The notes: generated from the letters alone by a model not told the origin. A DNA stretch of 64,000 nucleotides from an uncultured delta proteobacterium (GCA_963775425.1 CAVZJB010000017.1:192001-256000), one strand, 5' to 3'; positions 1-64,000 are shown, counted from the first letter of the stretch. Translations and numbers: made by a program.

Positions 1-962
1 CGCTGGTGCTCGAGAAGTCGTTCGCGTTCCCGCAGGTGTCGCTGCAGAAGATCGCGGGCGAGCGCGTCACCGGCATCGCCATGGTGCCGACTGTGGCCGC
101 GCTCTTCATCGAAAACGGCTTGCGCGAGGGCGGCCCCCACGACGTCAGCTCGCTGCGCTACGTCACCAACGCCGGCGCGGGCATGCCCGTGACGCTGGTG
201 CGCCGGGTGCGTCGAGCGCTGCCGAGCGTGAAGCTCGTGTTGATGTACGGGCAGACGGAGTGCATCCGCGCGTCCTACCTGCCGCCGGAGGACGTGGACC
301 GCCGCCCCGACGCCGTCGGACGCGGCATCCCCAACCAGGAGACGTGGCTCGTCGACGAGGACGGCACGCGCGTCGACGTCGGCGTCGGCGAGATGGTGGT
401 GCGCGGCGCGCACGTGATGCGCGGCTACTGGCGGCGGCCCGAAGCCACCGAGCAGAAGCTCCGCCCCGGGCCGCTGCCGGGCGAGCGCGTGCTCCACACG
501 GGCGATCTGTTCCGGCGCGACGAGGAGGGCCTCTTCTCCTTCGTCGCGCGCAAGGACGACATCATCAAGACGCGTGGCGAGAAGGTGAGCCCCAAGGAGG
601 TCGAGGACGTCCTGCTCGCCGTCCCCGGCGTCGAAGACGCCGCCGTCGCCGGCGTCGAAGACGCGCTCCTCGGCGAAGCCGTGCGCGCGTGGGTGGTTTC
701 TGCCGGCGGGGCGGAGCTCGAGGAGCGCGCCGTGCTGCGGGCGTGCCGGGACAAGCTCGAGGACTTCGCGGTGCCCAAGCGCGTGATCGTCGTGGACGCG
801 CTGCCGAAGAGCCTGAACGGAAAGATCGACAAGCGGGCCCTCGTGGCCACGGCGGCGGCGCGCGCGCCGCAGACGACGACAACGACGACGACGACAACGA
901 CGACGACGACGCGCCCGACGACGACCTCGACGGGGCCGACGCGAGCATGGCGGTCCGAGTGA
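1..962 (+). CDS. AMP-binding acyl-CoA ligase/adenylate-forming enzyme, 5' end outside window
   Basis: YGQTE, HTGDLF, RKDDIIKTRGEKVSPKEVE and LPKSLNGKIDK adenylation motifs; Thr-rich tail. Confidence 0.9.
   Translation, partial: LVLEKSFAFPQVSLQKIAGERVTGIAMVPTVAALFIENGLREGGPHDVSSLRYVTNAGAGMPVTLVRRVRRALPSVKLVLMYGQTECIRASYLPPEDVDRRPDAVGRGIPNQETWLVDEDGTRVDVGVGEMVVRGAHVMRGYWRRPEATEQKLRPGPLPGERVLHTGDLFRRDEEGLFSFVARKDDIIKTRGEKVSPKEVEDVLLAVPGVEDAAVAGVEDALLGEAVRAWVVSAGGAELEERAVLRACRDKLEDFAVPKRVIVVDALPKSLNGKIDKRALVATAAARAPQTTTTTTTTTTTTTRPTTTSTGPTRAWRSE
873..911 (+). repeat. (ACG/ACA)13 trinucleotide repeat encoding poly-Thr
   Basis: 13 consecutive Thr codons in the ligase C-terminus. Confidence 0.9.
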
Positions 963-975
963 CCCGGAGGATGAA

Positions 976-1959
976 GTGAGCCTGAACATGGACGCTCTTC
1001 GCATCGACACCAAGGCCACGGCCGACGCCATCGCCGAGCGCATGCGCGGCATCGTCTCCGACGTCCTCAAGAAGCGCGGCATCGTCGTCGGGTTGTCCGG
1101 CGGCATCGACTCGAGCGCCACCGCCGGGCTCGCGGTGCGCGCCCTCGGGCCCGATCGGGTCGTGGGCCTGTTGATGCCGGAGAGCGAGAGCGCCGACGAG
1201 ACGCTCGGCATCTCGCAGCGCGTGGGCGACGCGCTCGGCATCGAGACGATCCACGAGGACATCACGCCCATCCTTCGATCGGTGCGCGCCTACGAGCGCA
1301 GGGACACCGCCATCGCGCGCTGCGTCCCGGGTTACGGCCCCGGGTGGAAGAGCAAGATCGTGCTGCCGAACCTCCTCGAGAGCGACGCGCTGCGCTTCTA
1401 CTCGGTGGTGGCCAGGAGCCCGGACGGTGCGGTGTCGCGGACGCGCTTGAGCCCGGCCGCGTACCTGGAGGTGGTGGCGGCCACCAACTTCAAGCAGCGC
1501 ATCCGCAAGATGCTCGAGTACTTCCACGCCGACCGCCTCAACTACGCGGTGGCGGGCACGCCCAACAGGCTCGAGTACGACCAGGGCTTCTTCGTGAAGG
1601 GCGGCGACGGCCTCGGCGACGTCAAGCCCATCGCGCACCTGTACAAACAGCAGGTGTACGCCGTGGCCGCGGAGGTCGGGGTGCCCGAGGAGGTGCTGCG
1701 CCGGCGGCCCACGACGGACACGTACTCGCTGCCGCAGACCCAAGACGACTTCTACTTCTCGCTCCCCTACGAGCAGATGGACCTCTGCCTCTGGGGCAAG
1801 AACCACGGCGTCGCGGCCGCCGAGGTGGCGAGCGCGCTCTCGCTGCAGGACGAGCAGATCGAGCGCGTCTACCGGGACATCGAGCAGAAGCGCCGCACCA
1901 CCCGTCCGCTGCACTTGAACGCCGTCCTCATCGAGGACGTTTTGGAGATTCATCGATGA
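976..1959 (+). CDS. nadE: NH3-dependent NAD(+) synthetase family protein
   Basis: GLSGGIDS PP-loop, NFKQRIRK, GFFVKGGDG, KPIAHLYKQQV; GGAGG at 966-970 before GTG. Confidence 0.85.
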   Translation: MSLNMDALRIDTKATADAIAERMRGIVSDVLKKRGIVVGLSGGIDSSATAGLAVRALGPDRVVGLLMPESESADETLGISQRVGDALGIETIHEDITPILRSVRAYERRDTAIARCVPGYGPGWKSKIVLPNLLESDALRFYSVVARSPDGAVSRTRLSPAAYLEVVAATNFKQRIRKMLEYFHADRLNYAVAGTPNRLEYDQGFFVKGGDGLGDVKPIAHLYKQQVYAVAAEVGVPEEVLRRRPTTDTYSLPQTQDDFYFSLPYEQMDLCLWGKNHGVAAAEVASALSLQDEQIERVYRDIEQKRRTTRPLHLNAVLIEDVLEIHR

Positions 1960-2699
1960 GCAAGCTGGCGTTGAGCGCCGCGCTCCTGGCCGGTTGCGCG
2001 GACGGCGTTGATGGCACCCAGCTCGAGCGCGTCGCACAAGCGGGCGAGCTCGGCGCGCTCGAAAACAAGCGCGTCTTCTTCGGCCACCACTCGGTGGGCC
2101 GGGACATCCTCGACGGCGTGAGCCTTGTCGCGCCCGAGGCGCACCTGTTCGTCTCCGAGGCCGCCGTCGGCGAAAACGGGCAACCCTCGCTCAAGATCGC
2201 CGACTTCGAGGAGATCGCCCTCGGCTGCGACGCGGACATCGCGCTCATGAAGCTCTGCTTCGCCGACTTCACCCCGAGCACCGACGTCGACACGCTGTTC
2301 GCCCGCTACGCCGTCGCCGTCGACCGCATCCACGCCGCGCGGCCCGAGCTGGTCGTCGTCCACGTGACGCCCGCCCTGCACACGGAGACGCGCGACCCCC
2401 GGAGCATCGTGAAGCGGGTGCTCGGCAGGCCGGTGTGGGGTGACCAGGCCAACGCCAGGCGTGCGCTCTTCGCCGAGCGCATGCGCGAGCGCTTCGCCGA
2501 CGAGCCCCTGTTCGACCTGTCGCGCATCGAGAGCACCACGCCGAGCGGTGATCGCGTGCTCACGTTGATGGACGGCGCCGCCGTCCCCGCGCTGTGGGAC
2601 GGCTACAGCACCGACGGCGGACACCTGAACAATCGGGGCAAGCGCGTCGCTGCGGCCGCCTTCCTTGACGTGCTGGAGCGCGCCGCCGAGCTCGAGTGA
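1956..2699 (+). CDS. Putative lipoprotein, SGNH/GDSL-like hydrolase
   Basis: ATG overlaps nadE stop; LLAGC lipobox; FFGHHSVG and DGGHLN motifs. Confidence 0.6.
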   Translation: MSKLALSAALLAGCADGVDGTQLERVAQAGELGALENKRVFFGHHSVGRDILDGVSLVAPEAHLFVSEAAVGENGQPSLKIADFEEIALGCDADIALMKLCFADFTPSTDVDTLFARYAVAVDRIHAARPELVVVHVTPALHTETRDPRSIVKRVLGRPVWGDQANARRALFAERMRERFADEPLFDLSRIESTTPSGDRVLTLMDGAAVPALWDGYSTDGGHLNNRGKRVAAAAFLDVLERAAELE

Positions 2700-2716
2700 G
2701 CTGCGGCCCGGTCTTG

Positions 2717-3319
2717 TCACACGAGCTTGACGGGACGCGCCGGGACGCCGAACACGACGGCCCCCGGCGCTACGTCCTTGACGACGACGCTGTTGGCGCC
2801 GACGACGGCGTCGTCGCCGATGGTGACCTCGCCGAGCACGCAGGCGCCGGCGCCGAGGTCGACCCGATCACCGATGACGGGCTTGGCGGTGTCGTCGAGG
2901 CGGGTCATGACGCCGAGGGTGGTGTTCTGGCGGATGTGCACATCGTCACCGATGGAGCGCGCGCCGAGGACCATGCCGCCGTGATGCCAGAGGCGCACGC
3001 GGCGCCCGAGCTTCACGGTGTAGCCGAGGTCGATGCCGAACCCGAGCGTGACGCCGGTGTAGAGCGCCCGATACAGCGCCGTCATCGGCGCGCGCACGGG
3101 CCTCGGCAGGTCCATGCGCCAGTTGCCGAAGCGGTGCACCGCGACGGCCCAGAAGCCGGGCTCGAGCACGCTCGAGCCGTGGGTGCGGAAGTCCTCGGCG
3201 AGCAGCGCGGGCATGGAGATGCCGTGCGGGTTTTCGTTCTTGTCGCCGTGGGGGAGCGGCGGCCGCTCCTTCGGCGACAGGGGGACGGGCTCGGGGGCAT
3301 GCGCAACGGCTGCGTCCAT
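2717..3319 (-). CDS. Serine O-acetyltransferase-like hexapeptide-repeat acyltransferase
   Basis: Hexapeptide repeats IGDDVHI/IGDRVDLGAGA/IGDDAVVGANSVV and GVPAR end. Confidence 0.85.
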   Translation of the reverse strand: MDAAVAHAPEPVPLSPKERPPLPHGDKNENPHGISMPALLAEDFRTHGSSVLEPGFWAVAVHRFGNWRMDLPRPVRAPMTALYRALYTGVTLGFGIDLGYTVKLGRRVRLWHHGGMVLGARSIGDDVHIRQNTTLGVMTRLDDTAKPVIGDRVDLGAGACVLGEVTIGDDAVVGANSVVVKDVAPGAVVFGVPARPVKLV

Positions 3320-3420
3320 GCGGAAGCTCTTTGCACGCGACGCGCCGGGAGCCGGGAGCCCGACGGCGCGGCTCGCGCCGCCGCCTGCGGTCGATTCGGC
3401 ACGGCCGCGCGGGCGCGTGC

Positions 3421-3532
3421 GCACACGGGCGCGCGACACCGCCCCGCGCGCCGCGCTCGAGAACCGCATCGCTGAATAGGGTCAGTGCCCGCACACGGGC
3501 GCACGACACCGCCCCGCGCGCCGCGCTAGAGT
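3421..3532 (+). repeat. Direct repeat of about 40 bp, two copies 70 bp apart
   Basis: gcacacgggcgc[g/a]cgacaccgccccgcgcgccgcgct at 3421 and 3491. Confidence 0.9.
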
Positions 3533-3538
3533 GCGGAC

Positions 3539-4132
3539 ATGGGCGACATGAAGGTCAAAGGCGTCTCCGTACAGGTGCGGCTCGTCGCCGACGTCGAACG
3601 TACGGGCGAGGGGGCCAAGGTCGTCAAGCACGGCGGCGGCGGCGGCGAGGTGCGGTCGCGGGTCGAGATCGCGGCGGACGACGGGTTCAAGGGGACGGCG
3701 GCGGGCACAGGGCGGCTGCCGGCCTCGCTGCCCGGGGACAACAAGAGCCCGGTGGCGGTGGGCGCCGGCAAGGGCGTGCTCGGCCACCTGCTCTCCGCGG
3801 CGGTCACGCCGTCTGTGGCGGACCCCGGGCAGCTCTCCGCGGCCGAGCTGAAAGCGCTCCTGCAGCCGTTCTTCGGCCGGCCCGTCGTCGTCACCACCTA
3901 CGACAAGGACGATGCCTCGTCGCTCAAGGACGCGCTGAAGGCGCAGAGCGTCGGCGACACCCGCGGCACGCTCGTCGACGTCGGGCCCGAGGGGCTCGTC
4001 CTCGAGCACGAAGGCGGCAAGCAAGACACCGTGCGCGGCGAATACTGGGCTGTCGCGCGCATTCGCCTCGATGACGGCGACCGGCGCGTGGTGGCACAGG
4101 ACCCGAGCTACCCGAAGCTGTTCGCGGACTAG
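3539..4132 (+). CDS. Hypothetical protein
   Basis: 197-aa ORF with host-like codon use; TAGAGT 6 nt upstream of ATG. Confidence 0.65.
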   Translation: MGDMKVKGVSVQVRLVADVERTGEGAKVVKHGGGGGEVRSRVEIAADDGFKGTAAGTGRLPASLPGDNKSPVAVGAGKGVLGHLLSAAVTPSVADPGQLSAAELKALLQPFFGRPVVVTTYDKDDASSLKDALKAQSVGDTRGTLVDVGPEGLVLEHEGGKQDTVRGEYWAVARIRLDDGDRRVVAQDPSYPKLFAD

Positions 4133-4164
4133 CGCAGGCCCGCGCGGGTTGCTCCGTTGTCATC

Positions 4165-4977
4165 ATGCGGATCCTCGTCGCGTTCGGCCCCGAAGGAGAT
4201 GGCACGGCGCCACTCGCGCGCGCAGTGGGAGACGCGCTCGCGGCGGCGGGGCACCAGGCCGACGTGCGCGCGGTGCGCGGGCTGCGCGAGCTCGTCACGT
4301 GGGACGCCGTGCTCGTGGGCGGCACGCTGACCGCCGACGGCCTCCCCGGCGAGATCCGCCGCTTCGTGCGCAGGAACGTGGACGTGTTGCGCGCGATGCC
4401 CGTGTGGTTCTTCACGTGCGGCGCCGCCGTCCCCCGCCCGTTCCCCGCCGTCCCCGCGCGCGAGACGCAGGTGCGCGCGCTCATGAACGCGGTCGGGGCC
4501 CGCGGCCATGGCTCGGTCCGCGGCGACGGCGAGGCCCGCGCCTGGGCCGCCGCCGTCGGCGACGCGCTGGCCGCGGCGCCGGCGCCCCCGCGGCTGGCTG
4601 TCCGCCGGGCCCGCGCCCTGCGGCGCACGCGGCGCGCGCTCGTCCTGCTGTGCGCGGTCTCGGCGGTCATCGCGTTCGCCGAGGGCGGCGAGCTGGTGCT
4701 GTGGCACCGCCTGCTGTTCAACGTCGCCATCGGCGGCCTCGGCGCCGTCGCCGCGGTGTTGCTCGCGCGCGGGGCGCGTATCGCCGAGAGCGTCGCGCTC
4801 GTCGCGGGGCTCGCGCTGGTCATCTGGATCGCGACGGAGATGGCCCGCACGCAGGTGCTCGCCTGGCCGCACGCGATCTTCCTCGGGGTGGGCGTCGCCA
4901 CCTGTGCGCTCGCCGCGCGCCTCCTGACGGAGCACGCACGCACCCTCCCGCCGCGTCGGGCGGCGCGCGCCGCCTGA
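4165..4977 (+). CDS. Flavodoxin-like (HemG-type) domain plus membrane domain protein
   Basis: MRILVAFG..GT, WDAVLVGG, PVWFF N-terminal fold; hydrophobic C-terminal helices. Confidence 0.6.
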   Translation: MRILVAFGPEGDGTAPLARAVGDALAAAGHQADVRAVRGLRELVTWDAVLVGGTLTADGLPGEIRRFVRRNVDVLRAMPVWFFTCGAAVPRPFPAVPARETQVRALMNAVGARGHGSVRGDGEARAWAAAVGDALAAAPAPPRLAVRRARALRRTRRALVLLCAVSAVIAFAEGGELVLWHRLLFNVAIGGLGAVAAVLLARGARIAESVALVAGLALVIWIATEMARTQVLAWPHAIFLGVGVATCALAARLLTEHARTLPPRRAARAA

Positions 4978-5019
4978 TGCGCTCGGGGCCGGGGCGCGGC
5001 GCTTGCTCCGGTCTCCCTC

Positions 5020-5247
5020 ATGACGAACGCAAGCCTCGCTCCGACCTCGCCACGAAAGCTGATGCGCTCCCAGCGCTCGCGCATGATCGCCGGCGTATGC
5101 GGCGGCATCGCGGAGTACCTCGACGTCGATCCCACGGTGGTGCGCGTCGTATACGCGCTGCTCACCATCTTCACGGGGGTGCTCCCCGGGGTCCTCGTCT
5201 ACCTCGTCCTCCTGCTGGTGATCCCGTCGCAACGCGAGGAGGCGTGA
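5020..5247 (+). CDS. PspC domain protein
   Basis: RMIAGVCGGIAEYLDVDPTVVR signature. Confidence 0.9.
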   Translation: MTNASLAPTSPRKLMRSQRSRMIAGVCGGIAEYLDVDPTVVRVVYALLTIFTGVLPGVLVYLVLLLVIPSQREEA

Positions 5248-5248
5248 G

Positions 5249-5719
5249 ATGGCCTCGACCACCCGCGCCCGCCCGTTGCGCGCTCCCGCGGCGCGATCGA
5301 CGCCGACGGGTGGCGTGCGAGCCGCCGTGCGCTGGGCGCTCTTCGGGCTTTGCCTGTTCGCCGGCGTCACCGCCACCGCCGGCGGCATCGAGCTGGTCGC
5401 CTTCCGGCACGGTGGCGCGTGGCTGCCCATCGAGCTGCTCGTGGACGCCCCGTTCGACACGTTCCTGGTGCCCGGGCTGCTCCTCGGCGGTGTCGTCGGG
5501 TTGGCCAACGTCGTCGCCGCCGTGTTGGTCGCGATGAACGACCGCTTCGCGGCCGGCTTCGCGTTCGTCGCCGGAGCCGCCATGACAATCTTCATCTCGG
5601 TGGAATTCGCCATGCTGCGGGACAGGTCCTTCCTCGAGTGGCTCTACCTGGGCGTCGGCGTCGCCACGTGCCTGCTCGCGATCCTCGCCGCGCCCCGGCG
5701 GCGCCCCGCGCGCGGCTGA
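5249..5719 (+). CDS. Hypothetical membrane protein
   Basis: About four hydrophobic helices; PFDTFLVPGLLL. Confidence 0.7.
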   Translation: MASTTRARPLRAPAARSTPTGGVRAAVRWALFGLCLFAGVTATAGGIELVAFRHGGAWLPIELLVDAPFDTFLVPGLLLGGVVGLANVVAAVLVAMNDRFAAGFAFVAGAAMTIFISVEFAMLRDRSFLEWLYLGVGVATCLLAILAAPRRRPARG

Positions 5720-5826
5720 CGGTGACGCGGATGAAACGACGCGCGCCTCTCGCAATTCGAGCACGCCCGCGACGCCGCATCCGGCCGCGGCTGCCGTGAC
5801 GGCACGCCGCGTGCCTCGGGCGGCGC

Positions 5827-6365
5827 ATGCGCCTCGTCTTCGACCACGGCACCTTGGTGTTCCAGGACGTCCCCGCCGGCCTCGACCTCGGCGCGTTCGA
5901 AGGCGTTCGCTTCGATGCGCGCGTGAACGCATGGCGGGCGCGCGCGTGCGACCGCGAAGCGGTTTTGAACAATCTGCTGAGGCGGGGCCACGACGTCGTC
6001 GACGACACGCAGCGTGCGCTCGGCGGTCCGCGCGCCCTCCCCGACCTCGCGCTGCGCCCGTATCAAGACAGCGCGGTGCGCGCGTGGGAAGGAGCGCGCC
6101 GCCGCGGCGTCGTGGTCGCCCCGACGGGTAGCGGCAAGACGCGCATCGCGTTCGCGGCCATCGCGCGCTCCGCCTGCCGCACCCTCGTCATCGTGCCCAC
6201 GCGCGTCCTGCTCGAGCAGTGGTACGACGCCCTCGTGCACGCGGGCTTCGGGGCCGTGGGGCGCTACGGCGACGGCTTTCGCGAGATGGCAGCCATCACC
6301 GTGGCCACCATCGACGCGGCGTGGCGCTGGATGCACGTGCTCGGTGACGCGTTCGAGCTCGTGGT
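5827..6365 (+). pseudogene. Truncated SF2 (DEAD/DEAH, XPB/ResIII-like) helicase, N-terminal part only
   Basis: LRPYQ, Walker A APTGSGKT and motif Ia VPT present; homology ends at FELVV just before the expected DExH. Confidence 0.8.
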
Positions 6366-6539
6366 CTCGCGCGCTACCGGCGCGCGCGCGCGGAGAACCT
6401 CGTGCTCTGCGTCGACCGCGACCTCGCCTGCGCCGCCGGCGACCTCCCCGACAACGCCCGCATCGTACGCTTCCGAAAGCGCATCGACGTCGACGAGGTG
6501 CTAGCGGCCGTCAACGGGACGCTCCACGCGCCGTGCTGA
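6366..6539 (+). pseudogene. C-terminal fragment of a probable DUF790-family protein, in a different frame
   Basis: LARYRRARAENLVLCVDRDLACAAGDLPDNARIVRFRKRIDVDEVL; no start codon; family assignment from recall. Confidence 0.6.
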
Positions 6540-6546
6540 TGCGTCG

Positions 6547-7410
6547 TCACCCACGGCGCGAGCGAATGAGCCCTTCTTGTGCCGTGGACGCGACGAGCCG
6601 CCCGTCACGCGAAAAGATGCTGCCTCGGACGAGGCCGCGCGCGCCCGACGCCGACGGGCTGTGCATCACGTGGAGCAGCCAGTCATCCATGCGAAACGGG
6701 CGGTGGAACCACATCACGTGGTCGATGCTCGCGACCTGCATCGCGGGGTTCACCCAGGTGACGCCGTGCGGCCGCATCGCCGTGGTGACGAAGGAGAAGT
6801 CGGAGCAGTACGCGAGCAGATAGCGATGAAGCGCGGGCGTGTCGGCGAGCGTGCCGGCCGCCTTGAGCCAGACCGCGTGATCGGCGGGCTTCTTCTCCGG
6901 CGCGAAGGGCTCGACGGGATCGACGGGCACGACGACGATGGGGCGCTCGGCGAGCGCGCGGGCACGAACGCCGTCGGGGATGCCCTTGGCGAGCCGCCGC
7001 CACTGATCGAGCTCGCTCTCGAGACCTTCGGGTCCGCGCGTCTCCGGCATCGGGTCGGCGTGGTCGAAGCCGGGCTCGTCGAGCTGGAACGACGACGACA
7101 TGTGGAAGATGGGGCGCCCGCTCTGCACGGCCACCACGCGTCGCGTGGTGAAGCTCGCGCCGTCGCGAATGCGATCCACGTCGTAGACGATGGGCTTCTT
7201 GGCGTCGCCCGGCCGAAGGAAGTATGCGTGCATCGAGTGGACGCGCCTGTCCTCGGGGACAGTCTGCGCCGCCGCCGACAACGCCTGCCCGAGCACCTGA
7301 CCGCCGAAGACCTGTCCCCAGCCGAGGTCCTGGCTCTGTCCGCGGAAGAGGTTCTCCTCGATGCGCTCGAGGGCGAGGAGCATGACCAGCTCGTCGAGGA
7401 CGCGTGTCAT
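6547..7410 (-). CDS. tesB: Acyl-CoA thioesterase II
   Basis: VFGGQVLGQAL, HSMHAYFLRPGD, ASIDHVMWFH, QEGLIR. Confidence 0.95.
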   Translation of the reverse strand: MTRVLDELVMLLALERIEENLFRGQSQDLGWGQVFGGQVLGQALSAAAQTVPEDRRVHSMHAYFLRPGDAKKPIVYDVDRIRDGASFTTRRVVAVQSGRPIFHMSSSFQLDEPGFDHADPMPETRGPEGLESELDQWRRLAKGIPDGVRARALAERPIVVVPVDPVEPFAPEKKPADHAVWLKAAGTLADTPALHRYLLAYCSDFSFVTTAMRPHGVTWVNPAMQVASIDHVMWFHRPFRMDDWLLHVMHSPSASGARGLVRGSIFSRDGRLVASTAQEGLIRSRRG

Positions 7411-7568
7411 CCCGCGCACCCTAGCCGTCCGTTCGTCGTCGAGCGAGCCCTTTCCCGCGGACACACGTTGCTTCCAGCCCCGTGCGATGACCCTGGCACC
7501 GTTCCATCGCCACCGATGGGTCGGCATGTGCCGTGCACGTTCAGCGACGAGGACTTTCCGGAGGAAAC

Positions 7569-8660
7569 ATGCACAGCACCAGGATCATGAGCATCGGCGC
7601 TGCCGTCAGCGTCGCTCTGCTGCCCGCCATCGCGCACGCCGCCGACGACGTCATGCCCACCGACGACGCAGCGTACGACACCTGTATGAACGACTGCTCC
7701 GCAAACTGCGCGAACGCAGGGACCGGCGCAGCGACGCCGGCGCCACAGAAGACCACGGTGACCGACGAGAAGAAGATCGACACGGGCGCAGGCACCAGCG
7801 AAGAGAAGAAGGTCACGACCACCGAGGACAGCGCCCGCGTCTCGCCCGACGAGCAGGCCGCCGCGGTCGAAGCCGCGCGCGCTGAAGAGCGTGCTCGGGC
7901 GGCCGAGGAGTTCCGCGCCGAGGAGCAGCGGCTCAACGACGAGCACGAGGCCGACCTCGAGCGCGTCCGCACCGAGGCGCAGCAGCGCGCCGACGAACAG
8001 ATCGCGCACGAGCAGGCAACCCAGCAGCAGAAGATCGACATGCTCACCGCCGAGCAGAAAGAGGCCGAGCGGGCCGCGAAGCAAGAGGAGCGGCCGCTGA
8101 TCGAGCACGCGCTGCTGACGCCCGTCGGGATCTACGGCCAAATCGGCGGCGGCGTCGGCGACTTCACGCAGCCGAGCGCCTCCGGAACGACGAGCGTCGG
8201 CGGGAACTGGGATGCGCGCATCGGCATCGGGACCCGCTCGATCTTCGGCATCGAAGCCGACTACGCCGGCGGCTCCCGCGACATCTCCGCGCTCGGTCTG
8301 TCGAGCAGCGCGTTCCTCGTGAACAACGGCGTCGAGGGCATCGCGCGCTTGAACGTCCCCGTCACGATGACCAACAGCACGGGGATCTTCGAGCCGTACA
8401 CCTTCGGCGGCGTCGGCTGGCAGCACTACTCGCTCGCCAACGCGCCCACCAACACGTCTGACGTGAGCAACACCGACGACATCATGACGGTGCCGCTCGG
8501 CGTCGGCGTCGACCTCGGCCTCGGCGGCTTCACCCTCGACGGACGTTGGACGTACCGCCACGCGTTCTTCAGCGACCTCCTCGGCTCGCCGACGAGCAGC
8601 TTCGCCCCGACGTCACTGAACTCGTGGGAGCTCGGCGCCGGCATCGGCTTCGAGTTCTGA
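7569..8660 (+). CDS. Secreted protein with coiled coil and C-terminal outer-membrane beta-barrel
   Basis: Signal peptide (AHA), E/Q/R-rich helix, amphipathic strands ending GIGFEF; GGAGG upstream. Confidence 0.7.
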   Translation: MHSTRIMSIGAAVSVALLPAIAHAADDVMPTDDAAYDTCMNDCSANCANAGTGAATPAPQKTTVTDEKKIDTGAGTSEEKKVTTTEDSARVSPDEQAAAVEAARAEERARAAEEFRAEEQRLNDEHEADLERVRTEAQQRADEQIAHEQATQQQKIDMLTAEQKEAERAAKQEERPLIEHALLTPVGIYGQIGGGVGDFTQPSASGTTSVGGNWDARIGIGTRSIFGIEADYAGGSRDISALGLSSSAFLVNNGVEGIARLNVPVTMTNSTGIFEPYTFGGVGWQHYSLANAPTNTSDVSNTDDIMTVPLGVGVDLGLGGFTLDGRWTYRHAFFSDLLGSPTSSFAPTSLNSWELGAGIGFEF

Positions 8661-8704
8661 CGCGCTCGCTTGCTTGGTCGACCGGCGCGGCCGGCGTTGT
8701 GGCC

Positions 8705-9232
8705 TCAGGGCTGCGCGCCGGCCGCGTCGTTTTTGGGGCAGTCACCCCACAGGTCGACGAAGGCGGCGCGGTCTTGGGCGGTGGGCCTGACCGTGAGGTT
8801 GCCGGGGTTCATCAGGCTCGCGCGCGCGTCGACGGGGACGTGCACGAGGCCGAGCGTGTGCCCGATCTCGTGAGCCATGGTGATGGCGAGCCTGTCACGG
8901 TTCACGAGGGAGTCGTTGACGAAGATCTCTCCGCGAGAGTCGTCGTAGAAGCCGTGGAAGTTGCTGCCCGCGGGATCGAAGTGCACGGGGATGTGCGGCG
9001 CGTCAGCCACGTCCGCGTCCACGCCGTCGACCACGTAGCGGGCGCCGGCGAGCGCGTTCCACATCGAGGCGCCGTCGACGACGCCCTGGCGCTCCGCGTC
9101 GGTGGTGGCCGCCTCGGGTGCGAGCACCACGGGCTCGCACGGGTCGAACACGGTCTTGATGGTGTAGTCGCCCGCCGATTGCCCGCAGGCCGAAGCGGCG
9201 ACGACGGCGACCGCGCAGACGAGCGCCCTCAT
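8705..9232 (-). CDS. Matrixin-like (metzincin) metalloprotease lipoprotein
   Basis: ASAC lipobox; HEIGHTLGLVH; Met-turn SLMNP. Confidence 0.85.
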   Translation of the reverse strand: MRALVCAVAVVAASACGQSAGDYTIKTVFDPCEPVVLAPEAATTDAERQGVVDGASMWNALAGARYVVDGVDADVADAPHIPVHFDPAGSNFHGFYDDSRGEIFVNDSLVNRDRLAITMAHEIGHTLGLVHVPVDARASLMNPGNLTVRPTAQDRAAFVDLWGDCPKNDAAGAQP

Positions 9233-9888
9233 CGCGCTCCCCCGAACGCCACGGTGGTGCTCTCGGTGAAGTCTTCGGCCATGTCGACGACGCACATGAC
9301 GCCGAAGCGCTTGTGGTCGCCGCACGACACGCCCGCTTGCGCGTAGAGCGGGCGCAGGATGGCGTTGCGGTGGCCGCGGTTCTTGACGCCGTCGTCGATG
9401 AGCAGGTCGACGACGATGTCGCGCGCGTCGCTCCAGCCGTAGTCGATGACCTCGCCCGATAGCCCGTCTGAGCGGCCGTGACGTGAGATGCGTTGGAAGC
9501 TGTTGCTGCCGTCGGTGCCGCGGTGCCCGACGGCGCCGGTGGGCCCTTCGTCCACGACCTGATCGCGCGCCGCCAACGCCAGACCGCGCGAGGGCGTGAG
9601 CGGGCCCGCCGGCGGCGCCGCCTTCAGCGCGGCGATGGCCTCCTCGAGCGCCGGCTCGCCCTCGACCGTCTTGATGGGCGGTTCCCCACGGGGTCGCAGC
9701 ATGAGATCGCCCCGAAAGGTGCCGCGCATCGCCTCGAGGACGCGCGCGTAGCCGGCGGGGTCGGCGCGCATGCGGTTGAGCTCGGCGAGCACCGCGCTCT
9801 CCAGCGCGCGCGCGGGCGGGGCGCCGGCGCGAACCGTGAACGAGGCAGCCATGAGCGTGACGACGACGACAACCGTTCGAGCATGCAT
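9229..9888 (-). CDS. CAP/SCP domain protein
   Basis: ELNRMR, GHRGTDGS, LLIDDGVKNRGHRNAIL, GVSCG. Confidence 0.85.
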   Translation of the reverse strand: MHARTVVVVVTLMAASFTVRAGAPPARALESAVLAELNRMRADPAGYARVLEAMRGTFRGDLMLRPRGEPPIKTVEGEPALEEAIAALKAAPPAGPLTPSRGLALAARDQVVDEGPTGAVGHRGTDGSNSFQRISRHGRSDGLSGEVIDYGWSDARDIVVDLLIDDGVKNRGHRNAILRPLYAQAGVSCGDHKRFGVMCVVDMAEDFTESTTVAFGGAR

Positions 9889-9965
9889 GCGAAGGCAGCA
9901 TGCAGGGCCGCGATCGAAGGCGTCAAGCCGCCCACCGTCATGTGCGCCAACGCCCAGCGCGCACG

Positions 9966-10676
9966 TCAGGGCGCGGCGGCCTCAGCGTCGTGCGAACGAA
10001 CGATGAGGTTGTCGAAGACGGTCTCGGAGTGGTCGATGACGGCGACGCCCACGCGCCCGCTGCGCACGGCGACAGGCACGTCGTCGTCGAAGATGCTGTT
10101 GCCGTCCATCTGCACGGAGAGGTGTGTCCCCACGAGGTCGACGTCGACGTCGATGGCCTGGCCGACGTCGTGCGGGGCCGGCACCTGCCCCTCCGCGGTG
10201 AACATCGTGAACGTGCAGTCCCGGATCTCCTGCACCATGAGATCGCCGAGGGCGCCGTTCTCCGACAGCGCGCGGAAGTTGAGCTGCACGCGGTTCGCGG
10301 GGTCCTGCGAGCGGAGCACCAACACCTTGTCGACGCGCAGCACGGACGCCATCCGCACGTGCACCGAGAGGTCCTGCGCCTGCGCCGTGGACCAGATCGC
10401 GTGCGTCATGAGCGAGTCCGGGCACGGGCCGGGGACCTGCTCGGGGCCGGTGCCGACGTACCAGCCGTCCTCGACGTCCCACGCGCCGCCCTCGCTCGCG
10501 AAGGTCGCGTCGTTGCCGTCGTTGAAGTCGATGCACGCGGTCTCGCTGCCGTCGAGGTCGCTGCATGAAAAGTCGCTCGCGTCCGGCAACGGGTGGTCGA
10601 TGGCGTCGGGCCCGCTCCCGACGGGTCCACACGCGCAGGTCCCGAGCACACCGGCGATGACGATGATCTTCTTCAC
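9966..10676 (-). CDS. Hypothetical lipoprotein, beta-sandwich (DUF1080-like)
   Basis: GTG start, lipoprotein-like signal, GAWDVEDG..SGRVGV..FDNL pattern. Confidence 0.55.
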   Translation of the reverse strand: MKKIIVIAGVLGTCACGPVGSGPDAIDHPLPDASDFSCSDLDGSETACIDFNDGNDATFASEGGAWDVEDGWYVGTGPEQVPGPCPDSLMTHAIWSTAQAQDLSVHVRMASVLRVDKVLVLRSQDPANRVQLNFRALSENGALGDLMVQEIRDCTFTMFTAEGQVPAPHDVGQAIDVDVDLVGTHLSVQMDGNSIFDDDVPVAVRSGRVGVAVIDHSETVFDNLIVRSHDAEAAAP

Positions 10677-10790
10677 ACGGCCCCCTTGTCTTCGGCGAGC
10701 GACGCTGCAGCAGGCGTGCCTCCAGTTGCGCGGACCGCACCGGCGTCGTACCCGGGCGGTCGTGTTCCTCGAGAACCGAACGGTGACGCC

Positions 10791-11483
10791 GTGAAGATCC
10801 CCTCCTCCTGGACCGCGGCTGTCGGCGCCGAGTTGGACAAGCCGTACTTCCGCTCGCTCTCCGCGTTCCTCGACACCGAGCGCGCGCACAAGACCGTGTT
10901 CCCGCCGGCGAGAGACGTGTTCCGCGCCCTCGAGGTCACGCCGTTTGCCGACGTGCGCGTGCTGCTCCTCGGGCAGGACCCGTACCACGACGACGGCCAG
11001 GCGCATGGCCTGTGCTTCTCGGTGAAGCCGCCCACCCGGCCGCCGCCGTCGTTGAAGAACATCTTCAAGGAGCTGCAGACAGACCTCGGCTGCACGCCGC
11101 CCGAGCACGGCGATCTCACGGCGTGGGCGCGCCAGGGCGTGCTGCTGTTGAACGCGGTGCTCACCGTCGAGGCCCACCGCGCCAACTCCCACAAGGGCAA
11201 GGGTTGGGAGACGTTCACCGACGCCGTCATCGCCAGCCTGAACGCGCGGGAGACGCCGCTCGTCTTCTGCCTCTGGGGCGCGTACGCGCGCAAGAAGGCC
11301 AAGCTCGTCGACACCTCGCGCCACACCGTCATCGAGGGCGCGCACCCGTCGCCGCTGTCGATGAAGAAGTTCTTCGGCAGCAAGCCGTTCTCCGCAATCA
11401 ACGGGGCCCTCGCCGCCCAAGGACACCAGCCCATCACGTGGCAACTGGACGCACGGCCCCTCTCCCCGGTCGCGCACTCGTGA
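10791..11483 (+). CDS. ung: Uracil-DNA glycosylase, family 1
   Basis: GQDPYH, AHGLCFSV, PPPSLKNI, QGVLLLN, HPSPLS all intact. Confidence 0.96.
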   Translation: MKIPSSWTAAVGAELDKPYFRSLSAFLDTERAHKTVFPPARDVFRALEVTPFADVRVLLLGQDPYHDDGQAHGLCFSVKPPTRPPPSLKNIFKELQTDLGCTPPEHGDLTAWARQGVLLLNAVLTVEAHRANSHKGKGWETFTDAVIASLNARETPLVFCLWGAYARKKAKLVDTSRHTVIEGAHPSPLSMKKFFGSKPFSAINGALAAQGHQPITWQLDARPLSPVAHS

Positions 11484-13057
11484 GCGCCGCCGACCCCACC
11501 GATACGCTCGAGCTCACGCCGTTGTTCGACGGCGGCGGCGAGCCCTGGCTTCCCCTGTTGAAGCCCGTCATCGAGAAGCAACGCGACGCGGGCGACTTCA
11601 TCGGCCCCGGGCGCGACAAGGGCATCGTGCCCGTGCGCGAGCTGACGTTCCAGGCGCTCAAGCCCAACCCGCCCGGCAAGTGGCGCGTGGTGATCTTCGG
11701 GCAGAACCCGTACCCGCGCGTGGAGTCGGCGACGGGCATCGCCATGTTCGACAACGCCTTCGCCGACTGGAAGGAACCCCAGTTCGGCAAGGTCACCTCC
11801 ATCCGCTGCATCATCAAAGCGGCGTGCATGAACAAGCTCGGCATCGAGAAGGCCACCTCCACCGCCGCCATCCGGTCGCTCCTCGCCAAAAACGACGTCG
11901 TCACGCCGCCCCAGTGGTTCCAGGCCATGCTCACCCAGGGCGTGCTCTTGTTGAACGCTGCGCTCACCGCGAGCAGCGACAACGCGGTGTCCACCTCGCG
12001 CCACACGAGCTTCTGGAAGCCCGTCGTGGAGGCGGTGGTCACCGAGATCCTGCGCGCCAAGCACGAACAGAAGGAGGGTGTGGTCTTCGCCTGGTGGGGC
12101 GCGCACGCAAAGCTCCTGCGCGCCATGGTGGACAAGATCGCGCCGCGGTTCCCCGACGCCGTCGTCCGCCACGTCGACCACTGCAACCCCGCGGCGCAGG
12201 GGGACATGTTCTGCAACAAGGACCACTTCGGCGAGATCAACGCGGCGCTGTCGTCGCTGTCGATGAAGCCCGTGGACTGGCTGCCGGTGCAGGGCGGTGA
12301 CCTCGGCGCAGGCCAGGACGAGCACAAGCGCCTCGGCGACTTCATCGAGAGCACGCGCGAGCTGCACAAGCTCTACCTCGAGCGTCTCCAGGGCGTCGGC
12401 GACGAGCAGCTCGAGGAGCTCGAGGCCATCACGGGCCTCGCCACGCTCTCCGTCCCCACGTTGCCGGCGGCGGTGGAGCCGCTCCTCGCGCTGTTCCCCG
12501 GGCTCAAGCTGTTCGCGAAGAAGGCGGCGGAGCGCGCGCCGGAGCTGTTGAAGGCGGCGGCGGTGCCCGGGCTCACCGCCGACGAGGTGGGCGCGCTCTT
12601 CCTGTACACGACGGAGTCGCCGCTGTACCGCTCGCTGAACGCCGCGCTTCGCGACAAGAGCCGCGCGAAGGCGGAGCCGTGGCACGGCTACCTGCGGTTG
12701 TTCCTGAGCGCCCATGACAAGCTCGAGCGGCGCAACGAGAGCCTCTGGCGCGGCGTGCACAAGGACCTGCGCAAGGAGTACCCCACGGGCCGCACCGTCA
12801 CGTGGTGGGGCGTGTCGTCATGCACGACCAAGCTGGCGGTGGCCAAGGGCTTCCTCGGCCAGAAGGGCAAGCGGATGCTGTTCGAGGTCAAGCCCAGGAG
12901 CGCCGTGAGCATCCGCGCGTTCTCGGCGTTCACCGGTGAAGAGGAGCTCGTGTTGGCCCCCGGCACGAGCTTCTCCGTCGTCGACGTCGCCCCCGGCGAC
13001 GACGGCCTCGTTCACGTGAAGCTCGAGGAGCTCGAGCAGGAAAGGCTCATCCGCTGA
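11480..13057 (+). CDS. UDG-like domain fused to C-terminal R-S-E clade ADP-ribosyltransferase
   Basis: GQNPY (11699), QGVLLLN, FAWWG, HCNP (12179); then LYT..LYRSLNAALR, LWRG (R 12749), SSCT (12815), EEELVLAPGT (12938); GTGA overlap with ung stop. Confidence 0.85.
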   Translation: MSAADPTDTLELTPLFDGGGEPWLPLLKPVIEKQRDAGDFIGPGRDKGIVPVRELTFQALKPNPPGKWRVVIFGQNPYPRVESATGIAMFDNAFADWKEPQFGKVTSIRCIIKAACMNKLGIEKATSTAAIRSLLAKNDVVTPPQWFQAMLTQGVLLLNAALTASSDNAVSTSRHTSFWKPVVEAVVTEILRAKHEQKEGVVFAWWGAHAKLLRAMVDKIAPRFPDAVVRHVDHCNPAAQGDMFCNKDHFGEINAALSSLSMKPVDWLPVQGGDLGAGQDEHKRLGDFIESTRELHKLYLERLQGVGDEQLEELEAITGLATLSVPTLPAAVEPLLALFPGLKLFAKKAAERAPELLKAAAVPGLTADEVGALFLYTTESPLYRSLNAALRDKSRAKAEPWHGYLRLFLSAHDKLERRNESLWRGVHKDLRKEYPTGRTVTWWGVSSCTTKLAVAKGFLGQKGKRMLFEVKPRSAVSIRAFSAFTGEEELVLAPGTSFSVVDVAPGDDGLVHVKLEELEQERLIR

Positions 13058-14385
13058 TGCAGCTCCCCAGCTTTCTCCGCCCCCTCCCCGACGCTCCACG
13101 CATCGCCGACGCCCAGCGCGCGGACAAGGCCTTTCGCTCCACGCGCATCGGCATCCTGGTGGCGCTCACCATCGTCTACGGCTTCTTCTACACGTGCCGC
13201 ATCGGCCTCTCCGTCGTCAAGAAGCCGCTGCTTGACGCCGGCATCTTCAACGCCACGGAGCTCGGCCAGATCGGCGCCTGCCTGTTGTGGGGCTACGCCC
13301 TCGGCAAGCTCATCAACGGCGTGTTCGCCGATCGCGTGAACGTCTCGCGCTTCATCCCCCTCGGCCTGGCGCTCTCCGCGGTGGCCAACCTGGCCATGGG
13401 CAGCAACTCGCTGTTCGTCGTCGCGTGCCTGTTGTGGGTGGTGAACGGCCTGTGCCAGGGCGTCGGCGCCACGGCGAGCGTGGTGAGCCTCACGCAGTGG
13501 TTCTCCGGCAGCGAGCGCGGGCGCGTATACGGCATCTGGAGCGCGGCGCACTCCGTCGGCGAGGGCATGACCTTCTTCGGGACCTCCGCGCTCGTCGCCG
13601 CCATGGGTTGGCGCGCGGGCTTCCTCGGGCCCGGCGGCGTCTGCCTCGTCATCGCGTGCGGCGCCGCGCTCGTGTTGAAGGACCGCCCGCAGGCGTACGG
13701 CCTGCCGCCCGTGTCGGACTGGAAGGGCGAGCCGCACGAGGAGAAGTCCGCGTCGACGCGCGCGGCCCAGCTCGAGGTGGTGAAGAACCCGGCCATCTGG
13801 GTCTGCGCCATCGCGTCCGCGCTCATGTACGTGTCGCGCTACGCGGTGAACAACTGGGGCGTGCTCTACCTGCAGGAGGCGCGCGGCTACACCCTCATCG
13901 AGGCGGGCAGCATCGTCGGCATCAACACCATCGCCGGCTTCATCGGCTCCGCCGCCTACGGGTTCATCTCCGACCTCGGCTTCAAGGGGCGCCGGCCGCC
14001 CGCCACGTTCCTCTTCGGGTTCGTCGAGGTTCTCGCGCTCTTCGTGATCTACTACGGGCCCAGGAGCACCGTGCTGTTGTCGGTGGCGTTCTTCGTCTAC
14101 GGGTTCACGATGTCGGGCATCCTCGCGGTGCTCGGCGGACTGTTCGCCGTGGACCTGTCGTCCAAGCGGGCCGCGGGCATGGCCATGGGCTTCGTGGGCT
14201 TCATCTCGTACGTCGGCGCCACCGCGCAGGACCTCGTGTCGGGCTACCTCATCGACCTCGGCACCCACACGGTGAACGGCGTGAAGCACATCGACTTCAC
14301 CATCCCCATCATCGGCTGGGTGGGGGCGTCGGTGCTGAGCATGCTGCTGGCGGCCACCCTCTGGAAGGTCCGCACCAGGGAGTGA
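13057..14385 (+). CDS. MFS transporter, OPA family (GlpT/UhpC-like, organophosphate)
   Basis: YGFFYTCR, WFSGSERG..WSAAHSVG, YVSRYAVNNW; about 12 TM helices. Confidence 0.88.
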   Translation: MQLPSFLRPLPDAPRIADAQRADKAFRSTRIGILVALTIVYGFFYTCRIGLSVVKKPLLDAGIFNATELGQIGACLLWGYALGKLINGVFADRVNVSRFIPLGLALSAVANLAMGSNSLFVVACLLWVVNGLCQGVGATASVVSLTQWFSGSERGRVYGIWSAAHSVGEGMTFFGTSALVAAMGWRAGFLGPGGVCLVIACGAALVLKDRPQAYGLPPVSDWKGEPHEEKSASTRAAQLEVVKNPAIWVCAIASALMYVSRYAVNNWGVLYLQEARGYTLIEAGSIVGINTIAGFIGSAAYGFISDLGFKGRRPPATFLFGFVEVLALFVIYYGPRSTVLLSVAFFVYGFTMSGILAVLGGLFAVDLSSKRAAGMAMGFVGFISYVGATAQDLVSGYLIDLGTHTVNGVKHIDFTIPIIGWVGASVLSMLLAATLWKVRTRE

Positions 14386-14441
14386 CACCGTTTCCTCGGG
14401 GTGCGCATTGCGGTCGGCGGCGGCCCCGGTAGCGTTCGCGC

Positions 14442-15437
14442 ATGAAGAAGCTGTTGCTCCTCGGGGCCGGCCGCATCGGCCAGGTCCACGCGCGAAACGT
14501 CCTCGCGAGCGGCGCCGCTCGCCTGGTGGGCGTCGTCGACGTCAACCGCGCCGCCGCCGAAGCGCTCGCCGAGGCCACGGGCGCGCGCGTGTTCGACAGC
14601 GCCGACGCCGCCCTCGACACCGCCGACGTGCAAGGCGTGATGATCTGCACGTCCACGGATACGCACGTCGACATGATCCTCAAAGCGGCGGCGCGCACGC
14701 TCCCGGTGTTCTGCGAGAAGCCCGTCGACCTGGCCATGGCGAAGGTGCAGCGCTGCCTCGCGGAGGTGAAGTCCGCCGGCGTCCCGTTGCTGATGGGCTT
14801 CAACCGCCGCTTCGACCCGAGCTTCAAGTCGCTGCACGACCGCCTGCGCGAGATCGGCTCCGTGGAGGCCGTGGCCATCACGAGCCGCGACCCGCAGCCG
14901 CCGCCGCCGGCGTACGTGAAGACGTCCGGCGGCATCTTCCGCGACATGATGATCCACGACCTCGACATGGCCCGCTTCCTCCTCGGCGACGAGCCCGTCG
15001 AGGTCTTCGCCACCGGCGCCGCCCTCGTCGATCCCGAGATCGGCAAGGCCGGCGACGTCGACACCGCCACGGTGGTGCTGCGCACCGCGCGCGGCGCCAT
15101 GGTCACCATCCACAACAGCCGCCGCGCGGTCTACGGCTACGACCAACGCATCGAGGTCTTCGGCGAGAAGGGTGCGCTGTTCGCAGGCAACCCCACGCCC
15201 ACCACGGTGGTCAGGCTCGGCGCCGACGGCGCCGTCGGCGACAAGCCGCTGCACTTCTTCCTCGAGCGCTACGCCGACGCCTACCGCGCCGAGCTCGCCC
15301 ACTTCCTCGACGTCATCGACGGGAAGGCCGCGCCGCTCGTGACCGGCGAAGACGGCCGCCGCGCGCTCGCCCTGGCCGACGCGTGCGAGGCCTCGTTGCG
15401 CTCGAAGAGCGCCGTGGCCGTCGGGGTGTCGTCGTGA
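14442..15437 (+). CDS. iolG: Inositol 2-dehydrogenase
   Basis: GAGRIG, CEKP, GFNRRFDP, GGIFRDMMIHDLD, YGYDQRIE. Confidence 0.92.
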   Translation: MKKLLLLGAGRIGQVHARNVLASGAARLVGVVDVNRAAAEALAEATGARVFDSADAALDTADVQGVMICTSTDTHVDMILKAAARTLPVFCEKPVDLAMAKVQRCLAEVKSAGVPLLMGFNRRFDPSFKSLHDRLREIGSVEAVAITSRDPQPPPPAYVKTSGGIFRDMMIHDLDMARFLLGDEPVEVFATGAALVDPEIGKAGDVDTATVVLRTARGAMVTIHNSRRAVYGYDQRIEVFGEKGALFAGNPTPTTVVRLGADGAVGDKPLHFFLERYADAYRAELAHFLDVIDGKAAPLVTGEDGRRALALADACEASLRSKSAVAVGVSS

Positions 15438-16114
15438 GCCTCGACGCGGTCTTTCGCGGGTTTCACATCGCCGCGGGCGGGATCGCGCTCGGCTCGATGT
15501 GGATCCCGATGTTCGCCAAGAAGGGCGGCCTGCTCCACCGCCGCGCCGGCTGGGTCTACGCCGTGGCCATGTGGGTGGCAGCGCTCTTCGCGTGGGTGGT
15601 CTGCGCCGGGCGTCTCCTCGACCAGAAGCCGGCCAACGACCACAACGCGCTGTTCCTCGCGTTCGTCGGGCTGCTCGCCGCCAACAACGCCGCCGTCGGT
15701 GTGCGCGTGCTCCGCAGCAGGGGGCGGACCGACAAGCCCGCCGGTGCGCTCGACGTGGCGATGAGCGCGCTGCTCCTCGTCGGCAGCGTCGGCCTGGCGG
15801 TGCTCGGCGTCACCGGCGGCCGCATCCTCGACGACGTCTTCGCCGCCCTCGGCGTGTTCCTGTCCCTCCGTCAGCTCCGGTTCTGGCTGCGGCCGCCGGC
15901 GCTGAAACAGCAGTGGTGGCTCGAGCACATGGGCAACATGCTCGCGTCGTGCATCGGCACGGCCACGGCGTTCCTCGTCGTCAACGCCGGGCACCTGGGG
16001 CTGTCCGGTCCTGCCGTGCTCGTCGTGTGGATCGCCCCCGGCGTCGTCGGCGCCTTCGGCATCCGCGTCTGGACGCAGCGCTACCGCAAGCGCTTCACCA
16101 AGGGGGCCGCTTGA
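15434..16114 (+). CDS. DUF2306-like membrane protein
   Basis: HIAAG..KKGGLLHRRAGWVY, WWLEHMGNM; GTG overlaps iolG stop. Confidence 0.75.
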   Translation: MSLDAVFRGFHIAAGGIALGSMWIPMFAKKGGLLHRRAGWVYAVAMWVAALFAWVVCAGRLLDQKPANDHNALFLAFVGLLAANNAAVGVRVLRSRGRTDKPAGALDVAMSALLLVGSVGLAVLGVTGGRILDDVFAALGVFLSLRQLRFWLRPPALKQQWWLEHMGNMLASCIGTATAFLVVNAGHLGLSGPAVLVVWIAPGVVGAFGIRVWTQRYRKRFTKGAA

Positions 16115-16890
16115 ACACCAGGCTCGACGGGCGCGTCGTCATCGTCACCGGGAGCACGCAGGGGCTCGGCGAAGCCGTCGCGCTCGCCTGCGGCGACGAG
16201 GGCGCCGCGGGGGTGGTGGTCACGGGCCGAAGCGAGGCAAGGGGCCGCGCCGTCGCGGAGGCGCTCGAGCAAAAGGGCGCGCGAGCGCTGTTCGTGCGCG
16301 CCGACCTCGAGGACGTCGACGACTGCCGCGCCGTCGTCGCACGCGCGGCGGACCGGTTCGGACGCGTCGACGGCCTGGTGAACAGCGCGGCCACCACCGC
16401 GCGCGGTCACCTCGACGACACGTCCGTGGAGCTGTGGGACCGGGTGATGGCGTTGAACGTCCGCGCGCCGTTCGTAATCACGCAGGAGGCCGTGCGTGTG
16501 ATGAAGGCCGGCGGCCGCGGCGGAAGCATCGTGAACATCCTGTCCATGAGCGCCAACGGCGGTCAGCCATTTCTGTGCGCGTATTCGACGTCGAAGGGCG
16601 CGCTCGCCACGCTCACCAAGAACAACGCCCACGCGCTGCGCAAGGACCGCATCCGCGTGAACGGGCTGCGCATCGGGTGGATGGAGACGCCGGGCGAGCA
16701 CGCCGTCCAGGCCTCCGACGGCGCGGCCGCGGACTGGCTCGCGCGCGCGGCGGCGGCGCAGCCCTTCGGTCGCATCCTGCGCACGGGCGACGTCGCCGGC
16801 TTGTGCACGTGGCTCTTGTCCGACGCCGGCGCCATGATGACGGGGTCGCTCATCGACTTCGATCAGAACGTCGTCGGCGCGTACGATTGA
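16111..16890 (+). CDS. SDR family oxidoreductase
   Basis: TGSTQGLG, VNSAA, YSTSK; TTG start overlapping upstream stop. Confidence 0.9.
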   Translation: MNTRLDGRVVIVTGSTQGLGEAVALACGDEGAAGVVVTGRSEARGRAVAEALEQKGARALFVRADLEDVDDCRAVVARAADRFGRVDGLVNSAATTARGHLDDTSVELWDRVMALNVRAPFVITQEAVRVMKAGGRGGSIVNILSMSANGGQPFLCAYSTSKGALATLTKNNAHALRKDRIRVNGLRIGWMETPGEHAVQASDGAAADWLARAAAAQPFGRILRTGDVAGLCTWLLSDAGAMMTGSLIDFDQNVVGAYD

Positions 16891-16937
16891 GCGACGACGG
16901 AGCTCCGCCGGGCGCGTGCGGGTATCATCGAGCGCGC

Positions 16938-17789
16938 ATGACCTCCCGCACGCCTCGCCTCGCGCTGTTCGACCTCGACGGCACCCTCTTGACGTCGAAG
17001 CGCACCATCCTCGAGGACAACGTGCGGGCGCTGCGGCGCTTGATGGACGCCGGCGTGCTCGTGGCGTTTTGCACCGGAAGGCCGCCGGGGAGCGCGCAGC
17101 GGTATGTCGACGTCGTGAGACCCAACGCGCCGCTCATCCACTTCAACGGCGCGGTCGTGCGCGACGCCGCCGACGGCCGCGTCATCTTCTCGCGCTCGGT
17201 TCCCGCGGACACGGCGCTGGCGGCGCTGGTGGCGGCCGACGGTCACGCGCGCCACGCCAACATCTATGTCGGCGACGCCATCTGGATCGAGCGACGCTCC
17301 GAGACCTCGCGCGTCTCCGAGGAGAAGGACGGCGTGGCGCACACCGTCGTCCCGGACCTCCGAGGCCGCCTGAGCGCCGGCGGCGGCGCGCTCACCGGCG
17401 GCGCGCGCTCGAGCGCCGGGGACGTCCGGCCGACCAAGGTCATGCTCATCGCCGACGCCCCGCGCGTCCCCGCCATGACGGCAGCCGTCTCCGCGTCCGT
17501 CGGCGACGGCGCCGCGCTGGTCAACTCCGAGCCCGAGTACCTCGAGGTGCTCCCGCGCGGCGTCTCCAAGAAGACCGCGGCGGAGGCGCTGTGCGGGCAC
17601 CTCGGCCTCACGCTCAACGACGTCGTCGCTTTCGGCGACAACCTCAACGACCTCGATCTCCTGGTCGCCTGCGGCCGCGGCGTCGCCATGAGCAACAGCC
17701 ACCCCGAGGTGCTCGCGCGCGTCTCCGCGCACATCGGCGACAACGACAGCGACGCCATCGCCCGCTTCCTCGACGAGCTCTTCGCTTGA
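16938..17789 (+). CDS. Cof-type HAD-IIB phosphatase
   Basis: DLDGTLL, TGR, GVSK, FGDNLND. Confidence 0.92.
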   Translation: MTSRTPRLALFDLDGTLLTSKRTILEDNVRALRRLMDAGVLVAFCTGRPPGSAQRYVDVVRPNAPLIHFNGAVVRDAADGRVIFSRSVPADTALAALVAADGHARHANIYVGDAIWIERRSETSRVSEEKDGVAHTVVPDLRGRLSAGGGALTGGARSSAGDVRPTKVMLIADAPRVPAMTAAVSASVGDGAALVNSEPEYLEVLPRGVSKKTAAEALCGHLGLTLNDVVAFGDNLNDLDLLVACGRGVAMSNSHPEVLARVSAHIGDNDSDAIARFLDELFA

Positions 17790-17793
17790 CGCG

Positions 17794-19779
17794 TCAGGCG
17801 CCCCGGTGCCGCCTGCGCTCCCAGTAGACGACGATGAGGCCGACGATCACCACGAACAACACACCGTTGACGTCGAAGGCGTAGGCCGGGAAGCGGAGGA
17901 TGGGTGGGACGCCGAGCAGCGGCACCACGGCGAACAGCATGGTGGCGCGCTCGTGGTGCGCCGCGGACACGAAGATGGCGAGGGCGATGATGATCTGCGC
18001 AGCGGCGAAGCCGAGCGCCACCGGCGCCCCGAAGGCCGCGACCGTCGCCCACATGAGGCCGTTGCACGCGGCGCCGGCCGCGCCCGCCGTGAAGTAGTTG
18101 CGTGTCACCACGCTCACATGCCGACGACGCGAAGCGACGAACGCCGCGACGGCGAAGCAGCCGGACATCGGGATGTTCGAGACCGCCAACAGGCGCGCAT
18201 CCAGGTGCCACGCGCCGGAGCGCTGGAGGACACCGCCGACGAGCGAAAACGCGAGCCAGATGATCCCCAAGGCGATGAAGACGGCGACGCGGAGGGCCGT
18301 GCCGCGGCGCGGATCGAGCGAGCGCTCGAGGTCATCGAGGCGGCGCCGCTCGTCGTCGGCGGCGGCCACGGACGCCTCGAGGCGCGTGAGCGCGAGGGCC
18401 ACGTCGCCGGCGGGCTCGGAGAGCTCGTCGACGAGGACGCGGGCGGCGGCGGCGCGCCCGCGGCGGATCTCCCACTGCGCCATGGTCCGGAGCGTGCGCG
18501 CGAGGCCGTCCTGGGCCTCGGCGGACTCCGGCCAACGCCGCAGGGCGACGGTGAAGCCGAAGCGCGCGCCGCTGTACGCGCGGTGGGCGGCGGCGTCGCG
18601 CTCGGGCGTATCCGGCTGCGCTGCGTCGCCGGCGACGATCGAGACGAGCTTTTCGATCTCCGCCTGCGCCTCGGCGATGACGTCGCGCGCGCCCGCGTGC
18701 GAGAGGTAGACCGCGAGCGCTTCGCGAAGCTCCTCGGCGCCGGCGAAGCGGGCCTCGCGGTCGCGAGAGAGGGCGCGCGCGCAGATGCCCGCGAGCTCCG
18801 TCGGGACGTCGGCCGGAAACGCCGGCGGCGCAGACACGAACGCCGCGTGGAGCGTCTCCGCGAGGGACGCGCCCACGTGCGGCGCGCGGCCGGTGAGGAC
18901 GACATGCAGCATGGCGCCGAGCAGGTACACGTCGCAGCGCTCGTCGAGGGGCTCGCCGGGCAGCGTCATCTCCGGCGCCATGAAGGCGGGCGTCCCGGTG
19001 ACGCCCGCGGGCGCGTCCGCGTCGGTGAGGCCGGCGACGGCGCGCCCGGGGAGCGCGGCGGCGGCGCCCCAATCGAGCAGGTAGACCTCACCGAACGAGC
19101 CGACCATCACGTTGGCCGGCTTGAGGTCCCGGTGAAGGACGCCGCGCGAGTGCGCGAACTGCACGGCCCGACACACGTCCATGAGCACGCCGACGTGGCG
19201 TTCGAGATCGTCGAGCGTCGACGCGCGCGCCGCGAGCATGCGAGACCACGCGTGGCCGTCGATGCGCTTCATGACGACGACGACGTCGCCCGCGGCGGTC
19301 CTTCCCGCGCCGTGAACCGGGACGATGTTCGGGTGCTCGAGTCTCCCGGTGACGCGACCCTCGAGCAGCAGGTCGCGCGCCGCGCTCTCGGTGTCGCTGC
19401 CGCCCCGCGCGGCGAGCTTCACGGCGACCTCGCGCTCGAGCGGCCGCTGCTCGGCGACGTGGATGCGGCCCATGCCCCCGCGGCCGATCTCGGCGCCGAG
19501 CACGATCTCGACGCCGGCGTCGCTGCCGACGAGCACCGGCAGGTCCGCCACCGGCAGCGGCGCGCGAGGCGCGGTGCGCGCCTCCGCGAGGATGGTGCCG
19601 TTTGCGTCGGGCGCGAGCGCGTCCGGGTCGACGCCGTACCCCCGCAGGATGCGCGCGAACGTCGCAGCGTCGGGCGCGACGTCGAGCGCGGGCTGCGACA
19701 AGAGCGGCCGCCCGGCGGCCGCGCCGCCTGCCGTCACGCACAGTGTCTCGTCACCGCTCACGATGGAACGGTAGCGCAT
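17794..19779 (-). CDS. Ser/Thr protein kinase with C-terminal multi-pass membrane domain
   Basis: GRGGMG, VAVK, HRDLKPAN, DWG, GTPAFMAPE; hydrophobic C-terminus; start uncertain. Confidence 0.88.
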   Translation of the reverse strand: MRYRSIVSGDETLCVTAGGAAAGRPLLSQPALDVAPDAATFARILRGYGVDPDALAPDANGTILAEARTAPRAPLPVADLPVLVGSDAGVEIVLGAEIGRGGMGRIHVAEQRPLEREVAVKLAARGGSDTESAARDLLLEGRVTGRLEHPNIVPVHGAGRTAAGDVVVVMKRIDGHAWSRMLAARASTLDDLERHVGVLMDVCRAVQFAHSRGVLHRDLKPANVMVGSFGEVYLLDWGAAAALPGRAVAGLTDADAPAGVTGTPAFMAPEMTLPGEPLDERCDVYLLGAMLHVVLTGRAPHVGASLAETLHAAFVSAPPAFPADVPTELAGICARALSRDREARFAGAEELREALAVYLSHAGARDVIAEAQAEIEKLVSIVAGDAAQPDTPERDAAAHRAYSGARFGFTVALRRWPESAEAQDGLARTLRTMAQWEIRRGRAAAARVLVDELSEPAGDVALALTRLEASVAAADDERRRLDDLERSLDPRRGTALRVAVFIALGIIWLAFSLVGGVLQRSGAWHLDARLLAVSNIPMSGCFAVAAFVASRRRHVSVVTRNYFTAGAAGAACNGLMWATVAAFGAPVALGFAAAQIIIALAIFVSAAHHERATMLFAVVPLLGVPPILRFPAYAFDVNGVLFVVIVGLIVVYWERRRHRGA

Positions 19780-19865
19780 GTGTCGTCGGTTTCCATGCCG
19801 GCGCCGCGAGCGATACGCGTCCGGCGAGCGCCTCGGCGCGGGAGCGCGTGGCGAACCGGCGCTGG

Positions 19866-20681
19866 TTATGCCGGGCCCTCGAAGCCGGTCAGCGCGTGGA
19901 GCGCGTCGTAGATGCCGGGCGCGGCACACACGAAGGCGTTGCCGTCGGTGAGCCAATCGGGGCGCGCTTCGAACGCGTTCACGCGCGCACCCGCCTCGCG
20001 CAGGATGACGAGGCCGGCGGCGACGTCCCAGGAGTTGAGGTGCTTTTCGATGTAGCCGTCGAGGCGACCGGAGGCGACGAAGGCGGTCTCGACGCAGGCG
20101 GAGCCGAGCCGGCGGATCTCCGCGCCCGAGTCCGAGACCCGCGTGCGGATCTCGTTCACCGGCCGGTTCTCGGTCCGCGTGGAGGAGCCCACGGCGACGA
20201 TCGCCTTGTTGAGCGACATCGTCCTGGCGGGCACGATGGGGACGCCGTCGAGCGTGGCGCCGGCACCGGCGGCGGCCGCGTACATCTCGTCCTGTTGCGA
20301 GAGGTGGATGACGCCCACGACCGGGGCGCCGTCGACGACGAGGCCGATGCTCACGGCGTACAGCGGCAGCCCGCGCAGGAAGTTGAAGGTGCCGTCGATG
20401 GGATCGATGACCCACACCGGCTGGCCCAGGGCCGGCGTGGTCTTCGCCCCCTCTTCACCGAAGAACGCGTGCCCCGGGAAGCGCTTCTGGAGCTCCTCGA
20501 CGATGAGCTCCTCGGTCTTCCGGTCTGCCTCGGAGACGTAGTCCTGCGCGCCCTTCTCCTCGACGTGGAGCTCGGCGCGCTTGCGAAACCAGACGTCCGC
20601 GCGCGCGCCGGCCATGCGGGCGACGTCGACGGCGGCGTCGCGGAAACGGGCGAGGTCGGCAGCGGGCAGCGCCGCGGTCAC
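19866..20681 (-). CDS. Inositol monophosphatase family protein
   Basis: GEE, WVIDPIDGTFNF, WDVAAG. Confidence 0.92.
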   Translation of the reverse strand: MTAALPAADLARFRDAAVDVARMAGARADVWFRKRAELHVEEKGAQDYVSEADRKTEELIVEELQKRFPGHAFFGEEGAKTTPALGQPVWVIDPIDGTFNFLRGLPLYAVSIGLVVDGAPVVGVIHLSQQDEMYAAAAGAGATLDGVPIVPARTMSLNKAIVAVGSSTRTENRPVNEIRTRVSDSGAEIRRLGSACVETAFVASGRLDGYIEKHLNSWDVAAGLVILREAGARVNAFEARPDWLTDGNAFVCAAPGIYDALHALTGFEGPA

Positions 20682-21715
20682 GGCAACATCCGTTCGCGCA
20701 CGAGCTTCACGAGCCCGTCGTAGCCGTCGAGGAACTGCTTGAGCGTGTGCACCGAGGCGCCGTACGCGGCGAACTCCTCGGCCTTGAGCGCGCCGTCGTC
20801 GTGGGCGCGCACGAAGTCGGGGACTGTGCGCAAGGACGCGAGGACGCGAGGGTCCACGGGCTCGTCGAGCGAGTCGCGCAGCTCGAACGACGACGCCTCG
20901 AACCGCTTCCACCAGCCGTAGGGGATGGTCTGGACGATGCCGGGTCCGACGAGCTCGGTCCAATGCAGGTGGTGCCGGTAGGCCGCCGCGAGGAGCGTCG
21001 CGTCGAAGCCGCGCTGCTTGAAGATGCGCGCGGCCTCCTTGAAGACGGCGATGCCGGCCCAGGCGATGTGGCCGGGATCGATGAGCCGCTTTTCCTTGTC
21101 GACCATGCGCTTGATGTGGTCGTCGACGCGGCCGATCATGAGCGTGACGACGTGGCGCGCCTTCTTCCTGGCCCGCGCGTCTCCGCGGGCGAGCGCCTCG
21201 GCGACGGCGACGGCCTGCGACGTCGTGAAGCTCACCGTGGCGTTCACCGGGATCCCCGCGGCCGCCATCTCCTCCATGGCCGCGATGCCGGCCTTGGTGG
21301 CCGGGGCCTTGATGGCGATGTTGGGGGCGAGCGCGGCGAGGACCTGTGCGTGCGCCGCCATGGCCTTCGCATCGCGCCAGTGCTTGGGGCTCACCTGGGC
21401 GCACAGGAGCCCGCGCCTCCCGCCGCTGCGCTCGTATTCGGGCTGGAGCAAGAGCGCGGCTTCGCGCACCACCTCGCCGACGAGGCGCCAGGCGACGTCG
21501 TCTTCGCCGGCCGCGGGGTGCTCGAGGATCAGGACGTCGAGGACGTTTTGCAGCCGCTCCTTGTCCGCGTTGACGGCGGCCGCGACGATGACCGGGTTGG
21601 ACGTCGCTCCGACGAAGCCGTGCGCCACCGCGTCCTTCAGCTCGCTGAGCGCGCAGGAGTCGTTCCACAGCTCCACGCCCCGCTTGGCCGTCTCCGCCAT
21701 CTTTCCGGTATGCAT
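20678..21715 (-). CDS. Transaldolase-family protein
   Basis: WNDS, GATSNP, Schiff-base Lys IAIKAPAT, VNATVSF; GGAG RBS. Confidence 0.88.
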   Translation of the reverse strand: MHTGKMAETAKRGVELWNDSCALSELKDAVAHGFVGATSNPVIVAAAVNADKERLQNVLDVLILEHPAAGEDDVAWRLVGEVVREAALLLQPEYERSGGRRGLLCAQVSPKHWRDAKAMAAHAQVLAALAPNIAIKAPATKAGIAAMEEMAAAGIPVNATVSFTTSQAVAVAEALARGDARARKKARHVVTLMIGRVDDHIKRMVDKEKRLIDPGHIAWAGIAVFKEAARIFKQRGFDATLLAAAYRHHLHWTELVGPGIVQTIPYGWWKRFEASSFELRDSLDEPVDPRVLASLRTVPDFVRAHDDGALKAEEFAAYGASVHTLKQFLDGYDGLVKLVRERMLP

Positions 21716-21891
21716 TACGTGGCTCCTCTTTCGACGCGGGGGACAAGCCCCCGCCCTACATTGTGCCCGACGGCGGCGTCGCCCCGAGACGGCACCGCGT
21801 GTTCCGCGCGCCCGAGGACGGCAGCGCCCGCCGCCGTGTTCTCCGCGCGCCCGAGGACGGCAGCGCCCGCCGCCGTGTGTTCCGTGCGCAT
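21715..21891 (-). CDS. Possible 58-aa repeat-derived ORF bridging iolE and the transaldolase
   Basis: ATG overlaps iolE TGA; its TAA overlaps the transaldolase ATG. Confidence 0.3.
   Translation of the reverse strand: MRTEHTAAGAAVLGRAENTAAGAAVLGRAEHAVPSRGDAAVGHNVGRGLVPRVERGAT
21803..21890. repeat. 39-bp tandem repeat, about 2.3 copies
   Basis: tccgcgcgcccgaggacggcagcgcccgccgccgtgt at 21803 and 21842, partial at 21881. Confidence 0.9.
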
Positions 21892-22817
21892 CAGACGCCC
21901 GCCTCGCGCCGGAGGTACTCGCGCGCGGTCCTGGCGTACTCGAGGGGGCTCGCCTTGTGCGGGTCCTGCTCGGCCTCGACGACGAGCCAGCCGCGGTAGC
22001 CGTGGCACGCGAGGGCGGCGAGGAACGCGGCGAAGTCGACGGCGCCGGCGGGGTCGCCCGGCACGGTGAACACGCCTTCGCGCACGGCGCGCTCGAAGGT
22101 CCACCCGCCGGAGCGCGCAGCGGCCACCACGCCGGCGCGCACGTTCTTCAGGTGCACATGGGTCACGCGCGCCGCGTGCTTGTCGAGGACGGCCAGCGGG
22201 TCGGCGCCGGTGAACGCGAGGTGGCCGGTGTCGACGAGGAGGCCCAGCGACGGGCACGCGGCCATGAGCGCGTCGACGTCGCCGGCGTCCTGGACCACCG
22301 TGCCCATGTGCTCGTGGTACGCGGTCTTCATCCCGAGCGCCGCCGCCTCCGCCGCGAGCGCCTGCAGCCCCTCGGTCAGCGCGCGCCACTGGCGCTCCTC
22401 GAGGAAGCGCCGTCCCCCCTCGAAGTACAGCGGGCTCTGGCCGTCGCCGTGGATGGCGTACGTACACTCGGCGACGATGACGACGTCGCTCCCCGCGGCC
22501 TTGAGCTTCTCGGCGTGCTTGCGGAAGCGCGCCCGCTCCTCGTCGAGCGGCCGCTCCGCCAGGAACGTGCTGTGCCAGCCGGACGCCAGGCGCAGGCCGA
22601 AGCGGTCGAGCAGCGCCGTGATGGCGCCGCCGTCGTCGGGGAAGCGGTGACCGAGCTCCGTTCCCGCGTAACCGGCCTCGCGCATCTCGCCGAGACACTG
22701 CTCGAGCGACGTGCCCGCGCCGAGGTCCTTGAAGTCGTCGTTGATCCAGTTGATCGGCTGCGCGGCGACGGCGACGTCGGCGGGGCTCAATCGGGGTGCT
22801 TCGGGCGAAGTCATCAT
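21891..22817 (-). CDS. iolE: myo-inosose-2 dehydratase
   Basis: PINWINDD, GTELG, ASGWHS, YHEHMGT, DTGH, HVHLKN, WLVVEAEQDP. Confidence 0.93.
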   Translation of the reverse strand: MMTSPEAPRLSPADVAVAAQPINWINDDFKDLGAGTSLEQCLGEMREAGYAGTELGHRFPDDGGAITALLDRFGLRLASGWHSTFLAERPLDEERARFRKHAEKLKAAGSDVVIVAECTYAIHGDGQSPLYFEGGRRFLEERQWRALTEGLQALAAEAAALGMKTAYHEHMGTVVQDAGDVDALMAACPSLGLLVDTGHLAFTGADPLAVLDKHAARVTHVHLKNVRAGVVAAARSGGWTFERAVREGVFTVPGDPAGAVDFAAFLAALACHGYRGWLVVEAEQDPHKASPLEYARTAREYLRREAGV

Positions 22818-22842
22818 GCGATCTCGTCGGGCGTCGCCGTTT

Positions 22843-24698
<1,856 letters not shown>

Positions 24699-24702
<4 letters not shown>

Positions 24703-25511
24703 AGGAGCTCCTTGGGCGTAAAGCCCTGGTCCTTGCCGTCGAGGATCCAGCGGTGCTCGTCGGCGAAGGTGAAGCCGGTGTACCTGGCGCCGGGTTGGTG
24801 GCGCACGATCCACAGGTAGTACATGCCGTAGCCGGGCGCGGCGACCTGCGGGTGATCGACGCCGTCCAGGATCTTGACCGTGTCGCCGTGCTTGACCTTG
24901 ACGACGTCGTCACCGAGCTCGGCGTGGCCGTAGCCCTGCGGCTTCGTGAAGCGGTAGTGGTACAGCTCCGCCTGCGCGTGGTGGTGCGGCGGATAGCTCG
25001 ACCACCGCCCCGGCAGGTTCACGACCTCGCCCACGACGAGCATCGACTGCGGCCGCTTCTCGAGATCGAACGTGAGGCGCACCACGCGGAGCGACGCGTC
25101 CTGCGCGAACCCCTTGCCGCGCTGCTCGCTCGATGTCTCCTGCGGGAGGAACAGGCGCGCAGAAAACGACGCCGCGTTGTCGCAGCGCGCGCGCCCCCAC
25201 TCGACGTCAGCGTCGGCCTCGATGCGCACGCCTTGGCCGCGCGCGAGCGACAGCACCGTCGGCCGCTCGTCGAACAGGCTGCTGCGCGACACGGCGGCGT
25301 CGACGCCCTCCGCCGTCACGCGCGCCTTGCCGTCGAAGAGCACCCAGGCGGTCTCCTTGTCCGACGCCTCGTCGATGACCTCGCCCGCGCGCATGCGCAC
25401 GACGGCGAAGTCGACGCCGCAGTCGCCGGCCGCGTCGCCCTCGGTGGTGATGGGCGTGGTGCCGAACGGGAAGCCGCCGCGGTGGGCGGTGTCGTGACAG
25501 GGGTGCGGCAT
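24699..25511 (-). CDS. iolB: 5-deoxy-glucuronate isomerase
   Basis: GEV..PGRWSSYPPHHH..ELYHYRF, HPQVAAPGY. Confidence 0.92.
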
Positions 25512-25553
25512 GCCCGCCTTGTCGCGGACGCGCCCGGGCAATTCAACCGGGGG

Positions 25554-26144
25554 TCAACGGGGCTTGCCGTCGGCCAGCGTGTGATCGCGCTTGACGCTCG
25601 ACATCTTCGAGGCCGCGTGGGGGTTGTCGTCGGTGACGACGGAGCCGCTCTGCGCCGGGACGCCGTGCGCCTCGGAGAGCGGGCGCTCGGCGCCGGGGCG
25701 CCCCTCCGCGAGGCTGCGCGGGCGCGTCAGCAGCGGCTTGTCGCGCGGGGGAGGCGGCGGCATCTCCTCCGCCGGCTCGCGGTCCTCGAAGAGCGCGCGG
25801 ATGGCCGCGGGCGCCTCGGTCCCCGCCGGCGGTCCCTCGCAGATGTCGACGAGCGCGCGCGCCGTGACGAGCGCGAGCTCGAGCGCGTGCGACGGGGAGA
25901 CATGCGCCCGGGCGGACGCGCGGTTGACGAGGTCGTCTACGCTGGTCGGGGCGTCGTCGCCGGCGCCGAGCAGATCGACGTCGAGGCCTTCGAGCGTCGC
26001 CAGCTCCGAGCGCGCCGGCACCGAGAGCGAGGGGCCGAGCAGCTCGAGGAGCGCTCGGCCCGTCCTCGTGGCCTCGTCCAGTGACGCGCCGGCCTTGTCG
26101 GCGACCGTCTCCCAGAGCTCCTGGGCCCGTGTCGGTCGAAACAT
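25554..26144 (-). CDS. Hypothetical protein (DUF2267-like N-terminus)
   Basis: Helical N-terminus; LAEGRPG..PLSEA..NPH..K.SS tail recalled from myxobacterial proteins. Confidence 0.55.
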   Translation of the reverse strand: MFRPTRAQELWETVADKAGASLDEATRTGRALLELLGPSLSVPARSELATLEGLDVDLLGAGDDAPTSVDDLVNRASARAHVSPSHALELALVTARALVDICEGPPAGTEAPAAIRALFEDREPAEEMPPPPPRDKPLLTRPRSLAEGRPGAERPLSEAHGVPAQSGSVVTDDNPHAASKMSSVKRDHTLADGKPR

Positions 26145-26305
26145 CGTGCACCTCGTTTGATTCTTGTTCGCATCGCCCGTGCCAGACGACACGCGCGACC
26201 GAACGCCCCGCTCGCCGCGCGCCCGCGCGATCCCGCACCGTGCCTGTGAACGCTCGCCCACGTCGTCGCGCCACCCCGCACGCGCCGCCGCCCCACGCTC
26301 GGCGC

Positions 26306-26716
26306 TCAGGCGCGCTCCGCCACCACGAACGCGCCCGCCGTGTTGCCGTCGTGCGTGAGCGAGACGTGCAGCCTGTCGATCTCGAGCGCCCGCAACAGCG
26401 CCGCCGCCGCCGCCGAGAGCACGAGCGTGGGGCGGCCGCGCGCGTCGCGCCGCACCTCGACGTCGACGAGCGGCACAGGCGCAGGCTCGAGCCCGAGCGC
26501 CGCCGCCGCCCCGTCCAGCGCTTTCAGCGCCGCCTCCTTGGCCGCGAAGCGCGCCGCCAGGTGAACCACCGGGTCGCCGTGCGCCTCGCGCTCGCAGTAG
26601 CGCAGCTCCGTCTCCGTGAACGTCGCGGCGACGAAGCGCGTGCGCGCCCCCGCCGGCCCCACCAAGCCGGCGAAGGCGCCGACGTCGACGAGGTCCATGC
26701 CGACGCCGGCGATCAC
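26306..26716 (-). CDS. acpS: Holo-ACP synthase
   Basis: GVGMDLVD, FTETE, LAARFAAKEAALKA, VSLTHDG. Confidence 0.93.
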   Translation of the reverse strand: MIAGVGMDLVDVGAFAGLVGPAGARTRFVAATFTETELRYCEREAHGDPVVHLAARFAAKEAALKALDGAAAALGLEPAPVPLVDVEVRRDARGRPTLVLSAAAAALLRALEIDRLHVSLTHDGNTAGAFVVAERA

Positions 26717-26798
26717 GGCGCGCTCCCCCGGCGCGCGCGCCGCGCCGGCGACGGAGACGGCGACAGCGACGGCGACGGCGACGGCCCGCGGCTGCGGA

Positions 26799-29700
26799 TC
26801 AAGCGCGCCCCCCGGCGTCGAGCAGGGCGCGCGCCTCGACGTCGCCGCCGAAGCCCGCGGGACGCTCGCGCGGGACGAACAGCGGGGCCCGCCCGCTCAA
26901 CACGCGCTGCAGCCGCTGCTCGGCGCTCCTGCGGCGCGCCTCCATGCGCGCGGCGTAGTCGGCGCGCACGTCTTCGGCGAGCGCGCGCCAGAACAGGAAC
27001 GGGTGCGCGAGGCACACGAGCGCGCTCACGTGCCCGAAGCCGAGCGTGGTCACCACGCCCGCCTTGAGCGCGTGCCACGGCAAGCGCGTGGCGCGATCGC
27101 TCCACACCAGACGGCCGAAGGCGCGCATGTCGTCGTCGACGTCGTCGAGGCTCGCGTTGCCGGGGACGACGCCGTCGGCCATCGCCTGCAGCAAGCCGTT
27201 CATCTGCCACGCCGCCGCCGCGCCCTTCGGGTGGCCGGTCAGCGACTTCTGCGAGATGACGAAGAGCGGCTTGTGCGGCGCCCTTCCGAGCGACGTCATC
27301 ATCGTCTCGTGCAAGCGGGCCTCGTTGAGGTCGTTCGCCTGCGTGGAGCTGTCGTGCTTGGAGACGACGCCGACGTCGTCGGCGACGAGCCCGAGCACGG
27401 CCAACGCCCCGCGCAGCGGCGAGATGTCCCTTCGGTCGCGCATGAAGTCGTGCGCGAGCCGCCGCTTCTCGGCCGCCACGATGGCGTCCGCCTGCGCGGC
27501 GCCCAAGAGCCGCGCGAGCTCCGGCCGGCGCTTGTCGAGCTCGCGCGCCGCGCGACGTCGAAGCTCGAGGTCACACGCCGTGTGGTCGACGGGGTCGGTG
27601 CGGTCCTCCGTCGCGAGCGCGAGCGCCCCCTGCCCCGGCGCCGGCACGCTCTTCTGCAGGCCGTCGCCGCTCGTGCCCGCGAACGCCACCACGCCGTAGA
27701 CCGGCAGCGCCAGCTTCACGGCGAGGCTCGCGCGACACACGACCACGACGCCGGCGCCCTGCGACTCCACGAAGCCGCGTCGGCGGGCGTCGTTGGGGCG
27801 CGACATGAAGCGAGGCTCGACGCCGCGCGCGGCGAGGTCGTCGGTGTCGGCGGTGGCGCCCATGTCGCCGAAGCCGAGGTTGCCGGCTTCGGAGAGGTCG
27901 TCGGCGCCGCCGGCGACGACGAGGTCGGCCTGGCCCGTCTTGATCTTGTCGACGGCTTCGCTGAGCGACAGGCCACCGGTGGCGCACGCGCCCACCGGGA
28001 AGCTCATCGGGCCGTAGCTGCCGAGGAACGACTGCACGACGTACCCGCCGATGACGTTGATGAGCGTCTCCTGCAGCGCGTCGTTTTGCCGGTCGGCGCC
28101 GTCGTAGAAGTCGCGGTAGAGCTTCTTGAGCTTGGTCATGCCGCCGATGCCGGTGCCGATGGTGACGCCGGCGCGCCCCGGGTGCAGGTGCGCGAACAGC
28201 TCCTCGGGCGTGAGGCCCGCGGCGAGGAACGCCTCGGCCGTGGACACCAGGCAGTACAGCGTCACCGGGTCGACCTGCGCGCACAGCTCCTTGGGCACGC
28301 CGAGGCGTGCGGCGTCCCAACCCGTCGGGATCTGCCCGGCCACCGCGCGGTGCAGGCGGAACGCCGCCGGCACGCGCACCACGGAGCCCGCCCGCTTGAC
28401 GACGAACAGCGCGCCGCCGTCGTCGACGACGACGGTGCCCTCCGGGTCGTCCTCGACCATCGCCGCCGCCGTCTCCCGGGTGGGGACAGGGAAGCGGAAG
28501 TCGCGCTCGAGGTGCACCTCGACGAGACGCGGCGTGCGGCGGGGATCGAAGCCCGTGACCGCGGGCTCGATGACGCGCACGCCCGCGTGCGCGAGCACGT
28601 GCTCCTCGTACTTCGCGATGACCTCGTCGTCGGCGACGCGCTCGCCGGAGGCGGCGTCGACGAAACCTGCGCCTTTGTCGTCGGGGCGAACGAGGCCCAT
28701 CATCCAAGCGAGCTCGAGCACCGCCTCGATGGAGAGCTTGGCGTCCTTCTCGATGGCCCAGCGCGTGCGCGCGCTGCCCCACGGGCTCACCTCACCGGTG
28801 CCGACGACGACGATGAGCTCGTCGAGGTCGAGGTGGTCGAGCTGCGGCAGGAGCGCCAGGTCCGCCTCGCACGGCACGGGCACGCGCAGGCGCTGCCGGG
28901 CCAACGGCGCCGTCTTCGACGTCGACGAGCCGGCCGCGGCGCCGGCGACGCGAGCCCACGCCTCGTCGAGGACGCGGCGGCGCGCCTCGAGGCGGGCGTC
29001 GGCGGCGACGCGGTCGCGATACTCCCGCATGAGCCCTGCGAGGTCCGGGACGGCGCCGAGGCCCCCGGTGAGATCGGCGACGAACGGCGCGCGCGCGGCG
29101 GCGACGTCGTCCATGAGGGCGACGACGGCGTCGGCCATCTCGTCCCCGGAGAACGTCTTCAGCCCACGCTCCTCGAGGAACGTCGCCGCGCCGTCGTTTT
29201 TGTGCATCAAGCCCGTGCCGCGCACCCAGCCGATGCGCGCGCCGACGACGGCGACGTTCTTGCCCCAGGCCTCCGAGCGCTGCTTGTCGAGCAGCGCCTC
29301 GAGCGCGGCCTTGCACTCGCCGTAGGCGCCGTCGCCGCCGAAGGTGCCGTGGTTGGGCGACAGCGGAAGGATGACGTGCGCCCGCGTGCCCCGCGCCGCG
29401 TGCAGCTCGGCGACGCGCGCGACGAGGCGCTCGACGCCCAGGACGAGCACGCGGAACATGGTGAGCGAGCGCGGCCCCATGGAGAGGAGGTCCGCAGTCT
29501 CGGCGACGGCGCCGAAGGGGATGACGAGGTCGGGGACCATGGGCGGCTTGGCGACCCGGTCCACCGAGCCCACGCGCTCCTTCTGCGGCTCCGCGAGGAA
29601 GCGCACGAGATCGTCGACGTCGGCGAAGCTGCCTTGGTTGGCGGGCACCACGTGCAGCTCCGCGCCGAGCGCGGCGTGCTCCTGGTACAGGGCCTTGAAC

Positions 29701-32700
29701 GAGCGCGCCGCGTCCGGTCGCGACGTCGTCACGATGACCCGGGCGCCGCCGGCGAGGAGGCGCGCGACCACGCTGCGCGCGATGGAGCCCGGCCCCGCGC
29801 CCGTGACGAGCGCCGTGCGCCCGGCAAACACGCTGGCGACCGCGCTGACCGCGAGCACGGCCTCGAGCCGCTCCACGCGGGAGGCGTCGCCGTCGCGCCG
29901 CGCCTCCTCGAGCATGTGCGCGGCGAGCGCGCGGGCGGCGGCGTCGAGGCGCCCGGCGACGCGCGCTGGGGGCAGCGCGTCGTCGAGGAGGTCGCGGCGC
30001 GCCCACGCCCACGACGACCGGAACGCCGCGTGCTTCCTGGCGTCGAACACGGCGCGCGTCGCCTGGAAGTAGGCCTCGTCGTGCTCGCGGTCATCGAGCG
30101 CGGGTCCCCCCGCGGCGGGATCGACCACGACGCCGTCGACGGCGCCGGGCTCCACGGCGTCGCGCAGCACGCGGGCCGCGCGCGCGAGCGCGCCGTCCTT
30201 GCCGAGCACGCGGGCCTCGAGGGCGTCGAGCGCCGCGGAGTCGACGGCGGCCCCGCCGGCGGCCGCGCGCTTCTTCTCGATGGCGACGCCGAGCTCGGCG
30301 CCGTAGGCGCGCACGAGCTCCTCGACGACGCCGTCGCTCTTGCCGCCGGCGCGGGCGCGCAGAGCCAGGCGGTTCTTCAGGCGCTCGCGGTGGGCGGGCG
30401 GGAGCTCCCACTCCTTGGCGAGCAGGTCGTCGAACCGGCCGAGGTCGTGGCCGAGCAGCTTGTGCGCGGCCTGATCCTGCAGCGGCTTCAGCACGGCGCC
30501 GGGACCGGTTGCTGTCGACGTTTTCGAGATCGTCGAAGCGAGCGTCGCCAGGGGCATCTCGTGCGCGTTGTCCACGGCGCGCGCGCCGAGCTCCGCCCCG
30601 ATCTCGGCGAGCACCTGGTTCCTTCGCGCGGAATTTCCGCCGAGCAGGTGATCGAGCGAGCGCGACAGATCGATCTCCTCCCGCGCCTTCTTGGTGACGA
30701 CGCACAGGAGCGTGACGAGGGCGTCCTCGACCCACGGGCGCGCCTCGGGGAGCGGCCCGACGCCGCGCGCCGGCTCGAGGGGGACGGGCGCCGCGACGGC
30801 CGCTTGCTGCGGCGCAGCCGGGGCTTCTCTGCGTGGCGCGGCTGCTTGCCCGCCGCCGGGCCCCTCCTGCTCGCCCACGCCGGACGCCGACGCCGGCGCC
30901 GGCGGGACGGCGACGGGGTCCTCCTCCACGAGCGCCGTGCCGAGCACGACGTCTTTGTCGAGCACCGCGTGCAGGACGCGAGACCTGCCGTCATAGCCGC
31001 CGGCCTTGGCCATGCCGCTCAGCACGGGCTGCTTGGCCGGGCCCACCTCGACCACGTCGCCGACGGCGTGTGCGCCCCGCAGGAGCACGTCCTGCACGTC
31101 GGTCCAGCGCACGGGAGACGCGAACTGGTAGGCGAGCACCTCGACGAGCAGCATGCGCGCGAGCCGCGGCCGGTCCGCCGCCGTCTCGTCGAAGCACGAG
31201 AGCCACTCGGCCACCCGCGGCGACCCCGACGCGTCGAGCACCTCGCTGAGGAACGCGGGTGAGAGCCGGAAGAGCGTGCCCGTGAGGTTCGGCACGTAGC
31301 GGCCCTCGAGGAGCGCCGGCTCCACGCGCTCGGGGAGCACGGCGTCGAGCCGCGCGCGGAACGCGGGCACGCCGTCGCGCAACAGCGGCGAGTGGAACGG
31401 GACGTCGATGCCCGGGACGTCGACGAACGCCGGCTTGCCGGCGCCGCCCTGGATCGCCGCGAGCTTCTGCTTCAGCGCCGCGAGCGCGCGCACGTCGCCG
31501 GTCACCGCGTACTGGCGGCCACGCACGTTGTGGTTCACCACGAACAGCGGCAGGCCCGCCTCGCGCGCCACGTCGTCGACGAGCGCGAGCGCGGCGCTCT
31601 CGTCAAGCCCGGCCAGGTTCGGCCGCACCGCGCCCATGCCGTACGGCGAGCGCCCCGCGGCGTCGCGCGACACCAGGCGATCCATCGTGCGCCCGCGCTC
31701 GTAGACGATGTCGACGACGCCGGCGAGCGGCATCACCGCCGGCACCGACGCCAGCGCCGAGTACTCACCGAGCGAGTGGCCCGCGAACGGCGCCCCCTCG
31801 ACCAGCGCGCCCTGCTCCTTCAGCGCGGCGACGTCCGCCACCGCCATCACGGCCAACGCCACCTGCGTGAGCTGCGTCAGGAAGAGGACGCCCTCGGGAT
31901 GCACCAGGCGCTCACCCTTCACCCACAGCTCGCGCGGGTTGTCGCGCACGACGTGGAGCAACGAGAAGCCGTGGTGCGACTGGCAGACCGCGTCCGCCTC
32001 GTCCCACACCGCGCGCGCCGCGGCGCTTTGTGCGTAGCTCTCCATCCCCATGCCTGCGTGCTGCACGCCCTGGCCGGGGAACACGTACGCGGTCGTCCGC
32101 GGCGCCACCTCGGCGAGGGTGCGCACGACGACGACGTCGTTTTCATCCTTCACGTCCGCTTGCACCACGGTGGCGCCCGCGCGCTTGGCCACGGCCTTCA
32201 CCTCCACGGAGAGGGGCGTCCGCGGCAAGACCGGCGCGAGGAAGGTGGACGTCGCGCGGCGCACGCGCGAGGCGTCGCCGTCGGCGGCCAGGCGCGCGAT
32301 GCGGTGCACGGCCATCGACGCCGTCCACATCCCGTGGACGATGGGCTGTGTGAAGCCAGCGAGCCGGGCCACGTTCGCGTCGACGTGCAGCGGGTTCTTG
32401 TCACCGCTCGCCTCCGCGTACGCAGCCATTCCCGCGGGCGCGCGAGCGCTCTTGATGCCGATGAGCGCCTCTTGCGCGAGCGGCACCTGCGCGCTCTCGC
32501 CGACGGGCCCCTCGAGCAGATCCACGAGGGCGTCGAGCGCTGCTCCGGGAGAGACCGCCGTCGAAAGGTCGTGGCCGGACGCGATGTGCAAGCGGCCCAC
32601 CTCGCGGCCGTCGACCGTGAACGCACCCGCGGCCTCCGCCTCGGTCACCGTCGCGTCGAGCACCAGCGCGCACGGCGCGCCCAGCGCCGCGTCGAGGGTC

Positions 32701-35700
32701 ACGAAGGGCTTGGCCCGCAGGAACGCGAGCTCGGCAGCGCCGACGTCGAGCCGCGCCTGGACGCTGCGGCGCTCCCGGCGAGGCGCCGGCGCTCCGACAC
32801 TTTGGCGAATGAAGAATCGGCTCTCGGTCTCCGCGGCGACGCCGCCGTCGGCGCGCACGAGGCGGCCGTCGACGACGACGCGCGTGCCGCCTTCGACGCC
32901 CTCCACGGAGCGAACGCGGGCGCACGCCGTCAGGTGCTCTCCGCAGTCGAAGCCCGGACCGCGCGCCTCCTCGCTCTCATGCACGAGGCGCACGACGTCG
33001 GGGCGGGCACCGGCGAGCGCGCGAAAGACGGCGCGCCACGCAAAGGAGAACGCCGTCGGCAGGGGCGCGCGGGTCGACGCCGGGTTGTCGTCGCCGGTGG
33101 CGGCGCGGAAGGCGCGGACGCGCGCGGCGTCGATGACGACGGGCTCGCGCGCCTCCTCGAAGAGCGGCACGGGCTCGAGGTCCTCGCCGAACATGGCGCG
33201 GCTGTAGAAGCGGTGCTGGGCGTCGAGGTACCGCTCGCGGTCCCACGCGAGCCAGCCGCCGTGATCGTCGTCGACCAGACGCAGGCAGAGGTCGAGCGCC
33301 GCGTCACCGTGGACGAGCTCGGCGACGAGCCGCCCGCTCTCCGCGTCGAGGCGCACACACGACGGCGGCGCGCCCTGCAGCGGGTTTTTGTGCCACAGAC
33401 CGTTGTCGTCGACGGCGAACGGGAGCGTGCGCGCGCGCTCGAGGCGCGCATCCCCGACCGACGCACGAGCCGCCCCGGCGCGGGCGAGCGTCGCCGGCGC
33501 CGCCGCGCGAGCGGAGACCGCCGACGTGGCGTGGGCGACGAACGAGCGGAGCACGTCCGCGACGGGCTCGTCGACGGCGCGGATGGCGGCGACCGCCGCG
33601 GGGCCCGGGATGGCGAAGACGGCGTCCGCGGCGAAGCGGTCGTCGTGGGACTGCCACAGCGAGTCCGACTTGAACCAACGGCGCACGTCGGCGTCGAGGA
33701 CGGGCACGAAGGGCACGGGCTTGCCCGGCCGCTTGCACACCTCCAGGAAGAAGCGCGCGTCTTCGGGGTGCAGCAGGCTCGAGCCGAGGTCGTCGCCGTA
33801 GCGGGCCGCGCAACGTCGCTCGAGCTCCTCCATGCGCGAGCGCCAGGTGACGTCGGCCTCGAGCCCGTCGGGGGTCAGCAGCGCGCGGGCGCGCGCGAGC
33901 AGCTCGGCGGGCGTCATCGCCTCGACGTCGCCGAAGTACGGCTTGGCCGTGCGCGCGAGCGCCTCCACGATCTCGTCGCGGCGCGCGGCGACCTTGTCGG
34001 CGTCACCCGCGACCTCGTCGAGCAGGCGGCCGCAGCGGGCGGCGGCGTTGTCGAGGTAGTAGATGGGCGCGTCGAGCGAGCTCTTGCCGCTCGTGACCCC
34101 GCCGGCGCGGCCGCCGTCGGTGGGCCACTGCGCGAGCTCGCCCGCGGCCGCGGCCAAAGCGCGCTTCACGGCCGGCGACGTCTTCGCTTCCTTGGTCGCC
34201 ATCAAGCGGGTCCCGAGGAACACGGCGTCGACCGGCATCGCCGGGAGCCCCAGGCCGGGGAAGCGCTCGTCCACCCACGCGCCCGTCAGGTACGCGGTGG
34301 CCTGCTCCTCGGTGCCGACGCCGCCGCCGACGCACACGACGAGGTTATCGCGCGCGCGCAACTTGGCGTAGTGGCGCACCAGGAGGTCGTCGAGATCCTC
34401 CCAGCTATGGTGGCCGCCCGCCTTGCCGCCTTCGATGTGCGCGAAGAGGGTCATCGCCGGGCGCGCGTCGGCGATGGCGAGCACGGCGTCGAGCTGGGCG
34501 TCGTTGCCGGGCTTGAACGCGTTGAGCGTCATGCCGTGGGCGACGAGATCGTCGAGGAGGGCGACGGCCTCCTCCAACGGGGGAACGCCGGCGCTCACGG
34601 TGACGCCGAGGATGGGGTAGCCCTCGTCGCGCAGCGCGAACACCGTCCGCTGGGTCTTGAAGTGGAGGCCCCACAGGTACGGATCGAGGTAGAGCGCGTT
34701 GAAGACGATGCCCTGCCCCGGCTGAAGCGTCGCACGCACCTCCTCGAGCCGCGCGCGCAGGATGGGCGTCGTGACCTGGCCGCCGCCGGCGAGCTCGGCG
34801 ACGAAGCCGGCGTTGGCGGCGGCGACGACGATGGGCGCCTCCACGGTGGTGGGCGTCATGCCCGGCACGAGCACCGGCGGCCGCCCCGTGGCGCGCACGA
34901 AGCGGTTCACGAAACGCTCGCGTCCGTCGGGACCGCGCTCGATGACGGGCGCGAACCGCTCGGCGTACGGCGCCGGCGGCTCCGGCGCCTCGCGGGCGTC
35001 GAGCAGCGCCTTGCGCGCCCGCGCCTCCACCACCGCCAGCACCGCCGAACCGCGGCCGCGCAGCGCGGAGCTCGACAGGTGCGCGACGTCGACGCCGGGG
35101 CCGCAGTCGATCACGAGGTCGGCGCCGAGCGCGGACGCCGTGGCCCGCCAGCTCTGCGGGCGCACGAGGATGGCGCTCATGGCGCGGGCGAGGGCGGCGC
35201 CGTCGTCCGGCATCGGGTGCTCCCCGTCGAGCACCGGCAGCTTCAGCGCGCCCGCCGGCAGCGCGAGCGCGCGGGCCGCCAGGGTCTCATGGAGCTGGGC
35301 GCATACTTCATCGAACATGGAAGTATGGAAGGGGCCGCTCACCGGCAGCCACTGAAAGCGCACGTCGACGATCCGGCCGGGGGCCAAGCCGCGCTTCTTC
35401 CTGGCGCGCCGCTCCTCCGCCTGCGCGAGCGCGAAGCGGCGGAGCCGCTCGAGCTCCGCGGGGGCGCCGGCGAGCGTGTGGTGAAGCGGCGCGTTCTCGA
35501 CGGCGACGTGGGCGGCCGCACCGCTCGCGTGCAAGAGCGCGCGAAGCTCGGGGAGCGTCGCGCCGCTCACGGCCGCCATCGGCGACGGGGGCGCGCCCGT
35601 CTCCTCGACGGACCGCACGGCGAGGGACGGCGGCGCCGCCGGAGCGCCGGAGCGCTCCATGGCGATGCCGAGGTGCAACGCGGCGCGCGCGAGGCGCGCG

Positions 35701-36335
35701 ACGAGGTGGGCGCGCTCGGCGGCGTCGCGCACGCCGAAGACCGCGGAGCAGCCGAGCGCCCCGAGGACGCCCTGGCTGTGACCCGCGCAGGACGGCAGGC
35801 GCGCGGCGCCCTCGCCGAAGGGGACGTCGAAGAGGGCATCGAGGCCGCCGGCGAAGAGCTGCTCGAGGCGCGCCATCTGGGCGGCGAAGAGCAGCGGCGC
35901 CGACGACGACGCGCGGGCGAGCGAGGCCGCGTCGGGCTTCTCGGGCGCCCGGGCGCGAGCGTCGACGGCCTCCGGCGCGCCGGGAGGGGGGGCGAGCCAC
36001 GCGAGGAAGTCGATGCCGAGCGGGAGCTGCGCGCGGCCGGCGGCGTCGAGGTGCGCGGCCTCGTCGACGAGTGCGTCGCGCACGATCTCGAGCAGGCGCC
36101 GCGGCGCGCCGCCGCCGGCATGGAGCTCGGCGAGCTCGTCGAGGTACGCGGCCCCCTGGCCGGCGAACGTGAACGCCAGGGCGCGGCGGCCGGCGCGGAC
36201 GGCGTCGACGACGGCGGGCACGGCGGGGGCGAGCGCGGCGCGCGCCCGCACCGCGCGCGCGGCCTCGGCGTCGAGGAGCGCCAGCGAGGCCCCCATGTCC
36301 ACGGGTCCGGCGAAGTCGGTTTCATGGCTGCTCAT
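26799..36335 (-). CDS. fas: Type I fatty acid synthase (single-chain CMN/fungal-type FAS-I), 3178 aa
   Basis: AT GHSQG; ER GMTPTT, EGGKAGGHHSWED; DH IVHGMW; MPT GHSLGEY; ACP GNSARRNQ; KR TGAGPGSI, PLSPNHG..YGECK; KS GACATG, KHDSST, TGHPKG. Confidence 0.95.
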   Translation of the reverse strand: MSSHETDFAGPVDMGASLALLDAEAARAVRARAALAPAVPAVVDAVRAGRRALAFTFAGQGAAYLDELAELHAGGGAPRRLLEIVRDALVDEAAHLDAAGRAQLPLGIDFLAWLAPPPGAPEAVDARARAPEKPDAASLARASSSAPLLFAAQMARLEQLFAGGLDALFDVPFGEGAARLPSCAGHSQGVLGALGCSAVFGVRDAAERAHLVARLARAALHLGIAMERSGAPAAPPSLAVRSVEETGAPPSPMAAVSGATLPELRALLHASGAAAHVAVENAPLHHTLAGAPAELERLRRFALAQAEERRARKKRGLAPGRIVDVRFQWLPVSGPFHTSMFDEVCAQLHETLAARALALPAGALKLPVLDGEHPMPDDGAALARAMSAILVRPQSWRATASALGADLVIDCGPGVDVAHLSSSALRGRGSAVLAVVEARARKALLDAREAPEPPAPYAERFAPVIERGPDGRERFVNRFVRATGRPPVLVPGMTPTTVEAPIVVAAANAGFVAELAGGGQVTTPILRARLEEVRATLQPGQGIVFNALYLDPYLWGLHFKTQRTVFALRDEGYPILGVTVSAGVPPLEEAVALLDDLVAHGMTLNAFKPGNDAQLDAVLAIADARPAMTLFAHIEGGKAGGHHSWEDLDDLLVRHYAKLRARDNLVVCVGGGVGTEEQATAYLTGAWVDERFPGLGLPAMPVDAVFLGTRLMATKEAKTSPAVKRALAAAAGELAQWPTDGGRAGGVTSGKSSLDAPIYYLDNAAARCGRLLDEVAGDADKVAARRDEIVEALARTAKPYFGDVEAMTPAELLARARALLTPDGLEADVTWRSRMEELERRCAARYGDDLGSSLLHPEDARFFLEVCKRPGKPVPFVPVLDADVRRWFKSDSLWQSHDDRFAADAVFAIPGPAAVAAIRAVDEPVADVLRSFVAHATSAVSARAAAPATLARAGAARASVGDARLERARTLPFAVDDNGLWHKNPLQGAPPSCVRLDAESGRLVAELVHGDAALDLCLRLVDDDHGGWLAWDRERYLDAQHRFYSRAMFGEDLEPVPLFEEAREPVVIDAARVRAFRAATGDDNPASTRAPLPTAFSFAWRAVFRALAGARPDVVRLVHESEEARGPGFDCGEHLTACARVRSVEGVEGGTRVVVDGRLVRADGGVAAETESRFFIRQSVGAPAPRRERRSVQARLDVGAAELAFLRAKPFVTLDAALGAPCALVLDATVTEAEAAGAFTVDGREVGRLHIASGHDLSTAVSPGAALDALVDLLEGPVGESAQVPLAQEALIGIKSARAPAGMAAYAEASGDKNPLHVDANVARLAGFTQPIVHGMWTASMAVHRIARLAADGDASRVRRATSTFLAPVLPRTPLSVEVKAVAKRAGATVVQADVKDENDVVVVRTLAEVAPRTTAYVFPGQGVQHAGMGMESYAQSAAARAVWDEADAVCQSHHGFSLLHVVRDNPRELWVKGERLVHPEGVLFLTQLTQVALAVMAVADVAALKEQGALVEGAPFAGHSLGEYSALASVPAVMPLAGVVDIVYERGRTMDRLVSRDAAGRSPYGMGAVRPNLAGLDESAALALVDDVAREAGLPLFVVNHNVRGRQYAVTGDVRALAALKQKLAAIQGGAGKPAFVDVPGIDVPFHSPLLRDGVPAFRARLDAVLPERVEPALLEGRYVPNLTGTLFRLSPAFLSEVLDASGSPRVAEWLSCFDETAADRPRLARMLLVEVLAYQFASPVRWTDVQDVLLRGAHAVGDVVEVGPAKQPVLSGMAKAGGYDGRSRVLHAVLDKDVVLGTALVEEDPVAVPPAPASASGVGEQEGPGGGQAAAPRREAPAAPQQAAVAAPVPLEPARGVGPLPEARPWVEDALVTLLCVVTKKAREEIDLSRSLDHLLGGNSARRNQVLAEIGAELGARAVDNAHEMPLATLASTISKTSTATGPGAVLKPLQDQAAHKLLGHDLGRFDDLLAKEWELPPAHRERLKNRLALRARAGGKSDGVVEELVRAYGAELGVAIEKKRAAAGGAAVDSAALDALEARVLGKDGALARAARVLRDAVEPGAVDGVVVDPAAGGPALDDREHDEAYFQATRAVFDARKHAAFRSSWAWARRDLLDDALPPARVAGRLDAAARALAAHMLEEARRDGDASRVERLEAVLAVSAVASVFAGRTALVTGAGPGSIARSVVARLLAGGARVIVTTSRPDAARSFKALYQEHAALGAELHVVPANQGSFADVDDLVRFLAEPQKERVGSVDRVAKPPMVPDLVIPFGAVAETADLLSMGPRSLTMFRVLVLGVERLVARVAELHAARGTRAHVILPLSPNHGTFGGDGAYGECKAALEALLDKQRSEAWGKNVAVVGARIGWVRGTGLMHKNDGAATFLEERGLKTFSGDEMADAVVALMDDVAAARAPFVADLTGGLGAVPDLAGLMREYRDRVAADARLEARRRVLDEAWARVAGAAAGSSTSKTAPLARQRLRVPVPCEADLALLPQLDHLDLDELIVVVGTGEVSPWGSARTRWAIEKDAKLSIEAVLELAWMMGLVRPDDKGAGFVDAASGERVADDEVIAKYEEHVLAHAGVRVIEPAVTGFDPRRTPRLVEVHLERDFRFPVPTRETAAAMVEDDPEGTVVVDDGGALFVVKRAGSVVRVPAAFRLHRAVAGQIPTGWDAARLGVPKELCAQVDPVTLYCLVSTAEAFLAAGLTPEELFAHLHPGRAGVTIGTGIGGMTKLKKLYRDFYDGADRQNDALQETLINVIGGYVVQSFLGSYGPMSFPVGACATGGLSLSEAVDKIKTGQADLVVAGGADDLSEAGNLGFGDMGATADTDDLAARGVEPRFMSRPNDARRRGFVESQGAGVVVVCRASLAVKLALPVYGVVAFAGTSGDGLQKSVPAPGQGALALATEDRTDPVDHTACDLELRRRAARELDKRRPELARLLGAAQADAIVAAEKRRLAHDFMRDRRDISPLRGALAVLGLVADDVGVVSKHDSSTQANDLNEARLHETMMTSLGRAPHKPLFVISQKSLTGHPKGAAAAWQMNGLLQAMADGVVPGNASLDDVDDDMRAFGRLVWSDRATRLPWHALKAGVVTTLGFGHVSALVCLAHPFLFWRALAEDVRADYAARMEARRRSAEQRLQRVLSGRAPLFVPRERPAGFGGDVEARALLDAGGRA

Positions 36336-37126
36336 GCGTTCCTCCGCGCTTGCGCCAGCAAGCGCCCGAAGTGCTCGACGGTGACGAGGAGCATGCGGCT
36401 CTGCTCGTCGTAGATGCGGTGGTCAGGCTCGGCCATGTCCTGCGAGATCGATCCGATGAAGCACGACAGGAGCAGGCCGGCCAGGGTCTCAATTTGCTTC
36501 GCGTCGTAGAAGCCCTCGAACGTGGGCGCGACGACCTGCGCGAGGGATCGCCGGATGCGCACGATGAACGAGGCCAGCGCCCGCCGCAGCGAAGGGTGGC
36601 GCTGCGACTGCACGAGGGCGTCGAGCCAGACGGGCAGGAGCCGCCGGCCGCGCCGCCCCTCGCGCCCGAGCGCCTGCAGGAGGGCGTGCACCGGGTCGGC
36701 GTCCTCGAAGGCGGCGCGGAACTGCGCCATGATCTCGTCCTCGACCTCGTCGGCCCACACGTCGAGGATCTGGACGAAGACCTGCTCCTTGGTCTCGAAG
36801 TACCAATAGAAGGTGCCCTTGCTGACGCCGGCCATGGCGCAGATGTCGTCGACGCTGGTGGCGTGAAAGCCTGCCTGCGCGAAGCAGTGGAAGGCCGCCA
36901 CGCGGATCGCGGCCGCCTTGTCGCTGCTCTTCTCGGCGCGCTGCGCGAGGGCGCGGGCGGCGGCGGCTTTGCGCACGCCGCTGTCGACGCCGCTCTTCGC
37001 GCGCTTCTTGCGTGCCTTCGGCGCGGGCTTCGGCGCGGGCGTCGGCGCGGGCTTCGGCCCGCGCTGCGCCGCGCTCTTCGCGGCCCGCGGCTTCTGTGCC
37101 GTCTTCGCCGCGCGCCTGATGGCCAT
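36332..37126 (-). CDS. TetR/AcrR family regulator with basic N-terminal extension
   Basis: GFHATSVDDICAMAGVSKGTFYWYFETKE HTH; GGAGG upstream; stop overlaps fas ATG. Confidence 0.92.
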   Translation of the reverse strand: MAIRRAAKTAQKPRAAKSAAQRGPKPAPTPAPKPAPKARKKRAKSGVDSGVRKAAAARALAQRAEKSSDKAAAIRVAAFHCFAQAGFHATSVDDICAMAGVSKGTFYWYFETKEQVFVQILDVWADEVEDEIMAQFRAAFEDADPVHALLQALGREGRRGRRLLPVWLDALVQSQRHPSLRRALASFIVRIRRSLAQVVAPTFEGFYDAKQIETLAGLLLSCFIGSISQDMAEPDHRIYDEQSRMLLVTVEHFGRLLAQARRNA

Positions 37127-37148
37127 GACACCTCCGCCAGGCGGCCTG

Positions 37149-37206
37149 TACTGACTGGTCAGTCGAGAGCCGTCCAGAGGTGCTCGCCTAGACTGACTAG
37201 TCAGTC
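37149..37206. promoter_or_regulatory. Tandem palindromic operators, probably bound by the TetR
   Basis: Perfect 16-bp palindrome GACTGACTAGTCAGTC (37191-37206) and near copy TACTGACTGGTCAGTC (37149-37164), 42 bp apart. Confidence 0.8.
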
Positions 37207-37271
37207 GAGTCAATCAGTCCGAAACCGTGACCGCGTGGTCCTCCTCGTGCGCGGGCTGCTAGAACGCTCTC

Positions 37272-37865
37272 GTGGCGGAGGCGAAACGCACCCCCGTGGT
37301 CACCTGCGCGACGCAGGGCGCGTGGCGGACGTGGCTCGCGCGCCACCCGGGCTCGCCCGGGGTCTGGCTCAAGCTCGCCAAGAAGGGCGCCCGCGTCACG
37401 ACGCTGAGCTACGCGGAGGCGCTCGACGTCGCTTTGTGCTTCGGCTGGATCGACGGCCAGAAGGCCCCGCTCGACGAGGAGGCCTGGCTGCAGCGCTTCA
37501 CGCCGCGCGCAGCGCGGAGCAAGTGGTCCCGGAACAACCGCGACCGCGCCGAGGAGCTGCTCGCGGGTGGCGCGATGCAGGCCGGCGGGCGGGCCGCCGT
37601 CGAGCGGGCGAAGGCCGACGGGAGCTGGGACGCGGCGTATGCGGGCCAGCGCACGGCCACCGTCCCCGACGACCTCCGCCGCGCCCTCGACGACAACCCG
37701 CAGGCGGCCGCGTTCTTCGCCGGGCTCGACAGCGCCAACCGCTACGCCGTGCTCTATCGCGTCGGCGACGCCAAGCGGCCGGAGACCCGCGCCCGGCGCA
37801 TCGAGAAATTCGTCGCCATGCTCGCGCGCGGAGAGACCCTCCACCCCGCGGGCTCGCGCCGCTGA
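37272..37865 (+). CDS. YdeI/OmpD-associated family protein
   Basis: ALCFGWIDG, QRFTPR..SKWS..N, VPDDL..AL, AKRPETRARRI. Confidence 0.9.
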   Translation: MAEAKRTPVVTCATQGAWRTWLARHPGSPGVWLKLAKKGARVTTLSYAEALDVALCFGWIDGQKAPLDEEAWLQRFTPRAARSKWSRNNRDRAEELLAGGAMQAGGRAAVERAKADGSWDAAYAGQRTATVPDDLRRALDDNPQAAAFFAGLDSANRYAVLYRVGDAKRPETRARRIEKFVAMLARGETLHPAGSRR

Positions 37866-37928
37866 CCACGCCGTCGGCGGTCGGCGCCCCGCTCGCCCCC
37901 GCCGATCCCCGCCGCCCATGGGAGGGCG

Positions 37929-39122
37929 TCAGCCGCGCAACAAGCGCGCGAGCACACCGTCGAGGAGCGCGAGCATCTCGCCCGCGCGGCCGTGGGCGCG
38001 GGGCGCGCCGACGTCGGCGTCGAGGGCGGCGGCGGCGCCCTGGATGCCGCCGGGGGAGCGCCCGAGGACACGGGCGGTGAGCGCGCGCAGGTCCACGAAG
38101 CCGTGCGCGGGCTCGCCCTCGCGCGTGAGGAGATCGCGCGCGAAGGGGCCCCAGGCGCACAGGTGCGCGCCGTCGCAAAACGCGCGGAAGCGCGCGAGCG
38201 CGGGGGCCACGTCTTCGCCCGCCCGCAGGGCCCGCTCGTCGACGCGGATGCGGCCCGGCACCTCGTCGCCGAGGGGACGGCGGGGTGCGAGGATCGCCTC
38301 GAACGAGGCGACGCCCGCGTCCCCGACGCCAGGCGCGGCGGCGCCGCGGACGCCTCGGGTCGCGACGAGGTGCACGAGCTCGGGGGCCCCGGCGGCGCGC
38401 GCGTCGCGGCGGTGGCAGTTGGCCTCGGCGTAGAACACCACGGCGCGCGCGCGCTGCGCGCGCACGGCGTCGAGCTCGCGCAGGCGCGTGCGACCTCCCG
38501 CCGTGCTCGGGCGCGCCCGGCGCCGCAGCGGGCGGCCTCCGCCGCTCGCGGCGGCCTCGAGCTGGCGATCGACCATGAAGGTGAACGGCGCGAGCAACGA
38601 CGCGTAGCGGTCGCGATCGCCTTCGAGGATGCCGAGGACGGCGGCGACGGCCTCGACCGTGGCGAGGTGCTCGTCCGAGGGCTCCTTGCGGATGCGGTAG
38701 TTGCCCGGCGCCGGCGGGCGGTAGCCCACCCGCGGCAGCGACGCGAGCCGCGGGTTCTTGCCGAGGAGCTTCTTCGCCTGTGACCACGTGCCGTCGAGGA
38801 CCACCAGGGTGCGCGGCGGGGCCGCGGCCCACTCCTCGACGTCGCGCGCGCCGGCGCCGGGGAAGAGGACGGCGGCGCCGCCGGCGTCGAGCGCCGCGCG
38901 CACGGCCGGCGTGTCGTCGACGGCGACGCCCTCGACGAAGGTGGAGCCCTCGAGCCCGAGGTGCGCCATGCGCGCGGTGCCGATGGCGACGTCGCGCTCG
39001 CGCGGGTGCTGGACGAACAGCACCGACGTCTTCGGCGCCAGCCGTGGAATGAGCGCGCAGTAGCAGTGCGAGGCCGGGCGGCGGCAGCGCAGACATTGGG
39101 CCCGGGGCAAAGGCGCGTTCAT
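37929..39122 (-). CDS. DTW-domain tRNA aminocarboxypropyltransferase with C-terminal extra domain
   Basis: CLRC..HCYC, QHPRE, LDGTW, YRIRK, LATVEA. Confidence 0.85.
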   Translation of the reverse strand: MNAPLPRAQCLRCRRPASHCYCALIPRLAPKTSVLFVQHPRERDVAIGTARMAHLGLEGSTFVEGVAVDDTPAVRAALDAGGAAVLFPGAGARDVEEWAAAPPRTLVVLDGTWSQAKKLLGKNPRLASLPRVGYRPPAPGNYRIRKEPSDEHLATVEAVAAVLGILEGDRDRYASLLAPFTFMVDRQLEAAASGGGRPLRRRARPSTAGGRTRLRELDAVRAQRARAVVFYAEANCHRRDARAAGAPELVHLVATRGVRGAAAPGVGDAGVASFEAILAPRRPLGDEVPGRIRVDERALRAGEDVAPALARFRAFCDGAHLCAWGPFARDLLTREGEPAHGFVDLRALTARVLGRSPGGIQGAAAALDADVGAPRAHGRAGEMLALLDGVLARLLRG

Positions 39123-39137
39123 CGGGGACGTTCGTCG

Positions 39138-39254
39138 CTACTCCGACGGCACCGACGACTCGGTGGGCGCGGCGGTGGGCCGGTTTTCGCCGACGTATTT
39201 GACGGCGAAATAGACCGCGGCCCCGATGATGGCGAGCCCGATGAGGTACTTCAT
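39138..39254 (-). CDS. 38-aa single-TM small protein
   Basis: MKYLIGLAIIGAAVYFAVKYVGENRPTAAPTESSVPSE; GC3-rich codons; TAGGCT 6 nt upstream. Confidence 0.6.
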   Translation of the reverse strand: MKYLIGLAIIGAAVYFAVKYVGENRPTAAPTESSVPSE

Positions 39255-39309
39255 GCGTCGAGCCTAGCGGCGCGGGCGCGGGCGCGCGAGCGCCGCTACA
39301 CTCCTCGTC

Positions 39310-39813
39310 GTGCGCACCGCCGGCCCCGCGCTGTGTCTGTTTTTCACCGCCTGTGCGGGCTCCGGGCCGAGCGCGTTCACGTCCGAGGACGTGCAGCCCT
39401 TCCTCGAGGCGCACAACGCCGTGCGCCACGCGGCGAGCCCCGCGCCGGACCCGGCGCTGCCGGACCTCGCGTGGGACGAAGACATCGCGGCGACGGCGCA
39501 GGCGTGGTCATCGCGCTGCGTCTTCGAGCACTCGCACGGACCGCTCGGCGAGAACCTCGCGTTTTTCAGCGGCGACGCGTCGACCCCGCAAGACACCGTC
39601 GACGGCTGGTCCTCCGAGGCCGCCGACTACGACTACGGCCAAAACGGCTGCGCCGCGGGCCGGCAGTGCGGCCACTACACCCAGATCGTGTGGCGCGACA
39701 CGCAGCGCGTCGGCTGCGGCGCCTCGTCGTGCACCGTCGACGGCTTCGACGGGACCTTCTGGGTCTGCAACTACGACCCGCCGGGAAACGTCGTCGGCGA
39801 AAAGCCGTACTGA
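39310..39813 (+). CDS. CAP (PR-1-like) domain lipoprotein
   Basis: FTAC lipobox, HNAVR, GENLA, CGHYTQIVW, VGCG, CNYDPPGN. Confidence 0.92.
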   Translation: MRTAGPALCLFFTACAGSGPSAFTSEDVQPFLEAHNAVRHAASPAPDPALPDLAWDEDIAATAQAWSSRCVFEHSHGPLGENLAFFSGDASTPQDTVDGWSSEAADYDYGQNGCAAGRQCGHYTQIVWRDTQRVGCGASSCTVDGFDGTFWVCNYDPPGNVVGEKPY

Positions 39814-39855
39814 GCGGCGCCACGACCGCCGCGGGCCTCGCGCCCGGGGGAGCGC

Positions 39856-42800
39856 CTACGCCACGACGCGCAGCGGGGCCCGCTCCGGGGCGGCGGCGGT
39901 CTTCGGGCGCACCGCGCGAAAGCGCGCGCGCGCGTCGTCCCAGGAGGCGAGCACGCGCGCCGCCAGCGGGCTCCCCGTGAGCGCGGCGTGGCGTTCCACG
40001 AGCGAGCGCACGAGGGCCTCGTCGTCGGCGGACAGCGGGGCGAGGGCGGCGTCGGCGTCGTTCAACCGCAGCGGCAGCTTGCCGGCGACGTCGTAGACGA
40101 ACGCGGCGCCGCCCGTCATGCCCGCGGCGAAGTTGCGACCGGTGCTGCCGAGGACGACGACGGTGCCGCCCGTCATGTACTCGCAGGCGTGGTTGCCACA
40201 ACCCTCCACCACCGCCACCGCGCCGCTGTTGCGCACGCCGAAGCGCTCGCCCGCGGTGCCGCACACGAAGAGCTCTCCCGCCGTGGCGCCGTACAGCGCC
40301 GTGTTGCCGATGACGACGTTGTCCTCGGGGGCGAAGCGGGCCTCACGCGGCGGCGCCACGACGATGAGCCCACCGCACAGCCCCTTGCCGACTGTGTCGT
40401 TGGCCTCGCCGCGCAGCTCGACGGCGACCCCGCGCGGCAAGAACGCGCCCAGGCTCTGCCCCGCCGATCCCGTGAGCACCAGCGTGATCGAGCCCGCCGC
40501 GAGCCCGCTGTCGCCGAACGCCCGGGCGACCTCGCCGGCGACGCCGGCGCCGACGGCGCGGTCGACGTTGGTCACGCGCGCTTCGATCACCGCCGGCGCG
40601 CCGCCGGCGAGCACGTCGCGCACGTGCTCGACGACGTCGGCGGTGGCGTCGAGGTGGCCGGCGGTGTCCTTGCGCTGCATCGCGCGGCACCGCCGCTTTG
40701 CGATCGGCGCCGCACCGCCGTCGCACGCTCCGTCGAGCGCGGTCCCCGCGTCGCGCGGCGCCGCCAGCAGCGCCGAGAGGTCGAGCGCGCGGGCCTTTGC
40801 GAGGGCCACGCCCTCACGGCGGCGCAACAGCTCCACCGCGCCGACGACGTCGTCGAGCGCGCGCGCGCCGAGCCGCGCGAGCAAGGCGCGCACGCCTTCG
40901 GCCACGAGCTCGAAGAACGTGATGATGTGCTCCGGCTTCCCCGGGAAGCGCGCGCGCAGCGCCGGGTCCTGCGTGGCCACGCCGACGGAGCAGGTGTTCA
41001 AGTGGCACTTGCGCTGCATGACGCAACCCTCGGCGACCAGCGCCGCCGTCGCCAGGCCGAGCTCCTCGGCGCCGAGCAGCGCCGCGATGACGACGTCGCG
41101 CGGCGTACGTACGCCGCCGTCGACCTGGAGGCGCACGCGGTCGCGCAGGCCGGTCTCGACGAGCATCTGCTGCGCTTCGGCCAGGCCGAGCTCCCAGGGC
41201 AGCCCCGCGTGGCGCAGCGACGACAGCGGCGCGGCGCCGGTGCCGCCCTCGAACCCCGCGATGACGACGGCGCCGGCGCCGGCTTTGGCGACGCCCGCGG
41301 CGACGGCGCCGACGCCGACGGCGGAGACGAGCTTGACGCTGATGCGCGCGCGAGGGCTCACGACCTGGAGGTCGTAGATGAGCTGCGAGAGATCCTCGAT
41401 CGAGTAGATGTCGTGGTGCGGCGGCGGCGAGATGAGCGTGGTGCCCGGGGTGGTGTGGCGCACGCGCGCGATGCGCTCGTCGACCTTCTTGCCGGGCAAC
41501 CGCCCGCCCTCGCCGGGCTTGGCGCCTTGCGCGATCTTGATCTGCAGGTCGTCGGCGTGCACGAGGTAGGAGGCGGTGACGCCGAAGCGCCCGGAGGCGA
41601 CCTGACGGATGGCGGAGCGCCGCTCGTCGCTGTTGCGCTCCGGCTCCTCCCCGCCCTCGCCGCTGTTGCTGCGCGCGCCGATGCGGTTCATCGCCACCGC
41701 GAGCGTCTCGTGCGCCTCCGGGCTGATGGAGCCGAAGCTCATGGCACCCGTCACGAACCGCTTCACGATCTCGCTCGCCGGCTCCACCTCCTCGAGCGGC
41801 ACCGGCGCGCGGCGATCGAACGCGATATCGAGGAGGCCGCGCAGGGTGGTGGGCCGATCCTCGTCGTCGGCGGCGGCGCAAAAGCGCGCGAACGCCTCGG
41901 CGTCGCCGGTGCGCGCGGCCTTCTGGAGCAGGTGCACCGTCGACGGCGCCCAGCGATGGCGCTCGCCGTCGCGGCGGAACTGGTAGACGCCTCCGGTCGG
42001 CAGCAGCGCGAGCGCCGGCGCAGCGCCGGCTCCCGGCGCGGCGCCTGGGGCGACCGGAGGGAAGCCGCGGGCGTGCCGCGCGGCGTTTTCGTCGTGGAGC
42101 TCGCGCCAGCTCACGCCACCGATGCGCGACGGCGTGCCCGTGAAGTGCGCGTCGACGAGGTCCTGCGCGACACCGACGGCCTCGAAGATCTGCGCGCCGG
42201 CGTAGCTCTGGAGCGTCGAGATGCCCATCTTGGACATGACCTTGAGGAGACCGCGGCGCAGCGCCTCGATGTAGCGGCGCTGCGCCTCGTCTTCGCCGCC
42301 GCTCACGTGGCCGGCGCCGGCCAGCGCGCGGATGCTCTCGAGCGCGAGCCACGGGTTCACCGCCGCCGCGCCGTACCCGATGAGCGCCGCCACGTGGTGC
42401 ACCTCGCGCACTTCGGCGCTCTCGACCACGAGCCCCGTGAGCATGCGGATGCCGTCGCGGACCAGGCGCTGGTGCACCGCGCTCACCGCGAGGAGCGCGG
42501 GGATGGCCGTGTGGCGTGTGTCCACGGCGGAGACGAGCGGTGCGTCGTCCGCGCCCGCGTCGACGTCGGCGCAAGGGAGGCCGATGCGGTCCGAGAGGAT
42601 CAGGATGTTCGCGCCGTCGTCCACCGCGCGCACGGCCTCGTCGCACAGCGCCGCCACGGCCGTCTCGAGCGCGCCGCCGCCGCCGTCGACGGCGTAGAGC
42701 GTAGAGAGCCGACGAGCCTCGAACACGCCCTCGTCGACGGCGGCGAGCTTGGCGAGCTCGCCGTTTCTGAGGGTGGGACCCGGTAGCGCGAGCTGGTGAC

Positions 42801-44415
42801 AGTGCTCCGGCGTCTCCTCGAACGTGTTGCCGTCGGGGCCGATGGCGATGGACGTCGACATCACCAGCGACTCGCGCAGCGGATCGATGGGCGGGTTGGT
42901 GACCTGCGCGAAGAGCTGGTGGAAGTAGTCGAACAACGACGGCGCGCGATCGGAGAGCACGGCGAGCGGCGTGTCGTTGCCCATGGACCCCACGGGCTCG
43001 CTGCCGCCTTCGGCCATGGGCTGCAGGATGGTGAAGATGTCCTCGTCGGTGTAGCCGAACGCCCGCTGCAGCTGCGTGAGCGCGGCGGGCGACGGCGACG
43101 GCAGCCGCGGCGCGCGCGGCAGCATGTCGAACGTGTAGCGGTGGCGCGACAGCCACCGGCGGTACGGGAAGCGCCGCGCGATCTCGCGCTTGACCTCGTC
43201 GTCTTCGAGCACCTTCTGCTCGGCCACGTCGACGAGCAGCATGCGCCCGGCCTCGAGGCGTCCCCTCTTCACCACGCGCTCGGCCGGCACCTCGAGCGCG
43301 CCCGCCTCCGAGGCGAGCACCACGCGATCGTCGTCGGTGATGCACCAACGCGCGGGCCGCAGCCCGTTTCGGTCGAGGGTGGCGCCGAGGAGGTTGCCGT
43401 CGGTGAAGCACATGGCGGCCGGACCGTCCCAGGGCTCCACGAGGGTGCTCGCATACTCGTAGAACGCGCGGCGGTCGTCGTCGATCTCGGGATCGCGCTC
43501 CCACGCCTCGGGGATCATCATCATCATCGCGTGCGGCAGCGAGCGGCCGCCGAGGACGAGGAGCTCCACCAGCGCGTCGAAGTGCGCGGAGTCCGACGTG
43601 CCCGGCACCAGGATGGGCCACAGCTCGATGAGCCGCTCGATCTTCGCGGTCTTCAGCAGGCTGCGCCGCGCGCGCATCCAATTCACGTTCCCGCGGAGCG
43701 TGTTGATCTCGCCGTTGTGCGCGAGCAGGCGCATGGGCTGCGCGCGCTCCCAGGTCGGCGACGTGTTCGTCGAGAAGCGCGAGTGCACGACCGCGAGGGC
43801 GCTCACCATCTCGGCGTCCTCGAGGTCCGGGTACAGCGAGCGCAACTGGCGCGGCAGCGCCATGCCCTTGTACACGATGGTCTCCGCCGACAACGACGCC
43901 ACGTGAAGCTCGGCCACCCCCAGCTCGCGCGCGCGGTTCTCGACGCGCTTCCGGATGACGAACAGGGCGCGCTCGAACTGCTGCGGCAGGAGGCGGCGGC
44001 GCTCGACGTAGACCTGGCGCATGGCGGGGCGCGTGGCGCGCGCGTGGGCGCCGAGGTGGTGGTCGAGCACGGGGACGTCACGCCAGCCGAGCACGCGCTG
44101 GCCCTCCTCGAGCACGGCGGCCTCGAAGAGCTTCTCCACGGCGACGCGCGCCCCCGGATCGCGCGGCAGGAAGAGCTGGCCGACGGCGTAGCGACGACGG
44201 CGCGGCATCTCGAAGCCGAGCTTGAGTCCCTCGCGCTTGAAGAAGCGGTGCGGCAGTTGGAGCAGGATGCCCGCGCCGTCGCCGCTGTCCGGGTCCGCGC
44301 CGGCGGCGCCGCGGTGGCTGAGCCGCACGAGCAACGACAGCGCGTCGTCGACGATGGCCCTCGACTTGTCGCCCCGCACGTTCGCCACGAACCCGACGCC
44401 GCACTCTTCGCGCAT
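39856..44415 (-). CDS. gltB: Glutamate synthase large subunit
   Basis: N-terminal CGVGF, HSRFSTNT, HNGEINT, FAQVTNPPID, QGAKPGEGG, C..RKCHLNTC, GXGXG domain. Confidence 0.96.
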   Translation of the reverse strand: MREECGVGFVANVRGDKSRAIVDDALSLLVRLSHRGAAGADPDSGDGAGILLQLPHRFFKREGLKLGFEMPRRRRYAVGQLFLPRDPGARVAVEKLFEAAVLEEGQRVLGWRDVPVLDHHLGAHARATRPAMRQVYVERRRLLPQQFERALFVIRKRVENRARELGVAELHVASLSAETIVYKGMALPRQLRSLYPDLEDAEMVSALAVVHSRFSTNTSPTWERAQPMRLLAHNGEINTLRGNVNWMRARRSLLKTAKIERLIELWPILVPGTSDSAHFDALVELLVLGGRSLPHAMMMMIPEAWERDPEIDDDRRAFYEYASTLVEPWDGPAAMCFTDGNLLGATLDRNGLRPARWCITDDDRVVLASEAGALEVPAERVVKRGRLEAGRMLLVDVAEQKVLEDDEVKREIARRFPYRRWLSRHRYTFDMLPRAPRLPSPSPAALTQLQRAFGYTDEDIFTILQPMAEGGSEPVGSMGNDTPLAVLSDRAPSLFDYFHQLFAQVTNPPIDPLRESLVMSTSIAIGPDGNTFEETPEHCHQLALPGPTLRNGELAKLAAVDEGVFEARRLSTLYAVDGGGGALETAVAALCDEAVRAVDDGANILILSDRIGLPCADVDAGADDAPLVSAVDTRHTAIPALLAVSAVHQRLVRDGIRMLTGLVVESAEVREVHHVAALIGYGAAAVNPWLALESIRALAGAGHVSGGEDEAQRRYIEALRRGLLKVMSKMGISTLQSYAGAQIFEAVGVAQDLVDAHFTGTPSRIGGVSWRELHDENAARHARGFPPVAPGAAPGAGAAPALALLPTGGVYQFRRDGERHRWAPSTVHLLQKAARTGDAEAFARFCAAADDEDRPTTLRGLLDIAFDRRAPVPLEEVEPASEIVKRFVTGAMSFGSISPEAHETLAVAMNRIGARSNSGEGGEEPERNSDERRSAIRQVASGRFGVTASYLVHADDLQIKIAQGAKPGEGGRLPGKKVDERIARVRHTTPGTTLISPPPHHDIYSIEDLSQLIYDLQVVSPRARISVKLVSAVGVGAVAAGVAKAGAGAVVIAGFEGGTGAAPLSSLRHAGLPWELGLAEAQQMLVETGLRDRVRLQVDGGVRTPRDVVIAALLGAEELGLATAALVAEGCVMQRKCHLNTCSVGVATQDPALRARFPGKPEHIITFFELVAEGVRALLARLGARALDDVVGAVELLRRREGVALAKARALDLSALLAAPRDAGTALDGACDGGAAPIAKRRCRAMQRKDTAGHLDATADVVEHVRDVLAGGAPAVIEARVTNVDRAVGAGVAGEVARAFGDSGLAAGSITLVLTGSAGQSLGAFLPRGVAVELRGEANDTVGKGLCGGLIVVAPPREARFAPEDNVVIGNTALYGATAGELFVCGTAGERFGVRNSGAVAVVEGCGNHACEYMTGGTVVVLGSTGRNFAAGMTGGAAFVYDVAGKLPLRLNDADAALAPLSADDEALVRSLVERHAALTGSPLAARVLASWDDARARFRAVRPKTAAAPERAPLRVVA

Positions 44416-44467
44416 GTGGCTGTTTACGCGTCGCGTCAATCGCGCGCAACCGCCCCCGGCGACCCGC

Positions 44468-46363
44468 TCAATCGAGCGAGGTGAGCGCCGCCGCCACCTC
44501 GATGTCCAGGGGCGCGCGCCGGACGCACTCCTGCAGGAGGCTGCGCGCGCGCGCGGCGTCGCCGTCCTTGGCCGCCACGAGCCCGAGGAAGAACAAGGGC
44601 CGCATGGACTGCGGGTGCTCGCGCATGACGTTCATCAGGCGCGCGACGCCGTTCGCGTCGCCCGTGAGGACCTCGGCCCAGCCGAGGTAGCTCTCGAACT
44701 CGGCGTCGCCGGGGCGGCTCTCCACCGCCCGGGCAAAACAAGCGCGCGCCTTGTCGGGATCGGCGGCGGCGAGCGCCTGCTGTCCCTCCAGGAACGCGTC
44801 CTCGTCGCGGGCGCGCTGCTCGTGGCCCTGCGCAGGCATCTGGTAGGCGAGCAGCGCGTCGTACGCGGCGCGGCGATCGGGATCGGCGAAGGTCTGGTAG
44901 GCGTCGTCGAGGAGCGTCCACAGCTCGCGCGCGGCGGGCGTCGCCGGGCCGAGCGCCTTGCCCATCACCGCGCCGGGCCCGATCTCGCGGGCGAGCTCGT
45001 CGAGCCGCGCCTTGGTGACGTCCGACGCGACGTCGCAGGGCAGGTCGAGCAGGTCGTAGTAGGAGCGCCCGCGCCCCTTGAGGAGCATCCCGCAGATCCG
45101 GTTCACGAGCTCGCGGTCGACGAGCTCGGCGGCGAGCTCGTTGCGCATCATCTCCGGCAGCGGCCGCGGATCCGGGGCGCCGTCCGAAGCGAGGCGCACG
45201 AGGCCCGCGAGGTGCGCGGCGAAGACCTCCTGGCTCGACGAGCTCTTCGCCGCCTCCGCCACCGTCGGCGTGCCGGCCAGGACCACGGTGGGCAGCGTGG
45301 CGTCGGGCCTCACACGGGCGAACGCGAGCAGCAGATCGTCGAAGTCCGGGGCCTTGTCGAGCCGCTCGGCCTTGTGCGCGGCGACGAAGATGTCGGCGTC
45401 CTCGAGCTGGCCGGGCTCGAAGCCGAAGGAGAGGATGACGTCGATGAGCTGGAGCCCGGACACCGCCATCCGGTGCGCCTCCTGCTCGTCGTCGATCACG
45501 CGCAGCCGCCCCGTCCACATGAGCGCGCGGCGCACGCGGGTCGCCGCCTGCTCGTCGACGAAGCCGAGCGCCTCGTCGGCGCTGCACAGGCCGAGCGCGA
45601 GGAGCGCCTCGGCCACGCGCTCGCCCTCCTTGGCCATGCGCGCGTTGAGCATGCGCATCTGCTCGGTGGTGAGCCGGCCCTGCTTCCACAGACGCTCGCC
45701 GAGGAGGTGCTCGCGGAGGTTGTCGGAGGCGCCGACCACCACGCCGCGCAAGAAGGCGAGCTTCAAGTGACTGGACTCGTCGACGAGCACGACGGTCCCC
45801 GTGAGGCGCTGGCGCGCACAGGCGAGCAGCGCCTGGGCGACCTCCTTCGGCGCGGCCACCGCAATCTCGTGGGGCAGCGAGGGGGCGCGGCGCGCGGCGG
45901 GATCGCTCTTGGGCGGCGGGGAGAGGTCGCTCGTCGCCGCCGGCGCGGGATGCGGGGCCGGACGGGGCGCGGGCGTCGTCTCGAGCGCCTTGCCGTGTTT
46001 GAGGAGGATCTCGACGAGCTTGTCCTTGAGATCGCCGAGGATGAACGGCTTGGCGAAGAACGCGTCGACGCCCTGGTCGAACGCGTCCTTGCGGGCCTTT
46101 GGCCCCTTGAACGCGGCGGTGATCATCACGACACCGACGTCGTGCCCCTTGGGCATGGCGCGGACGGCGCGGATCACGTCGTAGCCCGACTTCCTGGGCA
46201 GGAGGCCGTCGGTGACCACGATGTCGAAGGCGTGCTCGGTGAACGTCTTGATGCCGACCTCGCCGTCGCCCACCGCGGTGACCGCGAAGCCGGACCGTTT
46301 CAGGAAGCGCTCGAGGAGGGCGCGGATGTCCGCGTCGTCCTCGATCAGGAGCAGCCGGGCCAT
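44468..46363 (-). CDS. Response regulator with DUF4388-like, degenerate DnaJ and TPR domains
   Basis: REC (EDD, TDGLLP, KPF); LGERL; YYDLL..AYQTFADPDRRAAYD; TPR-like C-terminus. Confidence 0.8.
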   Translation of the reverse strand: MARLLLIEDDADIRALLERFLKRSGFAVTAVGDGEVGIKTFTEHAFDIVVTDGLLPRKSGYDVIRAVRAMPKGHDVGVVMITAAFKGPKARKDAFDQGVDAFFAKPFILGDLKDKLVEILLKHGKALETTPAPRPAPHPAPAATSDLSPPPKSDPAARRAPSLPHEIAVAAPKEVAQALLACARQRLTGTVVLVDESSHLKLAFLRGVVVGASDNLREHLLGERLWKQGRLTTEQMRMLNARMAKEGERVAEALLALGLCSADEALGFVDEQAATRVRRALMWTGRLRVIDDEQEAHRMAVSGLQLIDVILSFGFEPGQLEDADIFVAAHKAERLDKAPDFDDLLLAFARVRPDATLPTVVLAGTPTVAEAAKSSSSQEVFAAHLAGLVRLASDGAPDPRPLPEMMRNELAAELVDRELVNRICGMLLKGRGRSYYDLLDLPCDVASDVTKARLDELAREIGPGAVMGKALGPATPAARELWTLLDDAYQTFADPDRRAAYDALLAYQMPAQGHEQRARDEDAFLEGQQALAAADPDKARACFARAVESRPGDAEFESYLGWAEVLTGDANGVARLMNVMREHPQSMRPLFFLGLVAAKDGDAARARSLLQECVRRAPLDIEVAAALTSLD

Positions 46364-46443
46364 CCGGGCACATTACGTGGGGATCGGGGATGACAAACGA
46401 ATTTCGTAGGGCATGCTCACCGCGAGACAACCCGAGGTCCTCC

Positions 46444-47478
46444 ATGTTGCGCACCGCTATCGGCCTGTCCCTCCTCACGCTGTTCGTGACGCTGTTCGTC
46501 GGCACCACGAGCACCTCTTGCACCATCACGCGCGTCGAGGACGGCGAGGGTGAGGGTGAGGGAGACACCGGCGAAGGCGAGGGCGAAGGCGAGGGCGAGG
46601 GCGAAGGCGGCGTCGAGAACACGGACGCGCTCTGCTCCGACGGCCTCGACAACGACGGCAACGGCTTCACCGACTGCGACGACTTCGCCTGCGACGGCAC
46701 CGCGCCCTGCTCCGAGAGCAACTGCGGTGACGGCATCGACAACGACGGCAACGGCTTCACCGACTGCGCCGACTTCGCCTGCAGCGGCAACGGCACCACC
46801 CCGCCGGATCCCGCCTGCGTCCTCGCCACGGCCACGACCATCCAATCCATCCAGGACGGCACCAACGGCGCGGGCTTCACGGTGACCACGGATCCCGTCG
46901 TCGTCACCGGCACCGCGGTGAGCGGCAGCGGCAACGTCACGCTCTACGTCCAGGAGCCCAACGGCGTCACCTCCGGCGGGCACACGTACCCCGAGTTCTC
47001 GGGCGTCGGCGTCTTCGTCAAGAACGATCAGGTGGCCACGTTCCCCGCGGTGAGCGGCATCGCCATCGGCGACTGCGTGCAGATCACGGGCAAGGTCACC
47101 GAGTTCTCCGGGCTCACGCAGCTCTCGTTCGTCACGGCGTTCGACGCCGTCGGTGGCTGCGGGGAGGCGCCCGTCGCGGCGGTCAAGACGGTGGACTCCA
47201 TCAACGACACCGGCGCCGACTCCGAGGCGTTCGAGGCCACGCTCATCGAGGTGGACAACGTCACCCAGAGCGATGACGTGGTGAACGGCAACTTCCACGT
47301 TCAGGACGGAAACGGCGCCACGCTCTTCGTGAACGGCTTCCTCCTCGCCAACGACCCCACCAGCACCAACGGCACCGCCTTCGCGTCCATCACCGGCGTC
47401 CTCACGGAGTTCGACGCCCAGGACGGCACCGTCCGCTTCAACATCGAGCCCCGCACCGCGGCCGACCTCGTTCAGTAG
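46444..47478 (+). CDS. Secreted/lipoprotein with GE repeat, two CxDGxDNDGNGFTDC repeats and OB-fold-like region
   Basis: Signal peptide, GEGEGE tract, duplicated Cys/Asp motif, GDCVQITGKVTEFSGLTQL. Confidence 0.75.
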   Translation: MLRTAIGLSLLTLFVTLFVGTTSTSCTITRVEDGEGEGEGDTGEGEGEGEGEGEGGVENTDALCSDGLDNDGNGFTDCDDFACDGTAPCSESNCGDGIDNDGNGFTDCADFACSGNGTTPPDPACVLATATTIQSIQDGTNGAGFTVTTDPVVVTGTAVSGSGNVTLYVQEPNGVTSGGHTYPEFSGVGVFVKNDQVATFPAVSGIAIGDCVQITGKVTEFSGLTQLSFVTAFDAVGGCGEAPVAAVKTVDSINDTGADSEAFEATLIEVDNVTQSDDVVNGNFHVQDGNGATLFVNGFLLANDPTSTNGTAFASITGVLTEFDAQDGTVRFNIEPRTAADLVQ

Positions 47479-47491
47479 GGCGCGTCGCCGC

Positions 47492-47923
47492 TCACCTGCC
47501 GGCCTGGCAGCGCTCCTGCACGGCGCCGATGAGGCGCGTGCAGCGCGCCTGGGACGCCGCGGGCACGCCGGTGCAGCGGGTGCCCGCCCAATGCACGCTG
47601 GCGAGGATGTCGTTGCGCGCGGGGATGCCGTCGCAAAAGCCGGCGGGGAGGGTCGCGGTCTTGAGGCAGCCCTCGAGGAACACCTTGTTGGTGGCCTCGT
47701 CGAGCGCGCCGCCGAGCGAGGGCAGGCGCCGCTCGGCCTCGGCGACGCAGGCGGCGGCGTCTCTTCCCTCGCCGAAGTGCGCGCCCTCCTTGAACGCGCC
47801 CTTGCCCGCCTCGACGAGCTCGCCCTGGTGCGCGCGCACCCAGAACACGCCGCCGGCGACGAGCGCGGCGGCGACGACGACGGCGGCGCCGCAGCCGATG
47901 GCCACCACCTTGCCCGCGCTCAT
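47492..47923 (-). CDS. Hypothetical membrane-anchored Cys-rich protein
   Basis: N-terminal TM helix, several Cys; GAGGG upstream. Confidence 0.6.
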   Translation of the reverse strand: MSAGKVVAIGCGAAVVVAAALVAGGVFWVRAHQGELVEAGKGAFKEGAHFGEGRDAAACVAEAERRLPSLGGALDEATNKVFLEGCLKTATLPAGFCDGIPARNDILASVHWAGTRCTGVPAASQARCTRLIGAVQERCQAGR

Positions 47924-47960
47924 GGGCGGCCCCTCGTCATGAGCGAGCGGAGGGAGCACC

Positions 47961-48476
47961 TCATTTGACGAGCTTCCCGTTTTTGTACCGGACGTCCGCG
48001 AGCGTTTCGCCGCGCTCGTCCCACTCGCGAAACACGCCGTCGGGCTTGCCCTTCACGTAGGTGACCTCCTGCTTGCGCTGGCCGTTTTCGTGCCACAGGA
48101 GCCAGCGCCCGTCGCGCGCACCGTCTTTGTACGCACCGCTGATGGCTTTCACCCCGTTGTCGTGCCACGCCTCGTAGGGCCCGTCGCGCACGGCCTTGCC
48201 GTCGGGGCCGTCGCGCTCGCACCACGTCTCGCGCCCGTCGGGCGGCTCGGCGCCGACGCGCTTGGCGCCGGCGGGGCACGGCGTGCCCGCGAGCGCTTGC
48301 TGCAGGGTGCTCTCGAGGCGCGCGCGCTCCTCGGCGGCGATCTGCGAGCCGGCGTCGACGACGCCGGCGTCCTTCACGGGGGTCGGCGGCGGCGGAGGCT
48401 TCTTGCAGCCGACCCAGGCGAGCGCCGCGCAGGCGAGCGGGAGCAACAGGCGGTGGCGTGGGCGCGTCACGGTCAC
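47961..48476 (-). CDS. MORN-variant repeat (YwqK-like) lipoprotein
   Basis: WVGC lipobox; repeats DGPYEAWHDNG, DGRWLLWHENG, DGVFREWDERG. Confidence 0.8.
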   Translation of the reverse strand: MTVTRPRHRLLLPLACAALAWVGCKKPPPPPTPVKDAGVVDAGSQIAAEERARLESTLQQALAGTPCPAGAKRVGAEPPDGRETWCERDGPDGKAVRDGPYEAWHDNGVKAISGAYKDGARDGRWLLWHENGQRKQEVTYVKGKPDGVFREWDERGETLADVRYKNGKLVK

Positions 48477-50659
48477 TCGCCGAGCAGCCTTCGCACGGTC
48501 TGGATGAGCACGCCCGGCTTCACCGGCTTGGTGAGGAAGGCGTCGGCGCCGCCGCGACGCATGAGGTCCTCGTCGTGGCGACGGCCGATGGTGGTGACGA
48601 CGACGACGGGGATGTCCTTGGTGGCCGCGGTCTTCTTCAAGAAGCTCAGCACCTGCACGCCGTCCATCACCGGCATCTGGATGTCGAGCAACACGAGGTC
48701 GGGCTTCTCCTCCACCGCGAGCTTCACCGCCTCCGCGCCGTCCTTGGCGTGGAGGAACGCATACGCGAACGGCCGCAGGATCTCCTCCTCGATGCGGCGG
48801 AAGACCTCGGCGTCGTCGGCGATGAGCACTTTCTTTCGCTGGGTGGTGACGACGGGCGCGTTCACAACGCCCGTGGCCTCGAGCACCGCCTCGCCGCCCT
48901 GCTCCGGCGGCTCCTCGACGTCGATGCTGGCCACCGACACGGGGCCGCGCGCGAGCTCGCCGACCTGCGCGCTCACAAGCACGCCCTTGTTCAAGCGCCG
49001 CGCGAGGGCGGCGAGGCGCTCGGCCTTCTCCACCACGGAGCCCGCGAGGTGCACGGGGCCGGCGTCGGCGTCGGTGATGAGCGCGGGCCCGCTGGCGACG
49101 CCCATGTGCGCCGTGAGCCGCTGGCGCGGATCCTTGGCGAGGTCGTCGAGGATCTTCTGCGTGGCGAAGGCGCACGCGAGCGCGCGCTCCGCGTCCTTCG
49201 GCCCCGGCTCGACGAGACCGAACGCGATGACGAAGGTGTCGGGGCCGCGGCGCACCACCGCCCCGCCCTGCTTGTGCGCGAGCGTCTGGAGCTGCCGGAA
49301 GAAGAGGTTCTTCAGCCGGTTCACGCCGAACGCGCCCATCGGCACGTTGGCGATCTGCTGCACGAGCGCGCTCCACCCGGGCAGGAGCCCGACGAGCACG
49401 GTGACGAAGCGCCGGTCGCCGCGGAGCACGCCCGACAGCTCCACGGCGTCGAGGACGACGCCGGCGTCGCTCAGCTCGACGCCGGCGTCGCTCTTTTCCA
49501 GGGCCACCGCCGCGCCCTCGGCGGACGCGGCCCCGGGCGCGCGCGCGGCGTCGCCCTCGCCCGAGCGCGGGGCGCCGGAGCGCAGGCTCACGATCTTGGT
49601 CGGCGCCGACGTGTCGGCCTCGGAGAGCACGGCGGCTGCGGCGCCGCCGGTGTCGTACGGGCCGCCGATGCCGATGGAGGTGACGCGCGGCGTGAGGTCG
49701 CGGACCCGGTCGGCGATGCTGTCGCCGGCGACGTCGTGGACGAAGCGCTGCAGCTCGTCTTCGACGCCGGGACCGGTGGTGTCGAGCCACGCCTTCAGGC
49801 CCTGCGCGGCCTCGGCGCAGCGCGCGTAGCGCTCCGCGCGCTTGACCGAGAGCATCCTGGCCACGACCTCGGCGAGCGGCGCGGGCACGCCCTCGAGCGC
49901 GGGCACGTCACCGGCGAGGATCTTCTGGAAGACGTCGATGGGGTTGTTGCCGCGAAAGAGCGGGCGCCCCGAGACGAGCTCCCACAACACGATGCCGAGC
50001 GAGAACTGATCGCTGCGCCCGTCGAGCTCCTCGCCGAGGAGCTGCTCCGGGGACATGTAGCGGATCTTGCCCTTGAGCTTGTCGCCCTGCGTCTCGTGCA
50101 TCTGGTTGGACGCCACGGCGACGCCGAAGTCGACGACCTTCACGAGGCCGTCGGAGCGGATCATGAGGTTCTGCGGGCTGACGTCTCGGTGGACCACGCG
50201 CAGCGAGCGGCCCGCGTCGTCCTTGGCGTGGTGTGCGTAGTCGAGGCCGGCGGCGGCGTCCTTGACGACGACGGCGGCGACGCGCGGATCGAGCTTCATG
50301 CCCTTCTTCTGCGCGCTGCGCAGGAGCGCCGCGAGATCGGTGCCGCCGATGTACTCCATGGCGATGAAGTGCATGCCCTCGTGCAGGCCCACCTCGTAGA
50401 CCGCCACGATGTTCGGGTGGCTCAGGAGCGACGCGACGCGCGCCTCGTCGAGGAATTGGTCGAGCGCGTCGGGCTGCTCCGCCAGCTCGGGGCGCAGGGT
50501 CTTCAGGATGACGAGGCGCGAGAAGCCGCCGCCCCGCCCGGTCTGCGGGCGCGCCGCGCCGCCGGCGAGCTGCCGCGCGAGGAAGATCTCGCCCATGCCG
50601 CCGATAGCGAGGCGGCGGATGACCTCGTAGCGGTCCTGGATGACGAGCGGCGCGGCCAC
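48473..50659 (-). CDS. Ser/Thr kinase - degenerate class III cyclase - receiver domain protein
   Basis: GGMGEI, HRDVSPQN, DFG, YMSPE; cyclase-like middle; REC ADD/LLDIQMP/KP; AAGGAGG RBS. Confidence 0.85.
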   Translation of the reverse strand: MAAPLVIQDRYEVIRRLAIGGMGEIFLARQLAGGAARPQTGRGGGFSRLVILKTLRPELAEQPDALDQFLDEARVASLLSHPNIVAVYEVGLHEGMHFIAMEYIGGTDLAALLRSAQKKGMKLDPRVAAVVVKDAAAGLDYAHHAKDDAGRSLRVVHRDVSPQNLMIRSDGLVKVVDFGVAVASNQMHETQGDKLKGKIRYMSPEQLLGEELDGRSDQFSLGIVLWELVSGRPLFRGNNPIDVFQKILAGDVPALEGVPAPLAEVVARMLSVKRAERYARCAEAAQGLKAWLDTTGPGVEDELQRFVHDVAGDSIADRVRDLTPRVTSIGIGGPYDTGGAAAAVLSEADTSAPTKIVSLRSGAPRSGEGDAARAPGAASAEGAAVALEKSDAGVELSDAGVVLDAVELSGVLRGDRRFVTVLVGLLPGWSALVQQIANVPMGAFGVNRLKNLFFRQLQTLAHKQGGAVVRRGPDTFVIAFGLVEPGPKDAERALACAFATQKILDDLAKDPRQRLTAHMGVASGPALITDADAGPVHLAGSVVEKAERLAALARRLNKGVLVSAQVGELARGPVSVASIDVEEPPEQGGEAVLEATGVVNAPVVTTQRKKVLIADDAEVFRRIEEEILRPFAYAFLHAKDGAEAVKLAVEEKPDLVLLDIQMPVMDGVQVLSFLKKTAATKDIPVVVVTTIGRRHDEDLMRRGGADAFLTKPVKPGVLIQTVRRLLGE

Positions 50660-51021
50660 GCCTCCTTGTACCCCGAGTGGGGCTCAGGCAGCGAGCGCGC
50701 GGGGACAGGCCCGCGACGTCGTGCACGAGGCACGATGCGCCCCGGACACGCCCCTTCGAGGAGCGAGCGCGCGGCGAGCGGTCGCTGCTTGCGGATCTCG
50801 TCCAGATGTCGCGCCCGCTCCGGGCCGGCGATGTGGGCGATCTTGCGCAAGCGGTGCGAAATCATGGTCCCTCCGGCCCCGAAACGGGGCGCGGTGCCCT
50901 GGATTGTCGTCGCCCGGTGCGACGGCTTCGGTGCCGTACGACACCGAACGCCCAGACGCGAAAACGGGCGAACCCACACAGTTTGCGTGTGTCGCGCAGC
51001 CCGCTATCCTCGTCGTCACGT

Positions 51022-51822
51022 ATGCAAAACAAAGCTGCCGCCGTCATCGTCGCCGCGCTCTCCGTCGTCATCGCCGCGAGCGGGTGCGCCATGCGCTCCG
51101 ACGCGCTGTACTCGCCGCTGGGCCGCACGTCGTGCAACGGCGTACCGCGGCTCGACCGCGCGCTGAAGGTGGCCAACTACAACATCAAGTCCGGCCTGTG
51201 GACGTCGCTCGATCAGGTCGGTGACACGCTCGAGAAGCTCGACGCCGACGTGATCGCCCTCGAGGAGGTCGACAACGGCACGCACAGGAGCGGCGGCGTC
51301 GATCAGAGCGAGGAGCTCGCGGAGCGCCTGCACGCCCAGCGCATCTTCGCGGCCGCGCTCGAGCGCGACGGCGGCACCTACGGCGTGGCGCTCCTCTCCA
51401 AGCTGCCGGTGGTGGACGCGCAGCGCTTCGACCTGCCGAACGTCGGCAACTTCGAGCCGCGCGTGGGCATCGACGCCACCGTGTGCACGGGCGACACCGC
51501 CACCCGCGTGATCTCCGCGCACGCCGACGTCTTCCCGTGGGCGGCCAAGGCGCACGCCAAGGCCATCGCGAAGCGTGTCGCCGACAGCAGAGACGTCCTC
51601 GTGCTCGGCGATCTGAACTCCACGCCCGACACCGGTGACACGCAGCCCTTCCTGGACGACGGCCTCTCCGACGCGCTCAGCTTGTTCGATGACAAGCCCA
51701 CGTTCGGCGACTCGGCGCGCATCGACTACATCCTCACGGATCGCGCCATCGAAAACGCCAAGGTCGTCAACTCCGACGCGAGCGACCACCGCCCGGTGGT
51801 CGCGGATCTCTTCATCGATTGA
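51022..51822 (+). CDS. Endonuclease/exonuclease/phosphatase family lipoprotein
   Basis: YNI, ADVIALEE, GDLN, RIDYI, SDHRPV; ASGC lipobox. Confidence 0.9.
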   Translation: MQNKAAAVIVAALSVVIAASGCAMRSDALYSPLGRTSCNGVPRLDRALKVANYNIKSGLWTSLDQVGDTLEKLDADVIALEEVDNGTHRSGGVDQSEELAERLHAQRIFAAALERDGGTYGVALLSKLPVVDAQRFDLPNVGNFEPRVGIDATVCTGDTATRVISAHADVFPWAAKAHAKAIAKRVADSRDVLVLGDLNSTPDTGDTQPFLDDGLSDALSLFDDKPTFGDSARIDYILTDRAIENAKVVNSDASDHRPVVADLFID

Positions 51823-51862
51823 TCGCGTCGCGCGCACCGCGCCCGCGCGCCGGGAGGCCCCG

Positions 51863-52522
51863 CTGAGAAACCCGCGCGATCGAGCGCTCGCGGCGCGCCT
51901 CGCCGCCACCCCGGTCTTCGCCGGCGTCGACGACGCCGACCTCCTCGCGCTCGCCCGCGCCGCCGTGCGCAAGAAGCTGCGCCGGCGCCAGCGCTTGTTC
52001 GCCCGCGGCGAGCGCGGCGACGCCCTCGTCGTCGTGCTGCAGGGCCGCCTGCACGTCGCGCGCGGCGACGCGGTGCTGCGCTCGCTCGCGGCGGGCGCGG
52101 TGGTCGGCCTCTCGACGGTGGTGACCGCGCCCCTGCGCGCGGCGACGCGTCAGCGGCGGCCGCCCTCCCACACCGCGGACGTCGTCGCCGCGGACGCAAG
52201 CGAGGTGCTGCTCGTGCCCGGACGCTTCGTGCGCGCGCTCTTTGCCAAGCGCCCCGAGCTGCCGCTCGTGATGATCGCGTCTTTGGCGCAGCTCGTGAGC
52301 GACCTCTCCGACGACGTCGAGGCCCTGCGCAACGACGACATCGAGGCGCGCGCGAAGAAGAAGCTGGCGCAGCTCCTGCGCGGCCGCCGCGAGGTCGCCG
52401 TCACCCACGGCGACCTCGCGCGCATGATCGGCGCCACCCGCGCAAACACCTCCCGCGCCCTCGCCCGCCTCGAAGCGCGCGGCGTGCTGCGCCGCCGTCG
52501 CGGTCGCATCGAAGCGCCCTGA
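51863..52522 (+). CDS. Crp/Fnr family regulator, start uncertain (CTG proposed)
   Basis: LFARGE cNMP-fold, THGDLARMIGATRANTSRAL HTH; GGAGG at 51853-51857. Confidence 0.8.
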   Translation: MRNPRDRALAARLAATPVFAGVDDADLLALARAAVRKKLRRRQRLFARGERGDALVVVLQGRLHVARGDAVLRSLAAGAVVGLSTVVTAPLRAATRQRRPPSHTADVVAADASEVLLVPGRFVRALFAKRPELPLVMIASLAQLVSDLSDDVEALRNDDIEARAKKKLAQLLRGRREVAVTHGDLARMIGATRANTSRALARLEARGVLRRRRGRIEAP

Positions 52523-52595
52523 AGGCTGACGACAAAACAAGGCTCGTAGCAGCACTCGGCGAAGCCGCCCACAAGCTAGACAACGTCGCCACCGC

Positions 52596-52684
52596 CGGAG
52601 CGGAAAGGAGCGGAGAGCTCGGCGCCCCGGCGCTCAACTCGGCGCGCGTCTTCGTCGCCGAGCTCGGAGCTCCTTTCCGCTCCG
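52596..52684. repeat. Long inverted repeat (hairpin) between convergent genes
   Basis: 16-bp arms 52596-52611/52669-52684 plus 10-bp inner arms 52615-52624/52656-52665. Confidence 0.85.
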
Positions 52685-52813
52685 CCGTGTGGCCGTAGCA
52701 CCGGCCCCTTCCGGGTGGCGGCGCTCTCGATGACGCGGATCCCGATGGATCCCGTTACGCGTCGCCCTTTAAGCCGAGCGGCGTACGTCCTTCGCGGACG
52801 ACGACGTCATGCC

Positions 52814-53518
52814 TCAGGCGAGCACCGCCCGCAGGGGCGCGGGGGCGTCCAGCTCCACGGCGACGCGAGGCGTGCCCGCGGACTCGGTCGCGCGGCGGAA
52901 GAACGAGAGCTGCACGACGCGGCGGTGGCGCTCGCTGCGGTTGCGCGTGCCCGAGTGCCACAGGTGGCCGTTCATCACCAGGACGGCGCCGGCGGCGCCG
53001 GTGACGCGCTCTTCGCCGTCGGCGTGGGCGGCGGGATCGGTGAGCCGCTTCGGGATGGCGCGGCGCTGCGCGTGCGTGCCGGGCACGACGCGCGTGGGCC
53101 CGTTTTCCTCGTCCATGGCGTCGATCATCGCGATGGCGGTGACGACCCGGCTCTCGGGCCACGCGCTGACGGCGGCGGAGTCGACGTGGAGCCCCTGCGC
53201 GCCGAAGCCCGGGCGCGGGTCGCGAAAGGCGACGCCGCCGAGCGCGAACGGGCGGCGGAGCACGTGCCACACGGCGCCGAGCAGGCGCGAGTGGCAGAGC
53301 AGGCGCAACAGCGCGCCGTGCCCGCCGTCGAGGCGCTCGAGGCGCATGTTCCCGCCGTCGCAGAGCGCGTGCAGCGCTTCGATGTCCGCGGGCGCCATCA
53401 CGGCGGGCAGCACGACGAAGCCGCGCGCGTCGAGCGCGCGCGCGTCCGCCGCCGGCACCGGCGCCGCGGGGTCGACGCCGAGCGCGCGCAGGGCCTGGTC
53501 CCAGGGGAGCGCCGCCAT
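52814..53518 (-). CDS. PhyH family Fe(II)/2OG dioxygenase
   Basis: LHVD, ENGPTRVVPGTH, LWHSG..N...RR. Confidence 0.88.
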   Translation of the reverse strand: MAALPWDQALRALGVDPAAPVPAADARALDARGFVVLPAVMAPADIEALHALCDGGNMRLERLDGGHGALLRLLCHSRLLGAVWHVLRRPFALGGVAFRDPRPGFGAQGLHVDSAAVSAWPESRVVTAIAMIDAMDEENGPTRVVPGTHAQRRAIPKRLTDPAAHADGEERVTGAAGAVLVMNGHLWHSGTRNRSERHRRVVQLSFFRRATESAGTPRVAVELDAPAPLRAVLA

Positions 53519-53650
53519 GGCGGGAGCATAGACGCCTCCGCGCCGATCAGCGACGGGGGGAGCGACCGGGCGAGCGGCCGAGGCGGGCGCTCGCCTTGTT
53601 CGTGCCCCGCGCGAGATCTAGCGTGCGCGCTCCTGAACCGAGGAGCCACC

Positions 53651-54118
53651 ATGGCAGACGTGAACCCCATCCCCGAGGGCCTCCGCACCCTCACCCCGCA
53701 GCTCACGCTCGACGGCGCCACCGCGGCCATCGAGCTGTACAAGAAGGCGTTCGGCGCCGAAGTCCTCGACACGGCCATGGACCCGAGCGGCAAGAAGGTC
53801 TGGCACTCCTCCGTCCGCTTCGGGGACTCGGTGCTCTTCATCAACGATCCGTTCCCCGAGATGGGCGGCCACCCGGCGCAGTCCGCGGACCTGTGGCTGT
53901 ACGGCAAGGACGTCGACGCCGCCTTCAAGCGCGCCGTCGACGCCGGCCTCAAGGTCGAGCAGCCGCTCACCGATCAGTTCTGGGGCGACCGCACGGGCAC
54001 GCTCAGCGATCGCTTCGGTGTGCGCTGGACGGTCGGGCAACGCATGAAGAACGTCTCGCCCGACGAGCTCAAGAAGATCGTCGACGACATGACCGCCAAG
54101 ATGAAGGCCGGCGGCTAA
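53651..54118 (+). CDS. VOC/PhnB family protein
   Basis: YKKAFGAE, DVDAAFKRAV, DQFWGDR..DRFG; AGGAG RBS. Confidence 0.9.
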   Translation: MADVNPIPEGLRTLTPQLTLDGATAAIELYKKAFGAEVLDTAMDPSGKKVWHSSVRFGDSVLFINDPFPEMGGHPAQSADLWLYGKDVDAAFKRAVDAGLKVEQPLTDQFWGDRTGTLSDRFGVRWTVGQRMKNVSPDELKKIVDDMTAKMKAGG

Positions 54119-54474
54119 ATAGCGCTGGTGCCGCGCTCTCCCGTGCGGATGCGAATGACGTCGTCGAGCGGGATGACGAAGATCTTCCCGTCGCCGACGG
54201 CGCCTTCGCCGTCGCTGCGCGCGCCTTTGATGATGGCCTCCACGGTGGGCTCGACGTAGGCGTCGTTCACCGCGATGGAGACGCGCGTCTTGGGGACCAG
54301 GCGCGGCAGGATGCGGCGTCCGCGGAAGAGCTCCACCTCCCCCTGCTGCGCGCCGTGGCCCTCGACGCTGTCGACCGTGAGGCGGTAGTTGTCCTTCTCG
54401 TCGAGGACGTTGCGCAGCTCCTGCTGGACGGCCTCGAGCCTCTCGGGACGGATGATGGCGACCACGAGCTTCAT
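54115..54474 (-). CDS. glnK: P-II nitrogen regulator
   Basis: MKLVVAIIRP, GDGKIFV, IRIRTGERG; downstream of amtB. Confidence 0.92.
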   Translation of the reverse strand: MKLVVAIIRPERLEAVQQELRNVLDEKDNYRLTVDSVEGHGAQQGEVELFRGRRILPRLVPKTRVSIAVNDAYVEPTVEAIIKGARSDGEGAVGDGKIFVIPLDDVIRIRTGERGTSAI

Positions 54475-54482
54475 GTCGGTCC

Positions 54483-55730
54483 TCACGTTTGATCGAGATG
54501 GTAGCCGCGTTCACCGTGGATGGAGATGTCGAGGCCGTCGCGCTCGTCCTGCGCGCTCACGCGCAACCCCACCGTCTTGTTCAGCACCCACGCGATGACG
54601 AAGGTGCCGACCACGCACCAGGCGATGGACGCGGCCACGCCCACGCACTGGATGCCGACCTGCTTGAAGCTGCCGCCGAGCACGCCCGTCACCGGCGTGA
54701 AGCAGAAGACGCCGACGAGGAGCGCGCCCACGAGGCCGCCGATGCCGTGCACGGCGAAGGCGTCGAGGGAGTCGTCGATCTTCGTCTTGTTCTTGAGCTG
54801 AACGGCGACGTAGCAGACGACGCTGGCGATGGCGCCGATGACGAGCGCGTTCACCGGGAGCACGTGGCCCGCGCACGGCGTGATGGCGACGAGGCCGGCG
54901 ACGATGCCCGACGCGAAGCCCACGCTCGTGGCCTTCTTGTGATGAAGCCGCTCGACAATCATCCACGTGAGCGCCGCCGACGCCGCCGCGGCCTGCGTGG
55001 TGGTGAAGGCGAGGCCGGCGACCGCGCCGCTGACCGGCGTCTCGACGGCGACGGCGGAGCCGGCGTTGAACCCGAACCACCCGAACCACAACAGGCCCGC
55101 CCCGAGGAGCGTGAGCGTCAGGTTGTTGGGCAGGATGGCGTGTCCGCCGCCGGGGGCGTAGTCGCGGCGGGGCCCGACCATGATGGCGAGGACCAGCGCG
55201 GAGAAGCCGGCCGCGATGTGCACCACGGTGCCGCCGGCGAAGTCGAGGACGCCCATCTTGAAGAGCCAACCGTCCGACGCCCACACCCAGTGCGCGAGCG
55301 GGCAGTAGATGAGCGTCGACCACAAAGCGATAAAGATGAGGTAGCCGCGGAACTTCATGCGCTCGGCGACGGCGCCCGAGATGAGCGCCGGCGTGATGAT
55401 CGCGAACTTGCCCTGGAACATGACGAACACGAGCTCGGGGATGCCCTTGTCCCCGAACAGCCTCGTGTAGGGCAGGCCGGAGAGCCCGAGCAGCGACGGG
55501 TCCCAACCGAACAGCCCGCCCTTGGTGGCGCCGAACGCGAGCATGTAGCCGACGACGATCCACTGCACGCCGATGACGGCCATGGCGACGAAGCTGTGCA
55601 TCATGGTGGTGAGCACGTTCTTTCGGCGGACCATGCCGCCGTAGAAGAGCGCGAGCCCGGGGACCATCAACAGCACCAGCGCGGCGCTCATGAGCATCCA
55701 CGCAGTGCTGCCGGCGTCGATCGTGTTCAT
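54483..55730 (-). CDS. amtB: Ammonium transporter
   Basis: GLALFYGG, DFAGGTVVH, WFGWFGFN, DDSLDAFAVHG. Confidence 0.96.
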   Translation of the reverse strand: MNTIDAGSTAWMLMSAALVLLMVPGLALFYGGMVRRKNVLTTMMHSFVAMAVIGVQWIVVGYMLAFGATKGGLFGWDPSLLGLSGLPYTRLFGDKGIPELVFVMFQGKFAIITPALISGAVAERMKFRGYLIFIALWSTLIYCPLAHWVWASDGWLFKMGVLDFAGGTVVHIAAGFSALVLAIMVGPRRDYAPGGGHAILPNNLTLTLLGAGLLWFGWFGFNAGSAVAVETPVSGAVAGLAFTTTQAAAASAALTWMIVERLHHKKATSVGFASGIVAGLVAITPCAGHVLPVNALVIGAIASVVCYVAVQLKNKTKIDDSLDAFAVHGIGGLVGALLVGVFCFTPVTGVLGGSFKQVGIQCVGVAASIAWCVVGTFVIAWVLNKTVGLRVSAQDERDGLDISIHGERGYHLDQT

Positions 55731-55789
55731 GCCGCTGCTGGTATCCCGCCACAACGCACTGCGTCAAGCGGCCCACCCGCCGCGAACGA

Positions 55790-56761
55790 TCAGGCGGCGT
55801 CGACGTCGGCGCCGACGCGGTGGCGGGCGACGACGCGCCACAGCTCGAGCAGCCATGACGACACGCGCGGGAGCGCGTCGCGGTCGACGCGGGACGCGCG
55901 GGCGGTGATGCGGTCGAACACCACGGCGAGCTCTTCGACGCGCGCGTCGGCGACCGCGAGCGTCTCGCACACGGCGCGGGCCGTCTCGAGGCCGGCCTCG
56001 TCGCCCTGGAGCTGGAAGGCGTCGTCGAAGCGGGCGTCGCCGAGCGTCGGACGCTGCAGCACGCCGCCGAGGGCGCCGGCGAGGCCGCGCGTGGACCAGG
56101 CGGAGAACGCGCCCGGCGCGGGCGGGAGCGCGGCGGCGAAGCTCACGTTGAATCGGCTGCCCGCGGGGTCGAGCCACGTCGCGACGAAGCGCCCCTCGAG
56201 GTCACGGAGCGTGGCGTGCATCTCCACCGTGCCACCGACGCGGGCGGCGAGCCCCGCGGCCCACGCGCCCGTCTGCGCGACGTCGGCGACGAGGGCGTCG
56301 ACGTCGAAGGAGGTGGCGTCGTCGGCGCTGTCGAGCGCGCGCTCGCGATCCATGACGTCGCCGGGGAGCTCGGGCTCGCCGCGGACGAGGTCGTCGAGCG
56401 CGCCGGAGAGATCGTCGACGAGGTTCTCGCTGCGCGCAAAGCCCACGCGGTAGGTGCTGCGCCGCCAGCCGAGCTCGCCGAGGCCGCGCTGCAACGACGG
56501 CGAGATGACGACGACGAGCGGCCGGCGCTCGAAGGCGCGCTCGAGGTCCTCGACGAGGTGCAGCGCCCGGTCGAGGACGCCCGGGTCCTCGAGCACGTGC
56601 GGCGCCCACGGGTTCTTCTTCGCCCACGCGACCGCCTGCGCCACGCTGCGGTGCTCCACGGCGCGCACGCGGCGCTCGCGGAAGAAGCGCTCGACGTCGA
56701 CGCCGACGTAGATCGTGCTCACCGCCGTGCGCCTCAACCGGGAGAGCGTGTCGTCCTGCAC
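55790..56761 (-). CDS. Hypothetical protein
   Basis: 323-aa ORF with host-like codon use; no motif recognised. Confidence 0.6.
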   Translation of the reverse strand: MQDDTLSRLRRTAVSTIYVGVDVERFFRERRVRAVEHRSVAQAVAWAKKNPWAPHVLEDPGVLDRALHLVEDLERAFERRPLVVVISPSLQRGLGELGWRRSTYRVGFARSENLVDDLSGALDDLVRGEPELPGDVMDRERALDSADDATSFDVDALVADVAQTGAWAAGLAARVGGTVEMHATLRDLEGRFVATWLDPAGSRFNVSFAAALPPAPGAFSAWSTRGLAGALGGVLQRPTLGDARFDDAFQLQGDEAGLETARAVCETLAVADARVEELAVVFDRITARASRVDRDALPRVSSWLLELWRVVARHRVGADVDAA

Positions 56762-56784
56762 GCAGCCTGCGTATCATGACCCGC

Positions 56785-57936
56785 ATGACCCAATCGACCT
56801 CCATGCTCGCCTCCACGCTCGCTTCCGTGCTCGCCGCCGTGCTCGCGGCGGGCCTCGCCACGAGCCTCGCCGGGTGCCCCTCGGAGGGCGAGGGCGAGGG
56901 CGAGGGCGACGCGGCGGAGGGCGAGGGGGACGGCGGCGAGGGCGAAGGCGAGGGCGAGGGCGAAGGCGCCGAGGGCGAAGGCGAGGGCGAAGGCGCCGAG
57001 GGCGAGGGCGAGGGCGAGGGCGAGCCGCCGGGGGACTGCGGCGACGGGCAGCGCACCCGCGGCGAGGAGTGCGACGACGGCAACAACGTGGACGGCGACG
57101 GCTGCGACGGCGGCTGCCACCTCGAGCCCATCGCCGGGCAGAGCGACGCGCAGGACCAGGCGCTGGCGGCCATCAACGCGCTGCGGGCGAGCGTCGACCT
57201 GCCCGGTGCGCACCTCGACGCGGCCCTCGATCAGTCGTCGCAGGCGCACGCGGACTACTTCGTGAACAACGCCGACGCGTACAGCGGCGGCTTGAGCCCG
57301 CACGAGGAGGACGCGAGTTTCCCGGACGGCTTCACCGGCGTTCAGTTCTTCAACCGCATGAGCGCCGCCGGCTACGCGGGGCAGCCCCTGTTCGAAGTCA
57401 TGGCGTTCGTCGACGATCCGAACGAAGCCGTGGCCGAGTGGTTCAACACGGTGCTGCACCGCATCCCCCTCGTGCACCCCAACACGCGCGACCTCGGCTA
57501 CGGCGGCGCACGCAGCGGAGGGCGCGCCGCCGACGTCGTCGACTTCGGCGCAGGCTCCAGCGCGGACCCGCACCAGGTGGTGCTCGTGCCGCCGCCGGGC
57601 GCCACCGGCGTCGCGCCGTCGTTCTCGGGGAACGAGGGGCCGCAGCCGCCCGCGCCGCCGCGCGGAGCGTTCCCCTCGGGGCCCATCGTCAGCGTGCTGT
57701 TCGATCGTGGCGTAGCGGTGACGCTCACACGGCACGACATCGTCGACGACGCGGGCAATACGCTGGACGTCACGTTCGTGGACGCGTCGAACCAGAGCGT
57801 CGGCGCCTTCATGCAAAACAGCGTCGCCTTCTACGCCGACGGCCCCGCCCCGTCGGGCGCCGTGTTCCACGTCTTCGTCGAGGGCACCGTGGGCGGGCAG
57901 CCGTTCTCGGAGAGCTGGTCCTTCACCGTCCGCTGA
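56785..57936 (+). CDS. CAP-domain lipoprotein with GE repeat and myxobacterial Cys-rich repeat
   Basis: LAGC lipobox, GEGEGE tract, CGDG..GEECDDGN..DGDGC, INALR..AHADY..LHRIPL; start could be 56776. Confidence 0.82.
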   Translation: MTQSTSMLASTLASVLAAVLAAGLATSLAGCPSEGEGEGEGDAAEGEGDGGEGEGEGEGEGAEGEGEGEGAEGEGEGEGEPPGDCGDGQRTRGEECDDGNNVDGDGCDGGCHLEPIAGQSDAQDQALAAINALRASVDLPGAHLDAALDQSSQAHADYFVNNADAYSGGLSPHEEDASFPDGFTGVQFFNRMSAAGYAGQPLFEVMAFVDDPNEAVAEWFNTVLHRIPLVHPNTRDLGYGGARSGGRAADVVDFGAGSSADPHQVVLVPPPGATGVAPSFSGNEGPQPPAPPRGAFPSGPIVSVLFDRGVAVTLTRHDIVDDAGNTLDVTFVDASNQSVGAFMQNSVAFYADGPAPSGAVFHVFVEGTVGGQPFSESWSFTVR

Positions 57937-58020
57937 CGTCGCCGCCCGCGCCGTGGGCGCGTGTCCTACGTCAAGTTCCGCGCCCGCTCGTCGATGAACA
58001 CCTCCGACACCGGAGGGTTC

Positions 58021-61000
58021 ATGCGCGCCGTCGTCGCCGTCAGCTTTCTGTCGCTCGCTCAGGCCGCGCACGCCGACGCCCCCCCGCCCCGCAGCGCGGC
58101 GTCGGGCGCGAACCTCTACCTCGGCGGCAAGCTCATCGAGCTCGGCATCGCGCAAGACGGCGCCTTCGGTCCGTCGGGCGCCAGGCCGGCGGGGTTCTTC
58201 GGCACGCCGGGCGACGCGGGGATCGGCATGAGCACCGACCACGACGGCTTCGGCGTGGGCGTGGACATGCCGGTCGACTACTTCCTGCCGGGCAGCCCGG
58301 AGGAGCGCTGGGCCGTGGGCTTCACCGAGCCCGACGGCAGCAAGGTCCGCGCGAGCGGGGCGGCGCGCTCGGCGTCCACGGGGAGCTTCACGCCCGTGAG
58401 CCTCGTCGACGAGTCGAGCGGCGAGCGGCTCCAGGCCCGCGTGGTGCTCAACGTCAACGACGACGCCGGCGCCGCCGCCCTCCGCTTGAGCATGATCTAC
58501 TCGTTCCGCGACGGGGACCCGGCGTTCGAGACCAAGGTCATCGTCCAGAACGTCTCGTCCACCACCATGGACCACGTGCGCTTCATGCGCTCGTTCGACC
58601 CCGACAACACCGTCTACCAGGGCGGCGCCTTCGCCACCGCCAACGAGATCCTCCGGACGTTCCGCGACGGCGACCCGCTGGAGATCGTGCGCGCCCAGAC
58701 CGACGACGACACGGACCCGCTGTTCGTGGCCCTGGGGACGCGGGCGCCGATCTTCTACATGTCCTCGGACGCGCGGGCGCGGGCGTCGCACTTCGGCTTC
58801 AGCAACACGGACGTCTACGCCGCCGCGGCGTATGACTCGCCGCCGACCAAGAACGTCGTCACGGTGCGCGACGAAGGCCTGGCCATCGACATCGACCTCG
58901 GCACGCTGCTGCCGGGGGCGCAGGCGAGCACCAGGTACCTCCTGAGCCTCGACGGCCGCAGCGTGGACGACGTGGTCGCCGACTTCTCCGACGCCGACGG
59001 CGACCACCTGCTCAAGCGCGACGAGGAGCTCCTCGGCACCGATCCCGATGACGCCGACAGCGACCACGACGGGGTCGCCGACGGCGACGAGGACACAGAC
59101 GGCGACGGCCTCACCGATCTCGAGGAGCTCGAGGGCACGTCGGATCCGCTCGACAGCGACAGCGACGGCAACGGCATCTTCGACGGCGACGAGGACGTCG
59201 ACGGCGACGGCCTCACCGCGCTCGAGGAGGCCGCGCTCGGGACGGACCCGAGCTCGCCCGACACCGACTCCGACGGCATCGTCGACGGCGACGAGGACGC
59301 CGACGGCGACGGCCTCACCAACCTCATGGAGCTCGCCCTCCTCCGCACCGACCCCACGAACGCAGACACCGACGGCGACGGCGTCGCGGACGGCGACGAG
59401 GACGCCGACGGCGACGACCTGACGAACACCGAAGAGGCCCGCGTCCTCGGCACCGACCCCACGAACGCCGACACCGACGGCGACGGCGTCGCGGACGGCG
59501 ACGAGGACGCCGACCACGACGGCCTGGCGAACGTCATCGAGATAGAGGTCACCGGAACGAGCCCGGTCGAGCGCGACACCGACGGCGACGGCTTGTCGGA
59601 CGGCGACGAGGCGGGCAGCGACGGCGACGGCGGCATCGGCACCGACCCGCTCGCCACAGACAGCGACGGCGACGGCGTCCCGGACGGCGACGAGGACGCG
59701 GACGGCGACGGCCTCAGCAACCTCGTGGAGATCACACAGACCGGCACGAGCCCCGTCGACAGCGACAGCGACGGCGACGGCCTCTCGGACGGCGACGAGG
59801 CGGGCCCCGGCGGCACCGGCACCGACCCGCTCTCGAGCGACAGCGACGGCGACGGCCTGTCCGACGGCGCCGAGGCCGCGATGCGCGACGACCTCGACGG
59901 CACGGGCACCAATCCGATGAGCCCCGACAGCGACGGTGACGGCGTGGCCGACGGCGATGAGGATCCCGACGCCGACGGCCTGTCGAACCTCGTCGAGGTG
60001 AACGAGACTCACACGAGCCCGGTGCTCGCCGACAGCGACGGCGACGGCCTCAAAGACGGCGACGAGGCGGGCCCCGGCGGCACCGGCACCGACCCGCTCT
60101 CCGCCGACACCGACGGCGACGGCGTCTCTGACGGCGACGAGCTCGGCCGCGCCGGCTGTCCCGGCACGCACACCGACCCGCTCTCGGCGGACACCGACGG
60201 CGACGGCGTCTCTGACGCGCTCGAGGACGACGACGGCGACGGCCTGCTCGCGCTCGAGGAGGTGGCCCTCTGCACGGACCCCGAAGACGCCGACACCGAC
60301 GGCGACGGCCTCACAGACGCCTACGAGCTCATCTACACCGTGACGAGCCCGACGAACGCCGACACGGACGGAGACGGCGTCAGAGACGGCGACGAGGATC
60401 CCGACCACGACGGGTTGGACAACGCCGCCGAGGCCGCCCTCGGCACGGCGCCGCTGGCCGCGGACAGCGACGGCGACGGCGTCTGCGACGGCGACGAGGT
60501 GGGCCACGACAGTCACCCCGGCACCGGCACCAATCCACTGCGCGCCGACACCGACGGAGACGGCGTCAGAGACGCGGACGAGGACGACGACGGCGACGGC
60601 CTCACCACCCGCGCCGAGCTCGCCGCCGGCACCGATCCCGCGCGCGCCGACAGCGACGGCGACGGCCTCAAAGACGGCGACGAGGTGACAGTCGTCGGCA
60701 CCGACCCGCTCGACGGCGACAGCGACGGCGACGGCGTCCCGGACGCCGTCGACGACCAGGACGGCGACGGGCTCGACAACGCGCTCGAGCTCGCGCTCGG
60801 CACGAGCCCGCAGGCGCGCGACAGCGACGACGACGGTGTCGCCGACGGCGACGAGGACAACGACGGCGACGGCCTCACGAACATCGAGGAGGTCGTGCTC
60901 ACGGGCACGAGCCCGCTCCTGCAGGACAGCGACGGCGACGGCGTCGATGACGGCGACGAAGACCGCGACGGCGACGGACTCACCAACCTCCAGGAGCTGC

Positions 61001-62781
61001 GGCGCACCGGCACCAACCCCGCCGTCGTCGACACCGACGACGACGGCGTCCCCGACGACCTCGAAGACCCGGACCATGACGCGCTCGAAAACGGCTTCGA
61101 GATCGCGCTCGGGACGGATCCCCGTGAGGCGGACACCGACCAGGACGGCGTGGACGACGGCGTCGAGGACCCCGACGGTGACGGCCTCACGAACATCGAG
61201 GAGCAGGCGCTCGGCCTCGATCCCCTCTCGGCGGACAGCGACGGCGACGGCATCCCCAATCCGCTCGACGATCAGGACGGCGACGGCCTCGACAACGCGC
61301 TCGAGCTGCGAGCCGGCCTCGACCCGCTCGCCCAGGACAGCGACGGCGACGGCCTCGGCGACCGCTACGATGACGCCGACGGTGACGGCCTCGACAACGC
61401 GCTCGAGCTCGCGCTCGGGACGGACCCGCTCGCGGCCGACAGCGACGGCGACGGCGTCAGAGACGGCGACGAGGACACCGACGGCGACGGCCTGAGCAAC
61501 GCCCTCGAGGTCGCGCTGCGCCTGAACCCGGGCTCCCGGGACACGGACGGCGACGGCGTCAACGACGCCGACGAGGACACCGACGCAGACGGCCTGGAAA
61601 ACGGCGAGGAGCTTCGGCTCGGCCTCGATCCGCGGCGGGCAGACACCGACGGTGACGGCCTCAACGACGGCCACGAAGACACCGACGGCGACGGCCTGAA
61701 CAACGTCCTCGAGGTGCGGCTCGGGCTCGACCCGGCGAGCGCCGTGAGCGGCGCGCAGCCGCACAGCGGCGACGGCGTCCGCGACGGGCAGCGCGACACC
61801 GACGGCGACGGCTTGCCGAACGCCGTGGAGCTCCGCCTCGGCCTCGACCCGGGCGCCGCCGACACCGACGGCGACGGCGTCGATGACGGCGACGAGGACA
61901 AGGACAACGACGGGCTGGCCAACGCGCTCGAGCTCGCGCTCGGGACCGACCCCGGGCGCGCGGACACCGACGGCGACGGCGTCTCGGACGCCGACGAAGA
62001 CAGCGACGGCGACGGCCTCGACAACGCCACCGAGCTCGCCTTCGGGACCGACCCCGGCAACCCGGACACAGACGGCGACGGCGTCGGCGACGGCGAAGAG
62101 GACGACGACGGCGACGGCCTCGATGCGCTCGGCGAGGCGCTGTGTGGAACGGATCCCGCCGTGGCCGACACCGACGGCGACGGCGTGCTCGACGGGGACG
62201 AAGACGCAGACGGCGACGGACTCACCAACGAGCAGGAGATGCGCCTGCACCTCGACCCGCTGCACGTCGACACCGACGGCGACGGCGTGAGCGACGCGCT
62301 CGAGGACACCGACGGCGACGGGGTGTCGAACATCGACGAGCTGCGCGCGCAGACCGGCCCCTCCGCGCCCGACGGGCCCTCTGCCGTCGCCGCTTCCGGC
62401 GCCGGCGCGCCCGAGTCCCTCGCCGGGATCGCCGGCGCCGGCTGCGCGAGCACGGGCACGTCGACGAGCGCGCTGGCCCTCGTGGTCCTCGCGCTCCTCG
62501 CGCTCCCCCGCCGCCGCGCGGGCCGCCGCCGCCCGGAGCGTCGTCACGCCGCCGTGTTCAGCAGGACGTGTCGCGACGGCACCGCGCACCGAAACGTCGC
62601 CTCGAGCACCACGGCGTCGCCGCGGAAGACGTCCACGCGCACGGTGCGCCGCTTCCCCTCGGCCGCGTCCACGCGCGCCTTGGCGACGACGACGTCGCCG
62701 ACGACCACGGGGGCGAGGAAGCGCACGGAGGCGTCGGCCAGGACCACCGTCGGCTCGTTCACCGCCAGCATCGCGGCGTAG
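58021..62781 (+). CDS. Giant surface protein with TSP3-like Ca-binding repeats and MYXO-CTERM-like motif
   Basis: Signal peptide (AHA), roughly 30 DxDGDGL..E..GTDP..DxDGDG units, GCAS..hydrophobic..RRR motif; GGAGG upstream of ATG 58021. Confidence 0.85.
58990..62345 (+). repeat. Imperfect coding tandem repeat, unit about 105-111 bp
   Basis: Recurrent gac(acc/agc)gacggcgacggc units throughout. Confidence 0.9.
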
Positions 62782-62939
62782 TCCGCGAGCCCGAACAGGA
62801 AGCCGCCGTGTGCCAGACCCAACACGTCTGCGCGCATTCGTTCATCCACGCGCAGCTCGACCTCGGCACGCCCGTCCTCGACGAGGCGCGGTTTGCCGAC
62901 GAGCGCCGCGTCGATCTTGTCGTGGGTTCGGATGTCCAT
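62544..62939 (-). CDS. PaaI/hotdog-fold thioesterase
   Basis: [24 protein letters not shown]. Confidence 0.88.
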
Positions 62940-62983
62940 GGGCCTGGTCTACAATGTGCAGTCCCGCGCCACACGGAGGATCC

Positions 62984-63559
62984 ATGCGCGCCTTTCGCCT
63001 CGCTCTGCTCCTCGCTGCCTTCATGAGCGGTTGCGGCTTCAACACCGTCGTCCAGAAAGACGAAGCGGTGAAGGGCGCGTGGTCCGAGGTGGAGAGCCAA
63101 TACCAACGGCGCGCGGACCTCGTCCCCAATCTCGTGCAGACGGTGAAGGGCTCCGCCAACTTCGAGCAGCAGACGCTGAGCGCGGTGGTGCAGGCGCGCG
63201 CCGCGGCCACGTCCATCAAGGTGGACTCGTCCATCATCGACGACCCGGAGCGGCTCAAGAAGTTCGAGGCCGCGCAGAACCAATTGAGCGGCGCGCTCGG
63301 CCGCCTGCTCGCCGTCTCCGAGAACTACCCCGACTTGAAGGCGAGCGCCGCGTTCCGCGACTTGATGGCGCAGCTCGAGGGCACCGAGAACCGCATCGCC
63401 GTCGCCCGCGGCCGCTACATCGCCGCCGTCGCCGACTACAACACCACGGTGCAGACCTTCCCGAGCATGTGTGGCGCCAAGCTCCGCGGGCGCGGCGTGC
63501 GCCCGACGTTCACCGCGACCACCCCCGGCGCCGACAAGGCGCCCGAGGTCAAGTTCTAG
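62984..63559 (+). CDS. lemA: LemA family protein
   Basis: YQRRADLVPNLV, ENYPDLKA, QLEGTENRIAVAR; GGAGG RBS. Confidence 0.95.
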   Translation: MRAFRLALLLAAFMSGCGFNTVVQKDEAVKGAWSEVESQYQRRADLVPNLVQTVKGSANFEQQTLSAVVQARAAATSIKVDSSIIDDPERLKKFEAAQNQLSGALGRLLAVSENYPDLKASAAFRDLMAQLEGTENRIAVARGRYIAAVADYNTTVQTFPSMCGAKLRGRGVRPTFTATTPGADKAPEVKF

Positions 63560-64000
63560 TGGCGCTCGCGCTCCGCCCCGTCGTCGTCGTCGCGGCCGTC
63601 GCCGTCGCGGCCGCGCTCGCCTCTGCGCCGCCCGCGGCCGCCAGGGAGGTGCCGCCGCTCACGCAGCGGGTCACCGACGAGGCCGGCGTGCTCTCCGCCG
63701 CGGAGCGCGCGCAGCTCGACCAGAAGCTCGCGGCATACGAGCAGCAGACCGGCCACCAATTCGCGGTGCTCATCGTCAAGGGCCTCGACGGCGACGTGCT
63801 CGAGCAATTCAGCATCAAGGCCGCGGAGAAGTGGCGCCTCGGCGACGCCAAGCGCGACGACGGCCTGCTGATCGTCGTCGCCATGGCCGAGCACGCCGTG
63901 CGCGTCGAGGTCGGCTACGGGCTCGAGGGCGCCGTCCCCGACGTCACGGCGTCGCGCGTCATCCGCGAGATCATGATCCCGCGCTTCAAGCAAAACGACG
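63559..64000 (+). CDS. TPM domain protein, runs off window
   Basis: RVTDEAGVLS, WRLG..DDGLL, RVEVGYGLEG; GTG overlaps lemA stop. Confidence 0.88.
   Translation, partial: MALALRPVVVVAAVAVAAALASAPPAAAREVPPLTQRVTDEAGVLSAAERAQLDQKLAAYEQQTGHQFAVLIVKGLDGDVLEQFSIKAAEKWRLGDAKRDDGLLIVVAMAEHAVRVEVGYGLEGAVPDVTASRVIREIMIPRFKQND

Follow-up and report, generated by a model that had tools for sequence, protein, structure and literature searches.

A UDG-like/ADP-ribosyltransferase fusion protein as a candidate lesion-tethered mono-ADP-ribosyltransferase

Results

Overview of the fusion protein and its proposed mechanism

Within the window, the whole 64,000-nucleotide stretch of DNA analysed here, positions 11480..13057 (+) encode a 525-aa protein (P0002) in which a uracil-DNA glycosylase-like (UDG-like) domain is fused to an ADP-ribosyltransferase (ART) domain. 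The best explanation of this protein, of slightly less than even confidence, is that it belongs with cytoplasmic ‘reader-writer’ enzymes whose family is large and uncharacterised. Just as tentatively, it is best read as a mono-ART that is tethered to DNA or to a lesion and takes part in reversible ADP-ribosylation linked to damage. The UDG-like domain would act as a non-excising or very slowly excising reader of DNA lesions, with uracil, another flipped pyrimidine or an abasic site as its putative ligand, and would hold the tethered ART at the lesion on the DNA. The ART would spend NAD+ to mono-ADP-ribosylate something close by, most likely an arginine, either on a protein of repair or replication or on the enzyme itself, and a macrodomain hydrolase would then take the mark off. 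Overall, the arrangement would parallel PARP-type damage signalling, but for base lesions.

Layout of the gene pair

The fusion gene is the second of two genes located at 10791-13057. The first, at 10791..11483 (+), encodes a canonical family-1 uracil-DNA glycosylase (ung) with a stop-free translation of 230 aa. It passes the NCBIfam equivalogs NF003589 (309.1 bits against a cut-off of 223) and TIGR00628 (267.2 bits against 185.75), matches Pfam UDG at E 1.2e-16, and carries a complete set of catalytic motifs: GQDPYH (residue 61), LLLN (residue 118) and HPSPLS (residue 185). The genome holds two canonical ung genes, the second at G000:C9:389046-389660, and a single copy of the fusion gene. As read from the sequence, the fusion gene starts at a GTG that overlaps the TGA of ung as GTGA (11480..11483, +). 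This start is supported by the homologues, whose N-termini fall within about 5-15 residues of a conserved DPxDxLxL N-terminus. The earlier note had described an intact family-1 ung overlapping a 525-aa gene by GTGA, and both the coordinates and the reading frames bear this out.

In the genome under study, the fusion gene is probably co-translated with the upstream ung, and this coupling to a DNA-repair gene speaks for the tethered mono-ART there. No SOS-type box is seen upstream of ung, which counts against it. The N-terminus of the fusion protein (VSAADPTDTLELTPLF...) reads as free of any hydrophobic stretch, in agreement with the earlier claim, likewise drawn from sequence only, that a signal peptide is absent. 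Downstream, an MFS transporter (13057..14385, +; Pfam MFS_1, E 1.1e-43) has one base of its ATG in common with the TGA of the fusion gene, reading TGATG in the sequence; it is described as context only, with no claim of membership in the system.

The UDG-like domain and its altered active site

The UDG-like domain comprises residues 1-275 (11480..12304, +) and adopts the family-1 fold; like the UNG of Nitratifractor salsuginis, it contains a helical insert. The ung models match this half at E 9e-22, below their cut-offs (best 77.9 bits against 162, NF003592), and Pfam UDG also scores below its cut-off (17.7 against 24.3); the PDB entry 5x3g, a UNG, matches by sequence at E 2e-14. In a Foldseek search with the AlphaFold2 (AF2) model of the fusion protein (pLDDT 86.3, pTM 0.58), 5x3g and 5x3h are matched with TM 0.78-0.82 (E 2e-10 to 5e-10), as are many other UNGs. 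The second family-1-like UDG fold proposed earlier for the N-terminal half is borne out by these ung models, by 5x3g and by Foldseek.

The active site differs from that of a canonical enzyme. In motif A, GQNPYP (11699..11716, +), the alignment places Asn76 at the position of the water-activating Asp and Pro79 at that of the His, a form kept in 119 of 121 homologues. Among 26 diverse relatives, the catalytic Asp position is occupied by N in 20, S in 5 and A in 1, and by D in none. The Asp-to-Asn change in motif A had been overlooked in the earlier note. Judged by these residues, the domain is not a canonical glycosylase, the water-activating Asp being lost.

Part of the base pocket is maintained, namely Gln75, Tyr78 and Asn159. 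Gln75 is nearly invariant in the family, and Pro77 and Asn159 are invariant. Asn159, the uracil-specifying Asn, is retained in GVLLLNA (11939..11959, +), where it aligns with the LLLN of the adjacent ung and is invariant in alignments of both 22 and 26 sequences. The motif B region, HVDHCNPAAQG (12170..12202, +), is the counterpart of HPSPLS in pairwise and PDB alignments. Its His, His234 here, is found in 18/26 relatives and is not conserved in distant ones, while N236 is nearly invariant and PAA invariant across the 26 sequences. The intercalating Leu of HPSPLS aligns with Ala (HCNPAA versus HPSPLS), and the uracil-stacking Phe aligns with Met89.

Because the catalytic Asp is replaced here and in 26/26 diverse relatives, a reader role is more likely for the UDG-like domain than an enzymatic one. 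The changes to the pocket go further than the Asp (Met89, Ala, variable His), so the ligand may be something other than uracil, or not DNA at all.

The linker and the ADP-ribosyltransferase domain

A helical linker (residues about 279-360; 12314..12559, +) connects the two domains. In the AF2 model it forms helices at 279-304, 328-338 and 342-360, with a hinge at 305-327 modelled at low confidence (pLDDT below 50 at 305-309), and the inter-domain geometry is uncertain (pTM 0.58). The N-terminal helix of the linker accompanies the ART module elsewhere, with matches in other proteins beginning at residues about 297-303.

The ART domain, of the R-S-ExE class by Pfam PF01129 and Foldseek, spans residues 363-520 (12566..13039, +). 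PF01129 matches this half at E 1.6e-14 (54.3 bits against a cut-off of 22.3). The NAD-binding Arg, R424, lies in LWRGV (12743..12757, +), the Ser motif is VSSCTT with S446 and S447 (12812..12829, +), and the ARTT loop, SAFTGEEE (12923..12946, +), presents the aromatic F484, the sixth-position residue E487 and the catalytic E489 (ExE). None of R424, S446, S447, E487 and E489 varies in the alignments of 22 and 26 sequences. With PF01129 and Foldseek, these invariant residues confirm the ART with R, S-x-S-like and ExE motifs that had been assigned to this half. Going by its motifs, the domain is a catalytically intact R-S-ExE ART, as the triad is intact.

The Foldseek matches include the Vis toxin, Tre1 (TM 0.80), XopAI, C3, ART2.2 (TM 0.71) and ExoS/T; the nearest structures among the matches listed are all protein-modifying R-S-E ARTs, and no DNA-modifying ART appears among the best 50 ranks. 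A Glu at the sixth ARTT position is associated with arginine targets in the ART literature, as excerpted (PMC7827354). The ExE ARTT loop, together with the fold neighbours, makes arginine the most likely target residue.

A large family with signalling-type architectures

The fusion protein has at least 524 family matches in the species-genome collection, distributed over Actinomycetes, Planctomycetes and Myxococcota. About 60% identity is maintained across these three bacterial phyla, and the mean column identity of the family alignment is 75%. The members are annotated only as ‘ADP-ribosyltransferase domain-containing protein’ or, misleadingly, ‘uracil DNA glycosylase’.

The two modules also occur in other combinations. 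The UDG-like module is joined to Ser/Thr kinases, for example a TKL kinase in Thecamonas trahens. VWA is added to the UDG-like/ART core in 40 bacterial clusters and WWE in diatoms and other protists, the protist relatives as a whole carrying fusions to signalling domains (WWE, kinase, SAM). The ART module without the UDG-like part is found with WWE, PBZ and PARP catalytic domains.

The linkage to ung does not extend to the family. Searching about 8 kb around the fusion gene finds a canonical ung in 0/80 loci from other species, and a distance of 1.5 kb contains one in neither of 2 family-level relatives. The two-gene system suggested earlier is therefore not a conserved one, as it is seen in none of 82 other loci, and since the ung adjacency occurs only here, it carries no general weight. 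The distribution of the fusion gene is patchy, as could also be expected of an accessory or conflict gene.

The earlier note knew of no characterised system of this kind. No member has indeed been characterised; the family is, however, a large one with generic annotation, and a Streptomyces protein of the same architecture, ‘UDG-L’, is mentioned in a 2026 J Bacteriol paper (PMC13689562). In the excerpted text of that paper, ‘UDG-L’ overexpression lowers C-to-G and raises C-to-T base-editing outcomes in only 2/5 replicates (PMC13689562). As a weak hint, shielding of uracil, as opposed to its excision, would shift the outcomes in this way.

A macrodomain partner with a predicted DNA-damage promoter

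The recurrent partner of the fusion gene is a macrodomain gene (PF01661, E 3e-10). Of 80 loci examined in other species, 62 have it next to the fusion gene, divergently in 59 and co-directionally in 3. The remaining 18 loci, mostly of Myxococcota type and some with short flanks, contain no adjacent macrodomain gene, and none is adjacent to the fusion gene in the 64,000-nt window. The partner and its predicted DNA-damage promoter had been overlooked in the earlier note.

The consensus of the PafBC promoter is tGTCgg-N10-tA-N3-T (PMC8635444). Of the 59 intergenic regions between divergent genes, 47 have this PafBC/RecA-NDp motif on the macrodomain side and 9 on the side of the fusion gene; shuffled sequences gave about 0.05 loci. 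Within the same loci, 56 hits fall in 15.5 kb of intergenic sequence and 7 in 970 kb elsewhere, a density of 3.6 per kb against 0.007 per kb, or about 500-fold. The macrodomain partner in the actinomycete loci is thus predicted to be under a PafBC-type DNA-damage promoter. Both the partnership and the motif speak for the tethered mono-ART. The motif lies mainly on the side of the eraser and rarely on that of the writer, which counts against the tethered mono-ART as formulated above.

The modelled partner has its best fold matches in yeast Poa1p/Ymx7 and MacroD/macroH2A types, and DarG macrodomains appear among its structural matches at ranks 11, 26 and 28. By sequence, no solved macrodomain in the PDB matches it significantly (best E 0.069). 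Arginine-linked ADP-ribose is removed by ARH/DraG-type enzymes and is not known to be removed by macrodomains. The ExE signature and the macrodomain partner therefore point to different chemistries.

In the genome under study, the closest macrodomain gene is located on another contig, 12 nt downstream of a WGR-PARP_reg-PARP gene, and its product is 52-62% identical to the macrodomain partners in the other loci. The earlier note had also missed this PARP-macrodomain operon. Among relatives of the window’s own family, the PARP-macrodomain pair is present in 7/10 and the fusion gene in 2/10, so the macrodomain is not specifically tied to the fusion gene in this lineage.

Alternative explanations

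It is unlikely that the fusion protein is an anti-phage sensor-effector. The UDG-like domain would then detect uracil or hypermodified phage DNA or bait a UNG inhibitor, the ART would poison the cell or the phage, and the macrodomain would serve as an antitoxin or reset, in a DarTG-like manner. UDG-superfamily glycosylases can serve in phage defence. The patchy, horizontal-looking distribution, with the gene in 2/10 family relatives and about 60% identity across phyla, is in keeping with such a role, and so are the variable gene context, as for a self-contained cassette, the pairing of ART and macrodomain, which recalls toxin-antitoxin logic, and the presence of the interbacterial or host-directed toxins Tre1, Vis and C3 among the nearest ART structures. 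However, PADLOC-DB v2 gives 0 families for ung or the fusion protein, and the 136 neighbouring ORFs of 35 loci show no recurrent defence family, the top family amounting to 3 ORFs. Most defence matches among these neighbours are to generic kinases or AAA proteins, and the Pfam neighbours are TetR, MarR, methyltransferases and transporters. Among 50,697 phage records, 0 cover at least 80% of the fusion protein. The supposed toxin would have no adjacent macrodomain gene in 18/80 loci or in this window, the mean column identity of 75% is unusually high for a conflict gene, the protist relatives are fused to signalling domains (WWE, kinase, SAM), and the promoter motif of the macrodomain gene belongs to a DNA-damage regulon. 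The earlier proposal of defence or abortive infection thus finds no support in context, with no PADLOC match, recurrent defence family among these neighbours or full-length copy in the phage records; its other element, a UDG-like sensing or targeting module with an ART output, fits the logic of the family, including its kinase, WWE and VWA fusions.

Slightly less probable is an ART acting on nucleic acid, with the UDG-like domain docked on DNA. The ART would modify a base (T/U N3, G N2), a phosphate end or an abasic site, and the macrodomain would reverse this, as DarG/TARG1-type enzymes do on thymidine- or uracil-linked ADP-ribose. The nature of the dedicated eraser, a macrodomain and not an ARH/DraG-type hydrolase, favours this possibility, as does the appearance of DarG macrodomains among the partner’s structural matches (ranks 11, 26 and 28). 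In the literature, as excerpted, uracil-base ADP-ribosylation is reversed by TARG1-like macrodomains (PMC13036486), SCO6735 cleaves thymidine-linked DNA ADP-ribosylation according to a title (PMC9411070), and guanine is modified by R-S-E ARTs of the pierisin, ScARP and Scabin group (PMC7827354). Yet the guanine-specific ScARP is given there with Gln at the sixth ARTT position, where the Glu is invariant here, and DNA-targeting ARTs are absent from the best 50 Foldseek ranks. The macrodomain best resembles Poa1p/Ymx7 and MacroD/macroH2A types, not DarG/TARG1 specifically, and does not match the solved SCO6735 by sequence (best PDB E 0.069). In addition, flipping a base into the UDG-like pocket would hide it from the tethered ART.

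A bifunctional repair enzyme is improbable. The UDG-like domain would remain a glycosylase, slow or of altered specificity, with Asn or Ser in motif A, and the ART would regulate or recruit partners. MUG/TDG-type enzymes work with Asn in motif A; Gln75, Tyr78 and Asn159 are conserved, His234 is present here and in 18/26 relatives, the closest solved relative, that of Nitratifractor, was deposited as a UNG, and the gene is paired with ung in the genome under study. Against this, the catalytic Asp is missing in 26/26 relatives and replaced by Ala in one, the catalytic His is dispensable in 8/26, other residues stand in place of the stacking Phe and the wedge Leu, and the score falls far under the ung model cut-offs. 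The ‘UDG-L’ overexpression, as excerpted, points towards less, not more, uracil processing, an effect that is not robust (PMC13689562).

A secreted or contact-delivered ART toxin, with the UDG-like part as a carrier or immunity-related domain, is very improbable: its closest solved ARTs are effectors and toxins and a weak NCBIfam XopAI match exists (E 0.12), but no signal peptide is visible, PAAR, Rhs, T6SS and T3SS domains are not found in the protein, secretion or immunity genes do not recur nearby, the partner is an intracellular-type macrodomain under a predicted DNA-damage promoter, and the family is conserved, not polymorphic.

Comparison with known systems

With the UNG of Nitratifractor salsuginis (5x3g/5x3h), the fusion protein has in common the fold, the motif order, the LLLN Asn and a motif A of the form GQxPYP that is followed by a helical insert. 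It differs from UNG in the absence of the catalytic Asp (Asn here; N, S or A in the family), in scoring below all ung cut-offs and in its fusion to an ART. Further differences are the Met in place of the stacking Phe, the Ala in place of the wedge Leu and the variable motif-B His.

The arginine-specific R-S-ExE mono-ARTs (PF01129, the ecto-ART family; Serratia Tre1, Vis, ART2.2, ExoS/T) contain the same triad, with an aromatic residue and the sixth-position Glu in the ARTT loop. Unlike the toxins among them, the fusion protein is predicted to be cytoplasmic, is tethered to a UDG-like domain and lies outside any secretion or toxin-delivery locus. Tre1 pairs with a hydrolase-type immunity protein, whereas the partner here is a macrodomain.

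The logic may be likened to that of PARP1-3, in which a lesion-binding module is combined with an ADP-ribosylating domain, a macrodomain/PARG eraser and damage-linked regulation. The macrodomain of the WGR-PARP operon is of the same subfamily as that beside the UDG-like/ART gene in 62/80 loci. The catalytic domain here is R-S-E, not H-Y-E, and mono-ADP-ribosylation is therefore expected; what is read would presumably be a base lesion, not a strand break. The fusion protein has no H-Y-E catalytic domain of the PARP type, and a true WGR-PARP is present elsewhere in the genome.

The pairing of an ART gene with a macrodomain gene is also found in DarT-DarG, and DarG macrodomains structurally match the partner. 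The PF01129 R-S-ExE triad and the lack of a match to any PADLOC DarTG model speak against membership of DarTG. DarT is described, in the excerpted text, as having neither R-S-E nor H-Y-E motifs (PMC7827354). In contrast to the DarTG toxin-antitoxin operon, the genes here are divergent, and the macrodomain gene is not adjacent in 18/80 loci or in this window.

SCO6735, a macrodomain protein of Streptomyces coelicolor, offers a precedent for damage regulation: its promoter is of the RecA-NDp type, and UV induces it 5-fold (PMC5087735, as excerpted). It is an actinomycete macrodomain hydrolase with the same RecA-NDp/PafBC promoter motif as the partner (47/59 loci); the partner belongs to a different subfamily, with its best fold match in Poa1p/Ymx7, and the excerpted text describes no ART adjacent to SCO6735 (PMC5087735). 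‘UDG-L’ (PMC13689562) is evidently of the same family as the fusion protein and has an extra N-terminal domain, macro-like according to its annotation, which the protein of the window does not have.

Discussion

As a more speculative extension, bacteria and several protist lineages could possess a PARP-like base-lesion axis, consisting of a dead-UDG reader of uracil or abasic sites, an R-S-ExE ART writer and a damage-induced macrodomain eraser, with the protist reader wired to WWE or kinases instead. In such an axis, mono-ADP-ribose may be written on repair or replication factors, or on DNA, at the lesion.

If the lesion-tethered mono-ART is correct, the UDG-like domain would be the first glycosylase pseudo-enzyme to serve as a lesion reader for a post-translational writer, and ADP-ribosyl signalling at DNA damage would extend past PARP-type enzymes and strand breaks. 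The PafBC regulon of actinomycetes would gain a directly testable writer-eraser pair. Members of the family are frequent in Streptomyces and in antibiotic producers related to it, where they may affect mutation spectra and how cytosine base editing turns out, as one published hint suggests, and a tight, non-excising binder of uracil or AP sites could serve as a reagent. Whatever the mechanism, a large conserved family with at least 524 matches has hitherto been labelled generically or misleadingly.

Gene arrangement in the window

The window encodes a canonical family-1 Ung of 230 aa (10791-11483, + strand), which exceeds five NCBIfam ung equivalog cut-offs (e.g. 309 bits against 223) and contains all three of the GQDPYH, LLLN and HPSPLS motifs. 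Within a GTGA, the TGA stop of ung overlaps the GTG start of the 525-aa UDG-like/ART fusion ORF (11480-13057, +). At the other end, in the TGATG at 13055-13059, one base is common to the fusion-gene stop and the ATG of a downstream MFS transporter gene, which is followed by a Gfo/Idh/MocA oxidoreductase gene (14442-15437). With stop and start codons overlapping in this way, these three genes (ung, fusion and MFS) are laid out like a single operon. The GC3 values, 0.944 for ung and 0.96 for the fusion gene, are similar to those of the neighbours, and neither GC3 nor codon-position GC gives a compositional signal of horizontal transfer relative to these. A second canonical family-1 ung lies elsewhere in the same genome (G000:C9:389046-389660, loci L088/L110; 230 bits, above cut-off), 47% identical to the first; the fusion-coupled ung is therefore one of two paralogues.

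The earlier note described a family-1 ung overlapping by GTGA a gene with a UDG-like N-half and an ART C-half, and model searches and structure matches confirm this description. It also treated the two genes as a candidate linked pair, and ung is rejected as a conserved partner, since the linkage is not kept in other loci. With the window Ung as tblastn query and flanks of up to 8 kb, no canonical ung is found at any of the 80 best fusion-gene loci from other species, and the two family-level relatives with a fusion gene likewise have none within 1.5 kb of it. Conversely, none of the window's flanking genes lies within 1.5 kb of the ung orthologues of relatives.

Upstream of the window ung, inspection by eye reveals neither a CTGT-N8-ACAG nor a GAAC-N4-GTTC box. 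An inverted repeat, GTTC-CTCGA-GAAC, is located at 10764-10776, 15 nt 5' of the start codon, and is unlike the SOS-type boxes preceding lexA and recA in this genome. The lexA upstream region (L111, ~1428-1476) contains a CTGT-N8-ACAG palindrome (CTGTACCCATGTACAG), and that of recA (L112, ~2560-2580) a GAAC-N4-GTTC palindrome (TGAACAAGTGTTCA). As these differ, two SOS-box styles exist within one genome.

UDG-like N-terminal domain

The N-terminal half matches ung models at E 9e-22, yet remains far under their cut-offs. Among solved structures it is closest to the Nitratifractor salsuginis UNG of 263 aa (5x3g, E 2e-14). In an AlphaFold2 model of the fusion protein, built from 26 sequences with a mean pLDDT of 86.3, this half superposes on 5x3g/5x3h with TM 0.78-0.82. 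Motif A reads GQNPYP, placing Asn76 at the position of the water-activating Asp and Pro79 at that of the His of family-1 enzymes. GQNPYP is kept in 119 of 121 retrieved homologues. Among 26 relatives reaching down to 39% identity, 20 have N at the catalytic-Asp site, 5 have S, 1 has A and none has D; the loss of the Asp is thus a family trait. The motif-B His (His234) is kept in only 18 of the 26, an Ala aligns with the intercalating Leu of HPSPLS, and Met89 aligns with the uracil-stacking Phe. Pro77 and Asn159, the residue that specifies uracil, never vary in the family alignments, and Gln75 and Tyr78 hardly do. Judged from these residues, the domain appears to retain a nucleotide-flipping pocket of the UDG type but would not be a canonical glycosylase.

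ADP-ribosyltransferase domain and domain junction

The C-terminal half matches the Pfam ART family PF01129 (E 1.6e-14), and R424 (LWRG), S446/S447 (SSCT) and E487/E489 (EEE) are invariant in the family alignments. In the ARTT loop, SAFTGEEE, the third residue is aromatic and the sixth is Glu. In the available text of PMC7827354, Glu at the sixth position corresponds to arginine targets, and Gln to asparagine (C3) or guanine (ScARP). Foldseek searches with the C-half of the model retrieve Vis toxin, Tre1 (TM 0.80), XopAI, C3, ART2.2 (TM 0.71) and ExoS/T, and no DNA-modifying ART occurs among the 50 ranks listed. By its conserved residues and fold, the domain looks active and protein-directed. 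A long helix (279-304) and a low-confidence hinge connect the UDG-like and ART halves; with a pTM of only 0.58, the model leaves their mutual orientation undefined.

Family distribution and architectures

A word-indexed protein search yields 1130 matches to the fusion protein at E ≤ 0.001 among 8000 scored candidates. The best 120 of these are 57-69% identical, the window's own entry aside; they come from Streptomyces, Nonomuraea, Micromonospora, Gemmataceae, Sandaracinus and many metagenomes, and are named solely 'ADP-ribosyltransferase domain-containing protein' or 'uracil DNA glycosylase'. With one genome scanned per species, at least 524 loci encode the protein, and an exhaustive representative search gives 93 cluster representatives at E ≤ 1e-30.

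The UDG-like/ART core is also found in larger proteins. In 40 clusters it follows a VWA domain in proteins of ~1045 aa (e.g. Urbifossiella limnaea), with ~300 residues between VWA and UDG-like domain lacking a Pfam match. Diatoms and other protists fuse it to WWE, as in a 980-aa protein of Seminavis robusta that aligns with the whole query at 44% identity. A metagenomic protein of 862 aa (P0030) joins it to a histone-deacetylase-family domain (PF00850), a marine-eukaryote transcript encodes the full core, and a SAM-domain protein is among the variants. The UDG-like module alone accompanies Ser/Thr kinases, including a TKL kinase of Thecamonas trahens (P0190), and the ART module alone occurs with WWE/C1/ZZ, PBZ (Rotaria), LRR, a PARP catalytic domain, tyrosine phosphatase or WW. 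Such shuffling is expected of the reader and output modules of signalling proteins.

Separate use of both modules is observed in six eukaryotic or metagenomic relatives (P0190, P0196, P0144, P0205, P0208 and P0250), in which the UDG-like module is joined to a Ser/Thr kinase or SAM, and the ART module to a PARP catalytic domain, tyrosine phosphatase or, in a bdelloid rotifer, PBZ. This reuse suggests exchange of the UDG-like and ART modules between bacteria and eukaryotes.

Macrodomain partner and its promoter motif

When all ORFs at the 80 loci are clustered, the sole conserved neighbour is a gene of ~225 aa directly upstream of the fusion gene, matching Pfam Macro at E 3e-10. A macrodomain gene near homologues, which the earlier note had proposed looking for, thus adjoins the fusion gene in 62 of 80 loci by tblastn, divergently in 59 and co-directionally in 3; in two of the latter (L063 and L066, Streptomyces) it ends ~80-120 nt before the fusion gene. 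The 'UDG-L' of J Bacteriol 2026 (PMC13689562) is described as a single polypeptide with one more domain at its N-terminus. Apart from two Gemmataceae loci and one MAG labelled Clostridia, the 62 are the actinomycete loci. Those lacking an adjacent macrodomain gene, 18 in all, are mostly Myxococcota-type, and 3 of them have less than 1 kb of upstream flank. In seven of the 18, and in L006, the reading frame is extended at the N-terminus by 530-613 codons. These extended loci (L006, L007, L013, L015, L018, L025, L026 and L030) are mostly Myxococcota-type, with an adjacent macrodomain gene in L006 only, and the extensions are taken, by analogy with the VWA proteins above, to be the VWA-fused form of ~1045 aa.

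The divergent intergenic regions bear the bipartite promoter motif of PafBC (RecA-NDp), whose in-vivo consensus is given as tGTCgg(N10)tA(N3)T in the accessible part of PMC8635444. TGTC[AG]G-N10-TA-N3-T faces the macrodomain gene in 47 of 59 loci and the fusion gene in 9 (eight Streptomyces, one Luedemannella). A stricter form, TGTCRGTG-N7-9-TAnnnT, faces the macrodomain gene in 32 of 59, with a spacing of 8 in all hits and, for most of the 32, a fixed distance of ~38-43 nt to the aligned start. Mononucleotide shuffles give a mean of 0.05-0.07 loci with the motif, and in real sequence of the same loci there are 56 hits in 15.5 kb of intergenic DNA versus 7 in the other 970 kb. An SOS box, allowing up to 2 mismatches, is found in 2 of these 59 actinomycete intergenic regions, and GAAC-N4-GTTC in none. 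SCO6735, a different Streptomyces macrodomain protein, has the same promoter type and 5-fold UV induction, according to the available text of PMC5087735. From the motif, we infer that the macrodomain and fusion genes may be induced by DNA damage.

PARP-macrodomain pair in the window's own genome

The macrodomain protein of the window's own genome (G000) nearest to the partner is 52% identical to that of Micromonospora and up to 62% identical to partners elsewhere, the next-best being only 27% identical. It is encoded on contig C4 (L081 1372-2094, − strand), where its gene follows, at a distance of 12 nt, that of a 472-aa WGR-PARP_reg-PARP protein (L081 2107-3525, −; the pair at ~23.2-25.3 kb of G000:C4). 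A second, weaker PARP-like match is present at G000:C6:25821-27038. Of 10 family relatives searched, 7 have the pair, at 72-85% identity, and 2 have the fusion gene; in its own lineage the macrodomain protein is therefore not fusion-specific. The best structural match of the modelled macrodomain (pLDDT 81) is yeast Ymx7/Poa1p, followed by macroH2A, MacroD2, YmdB, Af1521 and DarG; the macrodomain sequence has no significant match among solved structures. Many same-order relatives of the 8.3-Mb genome have very small genomes (0.3-3.4 Mb), and fusion gene, macrodomain gene and PARP gene are absent from all of these.

Functional interpretation

The best-supported reading, held tentatively and at somewhat under an even chance, is that the fusion protein is a reader-writer enzyme in damage-linked ADP-ribosylation. 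The UDG-like domain, without excising, would put the tethered mono-ART at a DNA lesion, and the damage-induced macrodomain protein would strip the ADP-ribose mark.

The anti-phage defence role proposed in the earlier note is unlikely. The patchy distribution fits it, and an ART beside a macrodomain protein is akin to toxin-antitoxin logic; however, family conservation is high, protist relatives have signalling architectures, and the presumed toxin is often encoded without an antidote next to it. Nor does the neighbourhood resemble a defence island, and PADLOC matches neither the window Ung nor the fusion protein. Among 136 ORFs, the four nearest genes at each of 35 loci after dropping 4 ORFs of ~950 to 1930 aa, there is no recurrent family or PADLOC system (the top PADLOC family has 3 ORFs, with scattered hits), and Pfam assigns TetR to 5, MarR to 4 and methyltransferases to 3. 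No full-length copy, at ≥ 80% coverage, is present in 50,697 phage records, 44 of which match the UDG part only. In a plasmid collection, 4 records cover ≥ 80% of the protein, two of them chromosome-sized and two large Streptomyces plasmids.

The reader-writer reading itself contains a chemical tension, in that the ExE loop and fold neighbours point to arginine while the partner is a macrodomain protein. Macrodomains cleave acidic-residue- and base-linked ADP-ribose, and we know of none that cleaves Arg-ADP-ribose. Because the arginine signature clashes with this chemistry, a nucleic acid as the ART target is weighed separately, and is considered quite unlikely.

UNG mutants with Asp changed to Asn bind uracil-DNA and hardly cut it. 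MUG/TDG enzymes catalyse slowly via Asn, so slow excision by the UDG-like domain is conceivable. A still-active glycosylase is an improbable reading. In the available text of PMC13689562, overexpression of a Streptomyces 'UDG-L' of the same architecture in base editing lowers transversions and raises C-to-T transitions, in two of five replicates only; a uracil shield, rather than a glycosylase, would be expected to act in this way. That the protein is a secreted toxin is very improbable.

Each single domain, and the logic of a writer with a macrodomain eraser, is already known. By the literature searched, and with passing mention elsewhere possible, three elements appear new: a glycosylase pseudo-enzyme as ART targeting module, the pairing of UDG-like/ART with a PafBC-motif macrodomain, and the relationship to protist proteins in which WWE or kinase domains are fused. 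That literature yielded no characterisation of the family, the sole mention being PMC13689562; a 2015 natural-history review of ARTs may mention the architecture, and 'uracil', 'glycosylase' and 'UDG' are absent from the reviews PMC8120803 and PMC9503650. In conclusion, the macrodomain subfamily accompanies WGR-PARP, a strand-break-type ART, in the window's own lineage and the UDG-like ART elsewhere; this hints at a shared eraser for damage-linked ADP-ribosylation.
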